Positions 1-64,000 of a DNA stretch of 64,000 nucleotides are shown in pieces. The position numbers and the translations under genes are program-made. Source of the DNA: an uncultured Actinomycetes bacterium (GTDB taxonomy: Bacteria; Actinomycetota; UBA4738; HRBIN12); NCBI GenBank assembly GCA_963850315.1, contig CAWKKN010000007.1, positions 146,719 to 210,718 of the forward strand. Reading direction: 5' to 3'. How positions within the stretch are numbered: the stretch's first letter is position 1; each line of letters starts with the position of its first letter. Under the pieces are notes generated by a model that was not told where the DNA came from, did no database searches, and saw nothing but the letters and a program-made list of their open reading frames with translations.

Positions 1-1343
1 CTGAAACCGTGCGGACCCTGGTTGAGCCGCGCGCTCAGCCCGGCCGGCGTCACGACGGCCACGGCTGTGAGCGCGAGGATCGCCAGGAACGGGACGAGCA
101 CGCCGATCGCGGAGATCTTCACCTCTCTCGCCCCGATCTTCTTCCCGAGGTACTCGGGGGTACGCCCGACCATGAGGCCGCCGATGAAGACGGCGATGAT
201 GACGTAGAAGATCATCCCGTAGAGTCCGCTGCCCACACCGCCCCACACGACCTCGCCGATCGCGATATTGAAGATCGGGAACACCATCCCGAACGGCTTG
301 TAGCTGTCGTGCATCGAGTTCACGCTGCCGTTCGAGGCGGCGGTCGTGGCGACCGCCCACAACGAGGACTGGTCGGTGCCGTAGCGCACCTCTTTGCCTT
401 CCATGTTCGGCGCGGAGGCCGAAACGCCCGCCGTCTGCATCGCCTGCGACGCCGAGTGCTCCTGCGGCACGGTCGCCCACAGTCCGGCCAGGAACAGCAC
501 CATCATCGCCGCGAAGAGCGCCCAGCCCTGCCGCACGTTGCCAACGAGCTTCCCGAACGTGAACGTGAGAGCCGCCGGGATCGCGAGGATCGCGAGCAGC
601 TCGAGGAAGTTCCCGAAGGGACCCGCCCCCTCGAACGGATGGGCGGAGTTCACGTTGAAGAACCCGCCCCCGTTCGTGCCGAGCTGCTTGATCGAGATCT
701 GCGAAGCGACGGGTCCGCGCGCGATCGTCTGCGCGAAGCCCTGGATGCCGTGGGCGACCGCGGACGTGCCCAGGGTCTGCGGGACCCCCTGCGTGATGAG
801 CAGGATCGAGACCACCGCAGCGAGGGGCATGAGGATGTAGACGACGGTGCGCACCATGTCGCGCCAGAAGTTGCCGAGCTCCTTCGTCTTCGAACGCATG
901 AACCCGCGGATCAGCGCGATCAGGACAGCCATCCCGACGGCCGCCGAGACGAAGTTCTGGAACGTGAGGGCGAGCATCTGGGTCAGGTAGCTCATCGTGG
1001 TCTCGCCGCCGTAGGCCTGCCAGTTCGTGTTGGTGGTGAAGCTCGTCGCGGTGTTGAACGAAACCTGCCCGTTCACACCGGCGAGGGCCAACGGGTTCAG
1101 CGGCAGGTGCGCCTGGAACCGGAGGATGAAGTAGTCGAGCAAGGTCGCGAAGAGGCTGAACCACAGCACGCACGCCGCGTAGCGCCGCCACGTCTGCTCC
1201 GCCATCGGATCGACGCCGATGATCCGGTAGATCACGCCCTCGACGCGCCCGACCTTCTCCGACTGGTACACCCGGTACATGAAGTAGCCGAGGGGCGGCG
1301 TCAGCAGCGTCAGCAGAACGACGTAGACGACGATGGTGACCAT
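1..1343 (-). CDS. kdpA: K+-transporting ATPase subunit A (3' part runs off the window)
   Basis: Manual translation MVTIVVYVVLLTLLTPPLGYFMYRVY...SFNTATSFTTNTNWQAYGGETTMSYLTQM, the KdpA pore-loop signature; absent from the ORF track because there is no stop in the window. Confidence 0.95.
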   Translation of the reverse strand, partial: MVTIVVYVVLLTLLTPPLGYFMYRVYQSEKVGRVEGVIYRIIGVDPMAEQTWRRYAACVLWFSLFATLLDYFILRFQAHLPLNPLALAGVNGQVSFNTATSFTTNTNWQAYGGETTMSYLTQMLALTFQNFVSAAVGMAVLIALIRGFMRSKTKELGNFWRDMVRTVVYILMPLAAVVSILLITQGVPQTLGTSAVAHGIQGFAQTIARGPVASQISIKQLGTNGGGFFNVNSAHPFEGAGPFGNFLELLAILAIPAALTFTFGKLVGNVRQGWALFAAMMVLFLAGLWATVPQEHSASQAMQTAGVSASAPNMEGKEVRYGTDQSSLWAVATTAASNGSVNSMHDSYKPFGMVFPIFNIAIGEVVWGGVGSGLYGMIFYVIIAVFIGGLMVGRTPEYLGKKIGAREVKISAIGVLVPFLAILALTAVAVVTPAGLSARLNQGPHGF

Positions 1344-1344
1344 G

Positions 1345-1434
1345 TCAGAACTTCTCCGGTCGGACGAGGGCGACGACGAGGTAGGCGAGCAGGCCCACGG
1401 CCACGATCAATTCGAGGATGTCGGAGATCTTCAT
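1345..1434 (-). CDS. kdpF: K+-transporting ATPase subunit F (29 aa)
   Basis: MKISDILELIVAVGLLAYLVVALVRPEKF*, typical YL..AL.RPEKF C-terminus; stop is 1 nt before the kdpA ATG. Confidence 0.88.
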   Translation of the reverse strand: MKISDILELIVAVGLLAYLVVALVRPEKF

Positions 1435-1448
1435 CGGGGGCTCCCTAC

Positions 1449-1538
1449 CTAGATCCAGTCGAGCCAGGCGGCGAATGCCGCCATCAACGCGAACACGACC
1501 ACGATGCTCAACACCATCAGGACGTCGAACACATGCAT
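1449..1538 (-). CDS. Small single-TM hydrophobic peptide upstream of kdpF
   Basis: MHVFDVLMVLSIVVVFALMAAFAAWLDWI*; purine-rich GAAGAAGGG upstream (start may be GTG at 1532); co-oriented with kdpFA. Confidence 0.6.
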   Translation of the reverse strand: MHVFDVLMVLSIVVVFALMAAFAAWLDWI

Positions 1539-1631
1539 CCCTTCTTCGAGCCGAGCGTTACGCCAACCGTCATGGCTTCAGCCTAGGAGGGCGACCTAAG
1601 GAACCCGTAAGCGTTCGAGCCGGCACCCTAT

Positions 1632-1681
1632 GGACTCCATGAGTGCCGGGATCCGGGGACTCCATGAGTGCCGGGATCCGG
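1632..1681. repeat. Perfect 2 x 25 bp tandem duplication
   Basis: GGACTCCATGAGTGCCGGGATCCGG at 1632-1656 and 1657-1681. Confidence 0.95.
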
Positions 1682-1682
1682 C

Positions 1683-3066
1683 TCAGCGGCCGGGGGCGAT
1701 CACCTGATCACTGAGGCGGTCGTACCGCACACGGACGTCGGCGACGTCGTTCGCCTCCGAGATGGCCTCCTCGGACGCACGCATGACCATGTCGGCCTGA
1801 CGGAGGAGCGCTTCCCGTTGTTCCGGGGCCGTCGTGTGGGCGAGGATCCTTCCGAAGCACTCCATCAGCCGGATGGCCACCGCGGGCATCGTGCGGCCGG
1901 CCTGACGGATCTTGTCGAAGGACCGGTTCACCATCCGCGCGAAGTCGGGGCTGGGCTCGATCAGCCTGACCTGTCCCTGGCGATCGAGGTACAGCCCCTC
2001 GGTGGAGCCTCGTCCTGCGGCCCTCGTCATCCCATCGGAGAGCCAGTCGATGCAGGTGAGCGCCGAGAACGTGTCGTTCACCGCGGGCGACAGGGCCCGG
2101 ATCGCGATCTCGACCAGCTGGTCGATCGCGAAGATCGGATCCTGCAGCAGGGTGCGCTGCGCCCCCGTGATGTGGGCGGCCGCGAGTCGCCCGGCCACGA
2201 GCGGCGCGGCGCCTCCCGGCCATACCGTCGCCAGGGGACTGCCGGCCAGGACGAAGTGGCCGGGCCGGTACGTGAGCCTGATCACGCCGTCGGCGTCGGA
2301 GGCGATCGCGACCAACTCGTCGCGCCCGACGAACTGCAGGTAGCCGCTCGAGGGGGCCGGGACCGGGAACCCCCTCGTCGTCGAGGCGCGCGACCAGTTC
2401 TGGCAGGGAAGGTCGCAGGGTTCGCGACACCGTTGCGAGTGCTTCGTCGCCGGCGGGAAGGTACTCGTCGATCGCATCGTTCAGGTCGCGGGCGATGGAG
2501 GCGATCACCTCCGGCAGCTGGATCGACTTGGCGATGTGGTGGATGAAGTAGATCAGCACCCCGAGATCACCCAGGACCAGCGTCAGGGCCACGGTGATCG
2601 AGATGTGGGGGACGAACGCGGTCCGGATGGAGCCGAGCGCCAGGATCGCGTAGACGAACGTCGCCACGAAGAAGCCGAGCGTGAGCTGGGTACCCAGGTC
2701 GCGGACGAAGTTCCGCAGCATCCTCGGTCCGAACTGCTGCGAGGCGAGCGTCAGGGCCAGGATGGTGATCGAGAAGACCACCCCGATGACCGTAATCACG
2801 GCAGCCGCGATGGCGATCAGGATCTGGCGGCCGGCGTCCGGGCTGGCCGCCGCCTCCAGCCAGGAGGGCACAGCAACGCTACCGCTGTTGGCCGCTCGGT
2901 CGAGCGCGTAGGTGACCAGGAAGAGCGCGAAGACACCGGCGACGAGCACCGCGGGCATCAGCCACAGGGTGGTGCGGAGCGAATCGCGCCGCCAGCTCGG
3001 GAGCAATCGACGTCGGCCGGCCTTGATGGCCCGCGCGGTGGGGCGAGCAGAGTCGGGTTGCGTCAT
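1683..3066 (-). pseudogene. DUF2254-like predicted membrane protein, split by a +1 frameshift (possibly a sequencing error)
   Basis: N-part (ASQQFGPRMLRNF, FFVATFVYA) in ORF 1708..3072, C-part (GYLQFV, QDPIFAIDQLVEIAIRALSPAVNDTFSA) in ORF 1683..2477; removing one base from the 5-C run at 2370-2374 joins DEG|FPVPAPSSGYLQ. Confidence 0.75.
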
Positions 3067-3162
3067 GGACACCTCACAAGCAGCACGATGCTGCTGCCGA
3101 CCAGACTTCCCGGCTCACCACCATTGAGCATAGCCCGGAGCGCCCGCGCGTATGCTCGGCTC

Positions 3163-4711
3163 GTGTTCGGTCGGATCAACGCTCGGGATGCTGACGCCGG
3201 TTCGGGGCACCGGCTGGAGTTCATCACGCGCCTCGGGCGCACGGAGCCGCACCTGCGTGGCGCGGGCTACGCGATCGCGATCGCGGGGACCGCGCTGCTC
3301 ACACTGGCGCTCCTGCCGTTCCGCAACGATCTCACGCCGCTCAGCAAGGGGTTCGGCTTCCTCTGCGTCGTCGTGGCCGCCGCCGCGGTGGGCGGCCTCG
3401 CTCCCGGGGTCGTCGCTTCGTTCCTGGGCTTCTTGACGTTCAACTATCTTCTTCCTCCCACCCTACGGCACGTTCACGATCGGGCGTCCGGAGTTCGTCG
3501 TCGTGTTGTTCGTGTTCCTCGGCCTGTCCGTAGTGATCTCCGAGCTCCTCGCCCGCGCGAACGAACGGGCTCATGCCGCCCAGCTCCGCGAGGCGGAGCT
3601 GACGACGATCCAGGCACTCAGCCGCGAGCTCACGCTTCGCGTCCCGGGACCCGAGACCTACCGGGCGGCGCTGGGTCGGCTCTGCGACGTCTTCGGCTTT
3701 TCCGCGGCCACCCTGTTCATCGAGTCCACGGGCGACGCCCAGGGCCTCACGGAGCACGTAACGGTCGGCGACACGGACCGGCCGCTCGAGGTTTCCTGGG
3801 ATCCGCAGAGCGACGAACAGCCGCCGGAGCGGCTTCCCCTGTCGGTGGGCGGACGACTCCTCGGCATGATCGTGCTCAAGGGGGACCGTCCACCGGTCTC
3901 CCCCGCCGAGAGCCGCGTCCTGCGTTCGTTCTGCGATCAGGTCGCACTGGTCCTGGAGCGCGACCGGCTGCTCAGGTCAGCCACGGAGGCGGAGATCTAC
4001 CGCCAGACGGAGTCGAGCCGGCGGGCGCTTCTGGCCGCGGTCTCTCACGATCTGCGGAGCCCGCTGGCCGCCATCAAGGCCTCGGCCACGGATCTGCTGG
4101 ACGAGGAGGGCGGCACCAGGGAGGAGGACCGGCGCGAGGCCCTTCGGGCGATCGACGCCGAAACGGACCGGCTGAACGATCTCATCGCCAACCTCCTCGA
4201 CATCTCGCGGATCGAAGGCGGCTTGCTACGCGCGAAGGTGGAGACGGTCGATCTGACAGAGATCGTCGCCGGGTGCGTCAACCGCGCCCGCCGCCAACAG
4301 CCTGACCTTGAGATCGACGTGCAGATCGCCGAGGACGCCACGTTGGTGAAGGGCGATGCCGTCTTCTTGGACCGGGTCGTGACGAATCTGCTGGACAATG
4401 CCGCCAAGGCCGCCAACGAGTCCGGCGACCAGCGGATCCGCGTCGAGGCGAAACGCACGCCCGATGCCGTCATGCTCCGCGTCATCGACCACGGCAAGGG
4501 GCTGCCCAGGGCCGCCGCGCGCGAGCAGCTCTTCTATCCCTTCTATCACCTCGACGAGCGGAACCCCCGTTTGGGAGCGGGCCTCGGGCTCGCGATCTGC
4601 AAGGGGTTCGTCTCCCTGATGGGCGGGGAGATCTGGGTCGAGGACACGGCGGGTGGAGGGGCCACCTTCGCGCTCACCTTGCCGCTGGTGCACGGCCAGA
4701 GCGCACGGTGA
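3163..4711 (+). CDS. KdpD-type sensor kinase, C-terminal half only (DUF4118-like TMs + GAF-like + HisKA + HATPase); +1 frameshift near 3448
   Basis: FLTFNY|FFLPPYGTFTI junction; H-box SHDLRSPLAAI, N-box NLLDNA, G-boxes DHGKG/GLGLAIC; TATGCT 3151-3156 then GTG 3163 suggests a leaderless start; coupled to a kdpE-like regulator. Confidence 0.8.
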
Positions 4712-5439
4712 AGAAGACCCGCATCCTCATCGTGGACGATGAGCCGGCGATCCGCCGCGCCCTGTCCCGGGCGCTCGTCGCCCGTGACTACCAGGTGGAG
4801 ATGGCGATCGACGGCGAGGAGGCGCTCGCCCTCGCTCACTCGTGGGACCCCGACCTCGTCGTGCTGGACCTGAACCTCCCGGACGTGGACGGGATCACCG
4901 TATGCCGGAGGCTGCGCACGTGGTCCGACGTCCCGATCATCGTGCTGTCCGTCAGGGAGGACGAGTCGGACAAGGTCGAGGCGCTGGATGCGGGGGCCGA
5001 GGACTACCTCACGAAGCCCTTCGGCGTCGACGAGCTCCTCGCGCGCGTGCGCGTGCAGCTGCGCCGCACCGAGGCCAGCGAGGTTCGGTCCGCGCCGAAG
5101 TTCGCATCCGAAGGGATCCTGATCGACCTCGACGCACACCAGGTCACCCGGGACGACGAAGGGGTGCGGCTCACCAAGACCGAGTGGGCCCTGCTCGAGA
5201 CCCTTGCCACCCACCCTGGGAAGCTGCTCACGCACAACTGGCTGCTCGAGCGCGTCTGGGGTCCCGGCTACGGCGACGACCTCGACGTCCTTCGGGTCTT
5301 CGTGAGTCAGCTCCGCCACAAAGTCGAACGCGACCCGACCAGGCCCTGCATCATCCTGACGGAGCCCGGTGTTGGCTACCGGTGGGCGCTGCAGCCGGTG
5401 AGCGCGGAAGGGTCCGGCGCCGGCGGGGGGCGCGGCTAA
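4708..5439 (+). CDS. kdpE: KdpE-type OmpR-family response regulator
   Basis: ILIVDDE, VVLDLNLPD, ALDAGAEDYLTKPFG, LRVFVSQLRHKVERDP..ILTEPGVGYR; GTGA overlap with the kinase; kdp context. Confidence 0.85.
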   Translation: MKKTRILIVDDEPAIRRALSRALVARDYQVEMAIDGEEALALAHSWDPDLVVLDLNLPDVDGITVCRRLRTWSDVPIIVLSVREDESDKVEALDAGAEDYLTKPFGVDELLARVRVQLRRTEASEVRSAPKFASEGILIDLDAHQVTRDDEGVRLTKTEWALLETLATHPGKLLTHNWLLERVWGPGYGDDLDVLRVFVSQLRHKVERDPTRPCIILTEPGVGYRWALQPVSAEGSGAGGGRG

Positions 5440-5792
5440 CCGGCGAACTCGAGCTGCGGGTTCACGATCCGTCGTACGCCGCGTTGCTCGCCGATGACGC
5501 CCTGCACGATCACGCGGGTCCCCAGCGACAGGCCCTGGATGTTGCGCCGCCCCATGAAGACGACGCTCACCTCACCCGTGCCGTCCGTCACGGTCGCCTC
5601 GAGCGATCGGATGCCCTCGATCGGCAGGACGCTGATCCGGCGCACGATCCCCGCCAGCCGTACGTGCGTGCGGTCGGGCGCGAGGGCGATGCGCTGTGTA
5701 TCGGGAACCGACGAGGACCAGGACTCGATGGTGGCGAGCAAGCGCGACTCATCCTTCTTCGAGACCCTCCCGAAGAACCCCCGAAGCCCCAA
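5436..5792 (-). CDS. OB-fold nucleic-acid-binding domain protein (Rv2694c-like)
   Basis: LEATVTDGTGEVSVVFMGRRNIQGLSLGTRVIVQG...IVNPQLE pattern. Confidence 0.75.
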   Translation of the reverse strand: MGLRGFFGRVSKKDESRLLATIESWSSSVPDTQRIALAPDRTHVRLAGIVRRISVLPIEGIRSLEATVTDGTGEVSVVFMGRRNIQGLSLGTRVIVQGVIGEQRGVRRIVNPQLEFAG

Positions 5793-5822
5793 CTGCCCTC
5801 CTCGCCACCGCCCGACGCCGGT

Positions 5823-8069
5823 TCAGGCGTTGGCCCGTTTGATGTCGTCGCTCAGCGCGGATCCCCGAGACTTCGACACGTAGATCGCGGCGGCGAGCAC
5901 GCCCGCCGTCAACAGCACGATGGCGACACGAAGGGCGTTGTCGTTCGCGTGCGTCACGACGAGCGGCGCGATGAGCAGGGCGACGAGGTTCATGACCTTG
6001 ATGAGCGGGTTGAGGGCGGGCCCGGCGGTGTCCTTGAAGGGGTCGCCGACGGTGTCGCCGATCACGGCCGCCTTGTGGCTCTCGGAGCCCTTGCCGCCAT
6101 AGTGGCCCTCCTCGACGTACTTCTTGGCGTTGTCCCACGCCCCGCCCGCGTTGGACATGTAGACCGCCAGCAGCTGCCCCGTGAGGATGGCGCCGGCCAG
6201 GAACCCGCCGAGGGCCTCGCCCCTCAGGAAGAACCCGGCGAAGATCGGGGAAAGCACCGCGAGCAGGCCCGGCGTCATGAGCTCGCGCAACGAGGTCTTC
6301 GTGCAGATGTCGACGACGGCCCCGTAGTCCGGCTTCTCGGTGTAGTCCATGATCCCTGGGTGGAGGCGGAACTGGTTCCGCACCTCCACGACCACCTGCG
6401 ACGCCGCGCGCCCGACCGCGCGGATCGCGAGCGAGGAGAACAGGAACGGCACGGAGCCGCCGATCAGCAAACCGACCAGCACGTCCGGCCGGTCGATCCG
6501 GATCCCCAGGAAGTTGAAGCCGGCGCCGCGCAGCGCCTCCTCGAAGGACCCGAACAACGAGGTGGCCGCGAGGACCGCCGTGGCGATCGCCATGCCCTTC
6601 GTGATGGCCTTCGTGGAGTTGCCGACGGCGTCGAGCCCGGTGAGGATCTCCGCGGGCCGTCCCTCGAACTCGCCCGACATCTCGGCGATGCCCTGCGCGT
6701 TGTCGGAGATGGGACCGTACGTGTCCATAGACACGACGACGCCCACCGTCGTGAGCATCCCCATCCCCGCGAGGGAGATGAAGTAGAGGCGCTCGGCCGT
6801 GGACGTACCCAGGTAGTACGCCGCCACGATGGCCCCCGCCAGGATCAGCGCCGAGTAGACGGTGGACTCCATCCCGATCGAGATGCCCGCCAGGATCGTT
6901 GTGGCCGGCCCGGTGACGGTGGCCTCCGCGATCTCCTGCACCGGCTTGTACTTCGTATCGGTGAAGTACTGCGTGACGACCTGGATCACGGCGGCGAGCA
7001 CGAGGCCGATGGAAACCGCGATGGCGGGCTTGAAGCTGTCCATGTACAGCTTCGAGATCACGAACGCGGCGGCGGCGGAGATGAACGCCGAGACGAAGAA
7101 CCCGCGGTTGATCGCCTTCATGCCCGACTCGTTCTCGGTGCGCGGCGTGACGGCCAGGATGCCGATGATGGACGTCCCGACGCCTACCGCCCGGATGAAC
7201 AGCGGGAACATCACCCCGATGATGGCGCCCTTCGGCGATCCGGCGTACGCGGCCGCGCCCAGGATCAGGGACGCGATGAGCGTGACCTCGGCGGACTCGA
7301 ACAGGTCGGCGGCCATGCCGGCGCAGTCGCCCACGTTGTCCCCGACGTTGTCGGCGATCGTGGCGGGGTTCCTCGGGTCGTCCTCGGGGATCCCCTGTTC
7401 CACCTTGCCGACGAGGTCGGCGCCGACGTCGGCGGCCTTCGTGAAGATGCCGCCACCCACACGCATGAACATCGCCAGGAGCGCGCCGCCGAAGCCGAAG
7501 CCCACCAGCACGCCGGTGGCGTCCCGTCCGTAGATGATGATGATCGCGGTTGCGCCGAAGAGGCCCAGTCCTACGGTGAACATCCCTGCGACCCCGCCCG
7601 CGCGGAACGCCAGCCGCACGGCGGCGCGCAGTCCCGACTCGCGCGCCGCGTTGGCGGTGCGGACGTTCGCCCGCACCGCGAGCCACATCCCCACGTACCC
7701 GGTGAGCGCCGAGAACCCGGCGCCGAGGATGAAGGCGATCGAGCGGCCGAACCGGATCGAGAACGCCGAGTGCACGGCCTCCTTCGACACCGGCAGGATG
7801 AAGAACAGCGCTACGCCGATCACCGCCACGAATACAGCGAGCGTCCGGAACTGGCGGGAGAGGTAGGCGGAGGCCCCCTCTTGGATCGCTTTGGCGATCT
7901 CCTTCATCTTGTCCGTGCCCTCCGACGCGCGCAGCACCTCGCGGACGAGGTAGTACGCGAACACGAGCGCCACGAGCGAGATCCCGAGGATCACCCACAG
8001 CGCGGTCTTGTCGGACGAGGAGAAGAGGACCCGCAGGGATCCAGCTTCTTGGGCAAGGACACCGAACAT
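5823..8069 (-). CDS. hppA: Membrane-bound pyrophosphatase, predicted K+-independent H+-PPase
   Basis: [30 protein letters not shown] motifs; GNSTKA has Lys at the K+-dependence position; RBS AGGAGG; TATACT -10 at 8133-8138. Confidence 0.93.
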
Positions 8070-8187
8070 CGAGCCTCCTGTTGTGTGGAGTCGGTCGCTT
8101 CGACCCGCCGAAAGGGCCGCGAGAACGCGGGCAGTATAGGGAAACGGCCTACGCCTGACCTGCGAAGTCGTGCCTGCGAGGACCGCC

Positions 8188-9972
8188 TCAGTGGACGGTG
8201 TAGACCCAGACGCCTCCGGTCGAGACCGGGCTGGAGCCAGTCGACGCCCTCAGCAACGGGCCCCACTGCAGGAGGCTCGGCAGCACCACCACGATGTGAG
8301 TGACACCGTGGTCCTTCAACCACGCGTGCAGCCCGGTCGAGGTGACACCGAACAACGCCCCTGTGCGCAGCGAGCTCCACACCGCGTCGTGCGCGAACTC
8401 CGGTGGCTCGGGCCCGGTGTATCCCTGCGGCATGCGGAACCCGTAGCCGGTCATCTCCTGCCACAACATCTCCTGGCCGATGAAGTGGCGGCCGGACTGC
8501 TTCACGATGAGGATCGTGGAGCCCTTCGGCACGATCCCCCGCCAGGCGCCGTCCGCGAAGAAGGCGGGGCCCGACGCGGGCTGGTGGAGCGGGGACTGCC
8601 ACTGGTTGGGGTAGACCAGCACCAGGGAGAGCGCCACCGCCATCCAGGCGAACCAGGCGCCGCTGTCCGAGCGGGATATCGCGAGCCAGCGCGCCACGAT
8701 GACGGCGATCGCGAGCCAGACGTAGAGCGTGAAGCGCTGCGTGAGGGCGTTGCCGATCAGCGGCAATCGGCTCAGGAGCGCCCACGGCATCGCCGAGAAG
8801 ACGGAGTGACCGTTCACGCGCAGCACGGCGCCCATCGCGAGCACGGCGGCGACGGCGACGAAGGCGAAGAGCAACAGCGTGGTGCGGTCGCGCCGGCCCC
8901 GGATCAGCGCGAGGGCGAGGATCAGCAGCAGCACGGGCGAGAGATAGGCGCCGTCCTCGCTGGCGTTCGCGGTGAAATGGGCGGTGGTGCTCCTCAGTTG
9001 ATGGCCCCCGAACGTCATGATGGTTCGGGGCATGAACCAGCCGAGGGCGTCGATCGACGAGCCGTTGTTCAGGCCGCGCACGGGCTGGGACGGGATCCCG
9101 TGCGAGGCGTACCACAGGTACGGTGCGGTCACGACCGCCATGAGCAGCCCGGCCACGAGGATCGCCGGCAGCGCCTTGCGCAGCTGTGGCCGGATCTGCC
9201 GGGCGAACACGTAGGCGCCCGCGAACGCCAGGGCGCCGAACATCGCGAAGGTCGCGAAGACCTCCGTGGTGGTGGACAGCAACAGGACGAAGCACAACGC
9301 CGTCAACAAGGTGTAGGCGCGTCGGGAGATGCCACCGCGCACGAACCGCACGGTGAGGTACACGGCGAGCGGCACCGGGAAGATCAGGACGAGGTTCAGG
9401 TGGCCGCGCATCTGCGCCGCCATGTAGGTGGAGAAGCCGAAGACCAGCCCGCCCCCCACCGCCGGCCAGAACCGCTGCGTCACTTCCTTGCAGAGCAGGT
9501 AGGCGGCCCAGGAGGCGAGCGCCGGCGCCAGCACCAGCAGGACGTTGAGGGCGACGACCGGGCCGAACAGGGCGGTGACGGGCCACGCCACGAGCGAGGG
9601 CCCCGGCATCCCGGTGACCCACGCCATGTTGACACCGGTGGGAGCCCACACGACGGTGGGATGCATCGGGTTGAGACCGCTCGTGATGGCGTGGGGCCAC
9701 CACCCGAGGACCCAGGTGTAGAGGCGTGCGTCGCTGCCGCCCAGGCCCAGGTAGTGGCTCCCGAACGTGCCGAGGATCGGGAGCGCGTACGTGAGGAACG
9801 AGGCCAGGAGGAAGCCGGCGAACACGAGCCAGCCCCGGCCCACCGGCCCGAGGGTCCCGCGGCGCTGGGCCGGTCTCTGGTCGGCGGCGTCCTCACCACC
9901 GTCCGCAACGGTGACGACACCGCCGTCGAGGTTCGAAGGAGCCGGGCCAGAGGCCAGGGAAGGATCGGTCAC
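8188..9972 (-). CDS. Polytopic membrane protein, probable GT-C-fold glycosyltransferase
   Basis: Many TM helices; acidic residue in first external loop (GGSDARLYTW); GFSTY..A...H motif; soluble C-terminal domain; next to an LCP gene. Confidence 0.6.
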   Translation of the reverse strand: MTDPSLASGPAPSNLDGGVVTVADGGEDAADQRPAQRRGTLGPVGRGWLVFAGFLLASFLTYALPILGTFGSHYLGLGGSDARLYTWVLGWWPHAITSGLNPMHPTVVWAPTGVNMAWVTGMPGPSLVAWPVTALFGPVVALNVLLVLAPALASWAAYLLCKEVTQRFWPAVGGGLVFGFSTYMAAQMRGHLNLVLIFPVPLAVYLTVRFVRGGISRRAYTLLTALCFVLLLSTTTEVFATFAMFGALAFAGAYVFARQIRPQLRKALPAILVAGLLMAVVTAPYLWYASHGIPSQPVRGLNNGSSIDALGWFMPRTIMTFGGHQLRSTTAHFTANASEDGAYLSPVLLLILALALIRGRRDRTTLLLFAFVAVAAVLAMGAVLRVNGHSVFSAMPWALLSRLPLIGNALTQRFTLYVWLAIAVIVARWLAISRSDSGAWFAWMAVALSLVLVYPNQWQSPLHQPASGPAFFADGAWRGIVPKGSTILIVKQSGRHFIGQEMLWQEMTGYGFRMPQGYTGPEPPEFAHDAVWSSLRTGALFGVTSTGLHAWLKDHGVTHIVVVLPSLLQWGPLLRASTGSSPVSTGGVWVYTVH

Positions 9973-10088
9973 GGCCCATCACCCTCTCATCCGATGCCCG
10001 GGACCACAACCCCGCGAACCGCCGTCACGGAAGCACCACATCCGGGCGTTGGCGACCTTCGCAGACGCCGGGTACGCTCGACGACGCT

Positions 10089-10820
10089 TTGTCCGAAGGC
10101 GCCCACATTCCCAAGTCCCGCCCCGTCAAGCCCGCATACCTCATCGGTGGCGGTCTCGTCGCGCTGGGCGCCATCGTCGGCATCCTCATCCTGCTGACCG
10201 GCGGCTCGAACAGTCCCATAATCGGCGCACAGTCGAGCGAGCCGCCCACACCCGGGTTCCAGTTCAAGGTCCTGAAGTTCCATGCCATCACGACGGGACC
10301 CGCCACCACGCAGGACCCCAACGCGCACCCCGACACGCAGAAGGCGAGCCAGGCCGCAGGTCCGGCCGGCACGATCGCGAAGGCGCTGCTCCACAGCTAT
10401 TACACCCAGGCGTTCCTCGTGCCCGACAACTGGAGGAAGGGCTCGTATGACTCGGCCTTCGTGGCCTTCTCCGATCCGGCGAAGAACCAAGCCGAACAGC
10501 ACCTGGCCGTCCTCACGGCCGGCACTGGGGCGGGCGACAAGTACACGACGATCAAGCCGGCGAAGGCGACGATCAAGACGCGCGTCCTGCTCGACAGCGC
10601 CTACCGGCCCTACTCGGTGGCCTGCACGATCTTCTTCCAGGCCGACGCCACGACCAAGAGCGGCGGCGGCAAGGTGAACCTGGTGAGCCAGGGACGCTTC
10701 ATCCTGCAGAAGGACGGCGATGCCTGGAAGGTGATGTCGTTCTCGGTGTCGCGGGCCGACAAGAGCTCAGCGTCACCGAGCGCATCGGCATCGGCGAGCG
10801 CCTCGGGGAGCGCCTCGTGA
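10089..10820 (+). CDS. Hypothetical membrane-anchored extracytoplasmic protein
   Basis: Single N-terminal TM helix, then a Pro/Thr linker and a beta-rich domain; GTGA overlap with the LCP gene; good codon bias. Confidence 0.7.
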   Translation: MSEGAHIPKSRPVKPAYLIGGGLVALGAIVGILILLTGGSNSPIIGAQSSEPPTPGFQFKVLKFHAITTGPATTQDPNAHPDTQKASQAAGPAGTIAKALLHSYYTQAFLVPDNWRKGSYDSAFVAFSDPAKNQAEQHLAVLTAGTGAGDKYTTIKPAKATIKTRVLLDSAYRPYSVACTIFFQADATTKSGGGKVNLVSQGRFILQKDGDAWKVMSFSVSRADKSSASPSASASASASGSAS

Positions 10821-11773
10821 GGCGGCGTCTCGTCGTCGTCGTGCTCGGCCTCGCCGCATGGGTGAGCGGGTCGGCGATCGGAGCCATCGGCCCCATGTCC
10901 GCGCATGCCGACTCGTCGGGCATCGCGCTGGGCAAGGCCCACGCCGGGTACACGCCGTCGCTCACGGGCGACAAGCCCATCGTGATCCTGGCGGTGGGCA
11001 GCGGCGCGCGGCCGGGCGACGACGTGATGCACTCGCTGTCGGACTCGATCCATCTCATCTTCTTGAACCCGGCGAAGCACCACGCGACGCTCGTGGGCAT
11101 CCCGCGGGACTCGTGGGTGGACATCCCGGGCCACGGCACCTCGAAGGTCAACGCCGCTCTCTTCTACGGCGGCCCCGCGCTGATGGTCCAGACGATCGAG
11201 AGCCTCGCGGGCGTGCACATCGACTACTGGGCCATCACGACGTTCTGGGGCTTCACGAACATGATCAACGGGATCAACGGGCTCACGATGAACGTCCCCT
11301 TCCGGTTCGACGACCCCAGCTACTCGCGGGCGAACCTGCAGCCCGGGGTGCAGCGGCTGAACGGCGTGCAGGCGCTCTCGATGGCGCGCGACCGCCACAG
11401 CATGCTCGAGGGCGACTTCGCGCGGTCGGAGAACCAGGGCCGGCTCATGCTGGCGGCGCTCGCGCAGTTCCACGCGGACTACAAGGCCGATCCGGGCAAC
11501 ATGTTCACATGGCTCGGCGCCGGCATGTCGAACATGACGACGGACGTCCCACTCGGCGAGGTCATGCAACTCGCGTTCACGTCCTCGGAGATCCCGGTGA
11601 AGAACGTCCAGAACGTCGTGCTGCCGGGGGGCACCGGGATGATCGGCTCGCAGTCGGTGGTGGTCCTCAACCCCGTGTGGAAGGCCCGCATCTTCAACGA
11701 CGTGAAGGCCGACGGGATGCTCACGAAGGCGAACACCCCACCCAGTCCGACGGCGAACCAGCCGAAGGGATGA
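10817..11773 (+). CDS. LCP (LytR-CpsA-Psr) family protein
   Basis: LVGIPRDSWVDIPGHGTSKVNAA, GVHIDYW, ALSMARDRH, GDFARSENQ. Confidence 0.88.
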   Translation: MRRRLVVVVLGLAAWVSGSAIGAIGPMSAHADSSGIALGKAHAGYTPSLTGDKPIVILAVGSGARPGDDVMHSLSDSIHLIFLNPAKHHATLVGIPRDSWVDIPGHGTSKVNAALFYGGPALMVQTIESLAGVHIDYWAITTFWGFTNMINGINGLTMNVPFRFDDPSYSRANLQPGVQRLNGVQALSMARDRHSMLEGDFARSENQGRLMLAALAQFHADYKADPGNMFTWLGAGMSNMTTDVPLGEVMQLAFTSSEIPVKNVQNVVLPGGTGMIGSQSVVVLNPVWKARIFNDVKADGMLTKANTPPSPTANQPKG

Positions 11774-11777
11774 TCCC

Positions 11778-12794
11778 CTACGCCCGAGTGAGCACGAACG
11801 CGACGTAGCCCAGGTAGAGCAGCCCTTGCAGCAACAACAGTCTCGCGTTGAGCGCACCACGCATGTGGACGGTGACGAGCATGATCCCGCCGGCGAGGAG
11901 TGCGATGCCGGCCGCCACGCCCGCCTCGAAGTTCAGCCGCCATGGCGTGAACAGCAATCCGATGATCACCGGGAACGTCACCTGGAAGACCATGGCGCCC
12001 GTGATGTTTCCCACGGCCAGGACGTCCTTGCCGCGGCGTGCCCAGATCACGCTGGCGTTCAGGGCCTCCGGCAGCTCGGTGGCGAGCGGGGCCACCAGCA
12101 GGGAGAACACGAGATGGGAGATGCTGAACCGGTGCGCGAGCTCGTCCACGCCGTCCACGAACAGTTGCGCTCCCCCCAGGATGACGCCGAGCCCCACCAG
12201 GGTCTGGAGCGAGCTCAGCACGATCGACGGCGACCCGGGACGTCGTAGCAGACGCATGAGGCGCAGCGGCCGCACCTCGCCGACGGCCTCCGCTTCCTCG
12301 GCCCGTCCACCGGAGCTGGCGAAGTGACGCCGCACGTACCAGCCGTAGCCGACCAACAGGATGCCGCTGAGTAGCACGTTCACGGCTTTCACGTGCAGAA
12401 GGCCCGCGGCGAGGGCGAGGGCGTACATCACCAGGAAATAGGCGAGGTCCGCCGAGAGCACACCGGGGTCGTGCTCCAGCTCCTCCCCCCGGCCGCCGCG
12501 GCGCGCGACCAGGACCACCGTGAGGCCGAGCGCGAACATCACCAGCGTCGTCAGCATGAACGGAGCGCCCAGGATCGCACCGATCCCGATGTCGTCGCCC
12601 GACGGCTTCCCTCCGACGATCGCGACGATCGGCAGGATCGTCTCGGGCAGCGCGGTGCCGACGGCCGCCAGCACGGATCCCACGGCGCCCTCCGACAGCC
12701 CCAGCCCCGTACCGACCCACTCGACGCCGTTCGTGAAGAGCTCGGCCCCGACAAGGATGACCGCGAGCGCGAGCAGCAGGACCAGCCAGGCCAT
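11778..12794 (-). CDS. CaCA-family cation (Na+/Ca2+) antiporter
   Basis: Two alpha repeats AVGTALPET and APLATELPEA; GAILGAPF and AVGNITGA; RBS GGAGG. Confidence 0.88.
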   Translation of the reverse strand: MAWLVLLLALAVILVGAELFTNGVEWVGTGLGLSEGAVGSVLAAVGTALPETILPIVAIVGGKPSGDDIGIGAILGAPFMLTTLVMFALGLTVVLVARRGGRGEELEHDPGVLSADLAYFLVMYALALAAGLLHVKAVNVLLSGILLVGYGWYVRRHFASSGGRAEEAEAVGEVRPLRLMRLLRRPGSPSIVLSSLQTLVGLGVILGGAQLFVDGVDELAHRFSISHLVFSLLVAPLATELPEALNASVIWARRGKDVLAVGNITGAMVFQVTFPVIIGLLFTPWRLNFEAGVAAGIALLAGGIMLVTVHMRGALNARLLLLQGLLYLGYVAFVLTRA

Positions 12795-12851
12795 GTCCGC
12801 GGCATCCTCCCACAGCCGTCTGCCCCCAACGGGCGCCGATAGCCTGGACGC

Positions 12852-15131
12852 GTGGATCCGCACGCGTTCCTCGACGGCCTCACCGCCGACCCCGACGTGG
12901 CGCCGTCCCTCGTGAGCGTCCGCGACTTCCCCGCACGTGATCCCGTCCTGCAGCCCTTCCCGGTGGACCTGCCCGAGGTGCTGATCGGGCGCCTCGGTCT
13001 CCAAGGGGTCACGGGCCTGTACGCGCATCAGGTGGCGGGGCTCGAGATCCTGCGCGGCTCGACGCCGCTCGTGATGGCGACCGGCACCGCCAGCGGCAAG
13101 ACGCTCGTGTACAACGCCGCCTTCGCGGCGACCGCCCTCGCGACACCCAAGGCGACCGCGCTCTACCTCTACCCCACCAAGGCGCTAGCGCGCGATCAGC
13201 TGCGTTCCGTGCGCGCCCTCAAGCTGCCCCAGCTGAAGGCCTCCGTCTACGACGGCGACACGCCACGCGCCGAACGTCCGCTGATCCGCAAGAGTGCGAA
13301 CCTCGTCATGACGAACCCGGACATGCTGCACCGCTCCCTGCTGCCCGACCACGCCCGGTGGGGCGACTTCTTCTTCCGGCTCTCGCTGATCGTGCTCGAT
13401 GAAGCTCACGTCTGCCGTGGCGTCTTCGGCTCACACGTGGCGATGGTGCTGCGTCGGCTCCGCAGGATCGTCGCACACTACGGTGGCGACCCACACTGGT
13501 GCCTGGCGAGCGCGACGGTGGGCAACCCGGGCGAGCTCGCGGGTCGCCTCACGGGACTCGAGTTCGACGAGGTCGTCGAGGACGCATCGCCGCGCGGCGA
13601 GAAGCTCTTCGCGTTGTGGAACCCGCCGGTGCTGGACGAGGAGACAGGTCGCCGGCGCAGCGCGCTCACCGAGGCGTCCTCGCTGGTCGCGAAGCTCGCG
13701 GCGGGGGACGTGCGCACGATCGCCTTCACGCGATCGCGCCGCGCCGCCGAGCTGCTCGCCGAGTTCGCCCGCCGCGAGGTGGGGGACGCACAGAAGCGGT
13801 CGATGATCACCTCCTACCGCGCCGGCTACCTCGCCGAGGACCGCCGTCGGATCGAACGGCGGCTCGCGGACGGTGCCCTCCTCGCTGTCGCTTCCACGAG
13901 CGCGCTGGAGCTGGGGATCGACATCGGGTCGCTCGACGCCGCCGTCCTCACCGGCTACCCGGGGACGCGCGCGTCCATGTGGCAGCAGGCGGGGCGTGCG
14001 GGTCGGCGCGACACCGACGCGCTCGCGATCATGGTGGCCCAGGACGATCCGCTGGACCAGTACCTCGTCCACCACCCCGAGGACCTCTTCGACAAGCCCG
14101 CCGAGGCGGCCGTCATCGATCCGGCGAATCCGTACGTGCTTGAGCCCCACCTGCGTTGCGCCGCACGGGAGATCCCGCTCCGCGCGGACGAGCTCGCGTT
14201 CTTCGGAGACCCCGGCGTCGTTGCGGAGGCCCTCGCACGGATGACCGAGCGCGGCGAGCTCACCCTGCGTCGCGACGCCTGGCACGATCGTGGCAAGGAG
14301 CCGCCGCACCGCGCCGTGGACGTTCGCGCGGGCGGCGGCCACATCTACCGCATCATCATCCGCGACACGGGTGAGCTCTTGGGGACCGCCGACGAAGGCC
14401 GTGCCTACAAGACCCTGCACCCCGGTGCCGTCTACCTCCACCTGGGCGAGCAGTACCTGGTGCGCGAGCTGAACCTCGTCGATCGGGTCGCCGTCGTGGA
14501 CGAGGCGGACCCCGACTACTACACGCAGGCGCGCGACATGACCGACATCCGCGTCGGCCACGTCATCGATCGCGGCACGACGGGTGAGGTGGACGCCTTC
14601 TTCGGCAGCGTCCGCGTCACGAACCAGGTCACGTCCTACGTGCGCCGGCTCGTCAGCACGAACGAGGTCGTCGACGAGTTGCCGCTGCCGCTGCCGCCGC
14701 AGCACCTCGAGACGAAGGCCGTCTGGTGGACGATCCCGCCCACCGTTGTCTCGCGGGCGGCCGTGTCGGCGCGCGATCTCGCCGGTGCGATCCACGCCGC
14801 CGAGCACGCCGCGATCGGGCTCCTTCCTCTGGTCGCTACGTGCGACCGGTGGGACATCGGAGGGGTCTCCACGCCGATGCACGAGGACACGGGGTTGACG
14901 ACGATCTTCATCTACGACGGCTACCCGGGCGGAGCCGGCATCACGGAGCGCGGCTTCCGGACCTCGGAGCGCTGGTTGCGCGCGACGCTCGACGCGATCC
15001 GGACGTGTCCGTGTGTTCGCGGCTGCCCCAGCTGCGTCCAGTCGCCGAAGTGCGGCAACGGCAACGAGCCGCTCGACAAGGCCGGCGCGATCGCCCTGCT
15101 GGCAGCGATCCTGGGGGCCGCCTGGGGTTGA
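12852..15131 (+). CDS. DEAH helicase with C-terminal DUF1998 Zn-binding domain (MrfA/Hrq1/SftH family)
   Basis: TGTASGKT, DEAHVCRG, STSALELGIDIG, QQAGRAGR, CPC..GCPSC..SPKCGNGN; TAGCCT 7 nt before the GTG. Confidence 0.92.
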   Translation: MDPHAFLDGLTADPDVAPSLVSVRDFPARDPVLQPFPVDLPEVLIGRLGLQGVTGLYAHQVAGLEILRGSTPLVMATGTASGKTLVYNAAFAATALATPKATALYLYPTKALARDQLRSVRALKLPQLKASVYDGDTPRAERPLIRKSANLVMTNPDMLHRSLLPDHARWGDFFFRLSLIVLDEAHVCRGVFGSHVAMVLRRLRRIVAHYGGDPHWCLASATVGNPGELAGRLTGLEFDEVVEDASPRGEKLFALWNPPVLDEETGRRRSALTEASSLVAKLAAGDVRTIAFTRSRRAAELLAEFARREVGDAQKRSMITSYRAGYLAEDRRRIERRLADGALLAVASTSALELGIDIGSLDAAVLTGYPGTRASMWQQAGRAGRRDTDALAIMVAQDDPLDQYLVHHPEDLFDKPAEAAVIDPANPYVLEPHLRCAAREIPLRADELAFFGDPGVVAEALARMTERGELTLRRDAWHDRGKEPPHRAVDVRAGGGHIYRIIIRDTGELLGTADEGRAYKTLHPGAVYLHLGEQYLVRELNLVDRVAVVDEADPDYYTQARDMTDIRVGHVIDRGTTGEVDAFFGSVRVTNQVTSYVRRLVSTNEVVDELPLPLPPQHLETKAVWWTIPPTVVSRAAVSARDLAGAIHAAEHAAIGLLPLVATCDRWDIGGVSTPMHEDTGLTTIFIYDGYPGGAGITERGFRTSERWLRATLDAIRTCPCVRGCPSCVQSPKCGNGNEPLDKAGAIALLAAILGAAWG

Positions 15132-15134
15132 GGC

Positions 15135-15552
15135 CTACCCGCCGGTGGCGTTCAGCGCTGCGCGCGCCTGCGCCACATGGAACCGATCGTGCCCCGCGAT
15201 CATGCGGAAGGAGAGCTCCAGGCTCTCGGGGCCGCGCTCGCCGTGCCGTCCGACGCGCGCGCGATCCGGTAGGGAAGTCGACGACCACAACGCGAGGTTC
15301 GCGGCACGCAACACGTCGAACGCCTCGAGCAACGGTTCGGGCGGCCCGTCCTCACCGTGGAGCCGGTCCACCCAGCGGTCCTGATCGTACCCGATGAGCT
15401 GGGGCTGGTCCTGCGCCAGGATGAAGCGATGCGACGGTTCGCAGCGCCGCCGGCGTGGAGGCCTGGACGGTGGCCGGATCGTCGTCGCCCAGCAGCCCCA
15501 GCAGATGGGCCTGGTAGGCCTGCGGCTCGCGGACCGGATCCGGTGACGACAC
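15135..15552 (-). pseudogene. DinB-family protein with internal deletion and frameshift
   Basis: N-term MSSPDPVREPQAYQAHLLGLLGDDDP..TPAALRTV joins out of frame (~15432) to RFILAQDQPQLIGYDQD...GHDRFH; the central WS..E...H segment is missing. Confidence 0.7.
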
Positions 15553-15641
15553 CGCGGCCAGTCTACGCGGCCCAGGACCAACGCCCTGCAGCGAACTCCG
15601 TATTGCCCGCATACGGTCACCTACGGGACCCTTCCTCCGCG

Positions 15642-16001
15642 ATGCGCCACGTCATGTTCGGCACGACGACCTCCGTTTGGGTCTCGCTCGGCCTCGTGGC
15701 CGCCGTCGTGCTCGCCGCAGCAGCCGTGCTCGCACGGTCGCACGGCCGCCGGCTGGAGCGCAGGATGGCCACGGAGCTCGGCCGGCGCCGGGACGATCAT
15801 CGCCCGCCCCCTCTCGAGGCGGTCTGCGACCCGGCAGGCCCCGATGCCGAGCTCCGGATCACCCTGAACGAGCTCCTCGAGCAACGCGACCAGCTGCTCG
15901 GGGAGTTCCAGGACGTACAGTCGCGCATCCGCATCCTCAAACGCGAGGTCGAACGGCAGCGCAGGCTCGCCGCCGTGGAGCCCCAGCATCGGCAAGGGTA
16001 G
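15642..16001 (+). CDS. Hypothetical protein, N-terminal TM plus coiled coil
   Basis: VWVSLGLVAAVVLAAAAVL followed by heptad LNELLEQRDQLLGEFQDVQSRIRILKREV. Confidence 0.55.
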   Translation: MRHVMFGTTTSVWVSLGLVAAVVLAAAAVLARSHGRRLERRMATELGRRRDDHRPPPLEAVCDPAGPDAELRITLNELLEQRDQLLGEFQDVQSRIRILKREVERQRRLAAVEPQHRQG

Positions 16002-16202
16002 TCAGAGGTCGCGGGCCAGCTCGATCTCGTCGCGGATCGGCACCCCCCGCCCGTCCGCGAAGGGGATCGAGGGCTTCAGGGCACGCCACGCGTCGACCGC
16101 CCCCTCGTGGACGGCCACGATGTCGTCGAGCCATCGATCGCGGATGAACGGAGCTACCCAGCCCCGGTCGTCCTCCTCGACGGCGCGGATCGCGAAGCTC
16201 AT
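16002..16202 (-). pseudogene. GNAT acetyltransferase remnant (in-frame internal deletion, 66 aa)
   Basis: MSFAIRAVEEDDRGWVAPFIRDRWLDDIVAVH|EGAVDAWRALKPSIP...GVPIRDEIEL: both ends of a ~155-aa GNAT family, with the acetyl-CoA-binding core absent. Confidence 0.7.
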
Positions 16203-17782
16203 GCCACGCGCGTGCGACCTCGCCGGACGCGCGACAGCAGCCCCATCACGCCCTGCTTCTCCTGCGGCGTCAGGCCGAAGAAGAGCAGTGCGACGTAGTA
16301 GGCGGCGCCCCCGATCACGCCGGTCGCGAGGAGGTCGATGCCCCACTTGGGCCCGGCCGTGACGGAGTGCACCGCGATCATCACCACCGCGCCGACCGCC
16401 GTCGGGATCAGCAGCCGCGCATAGTAGCGGTCGTACGGCTGGATGTGCACGAATCGCCACACGAGCCACAACCGAAGCGCGTTGGAGAACACGAGCGCCG
16501 TCGACTGCGCGATCGCCGCACCCTCAGCGCCGTGGGACGGCACCAGCGCAAGCGCGATCGTGAGGTCGATCAGGAAGGACAGGGCGTAGATGAGCAGATC
16601 CCATCCGGTCCGGCCCACCATGATGAGCACGAAGCCCGCAGCGCCGACGCTCACGTTGACGCATTGACCGATCAACAGGATGCGCAGCCACGAGCTGCCC
16701 TGGCCGTACGACCCGCCGAAGACCTTCAGCACGGCGGCGGGAGCCACCAGGAAGAGCAGGAGGAGCGGGATGGTTCCGCCGATGGTCCAGCGGGTGACCT
16801 GCTTGAACAGGGCGTTCAGCCGGTCGTGCAGATGCCGCTCGTACAGGTCGGCGACGAACGGGCTGAACATGTAGGACACGGCCGTGAGGAAGAGCACGAG
16901 GGCCTGCGCCACGCGGATCGCCGCCGCGTAGACGCTGACGTCGCGGCCCGGGTAGTAGTGGGCGAGGACGGCGAGGTCCGTGTAGAAGAGCGCCTGGCTG
17001 AGCAGCGCCGCGGGCGCCCTGGGCGCCCCGTACCGGACGAGTGCGCCCGCCTCGCCTCGCTCGGCGGGCATCGACTCGAACGTCCGGGTGGCGTGACGCC
17101 ACGACCAGAAGGCGATCGCCGTCGCCAACACCCACGACAACGCGTAAGAAGACACCGTGACGGGCACGGTCCTGCCGACCACGCTCCACAGGATCAACGT
17201 GAGCACGATCCATCCGATCGACTGCCCGATCCAGTACGCGTACAGCGTGTGTCGCATGATCTTCAAGCCACGGCTGCCGCCCAGATAGACCTGCGCGATC
17301 GCGACGAAGATCAGCGCCACGGCGGCTGCCCGCACGGCGGCTCCGGGAACGTTCAGCACGCTCCCGATGGGGCCGGCGAGGGCGAACACCACCAGCGCCA
17401 CCACCACGCTCACGACGGCCGCGATCTCGATGGCGATCCGCACGATGGCCCGCGAGCGGCCCGCGTGCTTCTGACCGACCTCGATCGCGACGCGCCGCAC
17501 GGCGGCCATGTCCATCCCGAACCGCGTCGCCGCGCCGACGACGAACGCGAGCTGGGTGATCAGCGTGATCTGCCCGAACGCGGATGGGACGTTCTTGAAG
17601 GCGCGGGCGATCAGGATGTTCATCGCGAAGCTCGCGATGACGAACACCGCGAGGCCCACGATGTTCTGGCCGGTCCCCGCCAGGATCGTGAGGCGGTCCT
17701 GGATCTCCTCGGGACGGCGTCCGCCCGGCAGCGCGGCCTCTTCGGCCTGGGCGGCGGCGAGCGCTTCTTCAGGGGTTCCCAC
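16199..17782 (-). CDS. Wzx/MOP-superfamily oligosaccharide flippase
   Basis: About 12-14 TMs; FGMDMAAVRRV, YGAPR...LFYTDL, LIGQCVNVSVGAAGFVLIMVGRT; start could be as far up as 17827. Confidence 0.85.
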   Translation of the reverse strand: MGTPEEALAAAQAEEAALPGGRRPEEIQDRLTILAGTGQNIVGLAVFVIASFAMNILIARAFKNVPSAFGQITLITQLAFVVGAATRFGMDMAAVRRVAIEVGQKHAGRSRAIVRIAIEIAAVVSVVVALVVFALAGPIGSVLNVPGAAVRAAAVALIFVAIAQVYLGGSRGLKIMRHTLYAYWIGQSIGWIVLTLILWSVVGRTVPVTVSSYALSWVLATAIAFWSWRHATRTFESMPAERGEAGALVRYGAPRAPAALLSQALFYTDLAVLAHYYPGRDVSVYAAAIRVAQALVLFLTAVSYMFSPFVADLYERHLHDRLNALFKQVTRWTIGGTIPLLLLFLVAPAAVLKVFGGSYGQGSSWLRILLIGQCVNVSVGAAGFVLIMVGRTGWDLLIYALSFLIDLTIALALVPSHGAEGAAIAQSTALVFSNALRLWLVWRFVHIQPYDRYYARLLIPTAVGAVVMIAVHSVTAGPKWGIDLLATGVIGGAAYYVALLFFGLTPQEKQGVMGLLSRVRRGRTRVA

Positions 17783-17886
17783 GGCGCGCCCAGTATCCCG
17801 GACCCGAGCGGCCGTGTCGGACATCACGGCAAAGCGTCACGTAATGACGACCGCAGGCGAGGAGACGCCCTCCGTGATGCGGGAGC

Positions 17887-18172
17887 CTAAGAGTTCCTCC
17901 GGTAGGGACGCACCGCGAGTGGGGCGAACCACGATCCACGACATCGCGTAGCGGAACAGGAGCACCAGCAACTCTCCGGCGATCAGTCCGAACAGGTTGG
18001 TGTGGATCCGGAATCCCACGGCGATCCCCACCACGAGCATGAGGATCACGACGAAGACATCGCGCGTGAGGTCCGCGGTCGTGCGACCGGTGAGGACCGC
18101 GGAACGGGCCATCGGCAGCGAATGGAGGCGCTCGAGCAGGCCGCTCTTGGCGTCGGTGGCGAGCCCGATCGC
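17887..18172 (-). pseudogene. ABC-2 (DrrB-like) permease remnant lacking its 5' end, with a second internal deletion
   Basis: AIGLATDAKSGLLERLHSLPMARSAVLTGR...YAMSWIV then, shifted +1, FAPLAVRPYRRNS* (family C-terminus). Confidence 0.75.
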
Positions 18173-18394
18173 TTGGAGGAGCGCGGCCTCGTGGAGCGTC
18201 GCGCCTCGCCGTCGGACCGGCGCGTGAAGACGCTGATCCTCACGCTGTTGGGGATCCAGACGCGGGAACGGTTGTCCGAGGCGCTGTACCGGCCTCCGGC
18301 CGATCTGCTGCAGCTCGACCTGAAGTCCCTGGAGGCACTCCGTGACGAGCTGAGGAAGCTGCCCGTCAACGGGGGGGCGCTCTGGGCCGTCTGA
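18167..18394 (+). pseudogene. C-terminal half of a MarR-family regulator
   Basis: DRLEERGLVERRASPSDRRVKTLILT (MarR wing motif); no start codon or HTH upstream; abuts the permease remnant. Confidence 0.75.
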
Positions 18395-18527
18395 GGGCCG
18401 GGCTCCGTCGTCGCGCGGCGAGGTGGACCGCCCCAAGCGATCCCGAAACGGAAGTGTCGAGAATCGGCGGTCCCGTTCGTCGTAGAGATGTGCGGGGCAC
18501 CGAGCGCCGCGCCGGAGGAGGATCCGA

Positions 18528-18848
18528 ATGAGCGACTACGTGCTGCTCTTCCAGGGCGGTTCCATGCCCGAGACGGAGGAGGAACAGAAGCAGGTCATGG
18601 CCGCCTGGACCTCGTGGTTCACGGAACTGGGCTCCGCGGTGAAGGACCAGGGGAACCCGTTCTCCGGTCAGGCGAAGACGATCGCGGCCGACGGGTCGGT
18701 CTCCGACGGCAGCGGCGGCGGGTCGGCGTCCGGATACACGATCCTGAAGGCGGACTCACTCGACGCGGCGACCACCCTCGCGAAGGGCTGCCCGGTCCTT
18801 CAGGGTGGGGCCGACATCATGGTCTTCGAGACGATCGAGGTCATGTGA
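18528..18848 (+). CDS. YCII-related (YciI/DGPF-like) protein
   Basis: MSDYVLLFQGG..AWTSWF..LG...DQGNPF..SGYTILKADSLDAA..AKGCP; RBS GGAGGAGG. Confidence 0.85.
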   Translation: MSDYVLLFQGGSMPETEEEQKQVMAAWTSWFTELGSAVKDQGNPFSGQAKTIAADGSVSDGSGGGSASGYTILKADSLDAATTLAKGCPVLQGGADIMVFETIEVM

Positions 18849-18869
18849 CCAAGGCATCAGCGCGGTACC

Positions 18870-18902
18870 GAGAGCCCGGGCGCTCTGCCGGCCCGGGCTC
18901 TC
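18870..18902. terminator. Inverted repeat between convergent genes
   Basis: GAGAGCCCGGGC-N9-GCCCGGGCTCTC, 12-bp perfect stem. Confidence 0.8.
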
Positions 18903-18921
18903 GCACGCCGGGCGAGGTGCG

Positions 18922-20520
18922 CTACTCGATGTAGCCGAGGCCGCGGAGGTGCTCTTCCATCTCGTCGGCCTCGGTCTCGTTCACCGCGGACTCGCCGCCC
19001 ATTCCGGGGATCGCCATCCCCGGGATCGCAACGGAGGCGGCCGCGGGCTCGCGTTGCGTGATGTGGGCGCTCGAGCCGAGGATCTCCGTCAGCACCCGGC
19101 CCGTGGCCTTGCTCGCGGTGGGTGCGTCGAGCGCGGCGACGATCGTGGGCGCCATGTCGATGAGCGCGGGCGGCTGCTCGAAGGGCCGCACGTTGGGGCC
19201 TACGGCGACGATCGTGCCTTCGATGCGATGGTCCCCGCTCACCCAGTCGGCGTCCTCGAGGGAGGCCTTCGCGTGGGTGAGCGAGTAGCCCTCGGCGGGG
19301 ACCATGAGGATGTCGGGCGCTTTGTCCGCGTAGGCACCCTGGAAGACCTCCTCCCGCTTGTGGATCTCCTTCACCGGCTTCGTGCCGGTCTTGGGATCCA
19401 CGAAGGATCCGAGGCGGTCCATGATGGCGTCCCGCAGCTTGTCGTAGTCACCGGGATCGACGACGCCGTCGACCTCGCGGCCGGCGAGGTTGATGCTGAC
19501 GCCCTCGCCGGTGGAACGGATCGACGTGAAGGCCTTCGTCTTCTGCCAGTTCACCGACTGCGGGAGCGAAACCTTCCCGTGCAGGCCAAGGACGTCGTAC
19601 ACCTTGCGGGCGGCGGTGCGAACCGGGCCCCACTGCATCGGTCCGAAGATGGCGTTGGAGGCAGAGAACTCGAGGAAACCGAAGTCCTTCAGCAGATGAT
19701 CCATGTTGATCGTGCGCGTGCACGACTGGAACCCGTGGTCGGAGATGAACAGGACGGTGTCGTCCTCACTCGCATGGCTCACCATGACGCCGATCGAGTC
19801 GTCGAGCTGGCGGTAGATGTCGGCGACCTTCTTGCCGACGCGGGTGTCCTTGTTCCTCGCGTAGTCCGGGTGGTCGGGGGCGACGTAGTTGCTGAGGGCA
19901 TGCTGGGTGCGATCCACGCTCACCCACACGGACGCCATCAGGTCCCATTCGGTGTGGTCCATGAGCCACTCGGCCGCCTTGATCCGCTTGCCGGTGACCT
20001 CGAACGCTTCGTCGAGATAAGCGTCAGGCTTGTTGCGATAGGTGGTCCAGCTCATGCCGTTGATCGGCCACTCCCGACCGGCCTTCGAAAGGGTGTCCTG
20101 GAGGTCGGCGGGGTGGCTCACGGTGCGGTTCTTGGGAAGCACGCCACCCGCGATCAGGTTCCCGGTGATGTCGGGAGGTGGGAACGTGAGCGGTACGTCC
20201 AGCATGAGGATGTTCTTCTTCGCCGCGGTGAGGTCGTCCAGGAACGTTCGCGCGTGGATCGACTTGTAGGTGACGGGGAACGCCTTGTGGGTACCCGGCA
20301 CCGGCTCGAGGATGTCGAACACGCCGTGATCGACGGGATCGACCCCGGTGAGGAAGGAGGGCCACGCGCTCCATGAGTGTGTGGGGACCGTGGAGCGCAG
20401 GACATCCTTCTGCCCCCTGTCGATGAGCGCCTGAAGGTTCGGCAGGGCGCCCTGCTCGAGCAGAGGGTCGAGGATGCGCCAATCGGCGCCGTCCCAGGCG
20501 ATCAGGATCACTCGTGCCAT
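18922..20520 (-). CDS. Alkaline-phosphatase-superfamily phosphodiesterase/phosphotransferase
   Basis: ILIAWDGADW, STVPTHSWSAWPSFLTG, FISDHGF, GDHR, C-terminal HLRGLGYIE. Confidence 0.85.
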   Translation of the reverse strand: MARVILIAWDGADWRILDPLLEQGALPNLQALIDRGQKDVLRSTVPTHSWSAWPSFLTGVDPVDHGVFDILEPVPGTHKAFPVTYKSIHARTFLDDLTAAKKNILMLDVPLTFPPPDITGNLIAGGVLPKNRTVSHPADLQDTLSKAGREWPINGMSWTTYRNKPDAYLDEAFEVTGKRIKAAEWLMDHTEWDLMASVWVSVDRTQHALSNYVAPDHPDYARNKDTRVGKKVADIYRQLDDSIGVMVSHASEDDTVLFISDHGFQSCTRTINMDHLLKDFGFLEFSASNAIFGPMQWGPVRTAARKVYDVLGLHGKVSLPQSVNWQKTKAFTSIRSTGEGVSINLAGREVDGVVDPGDYDKLRDAIMDRLGSFVDPKTGTKPVKEIHKREEVFQGAYADKAPDILMVPAEGYSLTHAKASLEDADWVSGDHRIEGTIVAVGPNVRPFEQPPALIDMAPTIVAALDAPTASKATGRVLTEILGSSAHITQREPAAASVAIPGMAIPGMGGESAVNETEADEMEEHLRGLGYIE

Positions 20521-20567
20521 GGATCAACGACTCCGCGGGTCGGGAACGAGTGGGAGTGTACCGAACC

Positions 20568-22559
20568 CTATTCGGCCCACATCCGAGGCGACCCCGTCGT
20601 ACGCCCCTCGCGCAGGTGCCGGTCGAACCAATCCTGCGTCCGGCGGATCGCGTCGAGCGCGTGAGCGCGCTCGAGCGGGACGTGACCCTCGCGCGGATAC
20701 ACCACGAGCTCCACCTCGGTTCCCGTCTCCGCGATCGCGCTGAAGAGCTCCTGGGCCTGGCTCACCGGAGTGCAGCGATCCTCCGCTCCCTGAAGGATCA
20801 AGGTGGGCGTCGTGCACCGATGCGCGTGCGTGACCGGCGACCGATCCGCGTACTGGCTCGCCGGGTCGTCCCAGTCGCCCTCCAGGATGGTGTGGTCGTA
20901 CCACCACACCTCCGAGGTGAGGTGGAACGACACGTAGTTCGACACCACGGACATGGCCACGGCGGCGGCGAACCGATCCGTCTGCCCCACGGCCCAGCCC
21001 GCCATGTAGCCGCCGTAGGAAAGGCCCGAGATCCCGAGCCGCTCCGGGTCCGCGACACCCTGAGCGATACAGTCGTCGACGCCGGCCATGATGTCGCGGA
21101 AGTCGATGCCGCCGCCGTCGCCGATGACACCTTGCGCGAACGCGTGCCCGCGGCCGATGCTTCCTCGCGGGTTCGGCTGCAGGCACGCGTAACCCGCCGA
21201 CGACAGCAGCACGGCGTTCGGCTCGGAGTCCGAGAAGTACGCGCCCCAGTTCCACGTGGGCCCTCCGTGCACGCACACGATGAGTGGCAGCGGGCCGTGG
21301 GCGCCGTGCGGCGTCATCAATCGACCCTCGATCTCCACGCCGCCCTCGCCCATCCACCGGATGGTGCGCACATCGGGGAACACCCGTCCTCGCGCGATGG
21401 CGTCGTTGAACGACGTGCGCCGAACCCAGGCGCCGCTCGCATGATCGAATCGGGCCAGCTCCGGCGGGCGACCGTGCGCTTGGTGCGTGGTCCAGATGTC
21501 CGCCGCGCCCTCGGCGATCGCGCACGCAGGTGTCGTGATGGCGTCACCGATGAAGGCGTCGTCCCGCCAAGGCTCCTCCTGCCGCCCGTCGAGCCAGATG
21601 CGGCCGCAGGCGTTGCCGGTCCCGTCGGTCCGTGCGTACCACAGGGATCCCTCGTCACACCAGTCGACCCGGCCGACCGTCTGCAACGTCGGCCACGGGT
21701 CGGTCGTCGCCCCGGTCGCGAGGTCGATCAGCATGACGCTTCCCGAGAGGAGCCCGTGGTCGCTCGCGTACCCCTCCACCACCGCGGCGCGATCCGCGTC
21801 CGGTGACAACGCCAACCCCTCCGTCTGCCACGCGGGCTCGTACACGGTCTGGGCCGTACGCGCCGTCAGATCCAGCCGGGCGACCACCCCCTGGTACCAG
21901 CCCGACCCCGTGTGATCCTCGGACACGATCGCCACGACGGTGTCGGCACCGTCCCAGTCCGCCTCCCACACGCTGAGGTCGGGCGGACCGCTCTGGGTCA
22001 CCTCGCCCGAGGTGAGGTCGATCAGGAACAACCGTCGCCTAGCGTCCCCGCGACGGCGGACGATGGGATCGGGATCCGGGCCGGCGCCCTTCACGGCGCG
22101 CGCGCTCCAATCGATCCCGTAGGAGCCGGGATCCGCGGCGACCACGAGCAGACGGCGGCCGTCGCTCGACCAGGCCACGCTCTCCGCAGATCCCCTCAGC
22201 GTCGCCGCCGGGGCCGCCTCGCCGCCCTCGGCAGCCATCGTGTACGGAAGGTGGTGGCCCGGGGTGAGCCGATCGGAAAGGAACGCCAAACGCGCGCCGT
22301 TGGGCGACCATGCCGGCGTCACGTCGCTGGACGGTCCCCTCGTGAGCTGCAGGGCCTCAGCCCCGCCACCGGTTCCCACGACCCAAAGATCGCTCGGCAC
22401 GAACGAGCCGTGGTCGGCGACCGTGGCGTTCAGCGCGAACGCGATCCAACGTCCGTCCGGCGACAGCGCCAGCTCTGCCGGGGTCCGGACGTCGAGGAGA
22501 AGCTCCGGCGTAAGGACGAGGCGCTCGGGCGCGGGATCCATCGGCGCGTATCTTGCCAT
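20568..22559 (-). CDS. S9-family serine peptidase (beta-propeller plus alpha/beta hydrolase)
   Basis: WSPNG/WSSDG propeller repeats; VHGGPT, GLSYGG (Ser), EDRC (Asp), EGH (His). Confidence 0.9.
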   Translation of the reverse strand: MARYAPMDPAPERLVLTPELLLDVRTPAELALSPDGRWIAFALNATVADHGSFVPSDLWVVGTGGGAEALQLTRGPSSDVTPAWSPNGARLAFLSDRLTPGHHLPYTMAAEGGEAAPAATLRGSAESVAWSSDGRRLLVVAADPGSYGIDWSARAVKGAGPDPDPIVRRRGDARRRLFLIDLTSGEVTQSGPPDLSVWEADWDGADTVVAIVSEDHTGSGWYQGVVARLDLTARTAQTVYEPAWQTEGLALSPDADRAAVVEGYASDHGLLSGSVMLIDLATGATTDPWPTLQTVGRVDWCDEGSLWYARTDGTGNACGRIWLDGRQEEPWRDDAFIGDAITTPACAIAEGAADIWTTHQAHGRPPELARFDHASGAWVRRTSFNDAIARGRVFPDVRTIRWMGEGGVEIEGRLMTPHGAHGPLPLIVCVHGGPTWNWGAYFSDSEPNAVLLSSAGYACLQPNPRGSIGRGHAFAQGVIGDGGGIDFRDIMAGVDDCIAQGVADPERLGISGLSYGGYMAGWAVGQTDRFAAAVAMSVVSNYVSFHLTSEVWWYDHTILEGDWDDPASQYADRSPVTHAHRCTTPTLILQGAEDRCTPVSQAQELFSAIAETGTEVELVVYPREGHVPLERAHALDAIRRTQDWFDRHLREGRTTGSPRMWAE

Positions 22560-22609
22560 CAGCCCGGCCGATCGAGTGATCGGTTCCGTCTGGCCGAGGG
22601 CCTCCGCGC

Positions 22610-22990
22610 TCAGCCGGCGGGTGAGAACAGGCCGACCACGTTGCCCTCGCTGTCCCTGAAGTACGCGAACGCGCCCATGCCCGGGATGGGTGTGTTGGGG
22701 GTGACGACGCTGCCGCCGGCGTCCTCGATCTTCTTCAACGAGTCGTCGATCGACTCGACGCCGATCGTGATCACCGGATGCGGCGTCGCCGCGGACCGGT
22801 GCATCAAGCCACCGTTGATCGCGCCGGCCTCCGCCGGCCGCTGCGTCTTCTCGTCGACCGCCGTGGTGATCGCGAGCGTGTAGTCCATCCCCTCCACCAC
22901 GGGCAGCTGCCAGCCGAACGCCGCGCCGTAGAACTCCCTGGCCCTGGCGACATCGTCGGTGGGGATCTCGAAGTGCACGACGCCGTCCAT
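22610..22990 (-). CDS. VOC/glyoxalase family protein
   Basis: VVHFEIPTDDVARAREFY...FAYFRDSEGNVVGL; RBS GGAGGGAG. Confidence 0.88.
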   Translation of the reverse strand: MDGVVHFEIPTDDVARAREFYGAAFGWQLPVVEGMDYTLAITTAVDEKTQRPAEAGAINGGLMHRSAATPHPVITIGVESIDDSLKKIEDAGGSVVTPNTPIPGMGAFAYFRDSEGNVVGLFSPAG

Positions 22991-23112
22991 GGTCGCTCTC
23001 CCTCCGATAGCGGATGCTCGAGGAAGCAGACTAATCCTTGGATCACAACAACGAGTCCGACCCGGGTGAGGGAGAACGACCAAGGGATCGGACGGAACTC
23101 GGAGGTGATCGC

Positions 23113-23910
23113 ATGAACGACGTCAGGTCGAAGGACGGCACCACGATCGCGGTCGATCGATCGGGTAAGGGGACGCCGATCGTCCTCGTGGCGGGCGCCT
23201 TGAGCGATCGACGGGCGGCCGCGCCTCTGGCCGCGCTCCTGGCACGCCATTTCACGGTGATCGCCTACGACCGCCGGGGTCGGGGCGACAGCGGCGACGC
23301 GCCGCCCTACGCCGTCGAACGGGAGATCGAGGACATCGACGCCCTCATCGCCGAGGTGGGCGGATCGGCGTTCGCCTTCGGCCACTCGTCGGGGGCGGCG
23401 CTCACACTCGAGGCGGCGGCTCGCGGCACGGCCCTCACCAAGCTCGCGTTGTACGAGCCTCCGTTCATCGTCGACGACAGCCGTCCTGCACTGCCCGACG
23501 AATACCTCCAGCACCTTGCCGAGCTGGTGTCGTCGGGTCACCGGGGGGACGCCGTCGCGTACTTCATGACGACCGGTGTCGGCGTGCCCGAGGACACGGT
23601 CGCCCAGATGCGGAGGTCGCCGATGTGGCCGGCGATGGAGGGACTCGCTCACACGCTCCCCTACGACGGAGCCGTCATGGGGGACAACATGTCGGGCATG
23701 CCGTTGCCGGCCGATCGGTGGGCCTCCGTCAGGGCCCCCACGCTCGTGATGGACGGCGGAGCCAGCCCCGCGTGGGCACGCAACGCCGTTCAAGCGCTCG
23801 TGGATGTCCTTCCCGACGCGCGGCGCCGAACCCTGGAAGGGCAGGACCACGGGGCGGCCCCGGAGGTCGTGGCTCCTGTGCTGGAGGGATTCTTCGGGCT
23901 TGCCACGTGA
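23113..23910 (+). CDS. Alpha/beta hydrolase
   Basis: SKDGTTIA, YDRRGRGDS, FGHSSGA, GQDHG; RBS GGAGG. Confidence 0.9.
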   Translation: MNDVRSKDGTTIAVDRSGKGTPIVLVAGALSDRRAAAPLAALLARHFTVIAYDRRGRGDSGDAPPYAVEREIEDIDALIAEVGGSAFAFGHSSGAALTLEAAARGTALTKLALYEPPFIVDDSRPALPDEYLQHLAELVSSGHRGDAVAYFMTTGVGVPEDTVAQMRRSPMWPAMEGLAHTLPYDGAVMGDNMSGMPLPADRWASVRAPTLVMDGGASPAWARNAVQALVDVLPDARRRTLEGQDHGAAPEVVAPVLEGFFGLAT

Positions 23911-23977
23911 CCATTCGGTCATCTCCGCGAACGGCTTCACGCCCCCTTCGTTCGTGACCTTACGCGGCGGCTCCCCA

Positions 23978-25132
23978 TCAGGAGCTCGGCGCGGCGTGTC
24001 GCAGTGCCCAGGTCAGCGCGTAGTCGGCGGCCTCTTCCCATCCGTCCTGGCCGCAGGTGGAGGGGGAGCGACCCGGGTACTCCCACCCAAGCTCGCTTCG
24101 CGCCGAGCAACCTCGGCCCGCACCACAGGGCGCCACCTCCGTCCCGAGCAGCTCGATCGACCGCATGATCCTGGGATGCGGCATCGTGCCGACCGTGAAC
24201 TGCACCAGGAACCGCTCGTGACGGAAGATGTCGTACTGGAACAGGATCTTCTCGATCACCTGGGCCGGGGATCCCACGAAGTTCGCGCCGCGCAGCGTCG
24301 ACGCTGCGTCGTACTGATCACGCGTCATCGGCTGCCAACCACGCTCGCGGCCGATCTTGTTCATCATCGACGCGGCGTAGGGGAACGACTCGTCGAGGGC
24401 CTGCTGCGAGGTCCCCGCGACGTAGCCGTGCGAGTTGATGCTGAGCGCCGGGACAGGATCGTGGCCCGCCTGTCGCGCCGCGTCGCGGTGCAGGTCGGCG
24501 AACGGCGCGAAGCGCTCGGGCAAGCCGCCGATGATCGCGAGCGCCATCGGCAGCCCGAGGGTCCCCGCACGGAAGGCAGACTCCGGCGCGCCGCCGACGG
24601 CGACCCAGATCGGCAGCGTCTCCTGCAGCGGGCGCGGGTACACGCCCTGGCCATCCAGCGGCGGCCGGTGGCTGCCGGACCACCGCACGTGCTCGTCCTC
24701 GCGAAGCTTCATCAGGAGCTGCAGCTTCTCGGCGAAGAGGTCGTCGTAGTCGCTCAGGTCGTAGCCGAACAGCGGGAACGATTCCACGAACGAGCCACGG
24801 CCCGCCATGATCTCGGCCCGGCCACCCGACAGCAGGTCGAGCGTCGCGAAGTCCTGGAACACGCGCACCGGGTCGTCGGAGCTGATGACCGAGACCGCGC
24901 TCGTGAGTCGGATCGCCTTGGTTCGCTCGGCGGCGGCGGCGAGCGCCACGGCCGGTGCCGAGACGATGAGGTCGGGACGGTGATGCTCCCCCACGCCGAA
25001 GACGTCCAGGCCCACCTGGTCGGCCAGCTCGGCCTCCTCGATGAGGTCCCGCATCCGCTGCTGCGGGCTGATCGTGTGCCCGTCGAGGGGGTCTTCCTGC
25101 AGCTCGGCGAACGTGTAGATCCCGAGCTCCAT
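23978..25132 (-). CDS. LLM-class flavin-dependent oxidoreductase; probable +1 frameshift near 24129 (corrected stop at 24013)
   Basis: [46 protein letters not shown]; deleting one base restores [13 protein letters not shown]. Confidence 0.88.
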
Positions 25133-25142
25133 CGCGTGGATC

Positions 25143-26396
25143 TCAGGCGGCGCGGTCGCCGCGCGCCTTCCCGATCGCGATCCTCGCGAACCCCCGCAAC
25201 CCGATCACCCTGCGAAGGTTAGCGGGCTTGAAGTAGTCGCGGACCGGCAACGCACCCGTCATGACCCCCAGGAACCGTTCGGTCTCCGCCGGGTTCCCTG
25301 CCAGCGCCTGGAAGAGCACCCGTTGTTCGGCTCTCTGCGGCCCCAACGACGCGATCTCCCTCGTGAACTCCCACATCGGGATGCGGTCATGGTCGCGTAC
25401 CGCCCGGAAACCGGCGAGGGCGTCGTCGAGAGGGCGGGCGCCGCCGAGCCCGGCCGTCACCGCCTCGGCGAGCAGCTCGGCGTCGCGCATGGCGTGGCCG
25501 ATCCCCTGGCCCGTGATCGGATCCATGACCACGCCCGCGTCGCCCACCAGCGCCCATCCGGGTCCGTACGGCACCCTGATCGCGTTCGGCACGTCGGGCG
25601 TCGCCCGGACCCGCTCGACACGCTCGGCGGCGTGAACGCGATCGCCGAGCCCTGCGGCCTCCAATGTCGCCACCAGGTTCCCCTCGATGTCGGACCGCAA
25701 CGTCTCGAACCTCTCGATCGGCCACGCCACGTAGCTCATCGTGAGCTCGTCGTTCGTCGGCCACAGGCCCACCGCCTGCCGGTCGCGTTGATAGAGCTCG
25801 CCACCATCGGTAGGAAGGCCGCTCCAATACGTGTAGGCGGCGACCGTGCTCGGCGGCTCCTCGCGCTCCACCGTGGCGTCAACGGCCCGGGCCACGATCG
25901 AATGCTTGCCGTCCGCGCCCACGACCAGCGACGAGCGCTCCGTTACCAGCGGGCCGTTAGCCTCGCGTCCACGGATCCCGATGACGCGGCCATCCTGCAC
26001 CACCAGCTCATCGACCGTGAACCGCTCCCGCGCCTCGGCGCCCGCCGCCCGCGCGGCGTCCAGCAGGCCGGCGTCCAGCAGCGTGCGGCGTGGGCTGAAG
26101 ACCGCGTCGACATCCTCGAACGAGGGGAATCGTCCTTCGAGCACGGCGATCGGCGTGTCGAACCGCACGTTCTGCGCCGCCGGCGTGCCGGCGTCCTCGA
26201 TCGCCTCCAGCAGGCCCCACCGCTTCAGCGCGGCCACGCCGGGCAGCTGGACCTGGTGCGTGGACATGGTGTCGGACGGGAAGCTCGCGCGGTCCACCAC
26301 CAGCACGTGCAGACCGCTGCGCGCAAGGAGCATCGCGGTCGAGGACCCCGCCACCCTCGCCCCGACGACGATCACGTCGTAGCTGCTGTGCGTCAT
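25143..26396 (-). CDS. FAD/NAD(P)-dependent oxidoreductase (monooxygenase/reductase superfamily)
   Basis: [35 protein letters not shown]; ATGA overlap with the upstream TetR. Confidence 0.88.
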
Positions 26397-27019
26397 CGTT
26401 CCTCTCCTCCCTCCGGGCGCACGGTCGTCGCCGCGCGCACGAACGCGATCAGGGACTCCACCCTTCGTTCGAGCCCGCCGTCCCCCAGCTGCTCGGTCAG
26501 CGTCTGCATCCCGACGAACGCGCCGACGCAGATCTCGGCCATCTCGTCGGGGTCGAGGGACGACCGGATCGATCCCTCCGCCTGCGCCTCGCGGAACTGG
26601 TCCGCCGTGGCTTCGATCCCGATCCGGATGGATCCGCACACCTCGTCGCGAAGCGCGGCGTCCCGGGACAGCTCATCCACCAGCTTGCGGAGCCTCGCGG
26701 GTCCCTGCCCTCGCGCCGTCGTCCGAGCGAGGATCCGCGGAACGGCGAACAACCGATCGATCGCTCGCGGGTGCCGGCCCGCCTCGGCCATGACGCCGCC
26801 GAACCAGCGCTCGTTCTGATCTGCGATCACGGCGAGCGCCAGCGCCTGCTTGGACGGGAAATGGAAGTAGAAGCCGCCCTTCGTGAGGCCCGACGCCGCG
26901 ATGATCCGGTTCAGCGAGGCGCCCGCGTAGCCACCGTCGGCGAAGACCGGGGCGGCCGCGTCCAAGATCGCACGGCGTGAACGATCCGCGCGGTCCTGGC
27001 TCGCCTCAGGCTGCTGCAT
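26393..27019 (-). CDS. TetR-family regulator, ScbR/ArpA-like
   Basis: QDRADRSRRAILDAAAPVFADGGY...GLTKGGFYFHFPSKQALA; C-term AREAQAEG-type helix, VGAFVGMQ. Confidence 0.88.
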   Translation of the reverse strand: MQQPEASQDRADRSRRAILDAAAPVFADGGYAGASLNRIIAASGLTKGGFYFHFPSKQALALAVIADQNERWFGGVMAEAGRHPRAIDRLFAVPRILARTTARGQGPARLRKLVDELSRDAALRDEVCGSIRIGIEATADQFREAQAEGSIRSSLDPDEMAEICVGAFVGMQTLTEQLGDGGLERRVESLIAFVRAATTVRPEGGEER

Positions 27020-27047
27020 CCCATCGCTCCCGCATCGGTGCTGCGTG

Positions 27048-27077
27048 AGCGTACAAACCGACCGGTCGGTTTGTCAA
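27048..27077 (-). promoter_or_regulatory. Housekeeping-sigma promoter with a perfect 22-bp palindromic operator in the spacer
   Basis: Minus strand TTGACA (27077-72)-N18-TACGCT (27053-48); ACAAACCGACCGGTCGGTTTGT at 27053-27074. Confidence 0.85.
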
Positions 27078-27152
27078 CTCGCGAGACGCCCTTCAGCGAG
27101 CCGGGCGGCAGGTTCGGGCGTTACCGGGACGTCGTCAGGTACGAACGAGTCA

Positions 27153-27830
27153 TCACCGGTCGTCGCTCCTGACGCCGAGCTCGTCGAGGTGGGCGAGCAG
27201 GTCGGCGGGGTCCTGGTAGACGCGGTAGGCGCCCGCGCGTTGCAGCTCCTCCTCGCCGTAGCCGCCGGAGAGGAGTCCCACGCTGAGCGCCCGGGCCCGA
27301 CGGGCCGCCAGCAGATCCCACACGCTGTCGCCCACCACCACGGAGTCCTCGATGTCGACGCCCAGCCGCTCCGCCGCCTTCAGGAACAGATCCGGATCCG
27401 GTTTCGCGTGTTCCACGAGGTCGCGCGTCACGATCGGCACCCCCTCAGGCACCTGCAGCATCTCGATCGTGGGACCCGCACTCTCCGCGTACCCGCTCGT
27501 GGCGATCGACCACTGGACACCGAGCTCGGTGAGGCGCTCGAGCAACTCCACCGCGCCTGGTAAGGGCCGGACCTGGTCGAGCCACCGGCCGTACGCCTCG
27601 GCGTGGAAGCGGCGCAGGCGGGCGGCGTCCTCAGGAGTTACCGCCCGCCCGGTCTCCCGCAGCATCGCGTTGGCGAGCAGCCCGCCGCTCATCCCGATCT
27701 TTCGGTGGATCCGCCACACGGACAGGCGGATCCCGTCACGGTCGAGCGCCTCCTGCCACGCCAGCACGTGGTGGTACACGCTGTCGACGAGGGTCCCGTC
27801 GAGGTCGAACAGGAACGCGGGGCCACTCAT
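27153..27830 (-). CDS. HAD-family hydrolase (subfamily IA)
   Basis: FDLDGTLVDS, ATSG, KPDPDLF, VVGDSVWD; RBS GGAGGAG. Confidence 0.9.
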   Translation of the reverse strand: MSGPAFLFDLDGTLVDSVYHHVLAWQEALDRDGIRLSVWRIHRKIGMSGGLLANAMLRETGRAVTPEDAARLRRFHAEAYGRWLDQVRPLPGAVELLERLTELGVQWSIATSGYAESAGPTIEMLQVPEGVPIVTRDLVEHAKPDPDLFLKAAERLGVDIEDSVVVGDSVWDLLAARRARALSVGLLSGGYGEEELQRAGAYRVYQDPADLLAHLDELGVRSDDR

Positions 27831-27923
27831 CGTCTCCTCCTCGCGACGCCGCATCGGAAGCCGTGTCACGTTACTCGACAGGGAGCGACGGCCGTGTCCG
27901 GGACGCGTGGGACGATGACATCC

Positions 27924-28415
27924 ATGGCGACGTGGGACGAGGTGATGCGTGCGGCTCCCGACCTCGCCGCATCCGCGCGGGAGCGGTTCGACGCGCACCG
28001 GCACCAGATCCTTGCGACGGTGCGGCACGGCGGCGCGCCGAGAGTCAGCGGCGTCGAGACGACGTTTGCCCGCGGCGAGCTCTGGCTCGGGATGATGCCC
28101 GGGTCGCGGAAGGGCGCCGACCTCCGTCGGGACCCCAGGATGGCGCTTCACACGTCGAGTTCCGATCCGGATGACGCGCAGCCCTCCGACTGGCCGGGGG
28201 ACGCGAAGATCGCCGGTTCCGTGGCCGAGGTGCAGGACCCGGCTTCACAGGCGCTCTTCGTCGAGGCGCAGCCGCAGACGCCTCCCGGTGCCTTCGATCT
28301 CTTCCTGGTCGACATCACCGAGCTCACGGTGATCAGGGTGGGCGAGCCGGCCGACCACCTGGTGATCGAGACGTGGAGCCAGGGCCGGGGGACGCAGCGC
28401 ATCGAGCGGCGGTGA
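27924..28415 (+). CDS. Pyridoxamine 5'-phosphate oxidase-like flavin-binding protein
   Basis: LATVRHGGAPRVSGVE, SRKGADLRRDPRMALH. Confidence 0.8.
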   Translation: MATWDEVMRAAPDLAASARERFDAHRHQILATVRHGGAPRVSGVETTFARGELWLGMMPGSRKGADLRRDPRMALHTSSSDPDDAQPSDWPGDAKIAGSVAEVQDPASQALFVEAQPQTPPGAFDLFLVDITELTVIRVGEPADHLVIETWSQGRGTQRIERR

Positions 28416-28457
28416 GACGGAGCCCGGCGCGTGGGCGCCTCCCCCTATGCTTGCCGG

Positions 28458-31307
28458 GTGACCTGCGCGGTATGCGGCCAGTCCCTTCCGGAGGATGCGC
28501 GGTTCTGTCCGAACTGCGGCACCGTCGTGACGTCCTCGCTCCAGACGCAGGAACGCAAGGTGATCAGCATCGTGTTCGCGGACCTCGTGGATTCCACCGG
28601 GCTCGCGCAGCGTCTGGACCCCGAGCGGGCGCGCGAGGTCCTCGGTCAGTTCTACGACACGGTCACCGAGGAGCTGCGGACCCTCCGCGGGGTCCCCGAG
28701 AAGTTCATCGGCGACGCCGTCATGGCGGTGTTCGGACTGCCCCACGTGCACGAGGACGACGGCGTGCGGGCGGTCCGCGCGGGGCTTGCGATCCGCGCGC
28801 GCATGCGCCGGTTGAGCGAGGAGCTCGGCCTCGCGGAGCCGCTCGAGGTCCGGGTGGGGATCGAGACTGGGGAGGCCGCCACCGGCGTGGCGCCGTCCGG
28901 TCAGCTGCTCGTGACGGGCACGGTCGTCAACGCCGCCGCCCGGCTGCAGACGGCGGCTGGCCCCGGCGAGGTCCTCGCCGGGGAGACGGCTCACGCCCTC
29001 ACCGAGTCCTCCGTCTCCTTCGGCCCCCGCCGGGACGTGGAGGCGAAGGGATTCGCCGGCGGTCTCGTCGCCTATCCCGTGCAGGGTCTCACGACGCGCT
29101 CGGTGCGCCGAACGATCCCGTTCGTGGGACGCGCGAACGAGCTCACGATCCTGAGCGACGGCTTCGCCCGGGTCGTCGCCACGCGGCGCCCGCTGCTCGT
29201 CACCATCTTCGGCGAATCTGGGATCGGGAAGACACGCCTCGCCGAGGAGTTCGTGGCCAGGTTCGGTGACGGCGAGACGGTCTTGGCGGGACACAGCCAC
29301 CTCGCCACCGACAGCGCCACGTTCGCGCCCGCCGCCTCGATCGTGCGCGAAGCAGCGGGCATCGAGCACGAAGAGCCGCCGGCGAAGTCGTTGCAGCGCC
29401 TCCGCGAGCTCGTCGAACGGCTGGGATCGTCGAACGACGGACCCGATGAGCCGGTTGCCGCTCGGACCGTCGATCGCCTCGCGCTACTGCTCGGGTTGGC
29501 CGAGCACAACCGTGAGCAGTCCGCCTACCTGCAAGAGGTGCAGGCGGGCGTGCTCGCGCTGGTGGAGGGGCTCGCGTCGCGGGAGCCGATGATCCTGCTC
29601 TTCGACGACGTGCAGCCGCTGCGCGCCCCGATGCTCGACCTGATCGAACGGCTCGCGTCGCGGACCCGTAGCCGCTCGGGTCCGGCCCTCGTGCTCGTCA
29701 CGGCCCGCCCCGAGCTCTCCGAGCAGCGGCCGGGCTGGGGCTCGGGCGCTGCGAACCACCTCATGCTGCACCTCGAGCCGTTGACGCCTGCCGACGCCGT
29801 GTCGCTCGTCCGCCAAGCGAGCGGCGGGCGGATCGACGGGACCGAGGCCACCGCCCTGGCGGCGCGCGCGGGGGGGAACCCGTTCTTCATCGTGGAGTCC
29901 ACCGGAGCCTTGCTCGCCGGCGACGACTCCGGCGCGGGACTGCCACCCACGGTCCAGGCGGTCGTCGCGTCCAGGATCGACGCCCTCCCTCGGCTCGAAC
30001 GCGACCTCGCGCGGCGGCTCTCCGTCTTCTTCGTCCCGTTCGACCTCGAGGAGGCGCGCCTCGTCGGTCCCTGCGACCTTGAGCAGCTGCTTCGGCTCGA
30101 GGATGCCGAGATCGTCGTGCGGGAGGAGGGCGGACGTTCGGGTTCGCTCACCCGCTGGCGTCTGCGCCACGAGACCCTGCGTGAGGTCGCATACGCGAGC
30201 CTGCCGAAGCGCCAGCGGATGCAGCTCCACCTTGCCGTCGCCGACTTTCTGCTGTCAACCGACCACATCTCCTACGCCGCTGAGCATCTCGAGTGTGCGG
30301 CCCAGGCCTCCATCGATCTCGACCCCACGGACCGGACGCTTCCCGAGCGCGCCGCCGACGCGCTTCTCGCGGCGGGAGACCGAGCGCGGCGTCGCATGGA
30401 GTCGCGCTCCGCCGTGGAATACTACGAGCGGGCGCTCGCGATGAGCCCCGAGGACCTGTGGGGCGTGCGGGAGGCCCGCGCCCTGGCGGGGATCGGCGAG
30501 GCGCGTTACTGGCTCGCCGAGTACGGCGCGGCGCGCGAGGCGATGGATCGAGCCGCCGTGCTCGGCACCGAGCAGAACGACGACTGGACGCTGTCGCTCG
30601 CGTTGCGGTTCTTGGGCGACATCGCCATCAACGTCGAGGCCGACCTCGACAGGGCGGAGATGCTGCTGGGGCGCTCGCTCGCCTCCGCCGAGGCGCTCGA
30701 AGACCCGTGGGCGATCGCCCGCACGCTGCTGTTCGCGGGCTGGGTTCCCTGGACCCGGGAGCGCAACGACGAAGCGGAGCCGCTGTGGCAGCGCGCGCTG
30801 TCGCTCGCCCGCGAACACAGCGACCGGTGGGCGGAAGTGCGGGCCCTCACCTCGCTCTCGATCAACCACGAGAGCCTGGGGGACGCCGAAGGCGCTGAGG
30901 GCTACATCGACGAAGCGGAGACGGCCGCGGACGCGATGGACGACCAGTTCAGCGTCGCCGTGACGACGACACAGCGTGGTCGACTGTTCGAGGACGCGGG
31001 CCGCAATGAGGAGTCGGTAGCGTGCTTCGATCGAGCGATCGCCATCTTCGCGGATCTCGGAGCGCGGTGGGAGCTCGCCGACGCGCTCGCGGAGCGCGGC
31101 ATCGCGAACCGAGAGATGGGCAATCTCGACGAGGCCGAGCGGGATCTCGGCCAGGCCGTACGGCTGTCCGAGGAGCTCGGCGAGCGCCAGCTCGCCGGCT
31201 GGACCTGGCGTGCGCTCGCGCGCGTCGCCGAGGGCCGAGGCGACCGCGCCGAGGCGGCGGAGAGGTTCCGTCGCGCAGAAGAAGAGGAGGCGCGCCGGCC
31301 ACGGTGA
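28458..31307 (+). CDS. Zn-ribbon + class III adenylate/guanylate cyclase + STAND-type NTPase + TPR protein
   Basis: CAVCG..FCPNCG; FADLVDST, EKFIGDA, VNAAARLQ; Walker A GESGIGKT, Walker B LLFDD; GGNPFF; helical repeats; TATGCT 6 nt before the GTG. Confidence 0.9.
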   Translation: MTCAVCGQSLPEDARFCPNCGTVVTSSLQTQERKVISIVFADLVDSTGLAQRLDPERAREVLGQFYDTVTEELRTLRGVPEKFIGDAVMAVFGLPHVHEDDGVRAVRAGLAIRARMRRLSEELGLAEPLEVRVGIETGEAATGVAPSGQLLVTGTVVNAAARLQTAAGPGEVLAGETAHALTESSVSFGPRRDVEAKGFAGGLVAYPVQGLTTRSVRRTIPFVGRANELTILSDGFARVVATRRPLLVTIFGESGIGKTRLAEEFVARFGDGETVLAGHSHLATDSATFAPAASIVREAAGIEHEEPPAKSLQRLRELVERLGSSNDGPDEPVAARTVDRLALLLGLAEHNREQSAYLQEVQAGVLALVEGLASREPMILLFDDVQPLRAPMLDLIERLASRTRSRSGPALVLVTARPELSEQRPGWGSGAANHLMLHLEPLTPADAVSLVRQASGGRIDGTEATALAARAGGNPFFIVESTGALLAGDDSGAGLPPTVQAVVASRIDALPRLERDLARRLSVFFVPFDLEEARLVGPCDLEQLLRLEDAEIVVREEGGRSGSLTRWRLRHETLREVAYASLPKRQRMQLHLAVADFLLSTDHISYAAEHLECAAQASIDLDPTDRTLPERAADALLAAGDRARRRMESRSAVEYYERALAMSPEDLWGVREARALAGIGEARYWLAEYGAAREAMDRAAVLGTEQNDDWTLSLALRFLGDIAINVEADLDRAEMLLGRSLASAEALEDPWAIARTLLFAGWVPWTRERNDEAEPLWQRALSLAREHSDRWAEVRALTSLSINHESLGDAEGAEGYIDEAETAADAMDDQFSVAVTTTQRGRLFEDAGRNEESVACFDRAIAIFADLGARWELADALAERGIANREMGNLDEAERDLGQAVRLSEELGERQLAGWTWRALARVAEGRGDRAEAAERFRRAEEEEARRPR

Positions 31308-31319
31308 GCGTCAGTAGTC

Positions 31320-32372
31320 TTACACGAGGCTGTTTGGCGCCCGCACGCCGTCGACCAGCTGGTCGATCGTGCAGCCGCGCGGGTCCGCGTCGACGACCCA
31401 TCGAACCAACTTCGCCGCCTTACGGAACCGCCTGCCCCGCAATCGCTCGTACTCGACCTCGCAGACGAGCGACGGATCGACATCGATCCAGTCGCGACCC
31501 TCGGAGAAGCGACCGACGCGAGCCCCCGGGGCGACCGCCGCGAGCACGGCGGTCGCCTCGCGGCGGGCCGGCGCCCCCCGGAAGGCACGTGTGTGTCCGA
31601 CCTCGACGATCTCGCCGTCGTCGAACAAGCCAAGCCGCAGCGAGCGGAGGCCGGAGCTGCCCGATGATCGGATCCCCGTCACGACGCACGCCGCCGTACG
31701 CAACCGCCGAACGCGCACTTCCACCCGGCCGTCCGCCTGGCGGGCGATGAGTCCGTCGCGTCCCACCGCGTCGGCGTCGTCGAGCCAGCGCCGCGCGATC
31801 CCCAGATCGAACGTTTGGGGCGTGACGGTCAACGCCACGCCCGGCGCCAAGCGGCCGAGGTGCGCGGGCATGGTCCCCACCTCGGCGCGTTCGGCGAGAT
31901 CCATCAGTCGGTCCCTGCGGCGTTCCAACGGCAGCGCCCGTAGCTCCTCGGCGCCCTCGCTCAGCAGGTCGGTGAGCACCAGCGTCGCCGGCCAGTCCAC
32001 CGAGACCTGCGCCACCCGGGTGGCGGACGGATGGATCCGCCGGCGCAACAGGTCGAACGAGAACCCTTCGGGCCGCATCACCACCAGCGAACCCTGCAGC
32101 GTGAGATCCCCGGGCGGAAGCGCTCCGACGGCGCGCACGATCTCGGGGAAGTAGCGGCCGAGAGGGCGGTGTCGCTGGGAGGTGATCCAGACCGCGCTGC
32201 CCTCCCGCCGTACCTGCGCCCGCAGGCCGTCCCAGTCGGGTTCGTAGCGCCAATCGGACCCGTGGGGTATCCGCTCGACGACGGCCACCCACGACGATCC
32301 ATGCGGTACCTCAGGTAACGAGACGACGTCGCGCGCGACGTCGACCAGCGTTTCTTCCTCCCCGTGGACCAT
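31320..32372 (-). CDS. LigC-like ATP-dependent DNA ligase homologue lacking catalytic residues
   Basis: YEPDWDGLR (motif I K->D), [34 protein letters not shown]...DADPRGC; ORF uninterrupted. Confidence 0.85.
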
Positions 32373-32553
32373 ACCCCGACCCTCGCATCCGGGACTCGGA
32401 ACCACATCGGGCAGACGTCTGGGATCCGCCCAACTCTTCGGCCGAGTCGTCGTCGGACGATCGGGGGGGGAGCCGAGCGAGGTACAGCACGGGACCCACG
32501 CACCGCGACCCCGTAACGTGGGGCCTGCCGATCGAGACCGTAGGCGTGAGGTG

Positions 32554-33000
32554 ATGAAGATGAAGAAACCCGACTTCTCGCAACGACCGATACCGGGCAG
32601 CGATGCAGAGTGGCGTCGCGTCCTGACTCCCGAGCAGTACGAGGTTCTGCGCAACAAGGGCACCGAGCGCGCCTTCACCGGCGCCTACGCCATGACGAAG
32701 GATCAGGGCGTCTACCGGTGCGCCGGCTGCGGAGCCGAGCTCTTCTCTTCCGACACGAAGTTCGAGTCCGGCACCGGCTGGCCGAGCTTCTGGGAGCCCC
32801 TCACGCACGGCGTCGTGGACCTGCACGAGGACATCAGCCACGGGATGCGACGTACCGAGGTCACCTGCGCGCGATGCGGAGGGCACCTGGGGCACGTCTT
32901 CGACGACGGTCCCGCCCCAACGGGCGAGCGCTACTGCATGAACTCTGTGGCGCTGGCGCTGGAGCCCGCGGAGACGCCACCGGGCGTCTCCGAACCGTAG
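32554..33000 (+). CDS. msrB: Peptide-methionine (R)-S-oxide reductase
   Basis: [48 protein letters not shown]. Confidence 0.95.
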
Positions 33001-33461
33001 CGCTCTATCTCGGCTTCGATGTCGAGGGGCCGCATCTGGGTCTTCGCCGCGATCACCGCATCGTCGAGGAGCCCTCCGGGCACGAGCCAACACACCTCGA
33101 ACTCCAGTCCGTCGGGATCGCGACCGTAGAGGGCCTTGGTCGTGCTGTGATCGGTGGCACCGACGAGCGCGCCGGCCTCGGCGAGGCGCGCCGCGACGTC
33201 TCTGAGGTCGCCGAGCGTCTGCACCTCCCAGGCGATGTGATACAGGCCGACGGTGCTGCGCCCGGCCGTGGAGGGGCCGGCGGCATCACCGATCGAGAAC
33301 AACCCCAGGTCGTGATCGTTCGTCGAGTCGGGCGCCTGCAGGAACTTCGCCCCCGGCATCTCCGCGACGACGCGGAACCCCAACACGTCGCGGTAGAACC
33401 TGTACGTCACCTCCGCGTCCCGCACGTAGAGCACCGCGTGGTTCATCCGTTTGATCGCCAT
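32931..33461 (-). CDS. VOC-family protein (extradiol-dioxygenase/glyoxalase-like)
   Basis: [36 protein letters not shown]; 3' end overlaps msrB by 70 nt. Confidence 0.85.
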
Positions 33462-33508
33462 GTCCCTCCCTTGGACGCCGGCCCTTGTGGGCCGACGATG
33501 GCAGAGCC

Positions 33509-34750
33509 CTAGACCGCAGGACCTCCGCCGATCAGGCTCACGGACGACGTGTGCGAGCCGCCGTTCGCGTCCACCCAGGTCACCTGCACCACGTCACCGG
33601 GCTCGTGTTGGTGGAGCACGGTGCCGAGAGAGTCGCCCGAAGAGATCGTCTGGCCGTCGATCGAGGTGATGACTGCGCCGGGCCCGATGCCGGCCTTCGC
33701 CGCCGGCGTACCCGGCAGGGCCCCGCCCACGAAGGCTCCGCTCGCGCCTCCGGGGCTCACCTGGGTCGAGGGCGACCGGCTGAGGAAAACCCCGAGGAAC
33801 CCCCGAGGCCCGATGAAGACCGTGGACGACCCCTGGTGCGCGCGGATCTGGTTCACGATCTTGATCGCCGCATCCGTCGTGATGGCGAACCCGACCCGTG
33901 ACGTCGTGCTCGCGGTGCCGGTTCGCGAGCCCGCGGTGATCATGCCCACGACCTGACCCGACGCATCCACGAGCACGCCGCCCGAGTCGCCGGGACTGAT
34001 CTGAGCGTCGGTCTGGATCATACCGTGCAGCTGCTCCGAGCCCCCCGACTCGTCGTTCGCGGTGATCGTGCGGTTGAGGCCGGTGACGGAGCCCGACGTC
34101 GTGGACGGCGTCCCTCCGCGCCCGAGCGCGTTGCCGATCGCCACGAGCTCCTGCCCGAGCTGGAGCGAAGAGGCGTTCCCGACGCTCACCGTCGGCAACC
34201 CGGACACGCCCTGTACCTGGATGAGCGCGACGTCGTCGGTGGGATCGGCCCCCAGGACCGTCGCCTCGTGCGTGCCGTGGCCCGGGACGGCCACGCGGAT
34301 CGTCGTCGCCCGCACGACCACGTGGTTGTTCGTGAGCACCTCGCCGGTGGGCGTGAGGATCATGCCGGTGCCGGCGCCGAGCGGTTGGTCGCCGGGCGAG
34401 CCCGGGACGTACGAGGTTCGTTGGAAGGTGTTGATATCGACGACCGCCGGCACCACGCGGGCCGCGATCGCCTGCGCGTTCGATGCCTCGCCGCTCGAGC
34501 CGGATCCCAGAGACGGCACGGGGGCGGCGACGCTCGCCGTCGCCTCCCTGCGCGTGAGACCCCATCCGATGCCGGCGCCCGCGACGATGAGCAGGATCCC
34601 CGCCAGCGCGGCCGCCAACGCCGCCCTGGCTCGCCGAGGCGCTGGTGCGCTCGGCAGGGGCTCGAACAGGTCGCCCGGAGGCGGGGGGAGCGGCGGGAGC
34701 GCGTTCCGGGGCTCGAATGGGGGTTCGTGCATCTCGTGCATCTCATCCAT
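33509..34750 (-). CDS. HtrA-like membrane-anchored serine protease with PDZ domain
   Basis: TM helix; triad VLTNNHVV, DDVALI, ISPGDSGG; PDZ segment GTPAAKAGI. Confidence 0.9.
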   Translation of the reverse strand: MDEMHEMHEPPFEPRNALPPLPPPPGDLFEPLPSAPAPRRARAALAAALAGILLIVAGAGIGWGLTRREATASVAAPVPSLGSGSSGEASNAQAIAARVVPAVVDINTFQRTSYVPGSPGDQPLGAGTGMILTPTGEVLTNNHVVVRATTIRVAVPGHGTHEATVLGADPTDDVALIQVQGVSGLPTVSVGNASSLQLGQELVAIGNALGRGGTPSTTSGSVTGLNRTITANDESGGSEQLHGMIQTDAQISPGDSGGVLVDASGQVVGMITAGSRTGTASTTSRVGFAITTDAAIKIVNQIRAHQGSSTVFIGPRGFLGVFLSRSPSTQVSPGGASGAFVGGALPGTPAAKAGIGPGAVITSIDGQTISSGDSLGTVLHQHEPGDVVQVTWVDANGGSHTSSVSLIGGGPAV

Positions 34751-36284
34751 CTTCCTCGACCTCCGCCGTTGCGACGACCCCGCTCGATGATCGTCGCCGA
34801 TCCTGGGGGGTCACTGAGAGGGCGGTAGGCGTGTCCTGGGGATCGGGACGGACCGGTGGCTCAACCGGCAAGCGGACGGAGAAGGTGGTCCCCGTGCCCG
34901 GTTCGCTCCTCACGCTCGCCTCGCCCCCGTGCGCCTCCGCGATCGCCGCCACGATGGACAGGCCGAGCCCGGCTCCCGACGCCGCGGGGTCGCCCTCGGC
35001 GAGGTGGTTGCGCTCCCTCGATGCATCGGCTCGATAGAACGGCTCGAACAGATGGGCGGCGTCCTCCGGCGCGATCCCGGGGCCGTCGTCGCTGACTTCC
35101 ACGACGGCCCACCCGGGCTCCGACCGCAGCCGCACCTCGACCGGGCTGCCGGCCGGGGTGTGCGCGAGCGCGTTGCCGAGCAGGTTCGCGACGACCTGAC
35201 GGAGCCGGTCGTCGTCGCCCGTCACGGTGAGCTCCTGGGGCGCATCGAGGCCGATCCGGCGCTCGGGATCGACGACGCGGGCATCGTGAACGGCGTCGGA
35301 CGCGACCCTCGCCAGGTCGACGGGCCGGCGTTCGACCGGGCGGCCCTGGCCCGCCCGCGCGAGGAACAGCAGGTCCTCCACGAGGGTGCCCATCCGTTGG
35401 CTCTCCTGCTCGATGCGCCGCATGGACAGCGCGGTGTCCTGCGGATCGTCGCCGGCGCCTCGACGGAAGAGCTCGGCGTAACCGCGGATGGATGTGAGCG
35501 GCGTGCGCAGCTCGTGCGAAGCGTCGGCGAGGAACCGGCGGAGCGCCTCCTCCGATGCGAGCCGCTCGTCCATCGACTGCTCGATGCGGCCGAGCATGAC
35601 GTTGAGCGCGGCACCGAGCCGGCCCACCTCCGTCCGGGGATCGGTTTCCTCGACGCGTCGGGATAGGTCGCCGGCGGCGATGGCACCGGCCGTCTGTTCG
35701 ATCCGTTCCAACGGCCGGAGACCGCGGCGCACCGTCCACCAGGACACCGCCGCCATCGTCGCGAGAACCGCGGCGGTGACGACGAGCGCGATCCACACGA
35801 GGTTGCGGAGCGTGTCCGTTACGTCCGTGAGCGGGATGGCCACAACGAACGCACCCCCGCCTTGCACGGACGTCACGAACACCCGGTACCGTACCCCTCC
35901 ACTCGCTGCTGCCACCGTGAACGGAGCGGCGTCCGGCCCGCCCAACGCATCGATCGACCGAGGCAGCAGCGGCTTCGGGGGGGACGCTTCGCCAGGGTAG
36001 GTCTGCAGGAACTGACCGACCCGTAACGTGTTGGACCCGTCGAACAGAGCGACGTAGGTGTTCGAGGGGATCCCGGAGTCGCCCGTCGGCCCGCCCGTCT
36101 GCCCGTCGGGCGGGAAGGGATGCTGGATCTCGATGGCCGCCGGGACGACGGCCGCGTGCAGCTGCTGGTCCGCGCGCCGCATGAGGAACGACCGGAGCGC
36201 CGTGTACGTGGCGACGTCGGCCGCGACGAGCCCGAGGGCCAGCAGCACGACGAGGACGACGGTGAGCCGCGCCCGCAGGGTCAC
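34743..36284 (-). CDS. HAMP-domain sensor histidine kinase (PhoR/TcrY-like)
   Basis: Two TMs; LRPLERI, TEVGRL, ASHELRTPLTSI, NLLGNA, DDGPG, GLGLSI. Confidence 0.92.
   Translation of the reverse strand: MTLRARLTVVLVVLLALGLVAADVATYTALRSFLMRRADQQLHAAVVPAAIEIQHPFPPDGQTGGPTGDSGIPSNTYVALFDGSNTLRVGQFLQTYPGEASPPKPLLPRSIDALGGPDAAPFTVAAASGGVRYRVFVTSVQGGGAFVVAIPLTDVTDTLRNLVWIALVVTAAVLATMAAVSWWTVRRGLRPLERIEQTAGAIAAGDLSRRVEETDPRTEVGRLGAALNVMLGRIEQSMDERLASEEALRRFLADASHELRTPLTSIRGYAELFRRGAGDDPQDTALSMRRIEQESQRMGTLVEDLLFLARAGQGRPVERRPVDLARVASDAVHDARVVDPERRIGLDAPQELTVTGDDDRLRQVVANLLGNALAHTPAGSPVEVRLRSEPGWAVVEVSDDGPGIAPEDAAHLFEPFYRADASRERNHLAEGDPAASGAGLGLSIVAAIAEAHGGEASVRSEPGTGTTFSVRLPVEPPVRPDPQDTPTALSVTPQDRRRSSSGVVATAEVEEDG
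34802..34819 (-). promoter_or_regulatory. Possible second PhoP-like box upstream of htrA (inside the kinase 3' end)
   Basis: Minus strand TCTCAGT-GACC-CCCCAGG, same 11-bp period as the site at 37003-37020. Confidence 0.4.
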
Positions 36285-36288
36285 GACC

Positions 36289-36981
36289 TCACTCCCCCGC
36301 CGGGGGCGCCACCAGCCGATAGCCCACGCCGCGGACCGTCTGGATCAGCGGGGGTCCGAACGAGTCGAGCTTGCGCCGTACGTAACTGACATAGGTCTCC
36401 ACGATGTTCGCGTCGCCGCCGAAGTCGTAGTGCCACACGTGGTCGAGGATCTGCGCTTTGGACAGGACCCGCGGCGCGTTCTGCATCAGGTAGCGCAGGA
36501 GACGGAACTCGGTGGCGGTGAGCTCGATCAGGCCTCCCGCCCTTCGGACCTCGTGCAGTTCGTCATCGAGCTCCAGATCGGCGAACACCAGCGGACCGGC
36601 CCCGTCCCCGGAGCCCGATCGCCGGAGCAGCACGCGCACCCGCGCCACCAACTCCTCCAGGCTGAAGGGCTTCGTGACGTAGTCGTCGCCGCCGAGGGTG
36701 AGGCCTCGCACCTTGTCCTCGACGGCGTCACGCGCTGTGAGGAACAGGATCGGCACGTCTACCCGCTCGTTGGTCAGACGTTCGGTGAGGGCGAACCCGT
36801 CGAGATCCGGGAGCATCACGTCCAGGATGATCAGCTCGGGCCGGAAGTCCTCCACGGCCTTGAGCGCAGCCCGGCCGGTCGCCGCGCGTTCCACCTCGAA
36901 CCCCTCGTAGCGCAGCGCCATCGCCACCAGGTCCGTGATGTGGGGCTCGTCGTCGACAACCAAGACCCTCTGCCCGTCCAT
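36289..36981 (-). CDS. OmpR-family response regulator, mycobacterial PhoP/TcrX-like
   Basis: LFLTARD, GLTLGGDDYVTKPFSLEE, ILDHVWHYDFGGDANIVETYVSYVRRK. Confidence 0.92.
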   Translation of the reverse strand: MDGQRVLVVDDEPHITDLVAMALRYEGFEVERAATGRAALKAVEDFRPELIILDVMLPDLDGFALTERLTNERVDVPILFLTARDAVEDKVRGLTLGGDDYVTKPFSLEELVARVRVLLRRSGSGDGAGPLVFADLELDDELHEVRRAGGLIELTATEFRLLRYLMQNAPRVLSKAQILDHVWHYDFGGDANIVETYVSYVRRKLDSFGPPLIQTVRGVGYRLVAPPAGE

Positions 36982-36987
36982 ACGCGC

Positions 36988-37031
36988 ACCTTAGCGCCGG
37001 TTCCTGAGAACTCGCTGAGAGCCCTCTCAGC
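36988..37031 (-). promoter_or_regulatory. Leaderless promoter plus direct-repeat regulator site
   Basis: TAAGGT 6 nt before the ATG; minus strand TCTCAGC-GAGT-TCTCAGG (37020-37003); inverted copy at 37025-37031 forms palindrome CTGAGAG-CC-CTCTCAG. Confidence 0.7.
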
Positions 37032-37090
37032 GGTCCCTGGGACGAGCCCGCGTGATAGCGTCGCCGCGTCGAGACAGGGTGGAGGCGCCC

Positions 37091-37273
37091 ATGCTGTTGG
37101 AGGTGACCTGCCTGTGCGGATGGCAGGCGCGCGGCACCGAGGACGAGGTCGTGGACCAGCTCACGCGACACGCGTGGGACGACCATCAGGTCCGCAAGAC
37201 GCGCGAGGAGATCCTCGCGAACGCCACCCCGATCGGTCTCGACCCCGGAGATGCCGCCCCGGCCGCCGGCTGA
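37091..37273 (+). CDS. Small metal-binding protein (DUF1059-like)
   Basis: TCLCGWQARGTEDEVV...HAWDDH; RBS GGAGG. Confidence 0.75.
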   Translation: MLLEVTCLCGWQARGTEDEVVDQLTRHAWDDHQVRKTREEILANATPIGLDPGDAAPAAG

Positions 37274-37832
37274 GCAACCGCCGCCCGCCGAGGAGCCGAC
37301 GGGTCCGCACATCGAGATGGTGCCCGCCCTCAGCAACGTTGCCTGGTCCCCGGCGATGGTCGGGCAGTATCTCGAGGCGCTCATGGTGTACCTGGGCGTC
37401 GACGGCGCGCACCACCTGCGTCCCATCCACGCGACGACCCTTCGTACGGGCTGGCGGCCCGACCAACAACCGGGCCAGATGGCGCTCGCGGCGGTGCGGC
37501 GTTACGGCCTGCAGCCGCTGCTCGTGCACTCCACGTCCTGGCGGCAGGACGAGGGACACGTGATCCTCACCTATGTCGTGGCGGTGGCGCCCCCCACCGT
37601 CTTGAACGAGAACCTCTCCGATGAGCCGGTCCGCCGCGCCGAGCTCGCGCGCGGCGACGCGATGGGCCCGCCGCCGCGGATCGAGGTCGCGGAGGTGCTC
37701 GAGCACGCGTTCCGGCACCTGGCGTGGCTCGTGAAGGACGATCGCGCCGTGCGCGAGGCGCTGCCCGACTGGGTAGCGTTCCTCGCCGACTACGAGCCCG
37801 AGCCGTTCCGCGCGTTCGCGCCCCAGGTCTGA
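37251..37832 (+). CDS. Conserved-looking actinobacterial hypothetical protein
   Basis: VHSTSWR..VILTYV..LARG..VLEHAFRHLAWL; strong codon bias; start uncertain. Confidence 0.6.
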   Translation: MPPRPPAEQPPPAEEPTGPHIEMVPALSNVAWSPAMVGQYLEALMVYLGVDGAHHLRPIHATTLRTGWRPDQQPGQMALAAVRRYGLQPLLVHSTSWRQDEGHVILTYVVAVAPPTVLNENLSDEPVRRAELARGDAMGPPPRIEVAEVLEHAFRHLAWLVKDDRAVREALPDWVAFLADYEPEPFRAFAPQV

Positions 37833-37855
37833 AGGCCAAGGGACGGACGGCCGTC

Positions 37856-38800
37856 ATGTTGCGTGAGTCCGAGGCGGAGCTGCTCCCCCGGATCGACGCC
37901 TACCTCGACGCCGTGCCCCGCGCAGTCGTGCGCACCGAGCGGATCGGCCCGTTCACGCTGTTCATCAACGAGGGACACGGCTGGCGGTACTACGCGCGCC
38001 CCACTCTCGGCGCCGCGGAGTTCACATCCTCCGACGTCGACGCGGTCCGCGCCCGTCAGCGCCGGCTTCGTCAGCCCGAGGCCGTCGAATGGGTCGTCCA
38101 GCTCGCACCCGGCGTCGGGGAGGCGGCGCAGGCCACCGGGATGCGGATCCATCACCACCCCCTCATGCACCTGGAGGAGCTCCGGTTGTCGGGGCCCCCT
38201 GCAGGCGCCGAGGTGGTGGCGGTCTCGCCCGAGGACGACCTCGCACGATTCACCGCCGTCGCCCACGTCGGCTTCGGCGCCCCCGGGCTCGGGGTGGGAC
38301 ATCGCGACGACCGGGCGTATGACGACGCTGTGGCGACGGCCGACCGGGAGACGCTGGGGTTCGCGAGCGACCGGATGCGCGAGGGCTTCACGGCGATGGC
38401 GGCGGCGCTGATGGAGGGCCGCCCGGTCGCGGTGGGGAGCTACCAGCCGCACGACGGCGTCGCCGAGATCACCGGCGTGGCGACGTTGCCGGGCTTCCGG
38501 CGGCGGGGCCTCGCGGCCGCGGTGACTTCGGCCCTGGTGCAGGATGCCCTGCACGAAGGTGTTCGAACGATCTTCCTGAGCGCCGATGACGAAGCCGTGG
38601 CGCGCGTCTACGCGAGGGTTGGCTTCCGCAAGGTCGGGACGGCGGCGAAGCGAGCGTGCGCAGCGGCAGAGCGTTGCGCCGTGACGGCGCATAAAGACGG
38701 ATGCGGAGCGGTGACCGGAGGGTCAGCGTCGCCGGGCGACCGCGGTCGTGATGAGGTAGGACCGACGGCAGCGGGGCGAGGGCACGGAGACGTTCCGTAA
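37856..38800 (+). CDS. GNAT-family N-acetyltransferase (C-terminus uncertain)
   Basis: AEITGVATLPGFRRRGLAAAV, LSADDE..RVYARVGF; tail after GTA is low-complexity and overlaps the convergent gene. Confidence 0.8.
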   Translation: MLRESEAELLPRIDAYLDAVPRAVVRTERIGPFTLFINEGHGWRYYARPTLGAAEFTSSDVDAVRARQRRLRQPEAVEWVVQLAPGVGEAAQATGMRIHHHPLMHLEELRLSGPPAGAEVVAVSPEDDLARFTAVAHVGFGAPGLGVGHRDDRAYDDAVATADRETLGFASDRMREGFTAMAAALMEGRPVAVGSYQPHDGVAEITGVATLPGFRRRGLAAAVTSALVQDALHEGVRTIFLSADDEAVARVYARVGFRKVGTAAKRACAAAERCAVTAHKDGCGAVTGGSASPGDRGRDEVGPTAAGRGHGDVP

Positions 38801-39295
38801 GGTCGCCCAGACCCGCGTCGCGATCCACCCGCCGGCGGTGCGCGCGCTCGCCGTCGCTCTGAGCACCACCCGAAGGGTGACGTCCTCGGGCCTGGCGGCG
38901 CAGCTGAGGAAGCCCGGTCGCAGCGTCGAGCCCCTGTAGGTGGGGCCACGGCGCCGCAGGACCAGGGAGAACCCGCCGCTCCTCGACACCAGCCGGACGG
39001 CGCAGGCCGCCGACCCGCAGTGAGGCCGAAGCACCCAGTGGATGCGCTGCGCCCGGCGCGATACCCCGCCCACGTTGGTCCCGGCCAACCGCGCGACGCC
39101 CACGTAGACACCCCCCACCGGTGTCTGGCTGAGGGGCGGCCGGTCCGAGCTCGGTGAGGGAGCCGGAGCTGCGGAGGCCGGGACGGGCACCACGATCGAC
39201 CCTATCCCCAGCCCCACCGCGGTACCGCCCGACGAGCATCCCGTCGCGAGCACGGTCACCGTCGCGAGAACGACGGCACTCGTGCGGATACGCAT
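38723..39295 (-). CDS. Putative lipoprotein of unknown function
   Basis: Lipobox VLATGC, Pro/Ser linker, Cys-containing beta-rich domain. Confidence 0.55.
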   Translation of the reverse strand: MRIRTSAVVLATVTVLATGCSSGGTAVGLGIGSIVVPVPASAAPAPSPSSDRPPLSQTPVGGVYVGVARLAGTNVGGVSRRAQRIHWVLRPHCGSAACAVRLVSRSGGFSLVLRRRGPTYRGSTLRPGFLSCAARPEDVTLRVVLRATASARTAGGWIATRVWATLRNVSVPSPRCRRSYLITTAVARRR

Positions 39296-39321
39296 GGCGC
39301 GATGCTAACTATGCTGATGGC

Positions 39322-40173
39322 GTGACGCTCTACCGACTCGCGGGATCCGTCGAGGGCCTCGTGGCCCCGGTCCTGGTGGCCGCGTTCGATGGATGGATCG
39401 ACGCGGCGTCGGTGGCCTCCTCGACGGCGAACCACCTCGCCTCGGATGCGACCACGGTGGCCACCTTCGAGCCGGACATCCTGTACGACTACCGATCCCG
39501 TCGTCCCGTGCTGGACGTCATCGACGGCGTGCTGCGGCACCTGGCTTGGCCGGAGCTCGCCATCCGCCGGCTTCGGGTGGAGGGACGGGACCTGCTGATC
39601 CTGCACGGTCCCGAGCCGGACTTCCGGTGGCAGGAGCTCGCAGGCGACGTGTTGGGATTCGCGTTGGAGCAAGGGGTTGTGCAATGGGTCACGCTCGGCG
39701 CGATCCCGGCCGCGACCCCGCACACGCGACCAACCCCGGTGTTCGCCACGGCTTCGCAGGAGGGACTCCTGAAGCCCGACCTGCCGCAGGGCCCCGACGG
39801 CCTGCTGCGCGTGCCCTCGGCGTGCCTGTCCGTGCTCGAGCTCACCGCGAGCGAGGGCGGCCTGCCGGCGGTGGGCTTCTATGCGCAGGTGCCGCCCTAC
39901 GTCGGCGGTCCCTACGCCCCCGCCACGATCGCGCTGCTCGAGGTGATGAGCGAACACCTCGGCATCACGCTGCCCCTGGGCGGGCTGCCGGAAGAAGCGC
40001 ACACGCAGCGCGTCAGCCTGGACGCCGCGGTTGCGGCCCAGGCCGAGACGCGGGAGATGGTCGAGCAGCTCGAAGCGCAACAGACCGACCCCGACGAAGC
40101 GATCCCTTCCGGCGACGAGCTCGCCTCCGAGATCGAACGTTATCTGCGCGGCCGCGGTGAGAGTGGAGCCTGA
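39322..40173 (+). CDS. PAC2 proteasome-assembly-chaperone family protein
   Basis: AAFDGWIDAA, YDYRSRRP, GPEPDFRW, TLGAIPAATPHTRP, AQVPPY; TATGCT 6 nt before the GTG. Confidence 0.9.
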   Translation: MTLYRLAGSVEGLVAPVLVAAFDGWIDAASVASSTANHLASDATTVATFEPDILYDYRSRRPVLDVIDGVLRHLAWPELAIRRLRVEGRDLLILHGPEPDFRWQELAGDVLGFALEQGVVQWVTLGAIPAATPHTRPTPVFATASQEGLLKPDLPQGPDGLLRVPSACLSVLELTASEGGLPAVGFYAQVPPYVGGPYAPATIALLEVMSEHLGITLPLGGLPEEAHTQRVSLDAAVAAQAETREMVEQLEAQQTDPDEAIPSGDELASEIERYLRGRGESGA

Positions 40174-40267
40174 CGTCACGCGAGCACGTCCGCTCGGGCT
40201 CTCAGAGGGCTCAAGCAACGCGCCCGAAGCCCGAGGCGTAGCCACCACGAGGTGATACCTTGCGCTT

Positions 40268-40410
40268 CAGCAAGGCGCCGCGGAGGCGAAGCCGGTCGGA
40301 TTCCGGCGCTGTCCCGCAACTGTAGGTCTGTCGTTCCCACCCGACAGACGAGCCAGGCCGACCTGCGTGGCGCACGGGCTGGACGATCCCTCGAGGAGCG
40401 GGGATGTCGG
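40268..40410 (+). ncRNA. Cobalamin riboswitch (compact form)
   Basis: AGGCGAA-GCCGGTCGGATTCCGGC-GCTGTCCCGCAACTGTA, hairpin GTCTGTCG/CGACAGAC, GAGCCAG, then downstream ATCCC-TCGAGGAGC-GGGGAT hairpin; TACCTT -10 at 40256-61; upstream of an ECF operon. Confidence 0.88.
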
Positions 40411-40506
40411 CCGCCGGGTGCCCCACAGACCCCGCGCCGTCGGTCATGTCGCCCCTTGGCGGACGTTCCTGTTCGGGCGCGAGGACGCCCAGGAAGGAGT
40501 GCCCCC

Positions 40507-41526
40507 ATGGGCCGGACCCTCCACAGGGTCTTCACGACGTTCCTGTCTGTTGTCGTCTCCGGCGCCGTCGTGCTCTCGTTCACCGCGATCGCGCACGCGG
40601 CTCCCCTCACCGACCGCCAGCGTGCGGACCGTGCCATCGCCTACCTGCGATCCCGGCAACGGCCGAACGGCTCGATCGTCGCCTTCTCCGCGATCGGCTC
40701 CACTGCCGACGCCGTGTCGGCCTTCGTGGCGGCGGGCGTCGGACGCACGGCGATGATGAGGGCCATCGGCTTCCTTCGCGCCGAGGTCGTGGCCGGCAAG
40801 GTGAACACGATCGGATTGCAGGCGAAGGTCGTGCTGGCGGTCGACGCGGCGGGATTGGATCCCACGACGTTCGGCGGCGCCGATCTGCTCCACACGATCC
40901 GCGCGACGCTCGGTGGCGATGGCCACTACGGCTCGAGCGCCGTGTTCGACGACGCGCTCGTCATGCTGGCCATCGAATCGGCCGGCGTGAAACCCCCGTC
41001 GGCAGCGGCCTTCTGGCTCCTAGCGGCGCAGTGCCCCGACGGCGGCTGGGCCTACGACAAGCCGTACGACCCCTCGACGGGCGACGACGCCCACTGCTCC
41101 GACGGAACCCCGACCGACTACTTCCCCTCGGATTCGAACACCACGAGCTACGTGGTTCAGGCGCTCGCGAACATGTCGAACACGGACTGGGTCCACGACC
41201 CGTTCAAGTTCTTCGCCGATCTGCGCGACCAGGTGCACCGGGGCTGGCCCTACTCCTCCGGCCTGGCCACCGACGCGAACTCGACCGCGCTGGTGCTCCA
41301 GGCGTACCGTGCCGCCAAGCTTGCCGTCCCGAGGTACAGCGTCCAGGCGTTGCGCGATCTCCAGTACACGGCCTGCGGCGCGTTCGCGTACGGCTGGAGC
41401 AAGGGCAAGCGGACCGGACCCGACATCGGCGCGACGATCGGTGCGGTCCCGGGGATGCTGCGTGAGCCGTTCCCGCTCAGCGGCAAGGTCGCGGCGGGCG
41501 TGCCCACCGTACCGAAGTGCGCGTGA
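40507..41526 (+). CDS. Secreted prenyltransferase/squalene-oxidase-repeat (alpha/alpha toroid) protein
   Basis: Signal peptide AHA|A; QW-like repeats LRSRQRPNGS, LLAAQCPDGGW, LRDLQYTACGAF; D.NTT/D.NST motifs; RBS AAGGAG. Confidence 0.8.
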   Translation: MGRTLHRVFTTFLSVVVSGAVVLSFTAIAHAAPLTDRQRADRAIAYLRSRQRPNGSIVAFSAIGSTADAVSAFVAAGVGRTAMMRAIGFLRAEVVAGKVNTIGLQAKVVLAVDAAGLDPTTFGGADLLHTIRATLGGDGHYGSSAVFDDALVMLAIESAGVKPPSAAAFWLLAAQCPDGGWAYDKPYDPSTGDDAHCSDGTPTDYFPSDSNTTSYVVQALANMSNTDWVHDPFKFFADLRDQVHRGWPYSSGLATDANSTALVLQAYRAAKLAVPRYSVQALRDLQYTACGAFAYGWSKGKRTGPDIGATIGAVPGMLREPFPLSGKVAAGVPTVPKCA

Positions 41527-41530
41527 CACG

Positions 41531-42355
41531 ATGACCGGACCCCGGCTGCGCGTGCTGGCGCTCGGACTGGCGCTGGTCGCACCGGTCCTGGCGCCGGCGT
41601 TCGAAGGCGCCGGCGGCTCGGCCGCGTGCGCGGCGGGCCGGCACCATGCTGCGCTCGTCGTGGCCACGGGAGCCAAGACGACGACCTACTGCGTCGCGCT
41701 CACCGCGACGACCGTGAGCGGACTCCGCCTGATCGAGCTCGCCGCCGCCCAGTACGGGCTCGAGTACCGGTTCGGATTCGGGGGCCAGGCGGTGTGTGAG
41801 TTGAACGGTGTGGGCGCGGCCGGTGGAGACTGCTTCGGCGACTACCCGAACTACTGGGGCTATTGGCACGGGACCGGATCGGGCGGGTGGACGTGGGCGG
41901 GATCGGGGGCGGGGTCGTCCTCGGTCGGGGACGGCGACGTCGACGGGTGGTCGTGGGGAGCGGGCGATTCAGGCTCGACGCATCCGCCGCCCCCCCACGT
42001 GGGGTTCACCGGCGTGTGCTCGGTGGCGTCCCCCTCCGCGATGCCGAAGCCGACACAGCCGCCGGCGCCGACCCCACCGCCCACACCTTCGCGGGCACCC
42101 AGCCGCGAGCCGTCGCCCCCCGCCGCCCGATCGTCCGCGCCCGCGACGTCGCACCCGCGGCGATCGCCCCGCGCATCGCACGTTCCCCCGACGTCTTCGG
42201 CGAGCCCTGTGATCGTGCGGGCGGTCGCCACCTCCGGCACCACACCCTCCTCCGGCGGGCCTGCGGCGGGCGCATTCGCGGCGATCGCCGTCGTCCTCGT
42301 CCTCGGGGTAGCCGGATGGGTCAGGCTGCGACGGACCGAGGGGCGCTCGCCGTGA
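41531..42355 (+). CDS. Exported protein: DUF4430-like beta-domain, P/S/T linker, C-terminal TM anchor
   Basis: AVCELNGVG...YWGYWHG..GWTWAGSGAG...GDGDVDGWSW resembles the DUF4430/transcobalamin-beta pattern; hydrophobic C-terminus followed by RLRR. Confidence 0.6.
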   Translation: MTGPRLRVLALGLALVAPVLAPAFEGAGGSAACAAGRHHAALVVATGAKTTTYCVALTATTVSGLRLIELAAAQYGLEYRFGFGGQAVCELNGVGAAGGDCFGDYPNYWGYWHGTGSGGWTWAGSGAGSSSVGDGDVDGWSWGAGDSGSTHPPPPHVGFTGVCSVASPSAMPKPTQPPAPTPPPTPSRAPSREPSPPAARSSAPATSHPRRSPRASHVPPTSSASPVIVRAVATSGTTPSSGGPAAGAFAAIAVVLVLGVAGWVRLRRTEGRSP

Positions 42356-43140
42356 CGCTGCATCCGGGCGCCTGGATCGGATGGGCGACCTGTGCTGGCA
42401 TCGTGGCGTTCACCACCACCGACCCCTTCTACCTCACCGCGCTCGTGGCGGTGGCCTGGTTCGTCTACGCGACGAACCGCGTGCAGGGACCGACCGCTCG
42501 CAGCTTCAGGATCTTCGCGCTCGCCGGCGTCGCTGCGATCGCGATCCGCACCACCCTGGTGTTCCTGGGCACGGTCGACGCGAGCAACGTGACCTACGCG
42601 GCGCTGGAAGGCGCACGGCTGGCGACGCTGCTGATCGTGTTCGGGACGTTCAATGCGGTGACGGACCCGTTCGGCGTCCTCCGTCTGGCACCTCGGCGGT
42701 TCCACGAGCCGGCGCTCGCCGCTGCGCTCGCCCTGTCGATCGCCCCGCGAACGATGGCGACGGCCGGCCGTGTGCGCGAGGCGCAGCGGCTGCGCGGGAT
42801 CCAGGTATCGCACTGGCGCGCGCTGCCGGCGCTCGCCGTCCCCGTGCTCGAGTCGGGGATGGAGGACGCCGTGACGCTCGCCGAGTCGATGGACGCGCGA
42901 GGCCACGGCCGTGGGCGGCGCACGAGGTACCGCCCGGCCGCGTGGACGTCCGAGGGGACGGCGACGCTGGCCGCGTCCTTGATCGCGGCGGCGATCTTCG
43001 TGACGGCGGCGTGGACGGGACGGGGGGACCTGCAACCCTCGACGTCTCCGTTGACGTGGCCGGCGACGAGCCCATGGCTCATCGCGACGCTCCTGCTCCT
43101 GTCCGTCCCCGCGATCCTGCACCCGAGGAAGGCGCGATGA
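42352..43140 (+). CDS. ECF transporter T component (CbrV/EcfT-like)
   Basis: VREAQRLRG and LAESMDARG coupling motifs. Confidence 0.9.
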   Translation: MTLHPGAWIGWATCAGIVAFTTTDPFYLTALVAVAWFVYATNRVQGPTARSFRIFALAGVAAIAIRTTLVFLGTVDASNVTYAALEGARLATLLIVFGTFNAVTDPFGVLRLAPRRFHEPALAAALALSIAPRTMATAGRVREAQRLRGIQVSHWRALPALAVPVLESGMEDAVTLAESMDARGHGRGRRTRYRPAAWTSEGTATLAASLIAAAIFVTAAWTGRGDLQPSTSPLTWPATSPWLIATLLLLSVPAILHPRKAR

Positions 43141-44713
43141 GCGCGACGGCACTGCGGTTCGACGGTGTCTCGTTCCGCTACCCGGACCAAGAGCACCCGG
43201 CTCTCGATGACGTCACCGTCGCGCTCGAGGAAGGCGCGTTCGCGCTCGCCGTCGGGGCGACCGGCGCCGGCAAGTCGACGTTCCTGCGCGCCGCGGACGG
43301 GCTGGTCCCACATTTCACCGGGGGCACGTTCGCGGGTCACGTCCGCGTCGGCGGCCGCGACACGCTCGAGTACGCGCCGCGACGCCTCGCCGACATCGTC
43401 GCCTTCGTCCCCCAGGATCCGGGAGCGTCGTTCGTGCTGGACCGCGTGGAGGACGAGCTCGCCTACGGCATGGAGAACCTCGGCGTCGACCCCGCGCACA
43501 TGCGCCGGCGCGTCGAGGAGATGCTCGACCTGCTCGACATCGAGGCGCTCCGCGGCCGCAGCGTACGATCGATCTCCGGCGGGGAGCGCCAACGCGTCGC
43601 GATCGCGGCCGCGCTCGCGGCGGGGCCACGGATCCTGGTGCTGGACGAACCCACGTCCCAGCTCGATCCGCAGGCGGCCGAACACGTCGTCGCCGCCCTG
43701 CAGCGGCTCGTCCACGACCAGGGGATGACGGTGCTGCTGGCGGAGCACCGGCTCGAGCGTGTGGCGGGCTTCGCCGACGTCGCGCTGGGCTTCGAGCGAG
43801 GGCGCGTCGCGATGGGCGAGACGGACGAGGTCGTGCGCCGCCTCGGCGCTCGGCCCGCCGGTGGCCCGGCTGGGACGGCTGGCCGGCTGGGAACGGATCC
43901 CACTCACCGTGCGCGACGCCCGGCGCATGGCCGGCGATCTGCCGCCTGCCCTCGGACGCAACGGGCACCCCGGTGGGAGCGACGTTGATCTGCATCCGGA
44001 GCCTCACCGCTACCCACGGCGACGCCGTGGCGCTGCGTCACGTTGATCTCGCAGTCGGCGCCGGCGAGATCGTCGCCGTGATGGGGCGCAACGGTTCTGG
44101 TAAGACGACGCTGCTGCGCTGCATCGCGGGCGTGCACGACCCCGCGGCGGGATCGGTGGCCGTGGCGGACCGCACGCCGCCTCGTCCGGGCATCGACGTC
44201 GCCCTGTGTCCTCAGGAGCCCGACGCCATCTTGTTCGCCGACACCGTGCTCGACGAGGTTCGCACCACGCTCCGGGCTCGGGAGATGGATCCGGCTGCGG
44301 CGGGGGGCATCCTGGACGCCCTCGGGATCGCCCCCCTGGCACCACGTCATCCACGCGACCTCTCCGCAGGACAACGACTGCTGGTCGCCGTCGCCGCCGT
44401 CGCGGTGGCCGGGGCGCCGGTCCTGCTCCTGGACGAGCCGACCCGCGGCCTCGATCCGGAGTCGAAGGACCGGCTGGTGAGCTTCCTCAACCGGCATGCG
44501 GACGAAGGGGGAGCGGCGGTCCTCGCGACCCATGACGTGGAACTGGCGGCCGCCGTCGCAACCCGGGTGGTGATGCTCGCGGGCGGGGAGGTGATCGCCG
44601 ACGGCGATGTGGGAACCGTACTGGGAGATTCGCACGTCTTCGCGCCCCAGATGACACGTGCGTTCGGCCCGGGTTGGCTCACCCCCGAACAGGTGGCCGG
44701 AGCCTTGGCATGA
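43137..44713 (+). CDS. ECF duplicated ATPase (A-A'); two +1 frameshifts at ~43848 and ~43970
   Basis: GATGAGKST, ISGGERQR, LDEPTSQLD; linker GPPVARLGRLAGW..PLTVRDAR in frame 2; GRNGSGKTT, LSAGQR, LDEPTRGLD in frame 3. Confidence 0.85.
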
Positions 44714-45615
44714 GCGGCGGCGCGTTGGCTCCCCGCAGGGCGCACCTCCGCGTGGCGGTGCTGATCGGGGTGAACCTGCTGGGGGCGCTCGCGTTCGTGT
44801 GGCCGTTCGTCTTACCGATGGCGCCCGGCGTCAACGAGGACCACCGGTCGGACGGCCCCCTGATCCTCGTCACGTTGTTGATCTGCCTGGGCGCCGTGCT
44901 CGTCGTCGAGCTGGGACACGGCGGATTGGGCCCGAAGGCGGTCGCGCTGCTGGGTGTGCTGGGCGCGACGATGGTGGCGTTGCGGCTCCCCGGGTTCGTT
45001 GCGGGCTTCAGCGCGATGTTCATCATCGTGCTGGTCGGCGGCAACGCGTTCGGGCCCGGCTTCGGCTTCCTGCTGGGGGCCGTCGGCATGTTCGCGAGCG
45101 GGTTGTTCGTCGGGGGTCTGGGGCCGTGGCTCCCGTTCGAGATGGTGGCGGCGGGCTGGGTGGGCCTGGGCGCCGGGCTACTGCCGGGTGCTTCGGCGGG
45201 TTCCGCGTCGAAGGGTCCGTGGCCGCTGCGGATCGGCGCGCTCGCGGCGTACGCGTTCGTCACGGGTTATCTGTACGGCGCCGTGATGAACCTGTGGTCA
45301 TGGCCGTTCCTCACGAGCGGATCCGCGGTGGCATGGGATCCATCCGCCGGTCCCCTCGTCAACCTCCATCACTACGCCGCCTTCTACATGGCGACCTCCT
45401 TCGTATGGGACACGTTCCGAGCGGTCGGGGACGCCGCGCTCGTGCTGGTGCTCGGCCGCCCACTCCTGGGTGCGCTCGACCGCGCCGCGCGCCGGATGCG
45501 CTTGGATGTGCAAGGTGATATGACGAGAGCCACAGCAGCGATCGAGGAGGGAGCCCAGGATGAGCGCGATGCCGCCGAACATGTTCGAGTACGGGAAGGC
45601 GTTCGAACCGTCTGA
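44710..45615 (+). CDS. ECF S component, CbrT-like (predicted cobalamin)
   Basis: GPKAVALLGVL, GFGFLLG, GLGPWLPFEM, SFVWDTFRA; in a Cbl-riboswitch operon; C-terminal extension uncertain. Confidence 0.85.
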   Translation: MSGGALAPRRAHLRVAVLIGVNLLGALAFVWPFVLPMAPGVNEDHRSDGPLILVTLLICLGAVLVVELGHGGLGPKAVALLGVLGATMVALRLPGFVAGFSAMFIIVLVGGNAFGPGFGFLLGAVGMFASGLFVGGLGPWLPFEMVAAGWVGLGAGLLPGASAGSASKGPWPLRIGALAAYAFVTGYLYGAVMNLWSWPFLTSGSAVAWDPSAGPLVNLHHYAAFYMATSFVWDTFRAVGDAALVLVLGRPLLGALDRAARRMRLDVQGDMTRATAAIEEGAQDERDAAEHVRVREGVRTV

Positions 45616-45772
45616 GGTGGAGGCCGTCGAGGAAGAGGAGTACGCCCCCATCGAAGAGCACGAGCACGGGCCAGATTGCGGCCACGAGGCCGTCCAGCAC
45701 GGCGATCACGTGGACTACGTCCAGGAGGGTCGCCGTCACTGGTGGAACCGCGACCACTGGGACAAGCACTAG
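45560..45772 (+). CDS. Small acidic His/Cys-rich metal-binding protein
   Basis: HEHGPDCGHEAVQHGDHVDYVQEGRRH...HWDKH; strong RBS GAGGAGGGAG. Confidence 0.75.
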   Translation: MSAMPPNMFEYGKAFEPSEVEAVEEEEYAPIEEHEHGPDCGHEAVQHGDHVDYVQEGRRHWWNRDHWDKH

Positions 45773-45830
45773 TCCCACCGCCCGATCGCGAAGACGGGGC
45801 TTGTCCCCATCCCGCCGATAGCATGGGCGG

Positions 45831-46508
45831 ATGCCCGAGGCCGCTCCCTCCGAGCGCACGCGCGTCCGCCGCCATCCGGAACGCGGCGCCTACGATCGCG
45901 CGACGATCGACGCCGTGCTCGATGAGGCGCTGATCTGTCACCTCGCGTGGATCACCGACGCCGGGGACCCGCGCGTGATCCCCACCATCCACGTCCGTCG
46001 GGGCGACACGCTCTACGTGCACGGCTCCGCCGCCAGCAACACCCTCCGCGGGATCCGAGACGGCCGCCGCATCTGCATCGAGGCCACGCTGATCGACGGC
46101 CTGGTCCTGGCGCGCTCCACGCCGAAGCACTCGATGAACTATCGCTCGGTGGTGATCTACGGGACGCCGCGCGAGGTCACCGACCCCACGGAACGCGACG
46201 CCGCGCAGCTCGCCCTCGTCGAGCATGTCGTTCCCGGACGGACCGCCGACGTCCGGATGCCCACCGGCAAGGAGCTGAAGGAGACGGCGATCTTCGCCGT
46301 GGTGCTCGAGGAGGCCTCCGCGAAGATCCGCACGGGCCCACCCCTCGATCCCGACGAAGACCTCACGTCCCCCGCGTGGGCTGGCGTGATCCCGGTCGGC
46401 GCGGCGTACGGCGCTCCCGAGCCCTCGCCAGACCTCACCGTTGGCATCGAACCGCCACCGTATGCCAGCGGCTACCGGCGTCCCGGACCTGGCGGCCTCA
46501 CCGCGTGA
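45831..46508 (+). CDS. Pyridoxamine 5'-phosphate oxidase / NimA-like flavin-binding protein
   Basis: RHPERGAYDR, LYVHGS, DGLVLARS..HSMNYRSV, KIRTGPP; TAGCAT 6 nt before the ATG. Confidence 0.88.
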   Translation: MPEAAPSERTRVRRHPERGAYDRATIDAVLDEALICHLAWITDAGDPRVIPTIHVRRGDTLYVHGSAASNTLRGIRDGRRICIEATLIDGLVLARSTPKHSMNYRSVVIYGTPREVTDPTERDAAQLALVEHVVPGRTADVRMPTGKELKETAIFAVVLEEASAKIRTGPPLDPDEDLTSPAWAGVIPVGAAYGAPEPSPDLTVGIEPPPYASGYRRPGPGGLTA

Positions 46509-46581
46509 GCCCGACCGCGTTGCGGCTCGGCTGCGGCGGGGTGGGTTCGCCGCCGCCGCTTTCGCATCGTGAGCCCATCGC

Positions 46582-46983
46582 TCAGGTGTCCGCGTCGGCG
46601 ACGGAGATGCGCCGAGTCGCCGACTCGAACGCGGCCGCGAGCAGCAGCACCGAGAGCTTCCCTTCGGCAGCCAGGATCGTGAGCTCGGCGAGCTCCTGGT
46701 CGTTCGCCGTGACGTCGTAGTCGTTGACGGCGAGGAAGACGATGGCACATAGCAAGGCCACCTGCCGGTTCGCGCGGTCGAAGGGTCGCCGGTGCAGCAG
46801 CTCGGCCATCAGGGCGGCTGCCTTCACGTGCACACCGGGGAAGGCGTCGCCACCGGAAGAATTCTTCGAAGCCGGCAACTCGGCGATCTCCTCCAACGCC
46901 AGCAGGTCCGCGTGCACGTCGTCGCCGCCCTCCAGCTCGGCGAGTGCCGCGAGATCGCGAGGGGACAGGAAGGTGATCGTCAC
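46582..46983 (-). CDS. Doc/Fic-family protein with degenerate Fic motif
   Basis: FPGVHVKAAALM..L-HRRPFDRANRQVA...VFLAVN, versus Doc H(P/I)FxD(G/A)NKR; GTGA overlap with the upstream small gene. Confidence 0.75.
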   Translation of the reverse strand: MTITFLSPRDLAALAELEGGDDVHADLLALEEIAELPASKNSSGGDAFPGVHVKAAALMAELLHRRPFDRANRQVALLCAIVFLAVNDYDVTANDQELAELTILAAEGKLSVLLLAAAFESATRRISVADADT

Positions 46984-47174
46984 GGCTCGCCCAGTCGGTC
47001 GAGGGCGCCCCGATAGCGCACACGGGCGCGTTGGCCGAACCCGTGGACCGCCGCGCGATGGCCCTCATCGGCGAGGTATCCGCGCAGCGCCCGTACCACG
47101 TGGTCCTCGACGTCCTCGCCCGTCGCGAACGCCAGCGCCCGTAGCGATCCGTACAGATCCTTCGGCAGGACCAC
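46980..47174 (-). CDS. Putative RHH-type antitoxin (start may lie further upstream)
   Basis: VLPKDLYGSLRALAFATG...VVRALRGYL, C-term RYRGALDRLGE as in Doc-associated antitoxins. Confidence 0.6.
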   Translation of the reverse strand: MVLPKDLYGSLRALAFATGEDVEDHVVRALRGYLADEGHRAAVHGFGQRARVRYRGALDRLGEP

Positions 47175-47284
47175 CTCTCGTGACTGGATGCTCGTTCACC
47201 TCCCCGGACATCTTGCCCGCCTGGCGCCCCCAGAGCCAATCGGGCATCCGGGGTATCTGTCTCCCTGCGGGGAGCCTCCCCCGG

Positions 47285-47345
47285 TTGACGATAGGACCCG
47301 GCAGGAGGTATATATCGCCTCGATATATACGACCGATATATCGGT
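47285..47345 (+). promoter_or_regulatory. Promoter with two palindromic operators upstream of padR-ino1
   Basis: TTGACG at 47285; GTATATATCG-CCT-CGATATATAC at 47308-47330; ACCGATATATCGGT at 47332-47345. Confidence 0.8.
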
Positions 47346-47373
47346 TCGGCACATTCCGGAAGGATCACCTCTC

Positions 47374-47925
47374 ATGCTCGAGCTCGCGATCCTCGGACTG
47401 CTCAAGGAGCAGCCCATGCACGGCTACCAGCTCTCGCGGGAGCTCGGCGAGTCGCTGGGCGGGTTCTGGCGCGTCTCCTACGGCTCGCTCTACCCCACGC
47501 TTCGCCGCCTCGAGCGCGCCGGCGAGGTGGAGGCGGTGGCGAGCGCCGAGACGTCCGTCGGGCGGCGCAAGCAGGTCTACCGCATCACGCCGCAGGGCGA
47601 GGATGCCTTCCTGCAGCTGTTGCAGGAGACCCCGCACGACAACCAATCCGAGGATCAGCGGTTCCGGGTGAGGCTGGCGTTCTTCCGCTACCTGCCGCCC
47701 GAGACGCGCCTGCGGCTCCTGGAGCGGCGGCGCGCCTACCTCGAGGATCGCCTGAGCACCATCTCCGACTCGCTACGCAACACCCGCGCGCGCGTCGACG
47801 ACTACACGCGGTCGCTGATGGAGCACGGCCGTTCCGCCACGGAGTCCGACATCGCATGGATGGACGACCTGATCTCCGCGGAGCGCACCCGCCGGGACAC
47901 GCGTCGAAAGGAGCACCTGTCATGA
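47374..47925 (+). CDS. PadR-family regulator (Rv0047c/InoR-like)
   Basis: [41 protein letters not shown]; coupled to ino1. Confidence 0.92.
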
Positions 47926-49070
47926 GCAAGGTTCGTCTGGCGATCGTGGGCGTGGGCAACTGCGCCTCGTCTCTCGTTCAGGGACTCGAGTACTACCGGG
48001 ACGCGGATCCGACCGATCGCGTCCCCGGCCTGATGCACGTAGACCTCGGCGGGTACCGCATCGGCGACGTCGAGGTGGTCGCCGCGTTCGACGTGGACGC
48101 CGATAAGGTCGGCAAGGACGTCGCCGAGGCCATCTACACGGAGCCCAACAACACCTACCGCTTCGCCGACGTGCCGCCCACCGGGGTGATCGTGCAGAAG
48201 GGACGGACCCTGGACGGTCTCGGCATGTACTACCGCGAGGTCATCTCCGAGTCCGACCAGCCCGAGGCCGACGTCACGCAGGTCCTGCGTGACGGGCGCG
48301 CCGACGTGCTGGTGTGCTACCTGCCGGTGGGCTCGGAGCAAGCCGCCCGCTACTACGCGCAGTGTGCCATCGACGCACACGTGGCGTTCGTGAACTGCCT
48401 GCCGGTGTTCATCGCGTCCGACTTCGGATGGGCGAAGCGCTTCGCGGACGCCGGCGTGCCGATCATCGGCGACGACATCAAGAGCCAGGTGGGTGCCACG
48501 ATCACGCACCGCGTCCTCACGAAGCTGTTCGAGGACCGAGGCGTTAGGATCGACCGCACCTACCAGCTGAACTTCGGCGGCAACATGGACTTCATGAACA
48601 TGCTGGAGCGCACGCGGCTCACGTCGAAGAAGGTGTCGAAGACCCAGTCGGTCCAGTCCCAGATGGAGACGCCGCTCGACAAGGACCGGATCCACATCGG
48701 ACCGTCCGACCACGTTCCCTGGTTGGAGGACCGCAAGTGGGCGCAGATCCGGATCGAGGGCACCTCGTTCGGCGACGTCCCCCTCACGGTGGAGATGAAG
48801 CTCGAGGTGTGGGACTCTCCCAACTCGGCCGGCATCGTCATCGACGCGATCCGCTGCGCGAAGATCGCCCTCGACCGGGGGATCGGAGGGCCGCTCATCG
48901 CGCCCGCCTCCTACTTCATGAAGTCGCCTCCGGTGCAGTTCACCGACGAGCAGGCTCGCGAGAACACCGAAGCCTTCATCGCAGACACGCCCGGGTCGCA
49001 GATCGACTGGACGATCGTGCTGGAGCGCGCGCCGCACAGTGTCGCGGCGGAGTCCGTCACCGGACGGTGA
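47922..49070 (+). CDS. ino1: myo-inositol-1-phosphate synthase
   Basis: [46 protein letters not shown]. Confidence 0.96.
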
Positions 49071-49767
49071 TGAGAGCGGGCGGCGACCAACCGGACGTCT
49101 CCCCGGTCGCCACCTGCCGAAGGCGCGCCTCGAACCGGTAGGAGCCGACGCCCCAGTGCGGGACGAAGGCGCCGCTGCGGGCAGACGTGGCGCTCCGCAG
49201 CAGCCGCCACGTCGTTCCGCCGGGCCTGCGCACCTTGACGTCGAACGCGTAGCCGGCGGCCGGTGCGACGGAGTCCCACACCAATTGGAAGGTCGTCGCG
49301 CGGGACCCCGTTGGTGGTCCCACCCAAAGGGGGACGTGGATGCGGCCCGTCATGTCCGTGTGGAACACGCAGTAATAGTCGTAGTCGCCGGCCGCGGTGA
49401 ACGTGTAGGAACACGAATCTCCGGAGTTCAGAGAACCCGAGTCGAAGAGCTGCATCCCGGTCGTGTCGGTCACGGTGTGATGTTGCTTCGTCCTCACGAG
49501 GGTCCATACCACGGTCGTGCCCCGGCGGACCGTCGGCAGCGACGGATCGTAGAACGAGCCGTAGTCGTTGACCTGGATCGCCAGCGACGGCGACGCCACG
49601 GGTACGGGCGACGGCGGTGGGGACGTGCAGGGAGCGACGTCGCTCGGGGTATCGGCTGCCGCCGGGCCCCACGAGCCCGTCCCGGTCAGCACGAAGGCGA
49701 GCGTGAGGACGGCAGCGGGCGCGAGCAGCACGAGGCGTCGGGGCACGAGAGGGGTATCGGCACGCAC
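49057..49767 (-). CDS. Secreted cupredoxin (type-1 Cu) with C-terminal FN3-like domain
   Basis: Signal peptide; HHTVT...FDSG...[11 protein letters not shown] (His/Cys/His/Met ligands); FDVKVR..W....[12 protein letters not shown]. Confidence 0.82.
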
Positions 49768-49796
49768 CCACCGTCGGCTGGAGCCTCCGCCGTACG

Positions 49797-51266
49797 ATGC
49801 ACCTCGTGAACGCGCCTTCCCCGGCTGGGAGCCGCACGCGCGACGCCGTGCGCAATCCCGACTTCGTCCGACTGCTGCTGATCCGGCTGGTCAGCCAGAC
49901 CGCCGATGGCCTCATCCAGGCGGCGCTCGTGGCGTCCCTCGCGTTCTCCCCCGAGAAGCAGAGCACCGCCTCGGGCTTCGCGACGGCCACGGCGATCGTG
50001 ATCCTGCCGTTCTCGCTGGTCGGCCCCTTCGCCGGCGTGTTCATCGATCGCTGGTCGCGGCGCAAGATCATGGTGATCGCGCCGCTGCTGCGCGCTGCGC
50101 CGGTCTTCCTCGTGTTGCTGAGTCCCACGAAGCAGCCGGTGCTGTTCTACGCCGGTGCTCTGTGGGTCACCTCCGTGAACCGGTTCTTCCTCTCGACCGC
50201 ACAGGCGGTGGTCCCCAGGCTCGTGCCGGCCGAGGACCTGCTGGCAGCGAACTCCATCGCCACGGTCGGAGGCACGGTGGCGCTGCTGGTGGGAGTCTTC
50301 GCGGGCGGGCTCATGTCGTCGCGGTTCGGCAACGGCGCCATCGTGACCGCCTCCAGCGTGATGTGGATCGCCGCCGCCGCCGTGGCGACGAGGATCCGCA
50401 GCGACCTGCGGCCGCACCAGCTTCCGGAGGCGCCGGAGCTGCTGCGTCACCAGATCCGGCGCGTGGGAGCAGAGTTCGTGGAAGGGGTCGAGGACCTCGC
50501 CCACACCCCCCGGGCGCTCGGTCCCATCGTCTCGATCGCGGTGGACCAGATCGGTCAGGGATTCGTCCTCGTCCTCGCATTGGTGGTCTTCCGTCAGCGC
50601 TTCGGGGAGGGCGTGGGGTCGTTCTCCTGGCTGATCGGAGCGGGCGGCGTCGGCGTGTTCCTCGGGCTGCTCACGGTGAACCGGCTCGCGCTCCGGCTCG
50701 AACGCAGCCGGATCGTCGCGTGGTCGTTCGTGCTGGGCGCGGTGTCGCTGATCGGGGTCGCGCTCTTCCTGAACCGTTGGAGCGTGCTGGTCGCGAGCTT
50801 CGTCATCGGGCTCACGTACGCGTGGAAGAAGGTGCCGATCGACACGATGGTCCAAGAGGCGGTTCCCGACGGGCTTCGCGGGCGCGTGTTCGCCGTCTAC
50901 GACGTCGCCACGAACGTGTCGCGCCTGCTCGCCGCCCTGCTCGCGATCCCGCTCCTGCCCTGGATGGGCGTCCGTGGCGCGTCGGCGTTCATGGGCATGG
51001 TGTTCCTTCTGTGGGCGCCGGTGTTGCCCGCCTGGCTCCGACGCGCTCCGGTGATCCGCCTGCGATTCGATCCAGGGGAGCGCGTAGCCCCTCGGGCGAT
51101 CTGGTGGGGAGGGGTCGAAGAACCCGTGGAGGTCGTGGACTCGGGCCTGCAGGAGCGGTCAGGTTCGCTCGTGCGCACGTTGCGACTGGCGCTGCAGGAC
51201 GGATCGACGATGGAGGTGAGCCATGTCGAACCCGACGGAGATTGGGTGGTCGAGCGCCGGTCGTAA
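49797..51266 (+). CDS. MFS transporter with extra soluble C-terminal domain
   Basis: GPFAGVFIDRWSRR motif A; ~12 TMs; LRGRVFAVYD; hydrophilic tail of ~70 aa. Confidence 0.88.
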   Translation: MHLVNAPSPAGSRTRDAVRNPDFVRLLLIRLVSQTADGLIQAALVASLAFSPEKQSTASGFATATAIVILPFSLVGPFAGVFIDRWSRRKIMVIAPLLRAAPVFLVLLSPTKQPVLFYAGALWVTSVNRFFLSTAQAVVPRLVPAEDLLAANSIATVGGTVALLVGVFAGGLMSSRFGNGAIVTASSVMWIAAAAVATRIRSDLRPHQLPEAPELLRHQIRRVGAEFVEGVEDLAHTPRALGPIVSIAVDQIGQGFVLVLALVVFRQRFGEGVGSFSWLIGAGGVGVFLGLLTVNRLALRLERSRIVAWSFVLGAVSLIGVALFLNRWSVLVASFVIGLTYAWKKVPIDTMVQEAVPDGLRGRVFAVYDVATNVSRLLAALLAIPLLPWMGVRGASAFMGMVFLLWAPVLPAWLRRAPVIRLRFDPGERVAPRAIWWGGVEEPVEVVDSGLQERSGSLVRTLRLALQDGSTMEVSHVEPDGDWVVERRS

Positions 51267-51472
51267 CCAACACGTAGCTCAACATACGTAGTTCTACTTA
51301 CTTAGTGCGAAGTAGTCATATATCGCGTGCTGTGGGTATCGACTCCGCGGCGCGGCCAAGGCATCCTGATGCCCGCAAACACGTCCGGGAACGACGACCG
51401 CAGGCGCGGGCACCTCGGCCGACAACCCCGGCGGCACCGGTTGATCCGGTGCTCACAAGACCCGACAACGCC

Positions 51473-51543
51473 GGGCGGCGGCGCACCTCCCCCAACCCCG
51501 TGCGAGATGACGGCCACCCCTCGGTCCCGTCACCGCCGCCGCC
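51473..51543 (+). ncRNA. 6C RNA (actinobacterial sRNA motif)
   Basis: Hairpin CGCAC-[CTCCCCCAACCCC]-GTGCG, then TGACGG-CC[ACCCCTC]GG-TC-CCGTCA, enclosed by GGCGGCGG/CCGCCGCC; intergenic. Confidence 0.75.
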
Positions 51544-51573
51544 CGGCCCCGTCGGGACCGCCAAGACTCAAGC

Positions 51574-52851
51574 TCAGGCGGCCTCGCCCTGCGCGATCGA
51601 AACGTCCAGAGCCTGGCTCGAAACGCGAACCCGGCGTAGCTGCGCGAGGACCCCCACACCCAACGCGAGTGCGATGACGCCGCCGCCGATCAACCCCATG
51701 CGGGCTCCGAACTGCTGGCCCACCCAGCCGGCGATCGGAGCGCCGATCGGCGTCGAGCCGAGGAACACGACCCCGTAGAGCGCCATCACCCGCCCCCGTG
51801 CTTGCGGCCGCGCGTTGAGCTGCAGGATCGTGTTGGCCGTGATCATGAACGTCATCGTGGTGAAGCCGACCGGCACCATCGCCGTGGCAGCCAGAACGAG
51901 GGTCGGCGCCACGCCCGCAGCCGTGAGCGCCAGCCCGAAGGCCAAGGCGTGCAGGGCGAGCCGCTGCATCGTCGGCGTTCGGTCCCGGTTGGCCATCGTG
52001 AGGGCACCCAGGCACGAGCCCACCCCGGCGAGCGCAGAGAGCAGTCCCAGCGTCGCCACGTTGCCTGAGAACGTCCGCTGGGCCAGGAGCGGAAGCAGGA
52101 CGGCGAAGTTGAAGGAGAAGGTGAAGATCACCGCCATGATCAGCAGCGGCCGGCGGAGCTCGTCCGTGCGCCACACGTACTTGAGCCCAGCCACCAGGTG
52201 GCCGCGTTCGCGCGTGGATCGCTCCTGCACGTGGAACTCTGCGGAGCGCATCATCACCAGCGCCGCGATGACCGCGAGGTAGGAAACCCCGTCGAGGAGG
52301 AACGGCGCCGCGAGCCCGACGGTGGCGATCAGGGCCGCCGCGACGGCGGGACCGATGATACGAGAGCCGGTGAAGGCCGCGCTGTTGAGGCTCACGGCGT
52401 TGGTGATCGCGTCCCGGCCTACCATCTCCACGTAGAAGCTCTGGCGCGTCGGGTTGTCGATGGCGGTGATGATCCCGGCCACGACCGATAGGGCATAGAC
52501 CATCCAAAGGCGATCGACGCCAGTAGCCACGATCGCGAACATCGCGAACGCGGTGAGAGCGAAAGCGGACTGCGTCCACACGAGGATGCGCCGCTTGTCG
52601 AAGCGATCGGCGAGCACGCCACCCCAGGCGCCGAGGATGAGGATCGGCAGGAAGAGCAGGGCCGTGTTCAGGCCCAGCGCGACACCCGAGTTCGTCAGGT
52701 GCAGCACGAGCCACGCCGACGCCGTTGCGTTCACCCAGGTGCCGGACGTCGACACGAGCTGCCCGAACAGGTACAGCCGGAAGTTCCGCGACGTTCGCAG
52801 CGACAGGAAGGTCCGTCGTAGGGACGATCGGAGTCGTAAGACCGGACTCAC
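51574..52851 (-). CDS. MFS transporter (DHA3/EntS-like)
   Basis: RNFRLYLFGQLVS, GGVLADRFDKR, NAVSLNS, ARGRVMALY; GTGA overlap with marR. Confidence 0.9.
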   Translation of the reverse strand: MSPVLRLRSSLRRTFLSLRTSRNFRLYLFGQLVSTSGTWVNATASAWLVLHLTNSGVALGLNTALLFLPILILGAWGGVLADRFDKRRILVWTQSAFALTAFAMFAIVATGVDRLWMVYALSVVAGIITAIDNPTRQSFYVEMVGRDAITNAVSLNSAAFTGSRIIGPAVAAALIATVGLAAPFLLDGVSYLAVIAALVMMRSAEFHVQERSTRERGHLVAGLKYVWRTDELRRPLLIMAVIFTFSFNFAVLLPLLAQRTFSGNVATLGLLSALAGVGSCLGALTMANRDRTPTMQRLALHALAFGLALTAAGVAPTLVLAATAMVPVGFTTMTFMITANTILQLNARPQARGRVMALYGVVFLGSTPIGAPIAGWVGQQFGARMGLIGGGVIALALGVGVLAQLRRVRVSSQALDVSIAQGEAA

Positions 52852-53294
52852 ACGGGGTCCTGTTCGGTGAGACCGTCCAGGATCTGCGTCGCGCGAGCGA
52901 GGACGGCGAGGTCCTCGGGGGCGAGGCGCTTCATCCGCTTCGCGAGGTAGACGTTGCGGCGCATCCGCACGCGCTGCAGGAGCTTGCGGGCGGCAGACGT
53001 AACCGAGACCCACGCCACCCGCCCGTCGAGCGGATCGGCGATGCGCTCGATGAGGCCCAGGTCCTGCAGATCCGCGATGACTCGGGTGCACGTGGGCTTC
53101 TGGATCTGCTCGTGGGCGGCGAGCGCGCCCGCGGTCATGGAGCCGTGACGCTCGATCGTGGACAGGGCCGCCAGCAGCGTCGGCGTGATCTCCGGCTCAC
53201 CCTCGCGTCGCAGCTTACGCGCCAGGCGGAAGACGGAAAGCCGGAGTTGGGAGGCCAACTCGGCAACGTCGAGATCAGGTGCGGTCGTCGTCAT
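52848..53294 (-). CDS. MarR-family regulator
   Basis: LAAHEQIQKPTCTRVIADLQDLGLIER..DPLDGR. Confidence 0.9.
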   Translation of the reverse strand: MTTTAPDLDVAELASQLRLSVFRLARKLRREGEPEITPTLLAALSTIERHGSMTAGALAAHEQIQKPTCTRVIADLQDLGLIERIADPLDGRVAWVSVTSAARKLLQRVRMRRNVYLAKRMKRLAPEDLAVLARATQILDGLTEQDPV

Positions 53295-53300
53295 AGCCCC

Positions 53301-53330
53301 ATGATAGTTCGGATACCTAACTAGTGTCAC
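53301..53330 (-). promoter_or_regulatory. Leaderless promoter and MarR-type operator
   Basis: Minus strand GTGACA-N18-TATCAT, 6 nt before the ATG; near-palindrome TAGTTCGGATACCTAACTA at 53305-53323. Confidence 0.7.
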
Positions 53331-53412
53331 GAACTACTCGAGATTTCATCCCTTCGGCCTCCCCCAGATGGGCCACGGTGCCCACCGCCCGGAGGGAGTA
53401 GCGTTCGGAGCT

Positions 53413-53643
53413 ATGGACCACAACGCCCATGTGGCCGGCGCCGGCACCGTCGAGGACTGTCCGGCCTGCCAGTCGATCGCCGTCGAGCCGGGTTGGTACC
53501 GCGCGTTGCGCGACGAGCGGGTCCGGCACCGGCGTGCAGACCGTGTCGCGATCCCCGATGCCGGCGTCCCGGACTTCGAGATCGTGGTCACCGAGAGCCA
53601 CGAGCGGGGCGTCAGCATCCCCGACCTCGAGACCTCCACCTGA
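53413..53643 (+). CDS. Small hypothetical protein with H...CxxC motif
   Basis: MDHNAHVAGAGTVEDCPACQS...; GGAG upstream; coding-like codon use. Confidence 0.5.
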   Translation: MDHNAHVAGAGTVEDCPACQSIAVEPGWYRALRDERVRHRRADRVAIPDAGVPDFEIVVTESHERGVSIPDLETST

Positions 53644-53665
53644 GTTAGCCGCTACCCTGCCCGCC

Positions 53666-54394
53666 GTGCCTCGCGACTGGGACGCCGCCGGCTACGATCG
53701 CCTGCCCATCCCGATGACGCGGTGGGGCGCCCTCGTCGTGGGCTGGCTCGATCTGGCCGGTGACGAACGCGTCCTCGACGCCGGCTGCGGAACCGGCCGC
53801 GTCACCGCGTTGCTGCGCGACCGGCTGCCCGCCGGCACGGTCGTGGCGCTGGACGGATCGGCCGCCATGATCGGGCGGGCGCGCGAGCGTCTGGGCGAAG
53901 AGCGAGTGCGGTTCGTCGTCGCCGATCTGTCGGAGCCGCTCGCGATCGAACCCGTCGACGCGATCTTGTCCACGGCGACGTTCCACTGGATCACCGACCA
54001 CGATGCCCTGTTCCGCAACCTCGCGCAGGTGCTGAGGTCCGGCGGACAGCTCGCCGCGCAATGCGGTGGGGCGGGCAACATCGCCTCGATCGAGGCGGCG
54101 CTGCGCGCGGTTGGCTCGCGGGGCCGCAAGCACTTCGCGACGCCGGAGGCGACCGAGACTCGGCTCCGTGCGGCTGGGTTCACCGACATCGAGTGCTGGC
54201 TCCACGAGGAGCCGACGCCCATCCCGGAGGCCGACCTGGAGCCCTACCTGCGGACGATCTGCCTCGGCGATCTCCTCGAGGAGATCGCCGAACCCGCCCG
54301 CGCGGAGTTCGTCCACGAGGTGGCCGCCCGCATGCCGGCGCCCGTCATCGACTACGTGCGCCTCAACATCCGGGCTCGTCGCGCAGGGGCCTAG
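53666..54394 (+). CDS. Class I SAM-dependent methyltransferase (Tam-like)
   Basis: WDAAGYDR, VLDAGCGTG, ATFHWI, QCGGAGNI; TACCCT 7 nt before the GTG. Confidence 0.88.
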   Translation: MPRDWDAAGYDRLPIPMTRWGALVVGWLDLAGDERVLDAGCGTGRVTALLRDRLPAGTVVALDGSAAMIGRARERLGEERVRFVVADLSEPLAIEPVDAILSTATFHWITDHDALFRNLAQVLRSGGQLAAQCGGAGNIASIEAALRAVGSRGRKHFATPEATETRLRAAGFTDIECWLHEEPTPIPEADLEPYLRTICLGDLLEEIAEPARAEFVHEVAARMPAPVIDYVRLNIRARRAGA

Positions 54395-54963
54395 ATGAAC
54401 AGCGAGACCGCGGCGTCCCGCATCTCGGCGATCGCCGTGGCGGCGCCGATGGGCTCCTCGAGACCGTCCAGCAGGTCCGAGGACTTCAGGCCCAGCAGGT
54501 CCATCGTCATCTGACAGGGGATGAGGCGAACGCCGAGATCCTGCGCGGTGGCGATCAGCTCCTCGGGCCTGGCCACCTGGTGATCGTCGGCGAGCTTCTT
54601 GAACATCGTCGGCCCGGCGCCCGCGAAGTGGTACCGCGAAAGCTTCGCCTTCTGGGCCGAGCCGGGATTCATCGCGCTCATCATCTTCTGCATCCAGTTG
54701 TCGCCGGTGATGCGCACGCCGGGCTTCACGATCGCGAACAACCCCCAGAAGGTGAAGAAGACGCTCGACTCCATGCCGCTGGCGGCGGCCGTGGTGGCGA
54801 GGATCGTGGTCGGCCAGATGCGGTCCAGATCTCCGCCCCAGGCGATGATCGTGAGCTTGTTCTTCTTCTGGATCCGGCGGTGTTCGGATGCCTCCAGCGC
54901 CTCGACGCGGGCCAGCAACTCGGCGTAGGTGGGGGCCTCGACGCGGTCTTGCGTGGTCGCCAT
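54391..54963 (-). CDS. DsrE2/YrkE-like sulfur-carrier protein
   Basis: FFTFWGL, GVRLIPCQMTMDLLG; directly downstream of tusA. Confidence 0.88.
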   Translation of the reverse strand: MATTQDRVEAPTYAELLARVEALEASEHRRIQKKNKLTIIAWGGDLDRIWPTTILATTAAASGMESSVFFTFWGLFAIVKPGVRITGDNWMQKMMSAMNPGSAQKAKLSRYHFAGAGPTMFKKLADDHQVARPEELIATAQDLGVRLIPCQMTMDLLGLKSSDLLDGLEEPIGAATAIAEMRDAAVSLFI

Positions 54964-54964
54964 C

Positions 54965-55201
54965 TCAGACCTTCCTCACGACGTAGCGGAACGAGCTCTC
55001 GGGACCCTCGCCCGCGTCCACCAACTCGTTCCCGCTCAGCGAGGCCCAGCTCGGTACGTCGGACTTGGAGCCCGGGTCGGTGGCAAGTAGTTCGAGCAAT
55101 TCGCCGGGAGCGGCCGTCTTCAAAGCCTTGGCGAGAGCCACGAGCGGTCCGGGGCAGGACTGCCCGCGGGCGTCGACGGTGGTGCTGACGATGGTGGACA
55201 C
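54965..55201 (-). CDS. tusA: TusA-family sulfur carrier
   Basis: VDARGQSCPGP, LATDPGSKSDVPSW; RBS GGAGG. Confidence 0.88.
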   Translation of the reverse strand: MSTIVSTTVDARGQSCPGPLVALAKALKTAAPGELLELLATDPGSKSDVPSWASLSGNELVDAGEGPESSFRYVVRKV

Positions 55202-55266
55202 AGCGATACCTCCAAAGGAGTCGGGCGGACGGACGGGATGGTGCGCGCGGCGGCGCCGCCTCGATG

Positions 55267-55335
55267 TCAGTTCTGACAGCAGAGGCGGTCGGGGATCATG
55301 GCCCCCACGATGCCGGCTTCGCGTGTGCAGATCAT
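55267..55335 (-). CDS. Putative Cys-rich leader peptide (22 aa)
   Basis: MICTREAGIVGAMIPDRLCCQN*; 19 of 22 codons end in G/C; downstream of TACTCT -10 (55349-54); overlaps the 55256-55288 hairpin. Confidence 0.5.
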   Translation of the reverse strand: MICTREAGIVGAMIPDRLCCQN

Positions 55336-55381
55336 TTGCAGGTGCAACAGAGTACCCCACCCGACACGCTTCGGGAAGCCC

Positions 55382-56194
55382 CTAAGAACCGGGCGGCGGC
55401 GGTGTCACGAGACACCCCTGCGAACGACCCAGCAGGCGGAGGCCGGCGAGGTCGCCCGGACCGTAGTCGGTGACGCCGCCACCGGAGGGTTGCATCAGCT
55501 CCCCCCACTGCTTCGTGTGGCCCATGCCCATCACGTGGCTCAGCTCGTGCTGCAAGACCAACCCCTGGTCGCCGTACTCGCCGAAACCGGTCGGTGACAG
55601 GTCCGAGGCGTTGATCGCCACCCAGCCGCTCACGTAGACATCGCCCGTCTGATCGTCGGGGAGCTCCGGCGAGGCGACGCCCGACGCCTGCTGGCCGTTG
55701 CGGTCGAAGGAGATGTCCGTCTGCGACGGCGTCACCCAAGCGATGAGCACGGGAGCCCAGCGATCGCCGTAGCGCACGGGCTGGTACGCGTCGCGGTGCA
55801 GCGTGGGGATCTCGGCGCTGGGTCCGTCATCGACGAACCGGATGCCGGTGGCGGCGGAGACCCGGTGCAGCGCGCCCCGGATGTCGTCGGCCGAGCCTTC
55901 GGGCGCACCTTCCAGGTTCTCGACGTAGTGGATCGGCGAGCACGGGTTCCAACGGAACGGACGACCCGAGGGGCCGGACAGGATGAAGGAGTAGTCGTGG
56001 CCCGAGGTCTCCGACAACTGGTGCGGTCGCGAGATCACCGGCGCCACCGCGACCGTTGCGAGCACCAACAACGCGATCACCGCGACGATGGCGGCAAGAG
56101 GCCGGCGGCTGCGAGGTGCGGGAGCGAGCGGGGGCCAACCCGGAGGGGGCGGCGGCAGCTCGTGATCGGGACGGGAGGGGAAGGCGGTGCTCAT
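55382..56194 (-). CDS. Membrane-anchored matrixin-type zinc metalloprotease
   Basis: RWNPCSPIHY, HELSHVMGMGH, Met-turn LMQP, GDLAGL. Confidence 0.88.
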   Translation of the reverse strand: MSTAFPSRPDHELPPPPPGWPPLAPAPRSRRPLAAIVAVIALLVLATVAVAPVISRPHQLSETSGHDYSFILSGPSGRPFRWNPCSPIHYVENLEGAPEGSADDIRGALHRVSAATGIRFVDDGPSAEIPTLHRDAYQPVRYGDRWAPVLIAWVTPSQTDISFDRNGQQASGVASPELPDDQTGDVYVSGWVAINASDLSPTGFGEYGDQGLVLQHELSHVMGMGHTKQWGELMQPSGGGVTDYGPGDLAGLRLLGRSQGCLVTPPPPGS

Positions 56195-56243
56195 GTGAGG
56201 GAACCATCGTACGTGGCCCCCGGATCCTGAAATGACGACCGGA

Positions 56244-56624
56244 TCAGCGCACAGCCCCACGACGCCTGGCCGGCCCATAGATGAGGATCACCCGGGCCCG
56301 CAACTGGTCGGCCCGGACGGGGCCGAAGTCGCGGGAATCCGTAGAGGATGCCGCGCGGTCGCCCTGCACCCACCACTCGTCCTCGCCCAGGGGACGCCCA
56401 TCCACATCGTCGCCGGGGATCCCCGTGAGGCGCTTGACGATCTCGAACCCGGGAGGTTGCTCCACGACGACGACGGCACCACGCCGGTAGGAGCGTTGAG
56501 TGACCGCGATCGCCCAGTCGCCGGGGGCCAACGTGGGCATCATCGACGCGCCCGCGATCGCAACTCGAGAGGGACGAAGACACACCCATGCCAGTCCCGC
56601 CGACACCGCGACGGCCGCCGCCAC
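56244..56624 (-). CDS. sodX: NiSOD maturation peptidase (S26-like); start uncertain
   Basis: GASMMPTL..GD, IVKRL, WWVQGD..STDSRDFG; divergent from sodN. Confidence 0.82.
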   Translation of the reverse strand: MAAAVAVSAGLAWVCLRPSRVAIAGASMMPTLAPGDWAIAVTQRSYRRGAVVVVEQPPGFEIVKRLTGIPGDDVDGRPLGEDEWWVQGDRAASSTDSRDFGPVRADQLRARVILIYGPARRRGAVR

Positions 56625-56706
56625 ACGCGCCGACGATTTGCGACCACGGTGATACGTTGCGGCTCGGGAGTCCGAGTGAACGTCCATGGAAGAAGGAGGC
56701 GGTTCG

Positions 56707-57105
56707 ATGTCCATGCTGCAAGCATTCCTCACGCCCCGGCGCACCGTCCACGCGCACTGCGATCTGCCGTGCGGTGTCTACGATCCGGCACAGGCGCGGA
56801 TCGAGGCGGAGTCGGTGAAGGCGTGCCAAGAGAAGTACCAGGGCAACGACGACCCCGTGTTCCGTGAGCGCGCGGTCGGCATCAAGGAGCAGCGCGCGAC
56901 GATGGTCAAGGAGCATCTGTGGGTGCTGTGGACCGATTACTTCAAGCCCGAGCACGTGGAGAAGTTCCCCGACCTGCACGACAAGTTCTGGAAGGCGACG
57001 AAGCTCGCGGGCGACGCGAAGAAGTCGCTGGACCCGGCGCAGGGCCAACAACTCCTGGACGCGATCGACGATCTCGCCAAGATCTTCTGGGAGACGAAGT
57101 CCTAA
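56707..57105 (+). CDS. sodN: Nickel superoxide dismutase precursor
   Basis: Leader followed by Ni-hook HCDLPCGVYDP; HLWVLWTDYFK; RBS GGAGG. Confidence 0.97.
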   Translation: MSMLQAFLTPRRTVHAHCDLPCGVYDPAQARIEAESVKACQEKYQGNDDPVFRERAVGIKEQRATMVKEHLWVLWTDYFKPEHVEKFPDLHDKFWKATKLAGDAKKSLDPAQGQQLLDAIDDLAKIFWETKS

Positions 57106-57114
57106 CGACATGAC

Positions 57115-57145
57115 GAGGGCCCGGAGCTCTTCACCCCGGGCCCTC
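57115..57145 (+). terminator. Stem-loop after sodN
   Basis: GAGGGCCCGG-N11-CCGGGCCCTC, followed by GTTCT. Confidence 0.75.
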
Positions 57146-57435
57146 GTTCTCACCAGACCGGGTCCTCTCACGGGAGGACGAGATGCCGGCGGGCCGGGGC
57201 CGTCGGAACCGCCGGCCCACCGGACGGCCGTGTCCGCGTGAATGGGCGGACGCAGCGGACCCGGCGAGGCGGAGTGGGTCTGGCGGCACCCCGCCCCGCC
57301 TGGTCTCAGGGTCGTACATCGGCATCGGGCGCTCCGATGCCATAGGGACCGAATGTCGGAATCTCATGGCCGAACGCTCGATACTGCCCATCTCGCGGGG
57401 GACGGCCCGAGGCCAACACCGGTAGCCTCGGAGCG

Positions 57436-58416
57436 ATGAAGGACATCGGGCTGGTCGGCGTGCCGTTCAGTGGGAAGTCCACGCTGTTCACAGCGCTCAC
57501 ACGCGCGGGCTCGCACGGCGGGCACGCGAACGTGGCCGTCGTGCCGGTGCCCGACCCACGGTTGGGCGTCCTCACCGCCATGGAGCGATCGGCGAAGACG
57601 GTTGCAGCGCAAGTGCGGTTCGTCGACGTCCCGGGCGGGACCTCCAGCGCGCAGGGGATCGCGAAGCTGCGAGAGGTCGACGCGCTCGCCGTGGTGATCC
57701 GGTGCTTCGGACCCGATCTCAGCCCCTCCGTGGAGCTGGGCAGCGTGCGCACGGACCTGCTCCTGGCCGACCTCGCGGTCATCGACTCGGCGTTGACGAA
57801 AGCCGAGAAGCGCGCGAAGAACAAGGTCAACGACGAGGTGGCGACGCTGCGGAAGGCCAAGGCCTCGCTGGAAGTTGAGACGCCCTTGCGCGGGGCCGGG
57901 CTGGAGCCACAGGAGGTGGAGCTGCTCAAGGGGATCGCTCCGCTCACCTTGAAGCCCGAGCTGGTGGTGGCCAACCTCGAGGAGGGACTCGAGGTCCCCG
58001 AAGCGCTCATGCCGGAGAGCGCGGTGGGCGTCTACTCCTCGATCGAGGCCGAGACCGCCGAGATGGATCCGCAGGAGGCGCGCGCCCTCTTGGAGGAGTT
58101 CGGCGTGAAGGAGCCGGGCCTCGAGCAGGTGATCCACGCGGGGTACCGTGCGCTCGACCTCATCACGTTCCTCACGACGGGCGAGGACGAGACACGCGCC
58201 TGGGAGGTACGACGCGGCGCGCACGCGCCCGAGGCCGCCGCCGTGATCCACACCGACCTGGAGCGCGGCTTCATCCGCGCCGAGGTCATCGCCTACGACG
58301 AGCTGGTGGCGCAGGGCTCCATGGAGAAGGCGAAGGCCGCCGGCAAGATCCGCGTCGAGGGCAAGGACTACGCCGTCGCCGAGGGCGACATCCTCCACGT
58401 CCGCTTCGCCGTCTAG
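57436..58416 (+). CDS. YchF/Obg-family ATPase, atypical short form
   Basis: GLVGVPFSGKST, VPVPDPRL, TGS-domain TGEDETRAW..IHTDLERGFIRAEV..EGKDY; TAGCCT 7 nt before the ATG. Confidence 0.85.
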   Translation: MKDIGLVGVPFSGKSTLFTALTRAGSHGGHANVAVVPVPDPRLGVLTAMERSAKTVAAQVRFVDVPGGTSSAQGIAKLREVDALAVVIRCFGPDLSPSVELGSVRTDLLLADLAVIDSALTKAEKRAKNKVNDEVATLRKAKASLEVETPLRGAGLEPQEVELLKGIAPLTLKPELVVANLEEGLEVPEALMPESAVGVYSSIEAETAEMDPQEARALLEEFGVKEPGLEQVIHAGYRALDLITFLTTGEDETRAWEVRRGAHAPEAAAVIHTDLERGFIRAEVIAYDELVAQGSMEKAKAAGKIRVEGKDYAVAEGDILHVRFAV

Positions 58417-58483
58417 GAGCGAGGGCATCCGCCGAGGGCGCCTCCTCCGGCTCACATGGATGGCCGCTATCCTGCGAACCATC

Positions 58484-58870
58484 GTGGACAACTACCGCAT
58501 CGGAGAGGCCGCGAAGGCTCTCGGCGTGCGCGTGGAGACGCTTCGGCGCTGGGAGCGCAGTGGCAGGCTCGCCACGCAACGCACCCGCGGAGGCCAACGG
58601 GTGATCCCCGGCGCCGAGGTCGCCAGACTTCTGTCCGAACGGAGCGGTCAACAGCCGATCGCCGCCGGCAGCGCGCGGAACCGATTCCCGGGCGTCATCA
58701 CCGAGATCAAACGGGACAAGCTGAGCGCGACGGTCGAGATCCAGGCAGGGCCGCATCGGGTCCTTGCGTTCATCACGCGCGAGGCCGTCGATCAGCTCGG
58801 GCTCGAGGTGGGGATGGAGGCCGTCGCCACCGTGAAAGCCACCAGCGTGATGGTCAACCTCCCCGAGTAG
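58484..58870 (+). CDS. MerR-type HTH plus TOBE domain regulator (ModE-like)
   Basis: YRIGEAAKALGVRVETLRRW, SARNRFPG, VATVKATSVMV. Confidence 0.88.
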   Translation: MDNYRIGEAAKALGVRVETLRRWERSGRLATQRTRGGQRVIPGAEVARLLSERSGQQPIAAGSARNRFPGVITEIKRDKLSATVEIQAGPHRVLAFITREAVDQLGLEVGMEAVATVKATSVMVNLPE

Positions 58871-59006
58871 TCTCGGTCAACTTCGCCGCCTTCGACGACC
58901 TCGCGTCGCAGGTCGAGTTCTAGGGCGGCGCCGGCGTGTTCGCCTCGGCGAGCGGTAAGTACATCAAGTACATGGTGGGGCTGCACATCCCGGGTACCCT
59001 TTGCGG

Positions 59007-59681
59007 GTGAAGACGACCCCCGAGCGCAGCTCGCTCGAGGCTCCTAAGCCCGACGCCGGCCCGAAGAAGAAGCCCCGCAACCGCGTCCTGAAGTTCATGG
59101 GCGAGCTGCCAGGCCTCGTCATCATGGCCTTCATCCTGGCCCTGCTGATCAAGACCTTCCTCTTCCAGGCCTTCTACATCCCGTCCGGATCCATGGAGCC
59201 CACGCTGCACGGTTGCACGGGTTGCACGGGCGATCGCATCCTGGTCGACAAGATCCCCTATTACTTCCACGACCCGCACCGCGGGGACATCATCGTGTTC
59301 TCCGACCCCAAGCCCGCAGCCGAGCCCAGCCGCGGCGCGATCGGCGGTTTCTTCCACTGGCTGTTCCAGGGCCTCGGGGTCCAGCACCCGACCAACGAGG
59401 ACTTCGTGAAGCGGGTGATCGGCCTGCCCGGTGACACCGTCTGGGCTCAAGGCGGCAGCGTCTACGTCGACGGGACGAAGCTCGACGAGCCCTACCTCAC
59501 CCAGAAGACGGCGGACTTCCAACGGACCCACGTCCCCCCCGGAGAGCTGTTCGTGATGGGCGACAACCGATCCGACTCGCTGGACTCGCGGTTCGGGCTC
59601 GGATTCATCCCGATCAACAAGGTGATAGGGAAGGCGCAGCTGATCATCTGGCCGCCCTCTCGCTTCGGCTTGTTGCACTAG
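59007..59681 (+). CDS. lepB: Signal peptidase I
   Basis: YIPSGSMEPTL, GDRILV, FVKRVIG, MGDNRSDSLDSR; TACCCT 6 nt before the GTG. Confidence 0.95.
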   Translation: MKTTPERSSLEAPKPDAGPKKKPRNRVLKFMGELPGLVIMAFILALLIKTFLFQAFYIPSGSMEPTLHGCTGCTGDRILVDKIPYYFHDPHRGDIIVFSDPKPAAEPSRGAIGGFFHWLFQGLGVQHPTNEDFVKRVIGLPGDTVWAQGGSVYVDGTKLDEPYLTQKTADFQRTHVPPGELFVMGDNRSDSLDSRFGLGFIPINKVIGKAQLIIWPPSRFGLLH

Positions 59682-62007
59682 CTCCGGATCCCGGACCGAC
59701 GGGTCGCTCGCCCGGCACGAACAGGCGCGCGAACGACCACACCAACGCCGCGATGCCGAAGGCGGCCAGCCACACCAGGGTCGGTGGCACGGACAGCGCG
59801 AAGAAGGTGCGGGCCGCGGGGACCTTGAGGATCAGCAGGAACAGTCCCGCCATCGACCACACCAGCGCCATTCGCCCTCGCGTGAGGGGTGCCGCGAGGA
59901 TCGACAGCACCAGCAACCCGATGAACGTCAGCACCATCACCGCGGTGGTGCGCGCCTGCGCCAGCGTCACTCCCGGATCGTTCTTCGCCAGGGTATAGGC
60001 GACGAACGTGGCGATTGCGGCGAGAGACCCGGTGGGGATCGCGAACCGCAGAACGCGTCCGACGAACCCGGGACGGAACCGCTCTGTGTTGGGAGCGAGG
60101 GCGAGGAAGAACGACGGGATGCCGATCGTGATCGCGCCGACGAGGGTGAGGTGCCGGGGCAGGAAGGGGAACGCGAGTCCCGCGACGCCCACGGCGAGCG
60201 AGATCAGGCACGCGTAGACGGTCTTGTTGAGGTAGAGCCCGGCGGTCCGCTCGATGTTGCCGAGCACACGGCGCCCCTCTGCCACCACCGAGGGGAGCGC
60301 GTCGAAGGTCGAGTCGAGCAGGATCAGTTGCGCGACGGCGCGCGTGGCATCGCTGCCCGATCCCATCGCCACGCCGATGTCGGCCTCCTTCAACGCGAGC
60401 GCGTCGTTGACACCGTCTCCGGTCATCGCGACGGTGTGCCCGCGTTCGCGGAGGGCCCGCACCATGACGCGCTTCTGCTGCGGGGTAACTCGGCCGAATA
60501 CGGTGCGGGCTTCCACCTCATCGGCGAACGCCCCCGGATCGTCGGGAAGCGCCCGTGCGTCGATGGGATCGGCGGCTCCTTCGAGCCCGAGTGATGACGC
60601 GATCGCACTCACGGTGGTCGGGTCGTCGCCCGAGATGACCTTGACCGTCACCCGCGCCTGCGCGAAATACGCAAGCGTCTCAGCGGCGTCGGCGCGCACG
60701 CGATCGCCGAGCACGACAACGGCGGCGGGTGTCATGGAGGAGGGAAGCGTGTCGGCGGTGAGCGCGGCCGCGGCGGCGAGCAGGAGGACACGGTTCCCGG
60801 CTTCGGTCTCACGTCGCACGGCACCGAGGAGATCGGTGCCCTCCGGCATCAGGACGTCGGGCGCGCCCAGGATCCACGCACCACGGTCGCCGAAGGCCCA
60901 TCCGCTCCACTTGCGCGCCGACGAGAACGGCACGGAGTCGGTCGGCTCCCACCCGGCGGGAGCCTGGGGGAACCGACGGCCGATCGCGCGCATCGTGGCG
61001 TTGGGCGTCGGGTCGTTGGCGGCGAGCGCGGCCAGCACATCCTCGACGCCAGCTGCGCCCGCCATCGGGTCGACCCGCCGCACGTTGAGCCTGCCTTCGG
61101 TGAGCGTTCCCGTCTTGTCGATGCAGAGCACGTCCACACGAGCGAGCCCCTCGACCGCCGCCAGCTCCTGTACGAGCACGCGGCGGCGGGCCAACCGCAT
61201 GACGGCCACCGCGAACGCAAGCGAGGTCAGCAGCACCAGGCCCTCGGGCACCATCGCCACGGTTCCCGCGACGGCCCCGGACACGGCATGGCGCCAGCCG
61301 TCCTTCAGCCGCAGCTGGCTCACGAACAGCAGCACGGCCGTCGGCACGATCGCGTACGTGACGTAGGTGAGGATCCGATCGATCCCGCTCCGGAGCTCCG
61401 AGTGGGTCAGCGTGAAGCGGCGTGCTTCGATCGTGAGCTTCGCGGCATAGGCATCCATGCCGACGCGGGTCGCGCGGTACCGCCCCGTCCCCGCCGCCGC
61501 GAACGAGCCCGACAGCACCTCGTCCCCGACGTCCTTCGCTACGGGGTCCGCCTCCCCGGTCAGGAGCGATTCGTCGATCTCGAGGCCCTCGGCGAGCAGG
61601 ACGGCGCCGTCCACCACGACCTGGGAACCGGGGGCGAGCTCCACCACGTCGTCGGCGACTACGTCGTTGAGGGCGACGTCTCGAACCTCGGCGTCGCGCA
61701 CGACTCGCGCCTTCGGCGCCGTGAGCAGGGTCAGCCGGTCCAGGGTGCGCTTGGCGCGGAGCTCCTGCACGATCCCGATCCCCGCATTCGCCACGAGCAC
61801 GAAGCCGAACAGCGCGTCCTGGGGTGGGCCCACCACGAGGATGATCGCGAGCATCGAGCCGAGGATCGCGTTGAAGCGCGTGAAGATGTTGGCGCTGACG
61901 ATCTGGCGGACCGTCCGCGTCGGCGCCGAGGGGACGTCGTTCACGCGACCCGCGCGGACCCTCTCTCGGACCTCCGCGCTGCTGAGCCCGTCCCGCGTCG
62001 CCCTCAA
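59644..62007 (-). CDS. Cation-transporting P-type ATPase (CtpE-like)
   Basis: DESLLTGE, VPEGL, DKTGT, SGDDP, MTGDGVND; TTGA overlap with the upstream gene. Confidence 0.93.
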   Translation of the reverse strand: MRATRDGLSSAEVRERVRAGRVNDVPSAPTRTVRQIVSANIFTRFNAILGSMLAIILVVGPPQDALFGFVLVANAGIGIVQELRAKRTLDRLTLLTAPKARVVRDAEVRDVALNDVVADDVVELAPGSQVVVDGAVLLAEGLEIDESLLTGEADPVAKDVGDEVLSGSFAAAGTGRYRATRVGMDAYAAKLTIEARRFTLTHSELRSGIDRILTYVTYAIVPTAVLLFVSQLRLKDGWRHAVSGAVAGTVAMVPEGLVLLTSLAFAVAVMRLARRRVLVQELAAVEGLARVDVLCIDKTGTLTEGRLNVRRVDPMAGAAGVEDVLAALAANDPTPNATMRAIGRRFPQAPAGWEPTDSVPFSSARKWSGWAFGDRGAWILGAPDVLMPEGTDLLGAVRRETEAGNRVLLLAAAAALTADTLPSSMTPAAVVVLGDRVRADAAETLAYFAQARVTVKVISGDDPTTVSAIASSLGLEGAADPIDARALPDDPGAFADEVEARTVFGRVTPQQKRVMVRALRERGHTVAMTGDGVNDALALKEADIGVAMGSGSDATRAVAQLILLDSTFDALPSVVAEGRRVLGNIERTAGLYLNKTVYACLISLAVGVAGLAFPFLPRHLTLVGAITIGIPSFFLALAPNTERFRPGFVGRVLRFAIPTGSLAAIATFVAYTLAKNDPGVTLAQARTTAVMVLTFIGLLVLSILAAPLTRGRMALVWSMAGLFLLILKVPAARTFFALSVPPTLVWLAAFGIAALVWSFARLFVPGERPVGPGSGASATSRSERAAR

Positions 62008-63404
62008 CCGATCAGTCCGTGTTCCTTCGCCCAGGTGTCCAGCAGCGCGAACGCTTCGTCCTGTGGAACGGGGCCGCGCTCCAACCGGACCTCCATCAGA
62101 TAGGCGAGGGCCTCTCCCACCTGTGGCCCGGGCTCGAGGCCGAGCCGTTCCATGACCTGCGTGCCGTCGAGCGAAGGCCGCATGGCCTCCAGGTTCTCTT
62201 CCTCGGCGAGCCGGGCGATCCGCTCCTCGAGGTCGTCCTGCAGCTCCGCGAAGCGGCGCGCTCGCTGCTCGTTCCGGGTGGTGCAGTCGGCGCGTGTGAG
62301 CTGGTTCAACCGGTCGAGCAGTGGGCCGGCGTCGCGAACGTAGCGGCGCACCGCGCTGTCCGTCCAACCCTCCCCGTACCCGTGGAACCGCAGATGCATC
62401 TCCACGAGCTTGACGACGTCGTCGATGACGGCGTTCGGATACCGGAGCTCCTGCAGTCGCACCTGCGCCAGACGCGCGCCGACGACCTCGTGATGGTGGA
62501 ACTGCACGCCGTCCGGCGTGATCTGGCGGGTTGCCGGTTTCCCGACGTCGTGCAACAGGGCGGCGAGCCGCAGCACGGGGTCGGGCTCACACCGTTCCAC
62601 CACGGCGTAGGTGTGCCGCAACACGTCCTTGTGGCGGTGCACCGGATCCTGCTCGAGACGCAACTTCGACAGCTCCGGGATGAACTCGTCCGACAGCCCC
62701 GTGTTCACGAGCAGCTCCAATCCCGCTCCCGGCCGCGCGGACACCAGGAGCTTGGTCAACTCCTCGGCGATGCGCTCCGCCGACACGATCCGCAGTCGGT
62801 CGTGCATGGCGGCGATCGCCTCGAGCGTGCGCGGCGTGAGGCTGACGCCCAGCTGCGCTACGAACCGCGCGGCGCGCAACATGCGCAAGGGGTCGTCACC
62901 GAAGGACTCCTCCGGCTCGAGCGGAGTGTCGAGCGTCTTCGCCGCGAGGTGGCGCACGCCACCGAACGGGTCGACGAACTCGCCGGAGGGCAACCGGATC
63001 GCCATCGCGTTGATCGTGAAGTCGCGTCGTGACAGGTCGGTCTCCACGTCCTTCGCGAACGTCACCGCCGGCTTGCGATGCGCTTCGGCGTAGACGTCCT
63101 GGCGAAACGTCGTGATCTCTAGACGCTGTCCGTCCTTCAGCGCCCCCACCGTCCCGTACTTCACCCCCACGAGGTATTGGCGCTCGGCCCAGGGGCGGAG
63201 CACGCGCATGATCTCCAGCGGTGGGGCGTCGGTGGAGAAATCGAGGTCCGACTCCGGGACGATCCGTCCGAGCACGAGGTCACGCACCGAACCCCCCACC
63301 AGGAACAACTGATGGCCGGCAGCGTCGAAGCGGTCACCCAGCTCTTGCGCGAGAGGATCGACCTCGATGACGGCGGCCGTGGGCGACTGCGTCGGCTCGG
63401 TCAT
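62004..63404 (-). CDS. CCA tRNA nucleotidyltransferase with HD domain
   Basis: LVGGSVRD, DLDFST, DLSRRDFTINAM, DDPLRMLR, ERIAEE, HKDV, LLHDVGKP. Confidence 0.95.
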   Translation of the reverse strand: MTEPTQSPTAAVIEVDPLAQELGDRFDAAGHQLFLVGGSVRDLVLGRIVPESDLDFSTDAPPLEIMRVLRPWAERQYLVGVKYGTVGALKDGQRLEITTFRQDVYAEAHRKPAVTFAKDVETDLSRRDFTINAMAIRLPSGEFVDPFGGVRHLAAKTLDTPLEPEESFGDDPLRMLRAARFVAQLGVSLTPRTLEAIAAMHDRLRIVSAERIAEELTKLLVSARPGAGLELLVNTGLSDEFIPELSKLRLEQDPVHRHKDVLRHTYAVVERCEPDPVLRLAALLHDVGKPATRQITPDGVQFHHHEVVGARLAQVRLQELRYPNAVIDDVVKLVEMHLRFHGYGEGWTDSAVRRYVRDAGPLLDRLNQLTRADCTTRNEQRARRFAELQDDLEERIARLAEEENLEAMRPSLDGTQVMERLGLEPGPQVGEALAYLMEVRLERGPVPQDEAFALLDTWAKEHGLIG

Positions 63405-63454
63405 GACGGCACGAGGATACTCACCCCGGCCGCGCACACCTATGCTCGCTGCCG

Positions 63455-64000
63455 ATGCTCATGCGACGTCGCGCGGCGGGCGCCTTGCTCCTAGCTCTCC
63501 TCTGGTGCTCGGTTCCCGTCGTCGCGCGCGCATCCCCGCCGTGGGCGGTGGCGATCGTCGCGACCGACCCCGCTACGCGCGAGGTGGGGGCGGCCGGGGC
63601 CGACTGCGCCCCCGAAGACGCTGCCTCGATGACCAGCATCGTGCCGGGCCGCGGCGCCGCGGCAACGGTTCCCAACGACCCCCGGGCGTCCGATCGGTTC
63701 TTCGCCGCCCTGGCGACCGACGATGCGGCGCACGCGCTCACCTCGACCCGGCGCCATACGTCCGGGATCGCCGGCCACGTGTTCGCGGCGGCCACCTTGG
63801 GCGACGTCGGGGCGACGTGGGTCGGCAGGGACGTGGCGGGGGGCGGCGAGTGGGTCGGTCCCGGCGCTGCAGAGGTGACCGTCGGCGTGGCGCCGGGGGT
63901 CCTCACACGGGGGGCCGACGCCCTCGGACGCCACGCGAGCCTCACGCAACGCCTTCTGAGCGCGCTGGAGATGACCGCCGCCGGTCACGATTGTCACGGA
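63455..64000 (+). CDS. Secreted DUF1028/Ntn-hydrolase-like protein (runs off the window)
   Basis: Open frame to the window end: MLMRRRAAGALLLALLW...ASPPWAVAIVATDPATREVGAAGADC..IVPGRGAAAT; TATGCT at 63441-46. Confidence 0.55.
   Translation, partial: MLMRRRAAGALLLALLWCSVPVVARASPPWAVAIVATDPATREVGAAGADCAPEDAASMTSIVPGRGAAATVPNDPRASDRFFAALATDDAAHALTSTRRHTSGIAGHVFAAATLGDVGATWVGRDVAGGGEWVGPGAAEVTVGVAPGVLTRGADALGRHASLTQRLLSALEMTAAGHDCHG

Follow-up and report, generated by a model that had tools for sequence, protein, structure and literature searches.

Psi-LigC, a conserved and most likely non-ligating derivative of the DNA ligase LigC in one genus of uncultured soil Actinomycetota

The locus

The window considered here is a stretch of 64,000 nucleotides of contig CAWKKN010000007.1, from an uncultured Actinomycetes bacterium. 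Near its middle, on the minus strand, lies a gene for a protein of the LigC type, to which we give the name psi-LigC, for a LigC paralogue that appears to be dead as a ligase. The gene, its two domains and its nearest neighbours are as follows.

31320-32372, minus strand: complete psi-LigC coding sequence, 350 codons and a stop (open reading frame, conserved start, matches to PF01068 and NF006078, AlphaFold2 model)
31698-32285, minus strand: nucleotidyltransferase (NTase) domain of the adenylation type, residues ~30-225 (PF01068 over residues 38-220; Foldseek)
31353-31697, minus strand: OB-fold domain, residues ~226-340 (weak PF04679 match over residues 240-320; 1vs0 profile alignment; AlphaFold2)
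28431-31307, convergent to psi-LigC: class III cyclase-AAA-TPR gene
about 32557-33000, divergent from psi-LigC: msrB

The reading frame is uninterrupted from start to stop, as a first, sequence-only reading of this DNA had reported (no stop or frameshift over ~350 codons). The start was placed by comparison of 22 related loci, in nearly all of which an ATG stands exactly 9 codons 5' of a conserved VD(V/L)..D(V/L)V(S/A)L; because the same position is conserved across the related loci, the ATG at 32372 is taken as the true start. Further neighbours in the window include genes for a glyoxalase, an HtrA-type protease and a two-component pair.

Domains and predicted fold

Psi-LigC has the NTase and C-terminal OB architecture of LigC, and its length. 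The NTase domain is matched by Pfam PF01068 at 47.5 bits (cut-off 26.2) over residues 38-220. The OB model PF04679 reaches 18.5 bits over residues 240-320, under its cut-off of 27.5; the profile alignment to the ligase domain (LigDom) of Mycobacterium tuberculosis LigD, PDB 1vs0, extends through residue 333. Among NCBIfam models the best match is the LigC-type equivalog NF006078, with a score (241.5 bits) that lies under the equivalog cut-off of 296.

AlphaFold2, given 59 homologues, produced a model with a mean pLDDT of 86.9 and a pTM of 0.82, in which the OB domain is confident apart from the loop at 287-291. The top Foldseek matches of the model are ATP-dependent ligases from archaea and from human, and the M. 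tuberculosis LigD LigDom; TM-scores peak at 0.62-0.65, with human LIG1 in its closed form on nicked DNA. The comparison of an AlphaFold model with the ligase domains of LigC and LigD, put forward with the first reading, thus returns a confident ligase fold, with both domains evident.

Replacement of the catalytic residues

The residues that distinguish psi-LigC from a ligase were counted in 62 members of its clade and 109 canonical LigC sequences. The register was set by the profile alignment to LigD LigDom (1vs0; E 4e-33), the best match among solved structures (PDB 1VS0, 6NHX, 6NHZ), in which the correspondence of residues is unambiguous. Counts from the alignment underlie each of the following assignments.

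32226-32243, minus strand: motif I, EPDWDG, residues 44-49; Asp46 in place of the adenylylated Lys (D in 62/62 of the clade, K in 109/109 canonical; equivalent to LigD K481)
32172-32180, minus strand: motif Ia, S65-Q66-R67; the canonical Arg/Lys66 is gone and an Arg stands one position later
32088-32096, minus strand: motif III, QGS for DGE, residues 93-95
31962-31973, minus strand: motif IIIa, TDLL for FDLL, residues 134-137; the adenine-stacking aromatic is lost (T in 61/62 of the clade, F in 106/109 canonical)
31740-31760, minus strand: motif IV region, R205-DGLIA-R211; Lys replaced by Arg, metal-binding acid D206 kept
31704-31715, minus strand: motif V, RVRR for KxK(H/R), residues 220-223
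31383-31403, minus strand: motif VI region, RWVVDAD, residues 324-330; canonical Arg326 is Val in the window

Motif I is encoded as tgg cgc tac gaa ccc GAC tgg gac ggc ctg cgg, with the Asp46 codon GAC at 32235-32237; the lysine of the KxDG motif of LigC-type ligases is absent. The first reading had drawn attention to this codon and to the change from KWDG to DWDG. The codon reads as it described, and the Asp is fixed throughout the clade. The other changes that it listed (SRN to SQR, DGE to QGS, FDLL to TDLL, the motif IV Lys to Arg, and KxK to RVR in motif V) can each be read in the translation, as can the scaffold motifs RYFPE, RIHP, LGL, EVEYE and RFR, which it described as retained.

The clade departs from canonical LigC at the same places, and fixation in 62 homologues, beside 109 canonical sequences with their catalytic residues intact, is no product of chance. 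Position 66 is D or E in 51/62 members and Q in the window, against R or K in 108/109 canonical sequences; position 67 is R in 54/62 members. Position 93 varies in the clade (R, E, K or Q; Q, L or S in the subclade of the window) where all 109 canonical sequences have D, and position 95 is S in 59/62, where 108/109 canonical sequences have E. At position 211, R (60/62) stands for K (104/109), and next to the retained D206 (59/62) there is a new and invariant Arg205 (62/62), where canonical LigC has L, Q or I. In motif V, position 220 is R in 62/62 members against K in 104/109, and position 222 is R in 54/62 and Pro in 7/62 against K in 100/109. The basic residue of motif VI in the LigC-type OB domain, which adenylylation requires, is missing as well: position 326, aligned to the motif VI Arg of LigD, is L in 61/62 and V in the window, against R in 94/109. 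Arg205 is not the only novelty. Asp199 and Asp201, also flanking motif IV, are new clade-invariant residues, and Arg67 has been gained beside motif Ia.

The consequences can be gauged from LigD, in which D46 corresponds to K481, position 66 to R501, S95 to E530, D206 to E613, R211 to K618, and R220 and R222 to K635 and K637. In LigD, K481 is the nucleophile that accepts AMP; R501, K635 and K637 grip the ATP phosphates and stabilise the transition state of adenylylation; E530 contacts the ribose and K618 the adenine; E613 binds the catalytic metal (PMC8656161). Of these, K481, R501, E530, K618, K635 and K637 read D, Q (D/E in the clade), S, R, R and R in psi-LigC. What is kept are the metal-binding acids D48, D135 and D206, together with G49 and G207.

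As aligned, then, psi-LigC has lost all of the residues specific to ATP binding and self-adenylylation. Judged by the residues present, it is not open to adenylylation on a motif I lysine and is without the adenine, ribose and phosphate contacts for ATP; by the known three-step ligase mechanism, such a protein cannot be expected to seal DNA. It is most likely no longer a ligase. The first reading, which held that the protein could not be adenylylated as known ligases are, is borne out to the extent that the motif I Lys and the nucleotide contacts are lost clade-wide. It had also named detectable ligation through another Lys as grounds for rejection. All columns of the clade alignment (n=62) were searched for a substitute conserved Lys, and none was found; as the highest Lys frequency in any column is 10%, the clade has no substitute lysine. 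Lysine is nearly avoided in these proteins, with a median of 1 per protein.

Homologues, origin and distribution

A search of 5.8 billion proteins returned ~40 full-length homologues at 46-82% identity, all with EPDWDG; below a sharp drop in score come canonical LigC proteins with EPKWDGF. HMMER, run exhaustively against 1.84 billion cluster representatives, found only three psi-LigC-type clusters at 50% identity, with fragments, separated from canonical ligases by a gap from 304 to 208 bits. A scan of 185,579 GTDB species genomes with the patterns WR[YF]EPDWD or CEV..RLRG confirmed 20 loci, 19 of them full-length, all in metagenome-assembled genomes (MAGs) of uncultured soil Actinomycetota. 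Homologues with the same substitutions, which the first reading proposed to look for, were thus found: 62 sequences in all, of which 20 come from species representatives of its own genus.

Within the order (294 genomes), psi-LigC occurs only in the genus of the window, in 21 of 37 species; the matches in other genera of the order all read EPKWDGF. The psi-LigC of the window falls in a divergent subclade (with P0002-P0007) and is 47-55% identical to the species representatives.

A maximum-likelihood tree (121 sequences) places psi-LigC in a single clade (SH-aLRT 100), whose stem measures 1.02 substitutions per site and whose sister is the canonical LigC of the same bacterial family (support 87). 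Such a position, with so long a stem, indicates one duplication followed by a burst of change and then stasis. On this evidence, psi-LigC arose from a single duplication of the lineage's own LigC; in the burst that followed, its Lys nucleophile went, and with it the contacts to ribose and adenine, the phosphate-contacting lysines in motifs IV and V and the Arg in motif VI. Kept were the fold of two domains and most of the conserved positions outside catalysis, while the protein turned strongly basic. Members of the clade have a median pI of ~10, a net charge of +6 and 49 Arg; canonical LigC of the same genus has a pI of 5.1 and a net charge of -12.

Selection

Constraint on the gene was measured by the pairwise method of Nei and Gojobori on 24 coding sequences, for pairs with dS below about 1. 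Pairwise dN/dS is 0.06-0.25 for psi-LigC; canonical LigC, compared between the same genomes, gives 0.10-0.21. At larger distances the dN of psi-LigC is ~2x that of canonical LigC. Psi-LigC is evolving faster than LigC, yet is clearly constrained. A dN/dS near 1, the sign of recent decay named in the first reading, is far from these values.

The pattern of change within the protein is also informative. Of ~45 positions conserved in canonical LigC, 33 are unchanged in the psi-LigC clade; ~10, all of them catalytic or nucleotide contacts, have switched to a new conserved residue; only 2-3 have relaxed. The replacement was therefore selective, not a general erosion. Conservation is 92% at the eleven positions of the pocket and 70% over the protein as a whole, and the replaced residues are specified within the clade by varied synonymous codons: GAC or GAT for D46; ACC or ACG for T134; CGG, AGG, CGC or CGT for R220; CTG, CTC, CTT or TTG for L326.

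Since the replacements are shared by ~60 relatives under purifying selection, psi-LigC is to be seen as a working protein, and we are confident that it is a selected, non-ligating derivative of LigC. What characterizes a pseudoenzyme is found in it: homology to the family and its fold, with the catalytic residues absent in all members. It is kept under purifying selection as a distinct clade beside canonical LigC in the same genomes. On its residues and ancestry, we would class it as a pseudoenzyme derived from LigC.

The upstream region

Two short elements stand out in 19 aligned psi-LigC upstream regions.

32379-32387, minus strand: extended -10-like element TGcGAGGGT; its last T is 7 nt before the A of the ATG
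32405-32410, minus strand: hexamer CCGATG, at -38 to -33 from the start codon, invariant in 19/19 upstream regions

The first follows the pattern TG-N2-A-N3-T, in which T, G, A and T are invariant in the 19 regions and which ends 6-8 nt before the ATG. We infer a promoter of the extended -10 type, whose mRNA would have no leader or almost none; leaderless mRNAs are common in Actinobacteria. The hexamer could be an unusual -35 element or the site of a regulator. Conservation of the upstream element argues that psi-LigC is expressed as a unit of its own, and the gene would have a conserved promoter to itself and be transcribed alone, probably into a leaderless mRNA.

Other readings of this region were considered and set aside. 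By eye, blocks of it resembled covarying hairpins of a structured 5' leader or riboswitch; RNAalifold gave -0.13 kcal/mol and no compensatory pairs, and nothing relevant to the upstream region was found in Rfam. A regulon sharing the promoter was sought with a weight matrix and with the pattern: in the 2.86-Mb genome, the architecture precedes a long ORF only once, at psi-LigC itself. Inspection of the 19 aligned regions by eye found no SOS or PafBC-type promoter motifs.

Genomic setting

The genome carries a canonical LigC elsewhere, as the first reading had suggested checking. It lies at C2:124357-125538, with EPKWDGF, DAE, FDLL, DGVVAK and KVK, and adjoins a Prim-PolC-type gene at C2:123423-124169. 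A Ku/LigD locus is present on C1, apparently split by indel errors in the assembly. Canonical LigC is also found in 16 of 20 other psi-LigC-positive genomes. With canonical LigC and a Ku/LigD locus in the same genome, psi-LigC is an addition, not a replacement. Ku itself occurs in 34 of 37 genomes of the genus, with or without psi-LigC, and its co-occurrence is for that reason uninformative.

Psi-LigC has no steady company. All ORFs within ±8 kb of 22 loci were clustered, and the Pfam context of six contigs was examined. An operon partner was rejected, as synteny holds only at the level of lineages and no gene is common to all subclades: the gene order of the window is shared with its closest relatives (L008, L056), and other subclades have other neighbours. 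No repair gene consistently adjoins psi-LigC within ±8 kb in the 22 loci, and no Prim-PolC-type gene lies within 8 kb of it in the window or the 21 related loci; the earlier remark that no ligD, ku or primase partner is adjacent holds good to 8 kb. A class III cyclase gene is convergent with psi-LigC in the subclade of the window; in 13/22 loci, a GGDEF-EAL gene lies 0.1-7 kb away, and in 13/22 a membrane protein of ~550 aa, free of Pfam domains, is encoded upstream. PADLOC returned no match to anti-phage defence.

Relation to known ligases

Mycobacterial LigC (Rv3731 type; NF006078/PRK08224) is a stand-alone ligase of excision repair, partnered with Prim-PolC. In common with it, psi-LigC has the domains and length noted above, NF006078 as best family match, and RYFPE, RIHP, LGL and RFR, with 33 conserved positions in all. 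It differs in lacking the Lys of motif I and the residues by which motifs Ia, III, IIIa, IV, V and VI touch the nucleotide, in its place in the genome, away from any Prim-Pol gene, in being basic where LigC is acidic, and in ~15 extra conserved residues at the N-terminus. From LigD it differs further in having neither POL nor PE domains and no linkage to Ku. Full-text searches of the literature, and reviews of ligases, turned up no published account of a Lys-less bacterial DNA-ligase paralogue.

What psi-LigC may do

One way to understand a ligase that does not ligate is to suppose that it still holds DNA. The retained RYFPE, RIHP, LGL and RFR motifs, a predicted closed form like that of DNA-bound ligases, and the shift to basic charge lead us to infer DNA binding. 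The former active site, with Asp46 and up to six arginines, seems suited to the 5'-phosphate of a nick or gap. LigC itself reportedly serves as a hub, binding Prim-PolC, glycosylases and nucleases (PMC5663958, PMC7470946). Put together, the DNA-binding features and the hub role of LigC make a binder of nicks or gaps, or a modulator of the LigC pathway, the simplest model. In such a model, the NTase and OB surfaces and the Arg-lined former active site would clamp nicks, gaps or 5'-phosphate ends; the protein would act stoichiometrically, marking or shielding the sites, or recruiting or competing with an excision-repair hub centred on LigC. The first reading had favoured a non-catalytic role of this kind, in DNA binding, scaffolding or regulation, with which the retained non-catalytic positions and basic charge are consistent. 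That psi-LigC is a stoichiometric binder of nicks and gaps that marks or protects sites or modulates the LigC pathway seems to us to have about an even chance of being right.

As a full-length ligase body that is naturally fixed, under selection and without adenylylation machinery, psi-LigC would be a clean natural separation-of-function variant, in which the role of the NTase/OB clamp is set apart from catalysis; it could reveal whether such a clamp serves, for instance, to sense nicks, protect ends or recruit partners. Excision or end-joining repair in actinobacteria would gain a component that is not an enzyme. The biological reach is limited, as the clade is small: one uncultured soil genus, with ~20 species representatives. 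As a case it is unusually clear, and directly testable with a synthetic gene.

Several observations sit poorly with the nick or gap binder. No conserved neighbour gene points to a pathway. The gene is dispensable, being carried by only 21/37 species of the genus, and in the more divergent pairs its dN reaches about double the LigC value. The replaced pocket is conserved beyond what a purely structural or DNA-clamping role would need; this conservation, with the new invariant R205, D199, D201 and R67, fits a new ligand or chemistry as well or better.

A second account starts from that pocket. The adenylation site would have been rebuilt, either to bind a ligand rich in phosphate, be it a second messenger, a nucleotide other than that of adenine or a DNA end with a 5' modification, or to catalyse a different metal-dependent reaction, with Asp46 and Asp48 acting together with the retained acids D135 and D206 and the ring of arginines. 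The replaced residues are nearly invariant and have been kept through synonymous codon turnover; new clade-invariant residues have been added by motif IV, with R67 beside motif Ia; and the acids of the ligase catalytic metal are kept (D48, and D206, the equivalent of LigD E613). Genes of nucleotide signalling lie nearby in both types of synteny (the cyclase; GGDEF-EAL in 13/22 loci), a weak hint, since such genes are common. On the other hand, no ligand or reaction can be named from the residues; the pocket is not uniformly fixed, as position 93 varies and R222 is Pro in 7/62; the neighbour genes are not conserved across the clade; and buried residues that form salt bridges can be highly conserved for purely structural reasons. 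We judge this account possible, if some way short of probable. A new ligand or a new chemistry is an option that the first reading did not contain.

A bolder form of the same idea would have the active site converted rather than switched off: Asp46, the acids D48, D135 and D206, and the clade-fixed R67, R205, R211, R220 and R222 would make up a new phosphate and metal site. We hold this to be unlikely, but its implications deserve statement. Psi-LigC would be an enzyme whose chemistry the ligase fold is not known to perform, or else would sense some phosphate-rich ligand. As an enzyme, it might process DNA ends that are 5'-phosphorylated, 5'-adenylated or abasic, by an Asp-based or a metal-dependent reaction; as a sensor, it would couple the ligand to its DNA binding. 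The avoidance of Lys might then be a protection against pupylation, or against Schiff-base cross-links where DNA is abasic.

Psi-LigC might still ligate by a non-canonical route, performing only step 3, on pre-adenylated nicks, or using a nucleophile other than Lys. The retained D48, G49, D135, D206 and G207 and the OB domain speak for this, and Chlorella virus ligase, when mutated at the Lys of motif I, can still carry out step 3 if the nick is pre-adenylated. However, psi-LigC is unlikely to hold AMP or AppDNA, because the adenine-stacking Phe, the ribose-contacting Glu and the Arg of motifs Ia and VI are all lost; there is no conserved Lys anywhere in the clade; and an intact LigC and an NHEJ locus are in the same genome. 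A ligating psi-LigC is, on balance, very improbable.

That the gene is decaying, a recent pseudogene or an assembly artefact without function is barely conceivable: the assembly apparently has indel errors elsewhere, as in the split Ku/LigD locus, and 16/37 species of the genus lack psi-LigC, but the frame is intact through 350 codons, assemblies made independently from short reads and from long reads show identical substitutions, conservation extends to the start codon and the promoter-like element, and decay or artefact is ruled out by the dN/dS of 0.06-0.25, the phylogeny of a deep, monophyletic clade and the clade-wide fixation of residues.

For metagenomic surveys there is a caution here, as counts of ligase homologues do not equal repair capacity: the bacterial ATP-dependent ligases LigC and LigD are treated as enzymes, psi-LigC is automatically annotated as a ligase, and proteins of its type carry the name 'ATP-dependent DNA ligase' in the source databases.

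Lysine depletion and probable loss of catalysis

Across the whole psi-LigC clade (the LigC-type paralogues in which the catalytic lysine has been replaced), the proteins have a median of one lysine each (range 0–6), against 49 arginines. This near-complete avoidance of lysine is specific to psi-LigC and is no genome-wide composition effect, since LigC of the same genus has 7–10 lysines. P0083, encoded outside the window, is a second LigC-like protein that independently lacks the catalytic lysine; it lies on a long branch outside the psi-LigC clade, and its motifs read YEPAWEGC, DGQ, SD (replacing FD), AR and VEVHR. Ligase catalysis may have been lost more than once.

Ku genes

A genus-wide Ku search located a divergent second Ku paralogue (124–140 bits) in nine genomes (G196, G197, G199, G200, G205, G208, G215, G217 and G218), and psi-LigC is present in all nine. 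The two genes are unlinked: they are tens to hundreds of kilobases apart, or on separate contigs. Shared ancestry could explain the co-occurrence.

The Ku/LigD-type locus of the window's own genome lies outside the window:

G000:C1:180705-185319 (loci L003, L004, L009, L010, L012 and L013), Ku/LigD-type locus

Here the coding sequences of Ku and of the Prim-Pol and ligase parts are each split between two reading frames, with a single 1-nt frame change in Ku near C1:181020. Long-read indel errors are more likely than real pseudogenes, because a split Ku also appears in G210, G212 and G214, three further assemblies from the genus with few contigs and low completeness.

Upstream element

A conserved element precedes the psi-LigC start at 32372:

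32379-32410, (-) strand, promoter-like element

It includes a conserved TG-N2-A-N3-T, the last base of which is 7 nt before the ATG, and an invariant CCGATG at -38 to -33 from the ATG. The spacing suggests a leaderless transcript, and CCGATG suggests an unusual -35 or a regulator site. No RNA structure was found in the element, the upstream region had no Rfam match, and the genome yielded no second functional copy.

Neighbouring genes

Most genomes in the larger subclade carry, immediately upstream of psi-LigC and in the same orientation, a gene for a protein of ~550 aa; none is found within 8 kb of psi-LigC in the window.

L058:6175-7851, and the corresponding place in 12 further loci, same strand as psi-LigC, ~550-aa protein

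This protein has no Pfam domains; it begins MTRYLCAHPGHERK and ends in a Ser/Pro/Thr-rich tail, and its middle has segments that look hydrophobic by eye and are possibly membrane-spanning.

In both synteny types, nucleotide-signalling genes adjoin psi-LigC. In L066, L069, L072 and L076 a gene for a PAS-GGDEF-EAL protein starts 90–380 nt downstream; in the window the neighbour is:

28431-31307, (+) strand, zinc-ribbon/class III cyclase/AAA/TPR protein gene, ending 13 nt from the psi-LigC stop

This adjacency is probably coincidence; it is relevant to the idea of psi-LigC as a ligand sensor.

Nearby, the convergent ORFs for msrB ((+) strand, ending at 33000) and a glyoxalase ((-) strand, ending at 32931) overlap at their 3' ends by ~70 nt (32931-33000), and the ORF calls on the related contig L056 show this overlap too.

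What the first reader, a model, noticed from the sequence alone, without database searches (positions are those of the whole stretch)
55205..55354. Cys-Cys leader peptide and RNA switch upstream of tusA-dsrE: candidate cysteine-sensing attenuator
Seen on the minus strand: TACTCT promoter; ORF MICTREAGIVGAMIPDRLCCQN* with coding-like GC3; its UGC-UGU codons lie in the 5' arm of hairpin CCGCCUC-UGC-UGUCAG-AA-CUGACA-UC-GAGGCGG (55288-55256); the tusA SD is folded in CUCC-UUU-GGAG (55220-55210). Known: polycysteine leader ORFs attenuate sulfur genes in mycobacteria; TusA and DsrE carry persulfide sulfur. Inference: a ribosome paused at CC frees GAGGCGG to pair with CCGCCCGACUC and opens the SD, coupling a sulfur relay to Cys-tRNA supply. 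I know of no description of this for tusA-dsrE.
Basis: partly seen in the sequence, partly recalled or inferred. Interest (0 to 1): 0.75.

Follow-up and report, generated by a model that had tools for sequence, protein, structure and literature searches.

The report
Conserved cysteine-sensing leader peptide before tusA-dsrE
A 22-codon mini-gene ending in two cysteine codons sits in front of a sulfur-carrier operon; it belongs to a peptide family, found in no database searched, that precedes sulfur-assimilation genes across one uncultured class of soil actinobacteria and most likely reports cysteine shortage through stalled ribosomes.

Summary
On the minus strand lie a TANNNT -10 element (55354-55349), the sORF MICTREAGIVGAMIPDRLCCQN* (55335-55267), a hairpin holding UGC-UGU in its 5' arm (55288-55256), a C-rich spacer, a GGAGG SD, and tusA-dsrE.

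The sORF is translated. Across 33 genus orthologues it is 95% identical, against 74% for tusA and about 42% for the flanks, and 8 of 11 variable sites are third-codon positions.

It belongs to a family, MIxTRxxGxVxxMIPxRxCC. The motif occurs in 150 of 182 genomes of this uncultured class, 1-4 copies each, and at chance level elsewhere in the phylum. It precedes tusA-dsrE, sulfite reductase, PAPS/APS reductase, rhodanese and beta-carbonic-anhydrase genes. It matches no Pfam or NCBIfam model and none of the six mycobacterial polycysteine leaders I could read.

A cysteine-sensing leader is therefore well supported.

How stalling is converted into expression is unresolved. The candidates are SD unmasking and masking of a Rho loading site in the spacer (51% C, 23% G).

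A palindrome, TTGCACCTGCAA, next to the -10 marks a probable Fur-family regulon.

Verdict: new variant of a known kind.

The parts
55349..55354 (-). -10 promoter element TACTCT (TANNNT)
   Evidence: In 29 orthologues T, A and the final T are invariant while the three middle bases vary (TAGGCT, TAGACT, TACGCT, TATGGT...). A TTGNNN -35-like hexamer lies 18 nt upstream in most. The simple sigma-70 scan did not call it. No TSS data are available.
55336..55347 (.). Palindromic box TTGCACCTGCAA between the -10 and the ATG; candidate repressor operator
   Evidence: Near-invariant in the genus. It follows the -10 directly in the tusA, sirA, cysH and rhodanese leader loci of many genomes. The own genome holds 6 sites against about 0.13 expected, all intergenic. 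It lies upstream of the Fur-family gene in 23 of 30 relatives.
55267..55335 (-). Leader sORF, 22 codons plus TGA: MICTREAGIVGAMIPDRLCCQN*
   Evidence: 95% nt identity in the genus, with 8 of 11 variable sites at third codon positions (P = 0.009). Family-wide, T4, R5, G8, V10 and R17 are invariant residues each encoded by 4-5 different codons; G8 and V10 were not imposed by the search pattern. One copy per genome lies upstream of tusA.
55276..55281 (-). Regulatory Cys codons 19-20 (UGC-UGU)
   Evidence: CC is kept in 33 of 34 genus orthologues and in all homologues from other families. Codon 19 is TGC in 65 of 66 and codon 20 is TGT in 66 of 66 unique leader cores, although TGT makes up only 16.5% of Cys codons in this genome.
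55256..55288 (-). Hairpin H1: 5' arm covers codons R17-Q21 including both Cys codons; the stop codon sits at the loop and 3' arm
   Evidence: Centroid structure. A hairpin engaging UGC-UGU is present in every orthologue folded, with different partner sequences and some compensatory changes. As a class it is only weakly above shuffles.
55214..55255 (-). C-rich, G-poor spacer (candidate anti-SD reservoir and/or Rho loading site)
   Evidence: Across 100 tusA-type leaders the spacer is 51% C and 23% G, against 33% and 34% upstream of 127 other SD-bearing genes of this genome (p = 6e-37). rho is present in the genome.
55209..55220 (-). CUCC-UUU-GGAGG: anti-SD-like tetramer and the tusA Shine-Dalgarno (GGAGG at 55213-55209)
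   Evidence: Sequence. SD P(unpaired) is 0.18 in the window and 0.215 on average in 96 leaders, against 0.366 for other GGAGG sites of the genome. The local hairpin is not significant on its own.
54965..55201 (-). tusA (GTG start; 78 aa; CPGP active-site motif)
   Evidence: Pfam TusA, 5.5e-22.
54391..54963 (-). dsrE-like gene (DsrE_2 family; 190 aa); its ATG lies 1 nt after the tusA stop
   Evidence: Pfam DrsE_2, 1.4e-43. An orthologue is present in 35 of 36 other genomes of the genus.

Best explanation
The 22-codon ORF is a translated leader peptide that makes tusA-dsrE expression depend on the supply of charged tRNA-Cys.

Shown:
- The ORF is under purifying selection as a peptide.
- Its UGC-UGU pair is essentially invariant.
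- Homologous leaders precede several sulfur-assimilation operons across a whole class of uncultured Actinomycetota.

Inferred:
- Transcription starts a few bases before the ATG, from the TANNNT promoter, so the mRNA is nearly leaderless.
- When Cys-tRNA is plentiful, the ribosome passes the two Cys codons, terminates two codons later and leaves.
- Hairpin H1, whose 5' arm contains the Cys codons, then forms. The C-rich spacer and the occluded SD keep tusA-dsrE low.
- When Cys-tRNA is scarce, the ribosome dwells on UGC/UGU and holds the 5' arm of H1.
- The purine-rich 3' arm is then free to pair with the C-rich spacer. That either exposes the tusA SD (translational attenuation, as in ermC or Ms5788A), or removes single-stranded C-rich RNA needed for Rho loading, or both. 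TusA and DsrE are made.

The non-Cys residues (MIxTRxxGxVxxMIPxR) probably tune the pause from inside the ribosome. A second, transcriptional layer is likely: the TTGCACCTGCAA palindrome overlapping the start site looks like the operator of an autoregulated Fur-family repressor.
For: Translation and peptide selection:
- In the genus the sORF is 95% identical, against 74% for tusA and 41-43% for the flanks. Of 11 variable sites, 8 are third-codon positions (P = 0.009).
- Family-wide, T4, R5, G8, V10 and R17 are invariant residues each using 4-5 codons. G8 and V10 were free in the search pattern.

Cys codons:
- CC is kept in 33 of 34 genus orthologues and in diverged homologues from other families, such as MIRTRSWGDVGRMIPFRGCC... 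and MIQTRRWGAVAAMIPDRGCC... These were retrieved through DsrE, not through the peptide.
- Many relatives carry CCC plus further Cys residues.

Regulon logic:
- The same leader precedes TusA (103 loci), sulfite reductase (16), two-domain rhodanese (16), PAPS reductase (3) and beta-carbonic anhydrase (2) (Pfam).
- The sirA, cysH, rhodanese and CA versions carry a GC hairpin followed by a U-rich tract between the leader and the gene.
- A paralogous tusA-dsrE pair behind an SQR-like gene has no leader.
- The own genome has a second copy before a rhodanese gene.

Distribution: 149 of 201 genomes of the order and 150 of 182 of the class carry 1-4 copies, while the reversed-pattern control gave 0.

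RNA:
- The Cys codons always lie in the 5' arm of a hairpin, and a sister-clade hairpin shows covariation.
- The tusA SD is predicted to be more occluded than other SDs (0.215 vs 0.366, p = 5e-8).
- A stalled-ribosome constraint raises SD access from 0.29 to 0.35, whereas the control position gives 0.29.
- The f6 clade has a roughly 20-bp duplex between the sORF 3' end and the SD, and I read by eye a 9-bp competing pairing of the ermC kind.
- The spacer is C-rich and rho is present.

Precedent: mycobacterial polycysteine leaders have been shown experimentally to work by ribosome stalling and SD unmasking (bioRxiv 10.1101/834739).
Against: - There are no expression, TSS or ribosome data.
- There are only two Cys codons, and the stop follows two codons later. 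Stalled and terminating ribosomes therefore cover almost the same RNA, so the signal must be kinetic.
- The folds in the window are not better than shuffles.
- Stop-codon enclosure is 97% against 88% in shuffles.
- The predicted gain in SD access on stalling is small overall, and nil in the window (0.12 to 0.15).
- The H1 3' arm and the spacer show no coevolution.
- RNAalifold did not recover H1 from a sequence alignment of the genus, because its register shifts between subclades.
- Synonymous sites of the sORF are themselves unusually conserved (third-position identity 0.894 vs 0.548 in tusA). So there is a nucleotide-level constraint that I have not explained.
- No canonical terminator is present in the tusA class.
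- The predicted 5' UTR of about 6-8 nt has no SD, so how the sORF initiates is unknown.
Confidence: 0.7

Rival explanations
1. Same sensor, different output. The leader controls Rho-dependent premature termination in the C-rich spacer, in the manner of tnaC or mgtL/corA, rather than SD accessibility. With Cys plentiful, H1 sequesters the only purine-rich segment, so the C-rich RNA stays single-stranded and Rho loads. With the ribosome stalled, the freed purine arm pairs with the C tract and Rho cannot load.
For: The spacer is 51% C and 23% G with a median length of 67 nt, against 33% and 34% upstream of other genes (p = 6e-37). rho is present. The tusA class has no intrinsic terminator. The predicted SD effect of stalling is weak. 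In mycobacteria, polarity on downstream genes was attributed to Rho or RNases.
Against: A C-rich tract is equally what an anti-SD reservoir would look like. The SD is predicted to be occluded. The window's own spacer is short (about 42 nt after H1) and less skewed (43% C and 29% G over the whole 65 nt). A stalled ribosome does not physically cover the tract. No 3'-end data exist.
Confidence: 0.3
2. The sORF encodes a functional small protein, for example a Cys-rich sulfur- or metal-binding peptide or a partner of sulfur-transfer enzymes. Its position upstream would then be plain operon membership, not regulation.
For: Conservation of 10-12 non-Cys residues is unusually strong across a class-level lineage. 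It has 3-6 Cys residues and is always linked to sulfur-handling genes.
Against: There are 1-4 copies per genome, each in front of a different sulfur operon, with variable tails after CC. In four operon classes the copy is separated from the gene by a terminator-like hairpin plus U tract. The stop codon and Cys codons are embedded in conserved hairpins. The peptide is only 22 aa, with no Pfam or NCBIfam family.
Confidence: 0.08
3. Inverse logic. Translating the sORF to its end opens the structure over the tusA SD (translational coupling), so tusA-dsrE rises when cysteine is plentiful and falls when ribosomes stall. This would suit a persulfide-handling or detoxifying relay.
For: In the f6 clade the last 8 or so codons of the sORF form a long duplex with the tusA SD. 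A ribosome reaching the stop would melt it, while one stalled 15 codons upstream would not. In the own genome's second copy the leader frame runs on to an ATGA overlap with the rhodanese start.
Against: The same leader precedes sirA and cysH behind terminators, which only makes sense if induction follows Cys shortage. In the window's genus the stop is 65 nt or more from the SD, and H1 does not touch the SD. The ATGA overlap lies in a genome that shows frameshifts in neighbouring genes, so it may be an assembly error.
Confidence: 0.07
4. The conserved block is not translated. It would be a DNA operator/promoter region or a structured RNA such as a riboswitch, and the ORF is incidental.
For: Synonymous sites are more conserved than in tusA. 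A palindromic box abuts the ATG. Rare codons (ACA, GAA, GGG, TGT) are retained.
Against: Variable sites are concentrated at third codon positions, and invariant residues use all synonymous codons across the family. The frame, length and stop position are conserved. No Rfam family matches. The whole-leader fold has z = +0.43.
Confidence: 0.03

Closest known systems
Mycobacterial polycysteine leaderless sORF attenuators (Ms5788A/Rv0815A, Ms4527A, Ms4533A, Ms5280A, Ms0113A, Ms0932A, Rv2334A; Canestrari et al. 2020, bioRxiv 10.1101/834739)
   Same: A short ORF with consecutive Cys codons near its C-terminus lies at or near the 5' end of the mRNA of sulfur and cysteine metabolism operons. Several independent copies per genome form a ribosome-read regulon. 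The targets overlap (sulfite reductase, thiosulfate sulfurtransferase). Some of the mycobacterial leaders also conserve non-Cys residues.
   Different: The peptide has no sequence similarity to the six mycobacterial leaders I could read. It has two Cys codons rather than up to eight. One peptide family with about 12 conserved positions is shared by all operons and about 150 genomes, rather than unrelated leaders. The Cys codons pair with a hairpin arm next to the stop codon, not with the SD. A predicted short 5' UTR replaces a leaderless start. tusA-dsrE as a target does not appear in the parts of that paper I could read; its Table 1 is an image. The lineage is a different, uncultured class.
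Classical leader-peptide transcription attenuators (trpL, hisL, pheL, ilv leaders; the M. tuberculosis ilvB1 uORF, PMC13236596)
   Same: A leader peptide whose regulatory codons report the charging of one tRNA. The sirA, cysH, rhodanese and CA members of this family do carry a GC hairpin plus U tract between the leader and the gene.
   Different: The tusA member studied here has no U-tract terminator, and the stop codon is only two codons past the regulatory codons. The positional logic of stalled versus stop-codon ribosome used by trp-type attenuators therefore cannot apply.
ermC/cat-type translational attenuation
   Same: A stalled ribosome on a leader peptide is proposed to melt one hairpin and, by re-pairing, expose the SD of the downstream gene. 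The f6-clade tusA leaders have the full 1:2 / 3:4 layout with a competing 2:3 pairing.
   Different: The stall signal would be tRNA-Cys supply, not an antibiotic. In the window's genus the 2:3 and 3:4 pairings are not supported by covariation.
Rho-dependent leader control by translated uORFs (E. coli tnaC; Salmonella mgtL/corA leaders; uORF/Rho premature termination in M. tuberculosis, cited in PMC13236596)
   Same: A leader ORF lies next to a C-rich, G-poor untranslated tract, and the stall site is close to the stop codon, as in tnaC.
   Different: No evidence for Rho action here. The mechanism by which a stall would hide the tract is conjectural.
Nur box of the Streptomyces Fur-family regulator Nur (tTGCaa-N5-ttGCAA; PMC2691836)
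   Same: The TTGCA half-sites of the palindrome at 55347-55336 resemble the Nur hexamer. The box is conserved upstream of a Fur-family gene in this lineage.
   Different: The hexamers are adjacent (6-0-6, TTGCAC|CTGCAA) rather than 6-5-6. The associated genes handle sulfur or thiols and proteolysis, not nickel or SOD. Binding is untested.

Membership tests
Mycobacterial-type polycysteine leader sORF attenuator (Canestrari 2020) | Short ORF upstream of, and on the same strand as, a cysteine or sulfur metabolism operon | tested here: met
   The sORF at 55335-55267 lies 65 nt upstream of tusA-dsrE. Homologous leaders precede sirA, cysH and rhodanese.
Mycobacterial-type polycysteine leader sORF attenuator (Canestrari 2020) | At least two consecutive Cys codons, conserved, near the C-terminus | tested here: met
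   C19-C20 of 22 residues; kept in 33 of 34 genus orthologues and in all homologues from other families.
Mycobacterial-type polycysteine leader sORF attenuator (Canestrari 2020) | Leaderless transcript (TSS at the A/G of the start codon) | tested here: inconclusive
   The conserved TANNNT ends 13 nt before the ATG, which predicts a 6-8 nt 5' UTR. In one other family (G039) it ends 7 nt before the ATG, which is compatible with a leaderless start.
Mycobacterial-type polycysteine leader sORF attenuator (Canestrari 2020) | The Cys-codon tract base-pairs with the SD region of the downstream gene | tested here: not met
   In the window and its genus, UGC-UGU pairs with the 3' arm of hairpin H1 next to the stop codon, not with the SD.
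Mycobacterial-type polycysteine leader sORF attenuator (Canestrari 2020) | Peptide homology to a described leader (Ms5788A, Ms4527A, Ms4533A, Ms5280A, Ms0113A, Ms0932A) | tested here: not met
   The sequences read from the paper's supplement show no similarity. NCBIfam and Pfam give no hit at E <= 10.
Mycobacterial-type polycysteine leader sORF attenuator (Canestrari 2020) | Expression of the downstream genes responds to cysteine and needs sORF translation | not testable with these tools
   Uncultured organism; no expression data available.
Classical leader-peptide transcription attenuator (trp/his type) | Intrinsic terminator (GC hairpin plus U tract) between the leader ORF and the gene | tested here: not met
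   No terminator-like site in 54300-55600, and no U run after H1. The feature is present in the sirA, cysH, rhodanese and CA members of the same peptide family.
Classical leader-peptide transcription attenuator (trp/his type) | Mutually exclusive antiterminator selected by ribosome position (regulatory codons versus stop codon) | tested here: not met
   The stop lies two codons after the Cys codons, so the two ribosome positions overlap almost completely.
ermC-type translational attenuation | SD of the regulated gene occluded in the ground state | tested here: met
   This is a prediction only. P(unpaired) of GGAGG is 0.18 in the window and 0.215 on average in 96 leaders, against 0.366 at 127 other GGAGG sites (p = 5e-8). 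The leaders are related, so the p-value is optimistic.
ermC-type translational attenuation | The stall frees a segment whose re-pairing exposes the SD | tested here: inconclusive
   SD access rises from 0.29 to 0.35 overall but only from 0.12 to 0.15 in the window. There is no coevolution between the 3' arm and the spacer. A clear 2:3 alternative is seen only in the f6 clade.
Rho-dependent uORF-controlled leader | C-rich, G-poor unstructured tract downstream of the uORF, with rho present | tested here: met
   51% C and 23% G against 33% and 34%. Rho_RNA_bind scores 4.1e-33 in the genome.
Rho-dependent uORF-controlled leader | Premature 3' ends in the leader that depend on Rho | not testable with these tools
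   No transcript-end data.
Rfam cis-regulatory RNA families | Match to a curated covariance model | tested here: not met
   Nothing on the minus strand of 55205-55354 at E <= 10.

The most novel reading that the evidence does not exclude
The conserved 20-residue peptide (MIxTRxxGxVxxMIPxR-x-CC) is a dedicated arrest or pausing peptide. From inside the exit tunnel it slows peptide-bond formation at the UGC-UGU pair, so that two Cys codons are enough to read tRNA-Cys charging. Alternatively it lets the ribosome sense free cysteine or a sulfur metabolite directly, as TnaC senses tryptophan. One ribosome-peptide sensor would then be wired to both terminator-type and non-terminator outputs across a class of bacteria, and combined with a Fur-family repressor acting on sulfur genes.
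Probability: 0.2. Interest if true: 0.8.

Novelty: new variant of a known kind. Interest (0 to 1): 0.55.

Why it matters
Cysteine-sensing leader peptides have been shown experimentally only in mycobacteria. There, each operon has its own unrelated Cys-rich leader.

Here a single, strongly conserved leader peptide is reused in front of at least five kinds of sulfur genes in about 80% of the genomes of an uncultured soil actinobacterial class. This has four consequences.

- It extends ribosome-read regulons of sulfur genes well beyond mycobacteria.
- It adds the TusA-DsrE sulfur relay, rhodanese and a beta-carbonic-anhydrase-like enzyme to the set of genes induced with sulfate reduction. That hints these proteins serve sulfur acquisition for cysteine synthesis in these organisms.
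- It offers a natural series of one sensor peptide coupled to different RNA outputs (terminator, SD-duplex, C-rich spacer). This makes the question of what a leader peptide's non-regulatory residues do directly testable.
- It gives annotators a simple motif for finding cysteine-regulated operons in MAGs.

Tried and rejected
- **Rfam scan of the locus.** No family matched.
- **Simple promoter and terminator scan.** Nothing was called. The promoter was inferred from the conservation pattern instead.
- **The TTG at 55347 as the start (MHLQMICT...).** Rejected. The TTG is part of the palindromic box, which in other operon classes lies about 25 nt further upstream and in no fixed frame.
Neither the cross-species duplex test nor the folds of the window support it.
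- **RNAalifold on a sequence alignment of the genus hairpin region.** It failed because the helix register shifts between subclades. I used per-sequence folds and a sister-clade alignment instead.
- **'Stop codon enclosed by a hairpin' as a statistic.** It turned out nearly uninformative in this GC-rich RNA (97% vs 88%).
- **Looking for an antiterminator in the sirA, cysH and rhodanese leaders by constrained MFE folding.** The terminator persisted in all states, so this remains unresolved.
- **A SigH/SigR-type promoter (GGAAY-N18-19-GTT).** I noted by eye that this reading fits many genus orthologues. It does not fit the sirA-class loci, which have TTGACG-N18-TAGGTT. I left it open.
- **Published version of Canestrari et al.** It could not be fetched, and Table 1 of the preprint is an image. 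I therefore could not check whether any mycobacterial target is a TusA or DsrE protein.
- **Earlier notes of this scan by peptide sequence.** Nothing was found.
Full report
**1. What is in the sequence**

Reading the minus strand, the elements run in this order:
- TACTCT at 55354-55349;
- the 12-bp palindrome TTGCACCTGCAA at 55347-55336;
- ATG at 55335, opening a 22-codon ORF (MICTREAGIVGAMIPDRLCCQN) that stops at TGA 55269-55267;
- Cys codons 19-20, UGC-UGU, at 55281-55276;
- the hairpin CCGCCUC.UGC.UGUCAG-AA-CUGACA.UC.GAGGCGG at 55288-55256;
- a C-rich spacer;
- CUCC-UUU-GGAGG, with the SD at 55213-55209;
- GTG at 55201, starting a 78-aa TusA (Pfam 5.5e-22);
- one base after its stop, a 190-aa DsrE_2-family protein (1.4e-43).

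The hairpin is the centroid of the predicted fold.

On the window alone the RNA part is not statistically remarkable. The whole leader has z = +0.43. H1 plus spacer has z = -0.48. The SD mini-hairpin has z = +0.41. No Rfam family matches.

**2. The sORF is a conserved, translated gene**

I retrieved orthologous loci through the DsrE protein, not through the sORF. It is present in 35 of 36 other genomes of the genus.

In the upstream alignment of 29 loci, everything from the -10 to the second Cys codon is almost invariant. The -35/-10 spacer and the region after the stop can barely be aligned.

Conservation figures for 33 loci:

| Region | Mean pairwise nt identity |
|---|---|
| sORF codons 1-20 | 95% |
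| 129 nt of tusA | 74% |
| Flanks | 41-43% |

Of 11 variable columns, excluding one divergent species, 8 are third codon positions (P = 0.009), and the changes at them are synonymous. The non-synonymous changes are E6A, L18I and one C20G.

The sORF is 22 codons ending in TGA in 27 of 29 loci. There is one copy of this exact leader per genome, in 34 of 37 genus genomes.

Synonymous sites are nevertheless more conserved than in tusA (third-position identity 0.894 vs 0.548). Some nucleotide-level constraint is therefore superimposed. It could be RNA structure, codon choice or the operator.

**3. It is a member of a large peptide family tied to sulfur assimilation**

Other families of the same order carry diverged but clearly homologous leaders before their tusA-dsrE:
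- MIRTRRWGEVARMIPCRGCC...
- MIRTRSWGDVGRMIPFRGCC...
- MIQTRRWGAVAAMIPDRGCC...

I scanned all GTDB species representatives for MI.TR-x(5-9)-MIP.R.CC.

Across 66 unique 20-codon cores, G8 and V10 are invariant and use four codons each. The pattern did not impose these two residues. T4, R5 and R17 use 4-5 codons each.

The gene that follows the leader (Pfam):

| Downstream gene | Loci |
|---|---|
| TusA | 103 |
| NIR_SIR sulfite reductase | 16 |
| Two-domain rhodanese | 16 |
| PAPS_reduct | 3 |
| Pro_CA beta-carbonic anhydrase | 2 |

The window's own genome has a second copy, (L)IRTRCIGVVGAMIPSRLCC..., upstream of a two-domain rhodanese. A paralogous tusA-dsrE pair behind an SQR-like gene has no leader.

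Distribution of the core MIPxRxCC DNA pattern:

| Sample | Genomes with a match | Reversed-pattern control |
|---|---|---|
| Order | 149 of 201; 88 of 105 high-quality; 1-4 copies each | 0 |
| Class, which here consists of that one order | 150 of 182 | 0 |
| Rest of the phylum | 10 of 367 | 7 of 367 |

The family is therefore specific to this lineage. One carrier is 'Bacterium HR12'. From memory, this suggests GTDB class UBA4738; I did not verify that.

Pfam and NCBIfam have no model that matches the peptide. Six mycobacterial leaders listed in the Canestrari supplement are unrelated in sequence: VSTRLELSLTKRRAVDLCRVAGCCCCCCCC, VTSARNSITGSLVARRHVDKRVCSCCCLP, MHSAGAMGSHVVVLPAAAGFCVADAHCCR, MKARTGIKGCCRAQ, VNTTLSADCCCC and VTRKSQRCAQACCCCAHCRA.

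**4. What this implies for function**

A short translated ORF has an invariant Cys-Cys pair. It is repeated in front of the sulfate-reduction genes and sulfur-transfer genes of the same genome. In four operon classes it is followed by a GC hairpin plus U tract. This is the signature of a leader peptide that reports tRNA-Cys charging. That principle was shown experimentally for the mycobacterial polycysteine leaders (bioRxiv 10.1101/834739).

Two details add to it. First, codon 19 is TGC in 65 of 66 cores and codon 20 is TGT in 66 of 66, although TGT makes up only 16.5% of Cys codons in this genome. Second, the leader prefers other rare codons: ACA (4% genome usage) and GAA (16%).

**5. How the signal is passed on is not settled**

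(a) The Cys codons always lie in the 5' arm of a hairpin whose loop is at or near the stop codon, but the partner sequence differs between subclades:
- CCGCCUC/GAGGCGG in the window;
- CCGUCUC/GAGACGG, GGCUCUG/CAGGGCC, GCUGUUCCUG/CAGGGACGGC, and others elsewhere.

Some of these changes are compensatory.

In the sister clade (MIRTRCRGLVGAMIPDRCCCPGVPGDGR*), a three-tier hairpin around the stop codon has 89.9% of cells paired against 32-41% for slid controls. Its covariation score exceeded all 500 shuffles.

As a bare statistic, however, enclosure of the stop codon by a hairpin is 97% against 88% in shuffles. RNAalifold on a sequence alignment of the genus did not find the helix.

(b) The tusA SD is predicted to be more occluded than other GGAGG sites of the genome (0.215 vs 0.366). 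Blocking the RNA covered by a ribosome at the Cys codons raises SD accessibility only from 0.29 to 0.35, and from 0.12 to 0.15 in the window.

Cognate and non-cognate combinations of 3' arm and spacer bind equally well (-11.46 vs -11.50 kcal/mol). With the 5' arm removed, the window's predicted fold still pairs the SD. This test cannot exclude a generic 'SD-mimic' role for the purine-rich arm, because all the arms are GAGG/GGGA-like and all the spacers are CUCC/UCCC-like.

(d) In the f6 clade the last codons of a longer sORF form a roughly 20-bp duplex with the SD region. A 9-bp segment just after the Cys hairpin (CGCGCCGCG) is exactly complementary to part of that duplex (CGCGGCGCG). This gives a textbook ermC-like 1:2 / 2:3 / 3:4 layout.

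(e) The spacer is strikingly C-rich and G-poor (51% and 23%, against 33% and 34% elsewhere; p = 6e-37), and rho is present. Rho-dependent premature termination is therefore a serious alternative output.

(f) No U-tract terminator exists in the tusA class.

The stop is only two codons after CC in the window. Stalled and terminating ribosomes therefore occupy nearly the same RNA, and the signal must be kinetic, that is, dwell time holding H1 open.

My best reading is SD unmasking, or masking of the C-rich tract, after H1 is held open. I put about 0.7 on the sensor and much less on either output.

**6. A second layer noticed on the way**

The palindrome TTGCACCTGCAA directly follows the -10 in the tusA, sirA, cysH and rhodanese leader loci.

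In the own genome it occurs 6 times against about 0.13 expected, always between genes. The sites lie before:
- the two Cys leaders;
- a Prok-JAB plus ThiF pair (of the Mec/MoeZ type);
- a single-domain rhodanese;
- lon;
- a Fur-family gene.

The Fur-family gene carries the box, usually as a tandem pair, in 23 of 30 relatives exactly and as near-variants in most of the rest. The half-site resembles the Nur box tTGCaa-N5-ttGCAA of a Streptomyces Fur homologue (PMC2691836).

An autoregulated Fur-family repressor of sulfur and thiol genes is a reasonable hypothesis, but it is untested. An earlier first-stage note on another genome had also remarked on a near-palindrome before a TusA-DsrE pair.

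**7. Comparison, novelty and verdict**

The element works like the mycobacterial Cys-leader regulon but is not a member of any described leader family. It has a different peptide, two rather than many Cys codons, and no pairing between the Cys tract and the SD. It probably has a short 5' UTR, and in the parts of the literature I could read tusA-dsrE is a new target.

The strong conservation of about 12 non-Cys residues across paralogous leaders and about 150 genomes is the most unusual feature. It suggests a role for the nascent chain.

I rate it a new variant of a known kind, with interest 0.55.

Limits:
- all evidence is comparative or predicted;
- the genomes are MAGs, some with evident frameshift errors;
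- related sequences inflate the p-values;
- no transcript data could be consulted.

Noticed in passing
window 55336-55347; also G000:C1:60044, C2:389148, C2:406344, C3:51307, C5:186056: The palindrome TTGCACCTGCAA occurs 6 times in the 2.86-Mb genome against about 0.13 expected. All sites are intergenic and lie next to promoters of sulfur/thiol and proteolysis genes: the two Cys leaders, Prok-JAB plus ThiF, a rhodanese, lon and a Fur-family gene. The Fur-family gene carries it in 23 of 30 relatives. The half-sites resemble the Nur box. This points to a candidate autoregulated Fur-family regulon.
   Followed up: partly
G000:C5, about 185,967-186,067 (minus strand): A second copy of the leader family, with a TTG start (LIRTRCIGVVGAMIPSRLCC...), lies 35 nt after a TTGACA-N19-TAGCAT promoter plus box and upstream of a two-domain rhodanese. 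In this assembly the leader frame stays open for about 70 codons and ends in an ATGA overlap with the rhodanese start. The rhodanese gene itself is split by a frameshift, so assembly indels are possible.
   Followed up: partly
L093:4017-4508 and L113:3092-3601 (other genomes): The same Cys leader plus a terminator precedes beta-class carbonic-anhydrase-like genes (Pro_CA, about 1e-13). Co-regulation with sulfate-reduction genes suggests a sulfur-related substrate such as COS or CS2 rather than CO2. This is untested.
   Followed up: no
L036-L043 (for example G015:C1:254995-255522): Many genomes of the genus have a second tusA-dsrE pair (about 60% identity) directly downstream of an SQR-like Pyr_redox_2 gene, without any leader sORF. 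The two pairs therefore seem to serve different roles, oxidation/detoxification versus assimilation.
   Followed up: partly
window 55276-55335: Codon choice in the leader is odd for a 69% GC genome. Codon 20 is always TGT (16.5% genome usage). Thr4 is mostly ACA (4%), Glu6 mostly GAA (16%) and Gly11 mostly GGG. Third-position identity is 0.89 against 0.55 in tusA. This nucleotide-level constraint on top of peptide selection is unexplained.
   Followed up: partly
L027 (G029:C4, about 51144-51210) and L002 (G014:C6): These are natural variants. One species has ...DRICG followed by TAG, so the second Cys is lost and the ORF is two codons shorter. Another lacks the stop, and its sORF frame runs on into tusA, which also looks frameshifted there. 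They may be useful natural 'mutants' or may be assembly errors.
   Followed up: no
window 55385-56278 (minus strand): The gene upstream of the leader encodes a 298-aa protein with an N-terminal hydrophobic segment and an HELSHVMGMGH (HExxHxxGxxH) zinc-metalloprotease motif. It has no Pfam hit at E <= 0.001.
   Followed up: no
L032-L034 (f6 genera; for example G057:C98): In these tusA leaders the sORF is about 35 codons long. Its last 8 or so codons form a roughly 20-bp duplex with the tusA SD region (local z = -3.7), with a 9-bp competing complement just after the Cys hairpin. This is the clearest ermC-like layout in the family.
   Followed up: partly
window 55295-55315 (codons 8-15): The two in-frame AUGAUC motifs (M1-I2 and M13-I14) and the GGGG...CCCC pairing around the second AUG are conserved. 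An internal start giving MIPDRLCC..., or an ancient internal duplication (MIxTR / MIPxR), cannot be excluded.
   Followed up: no
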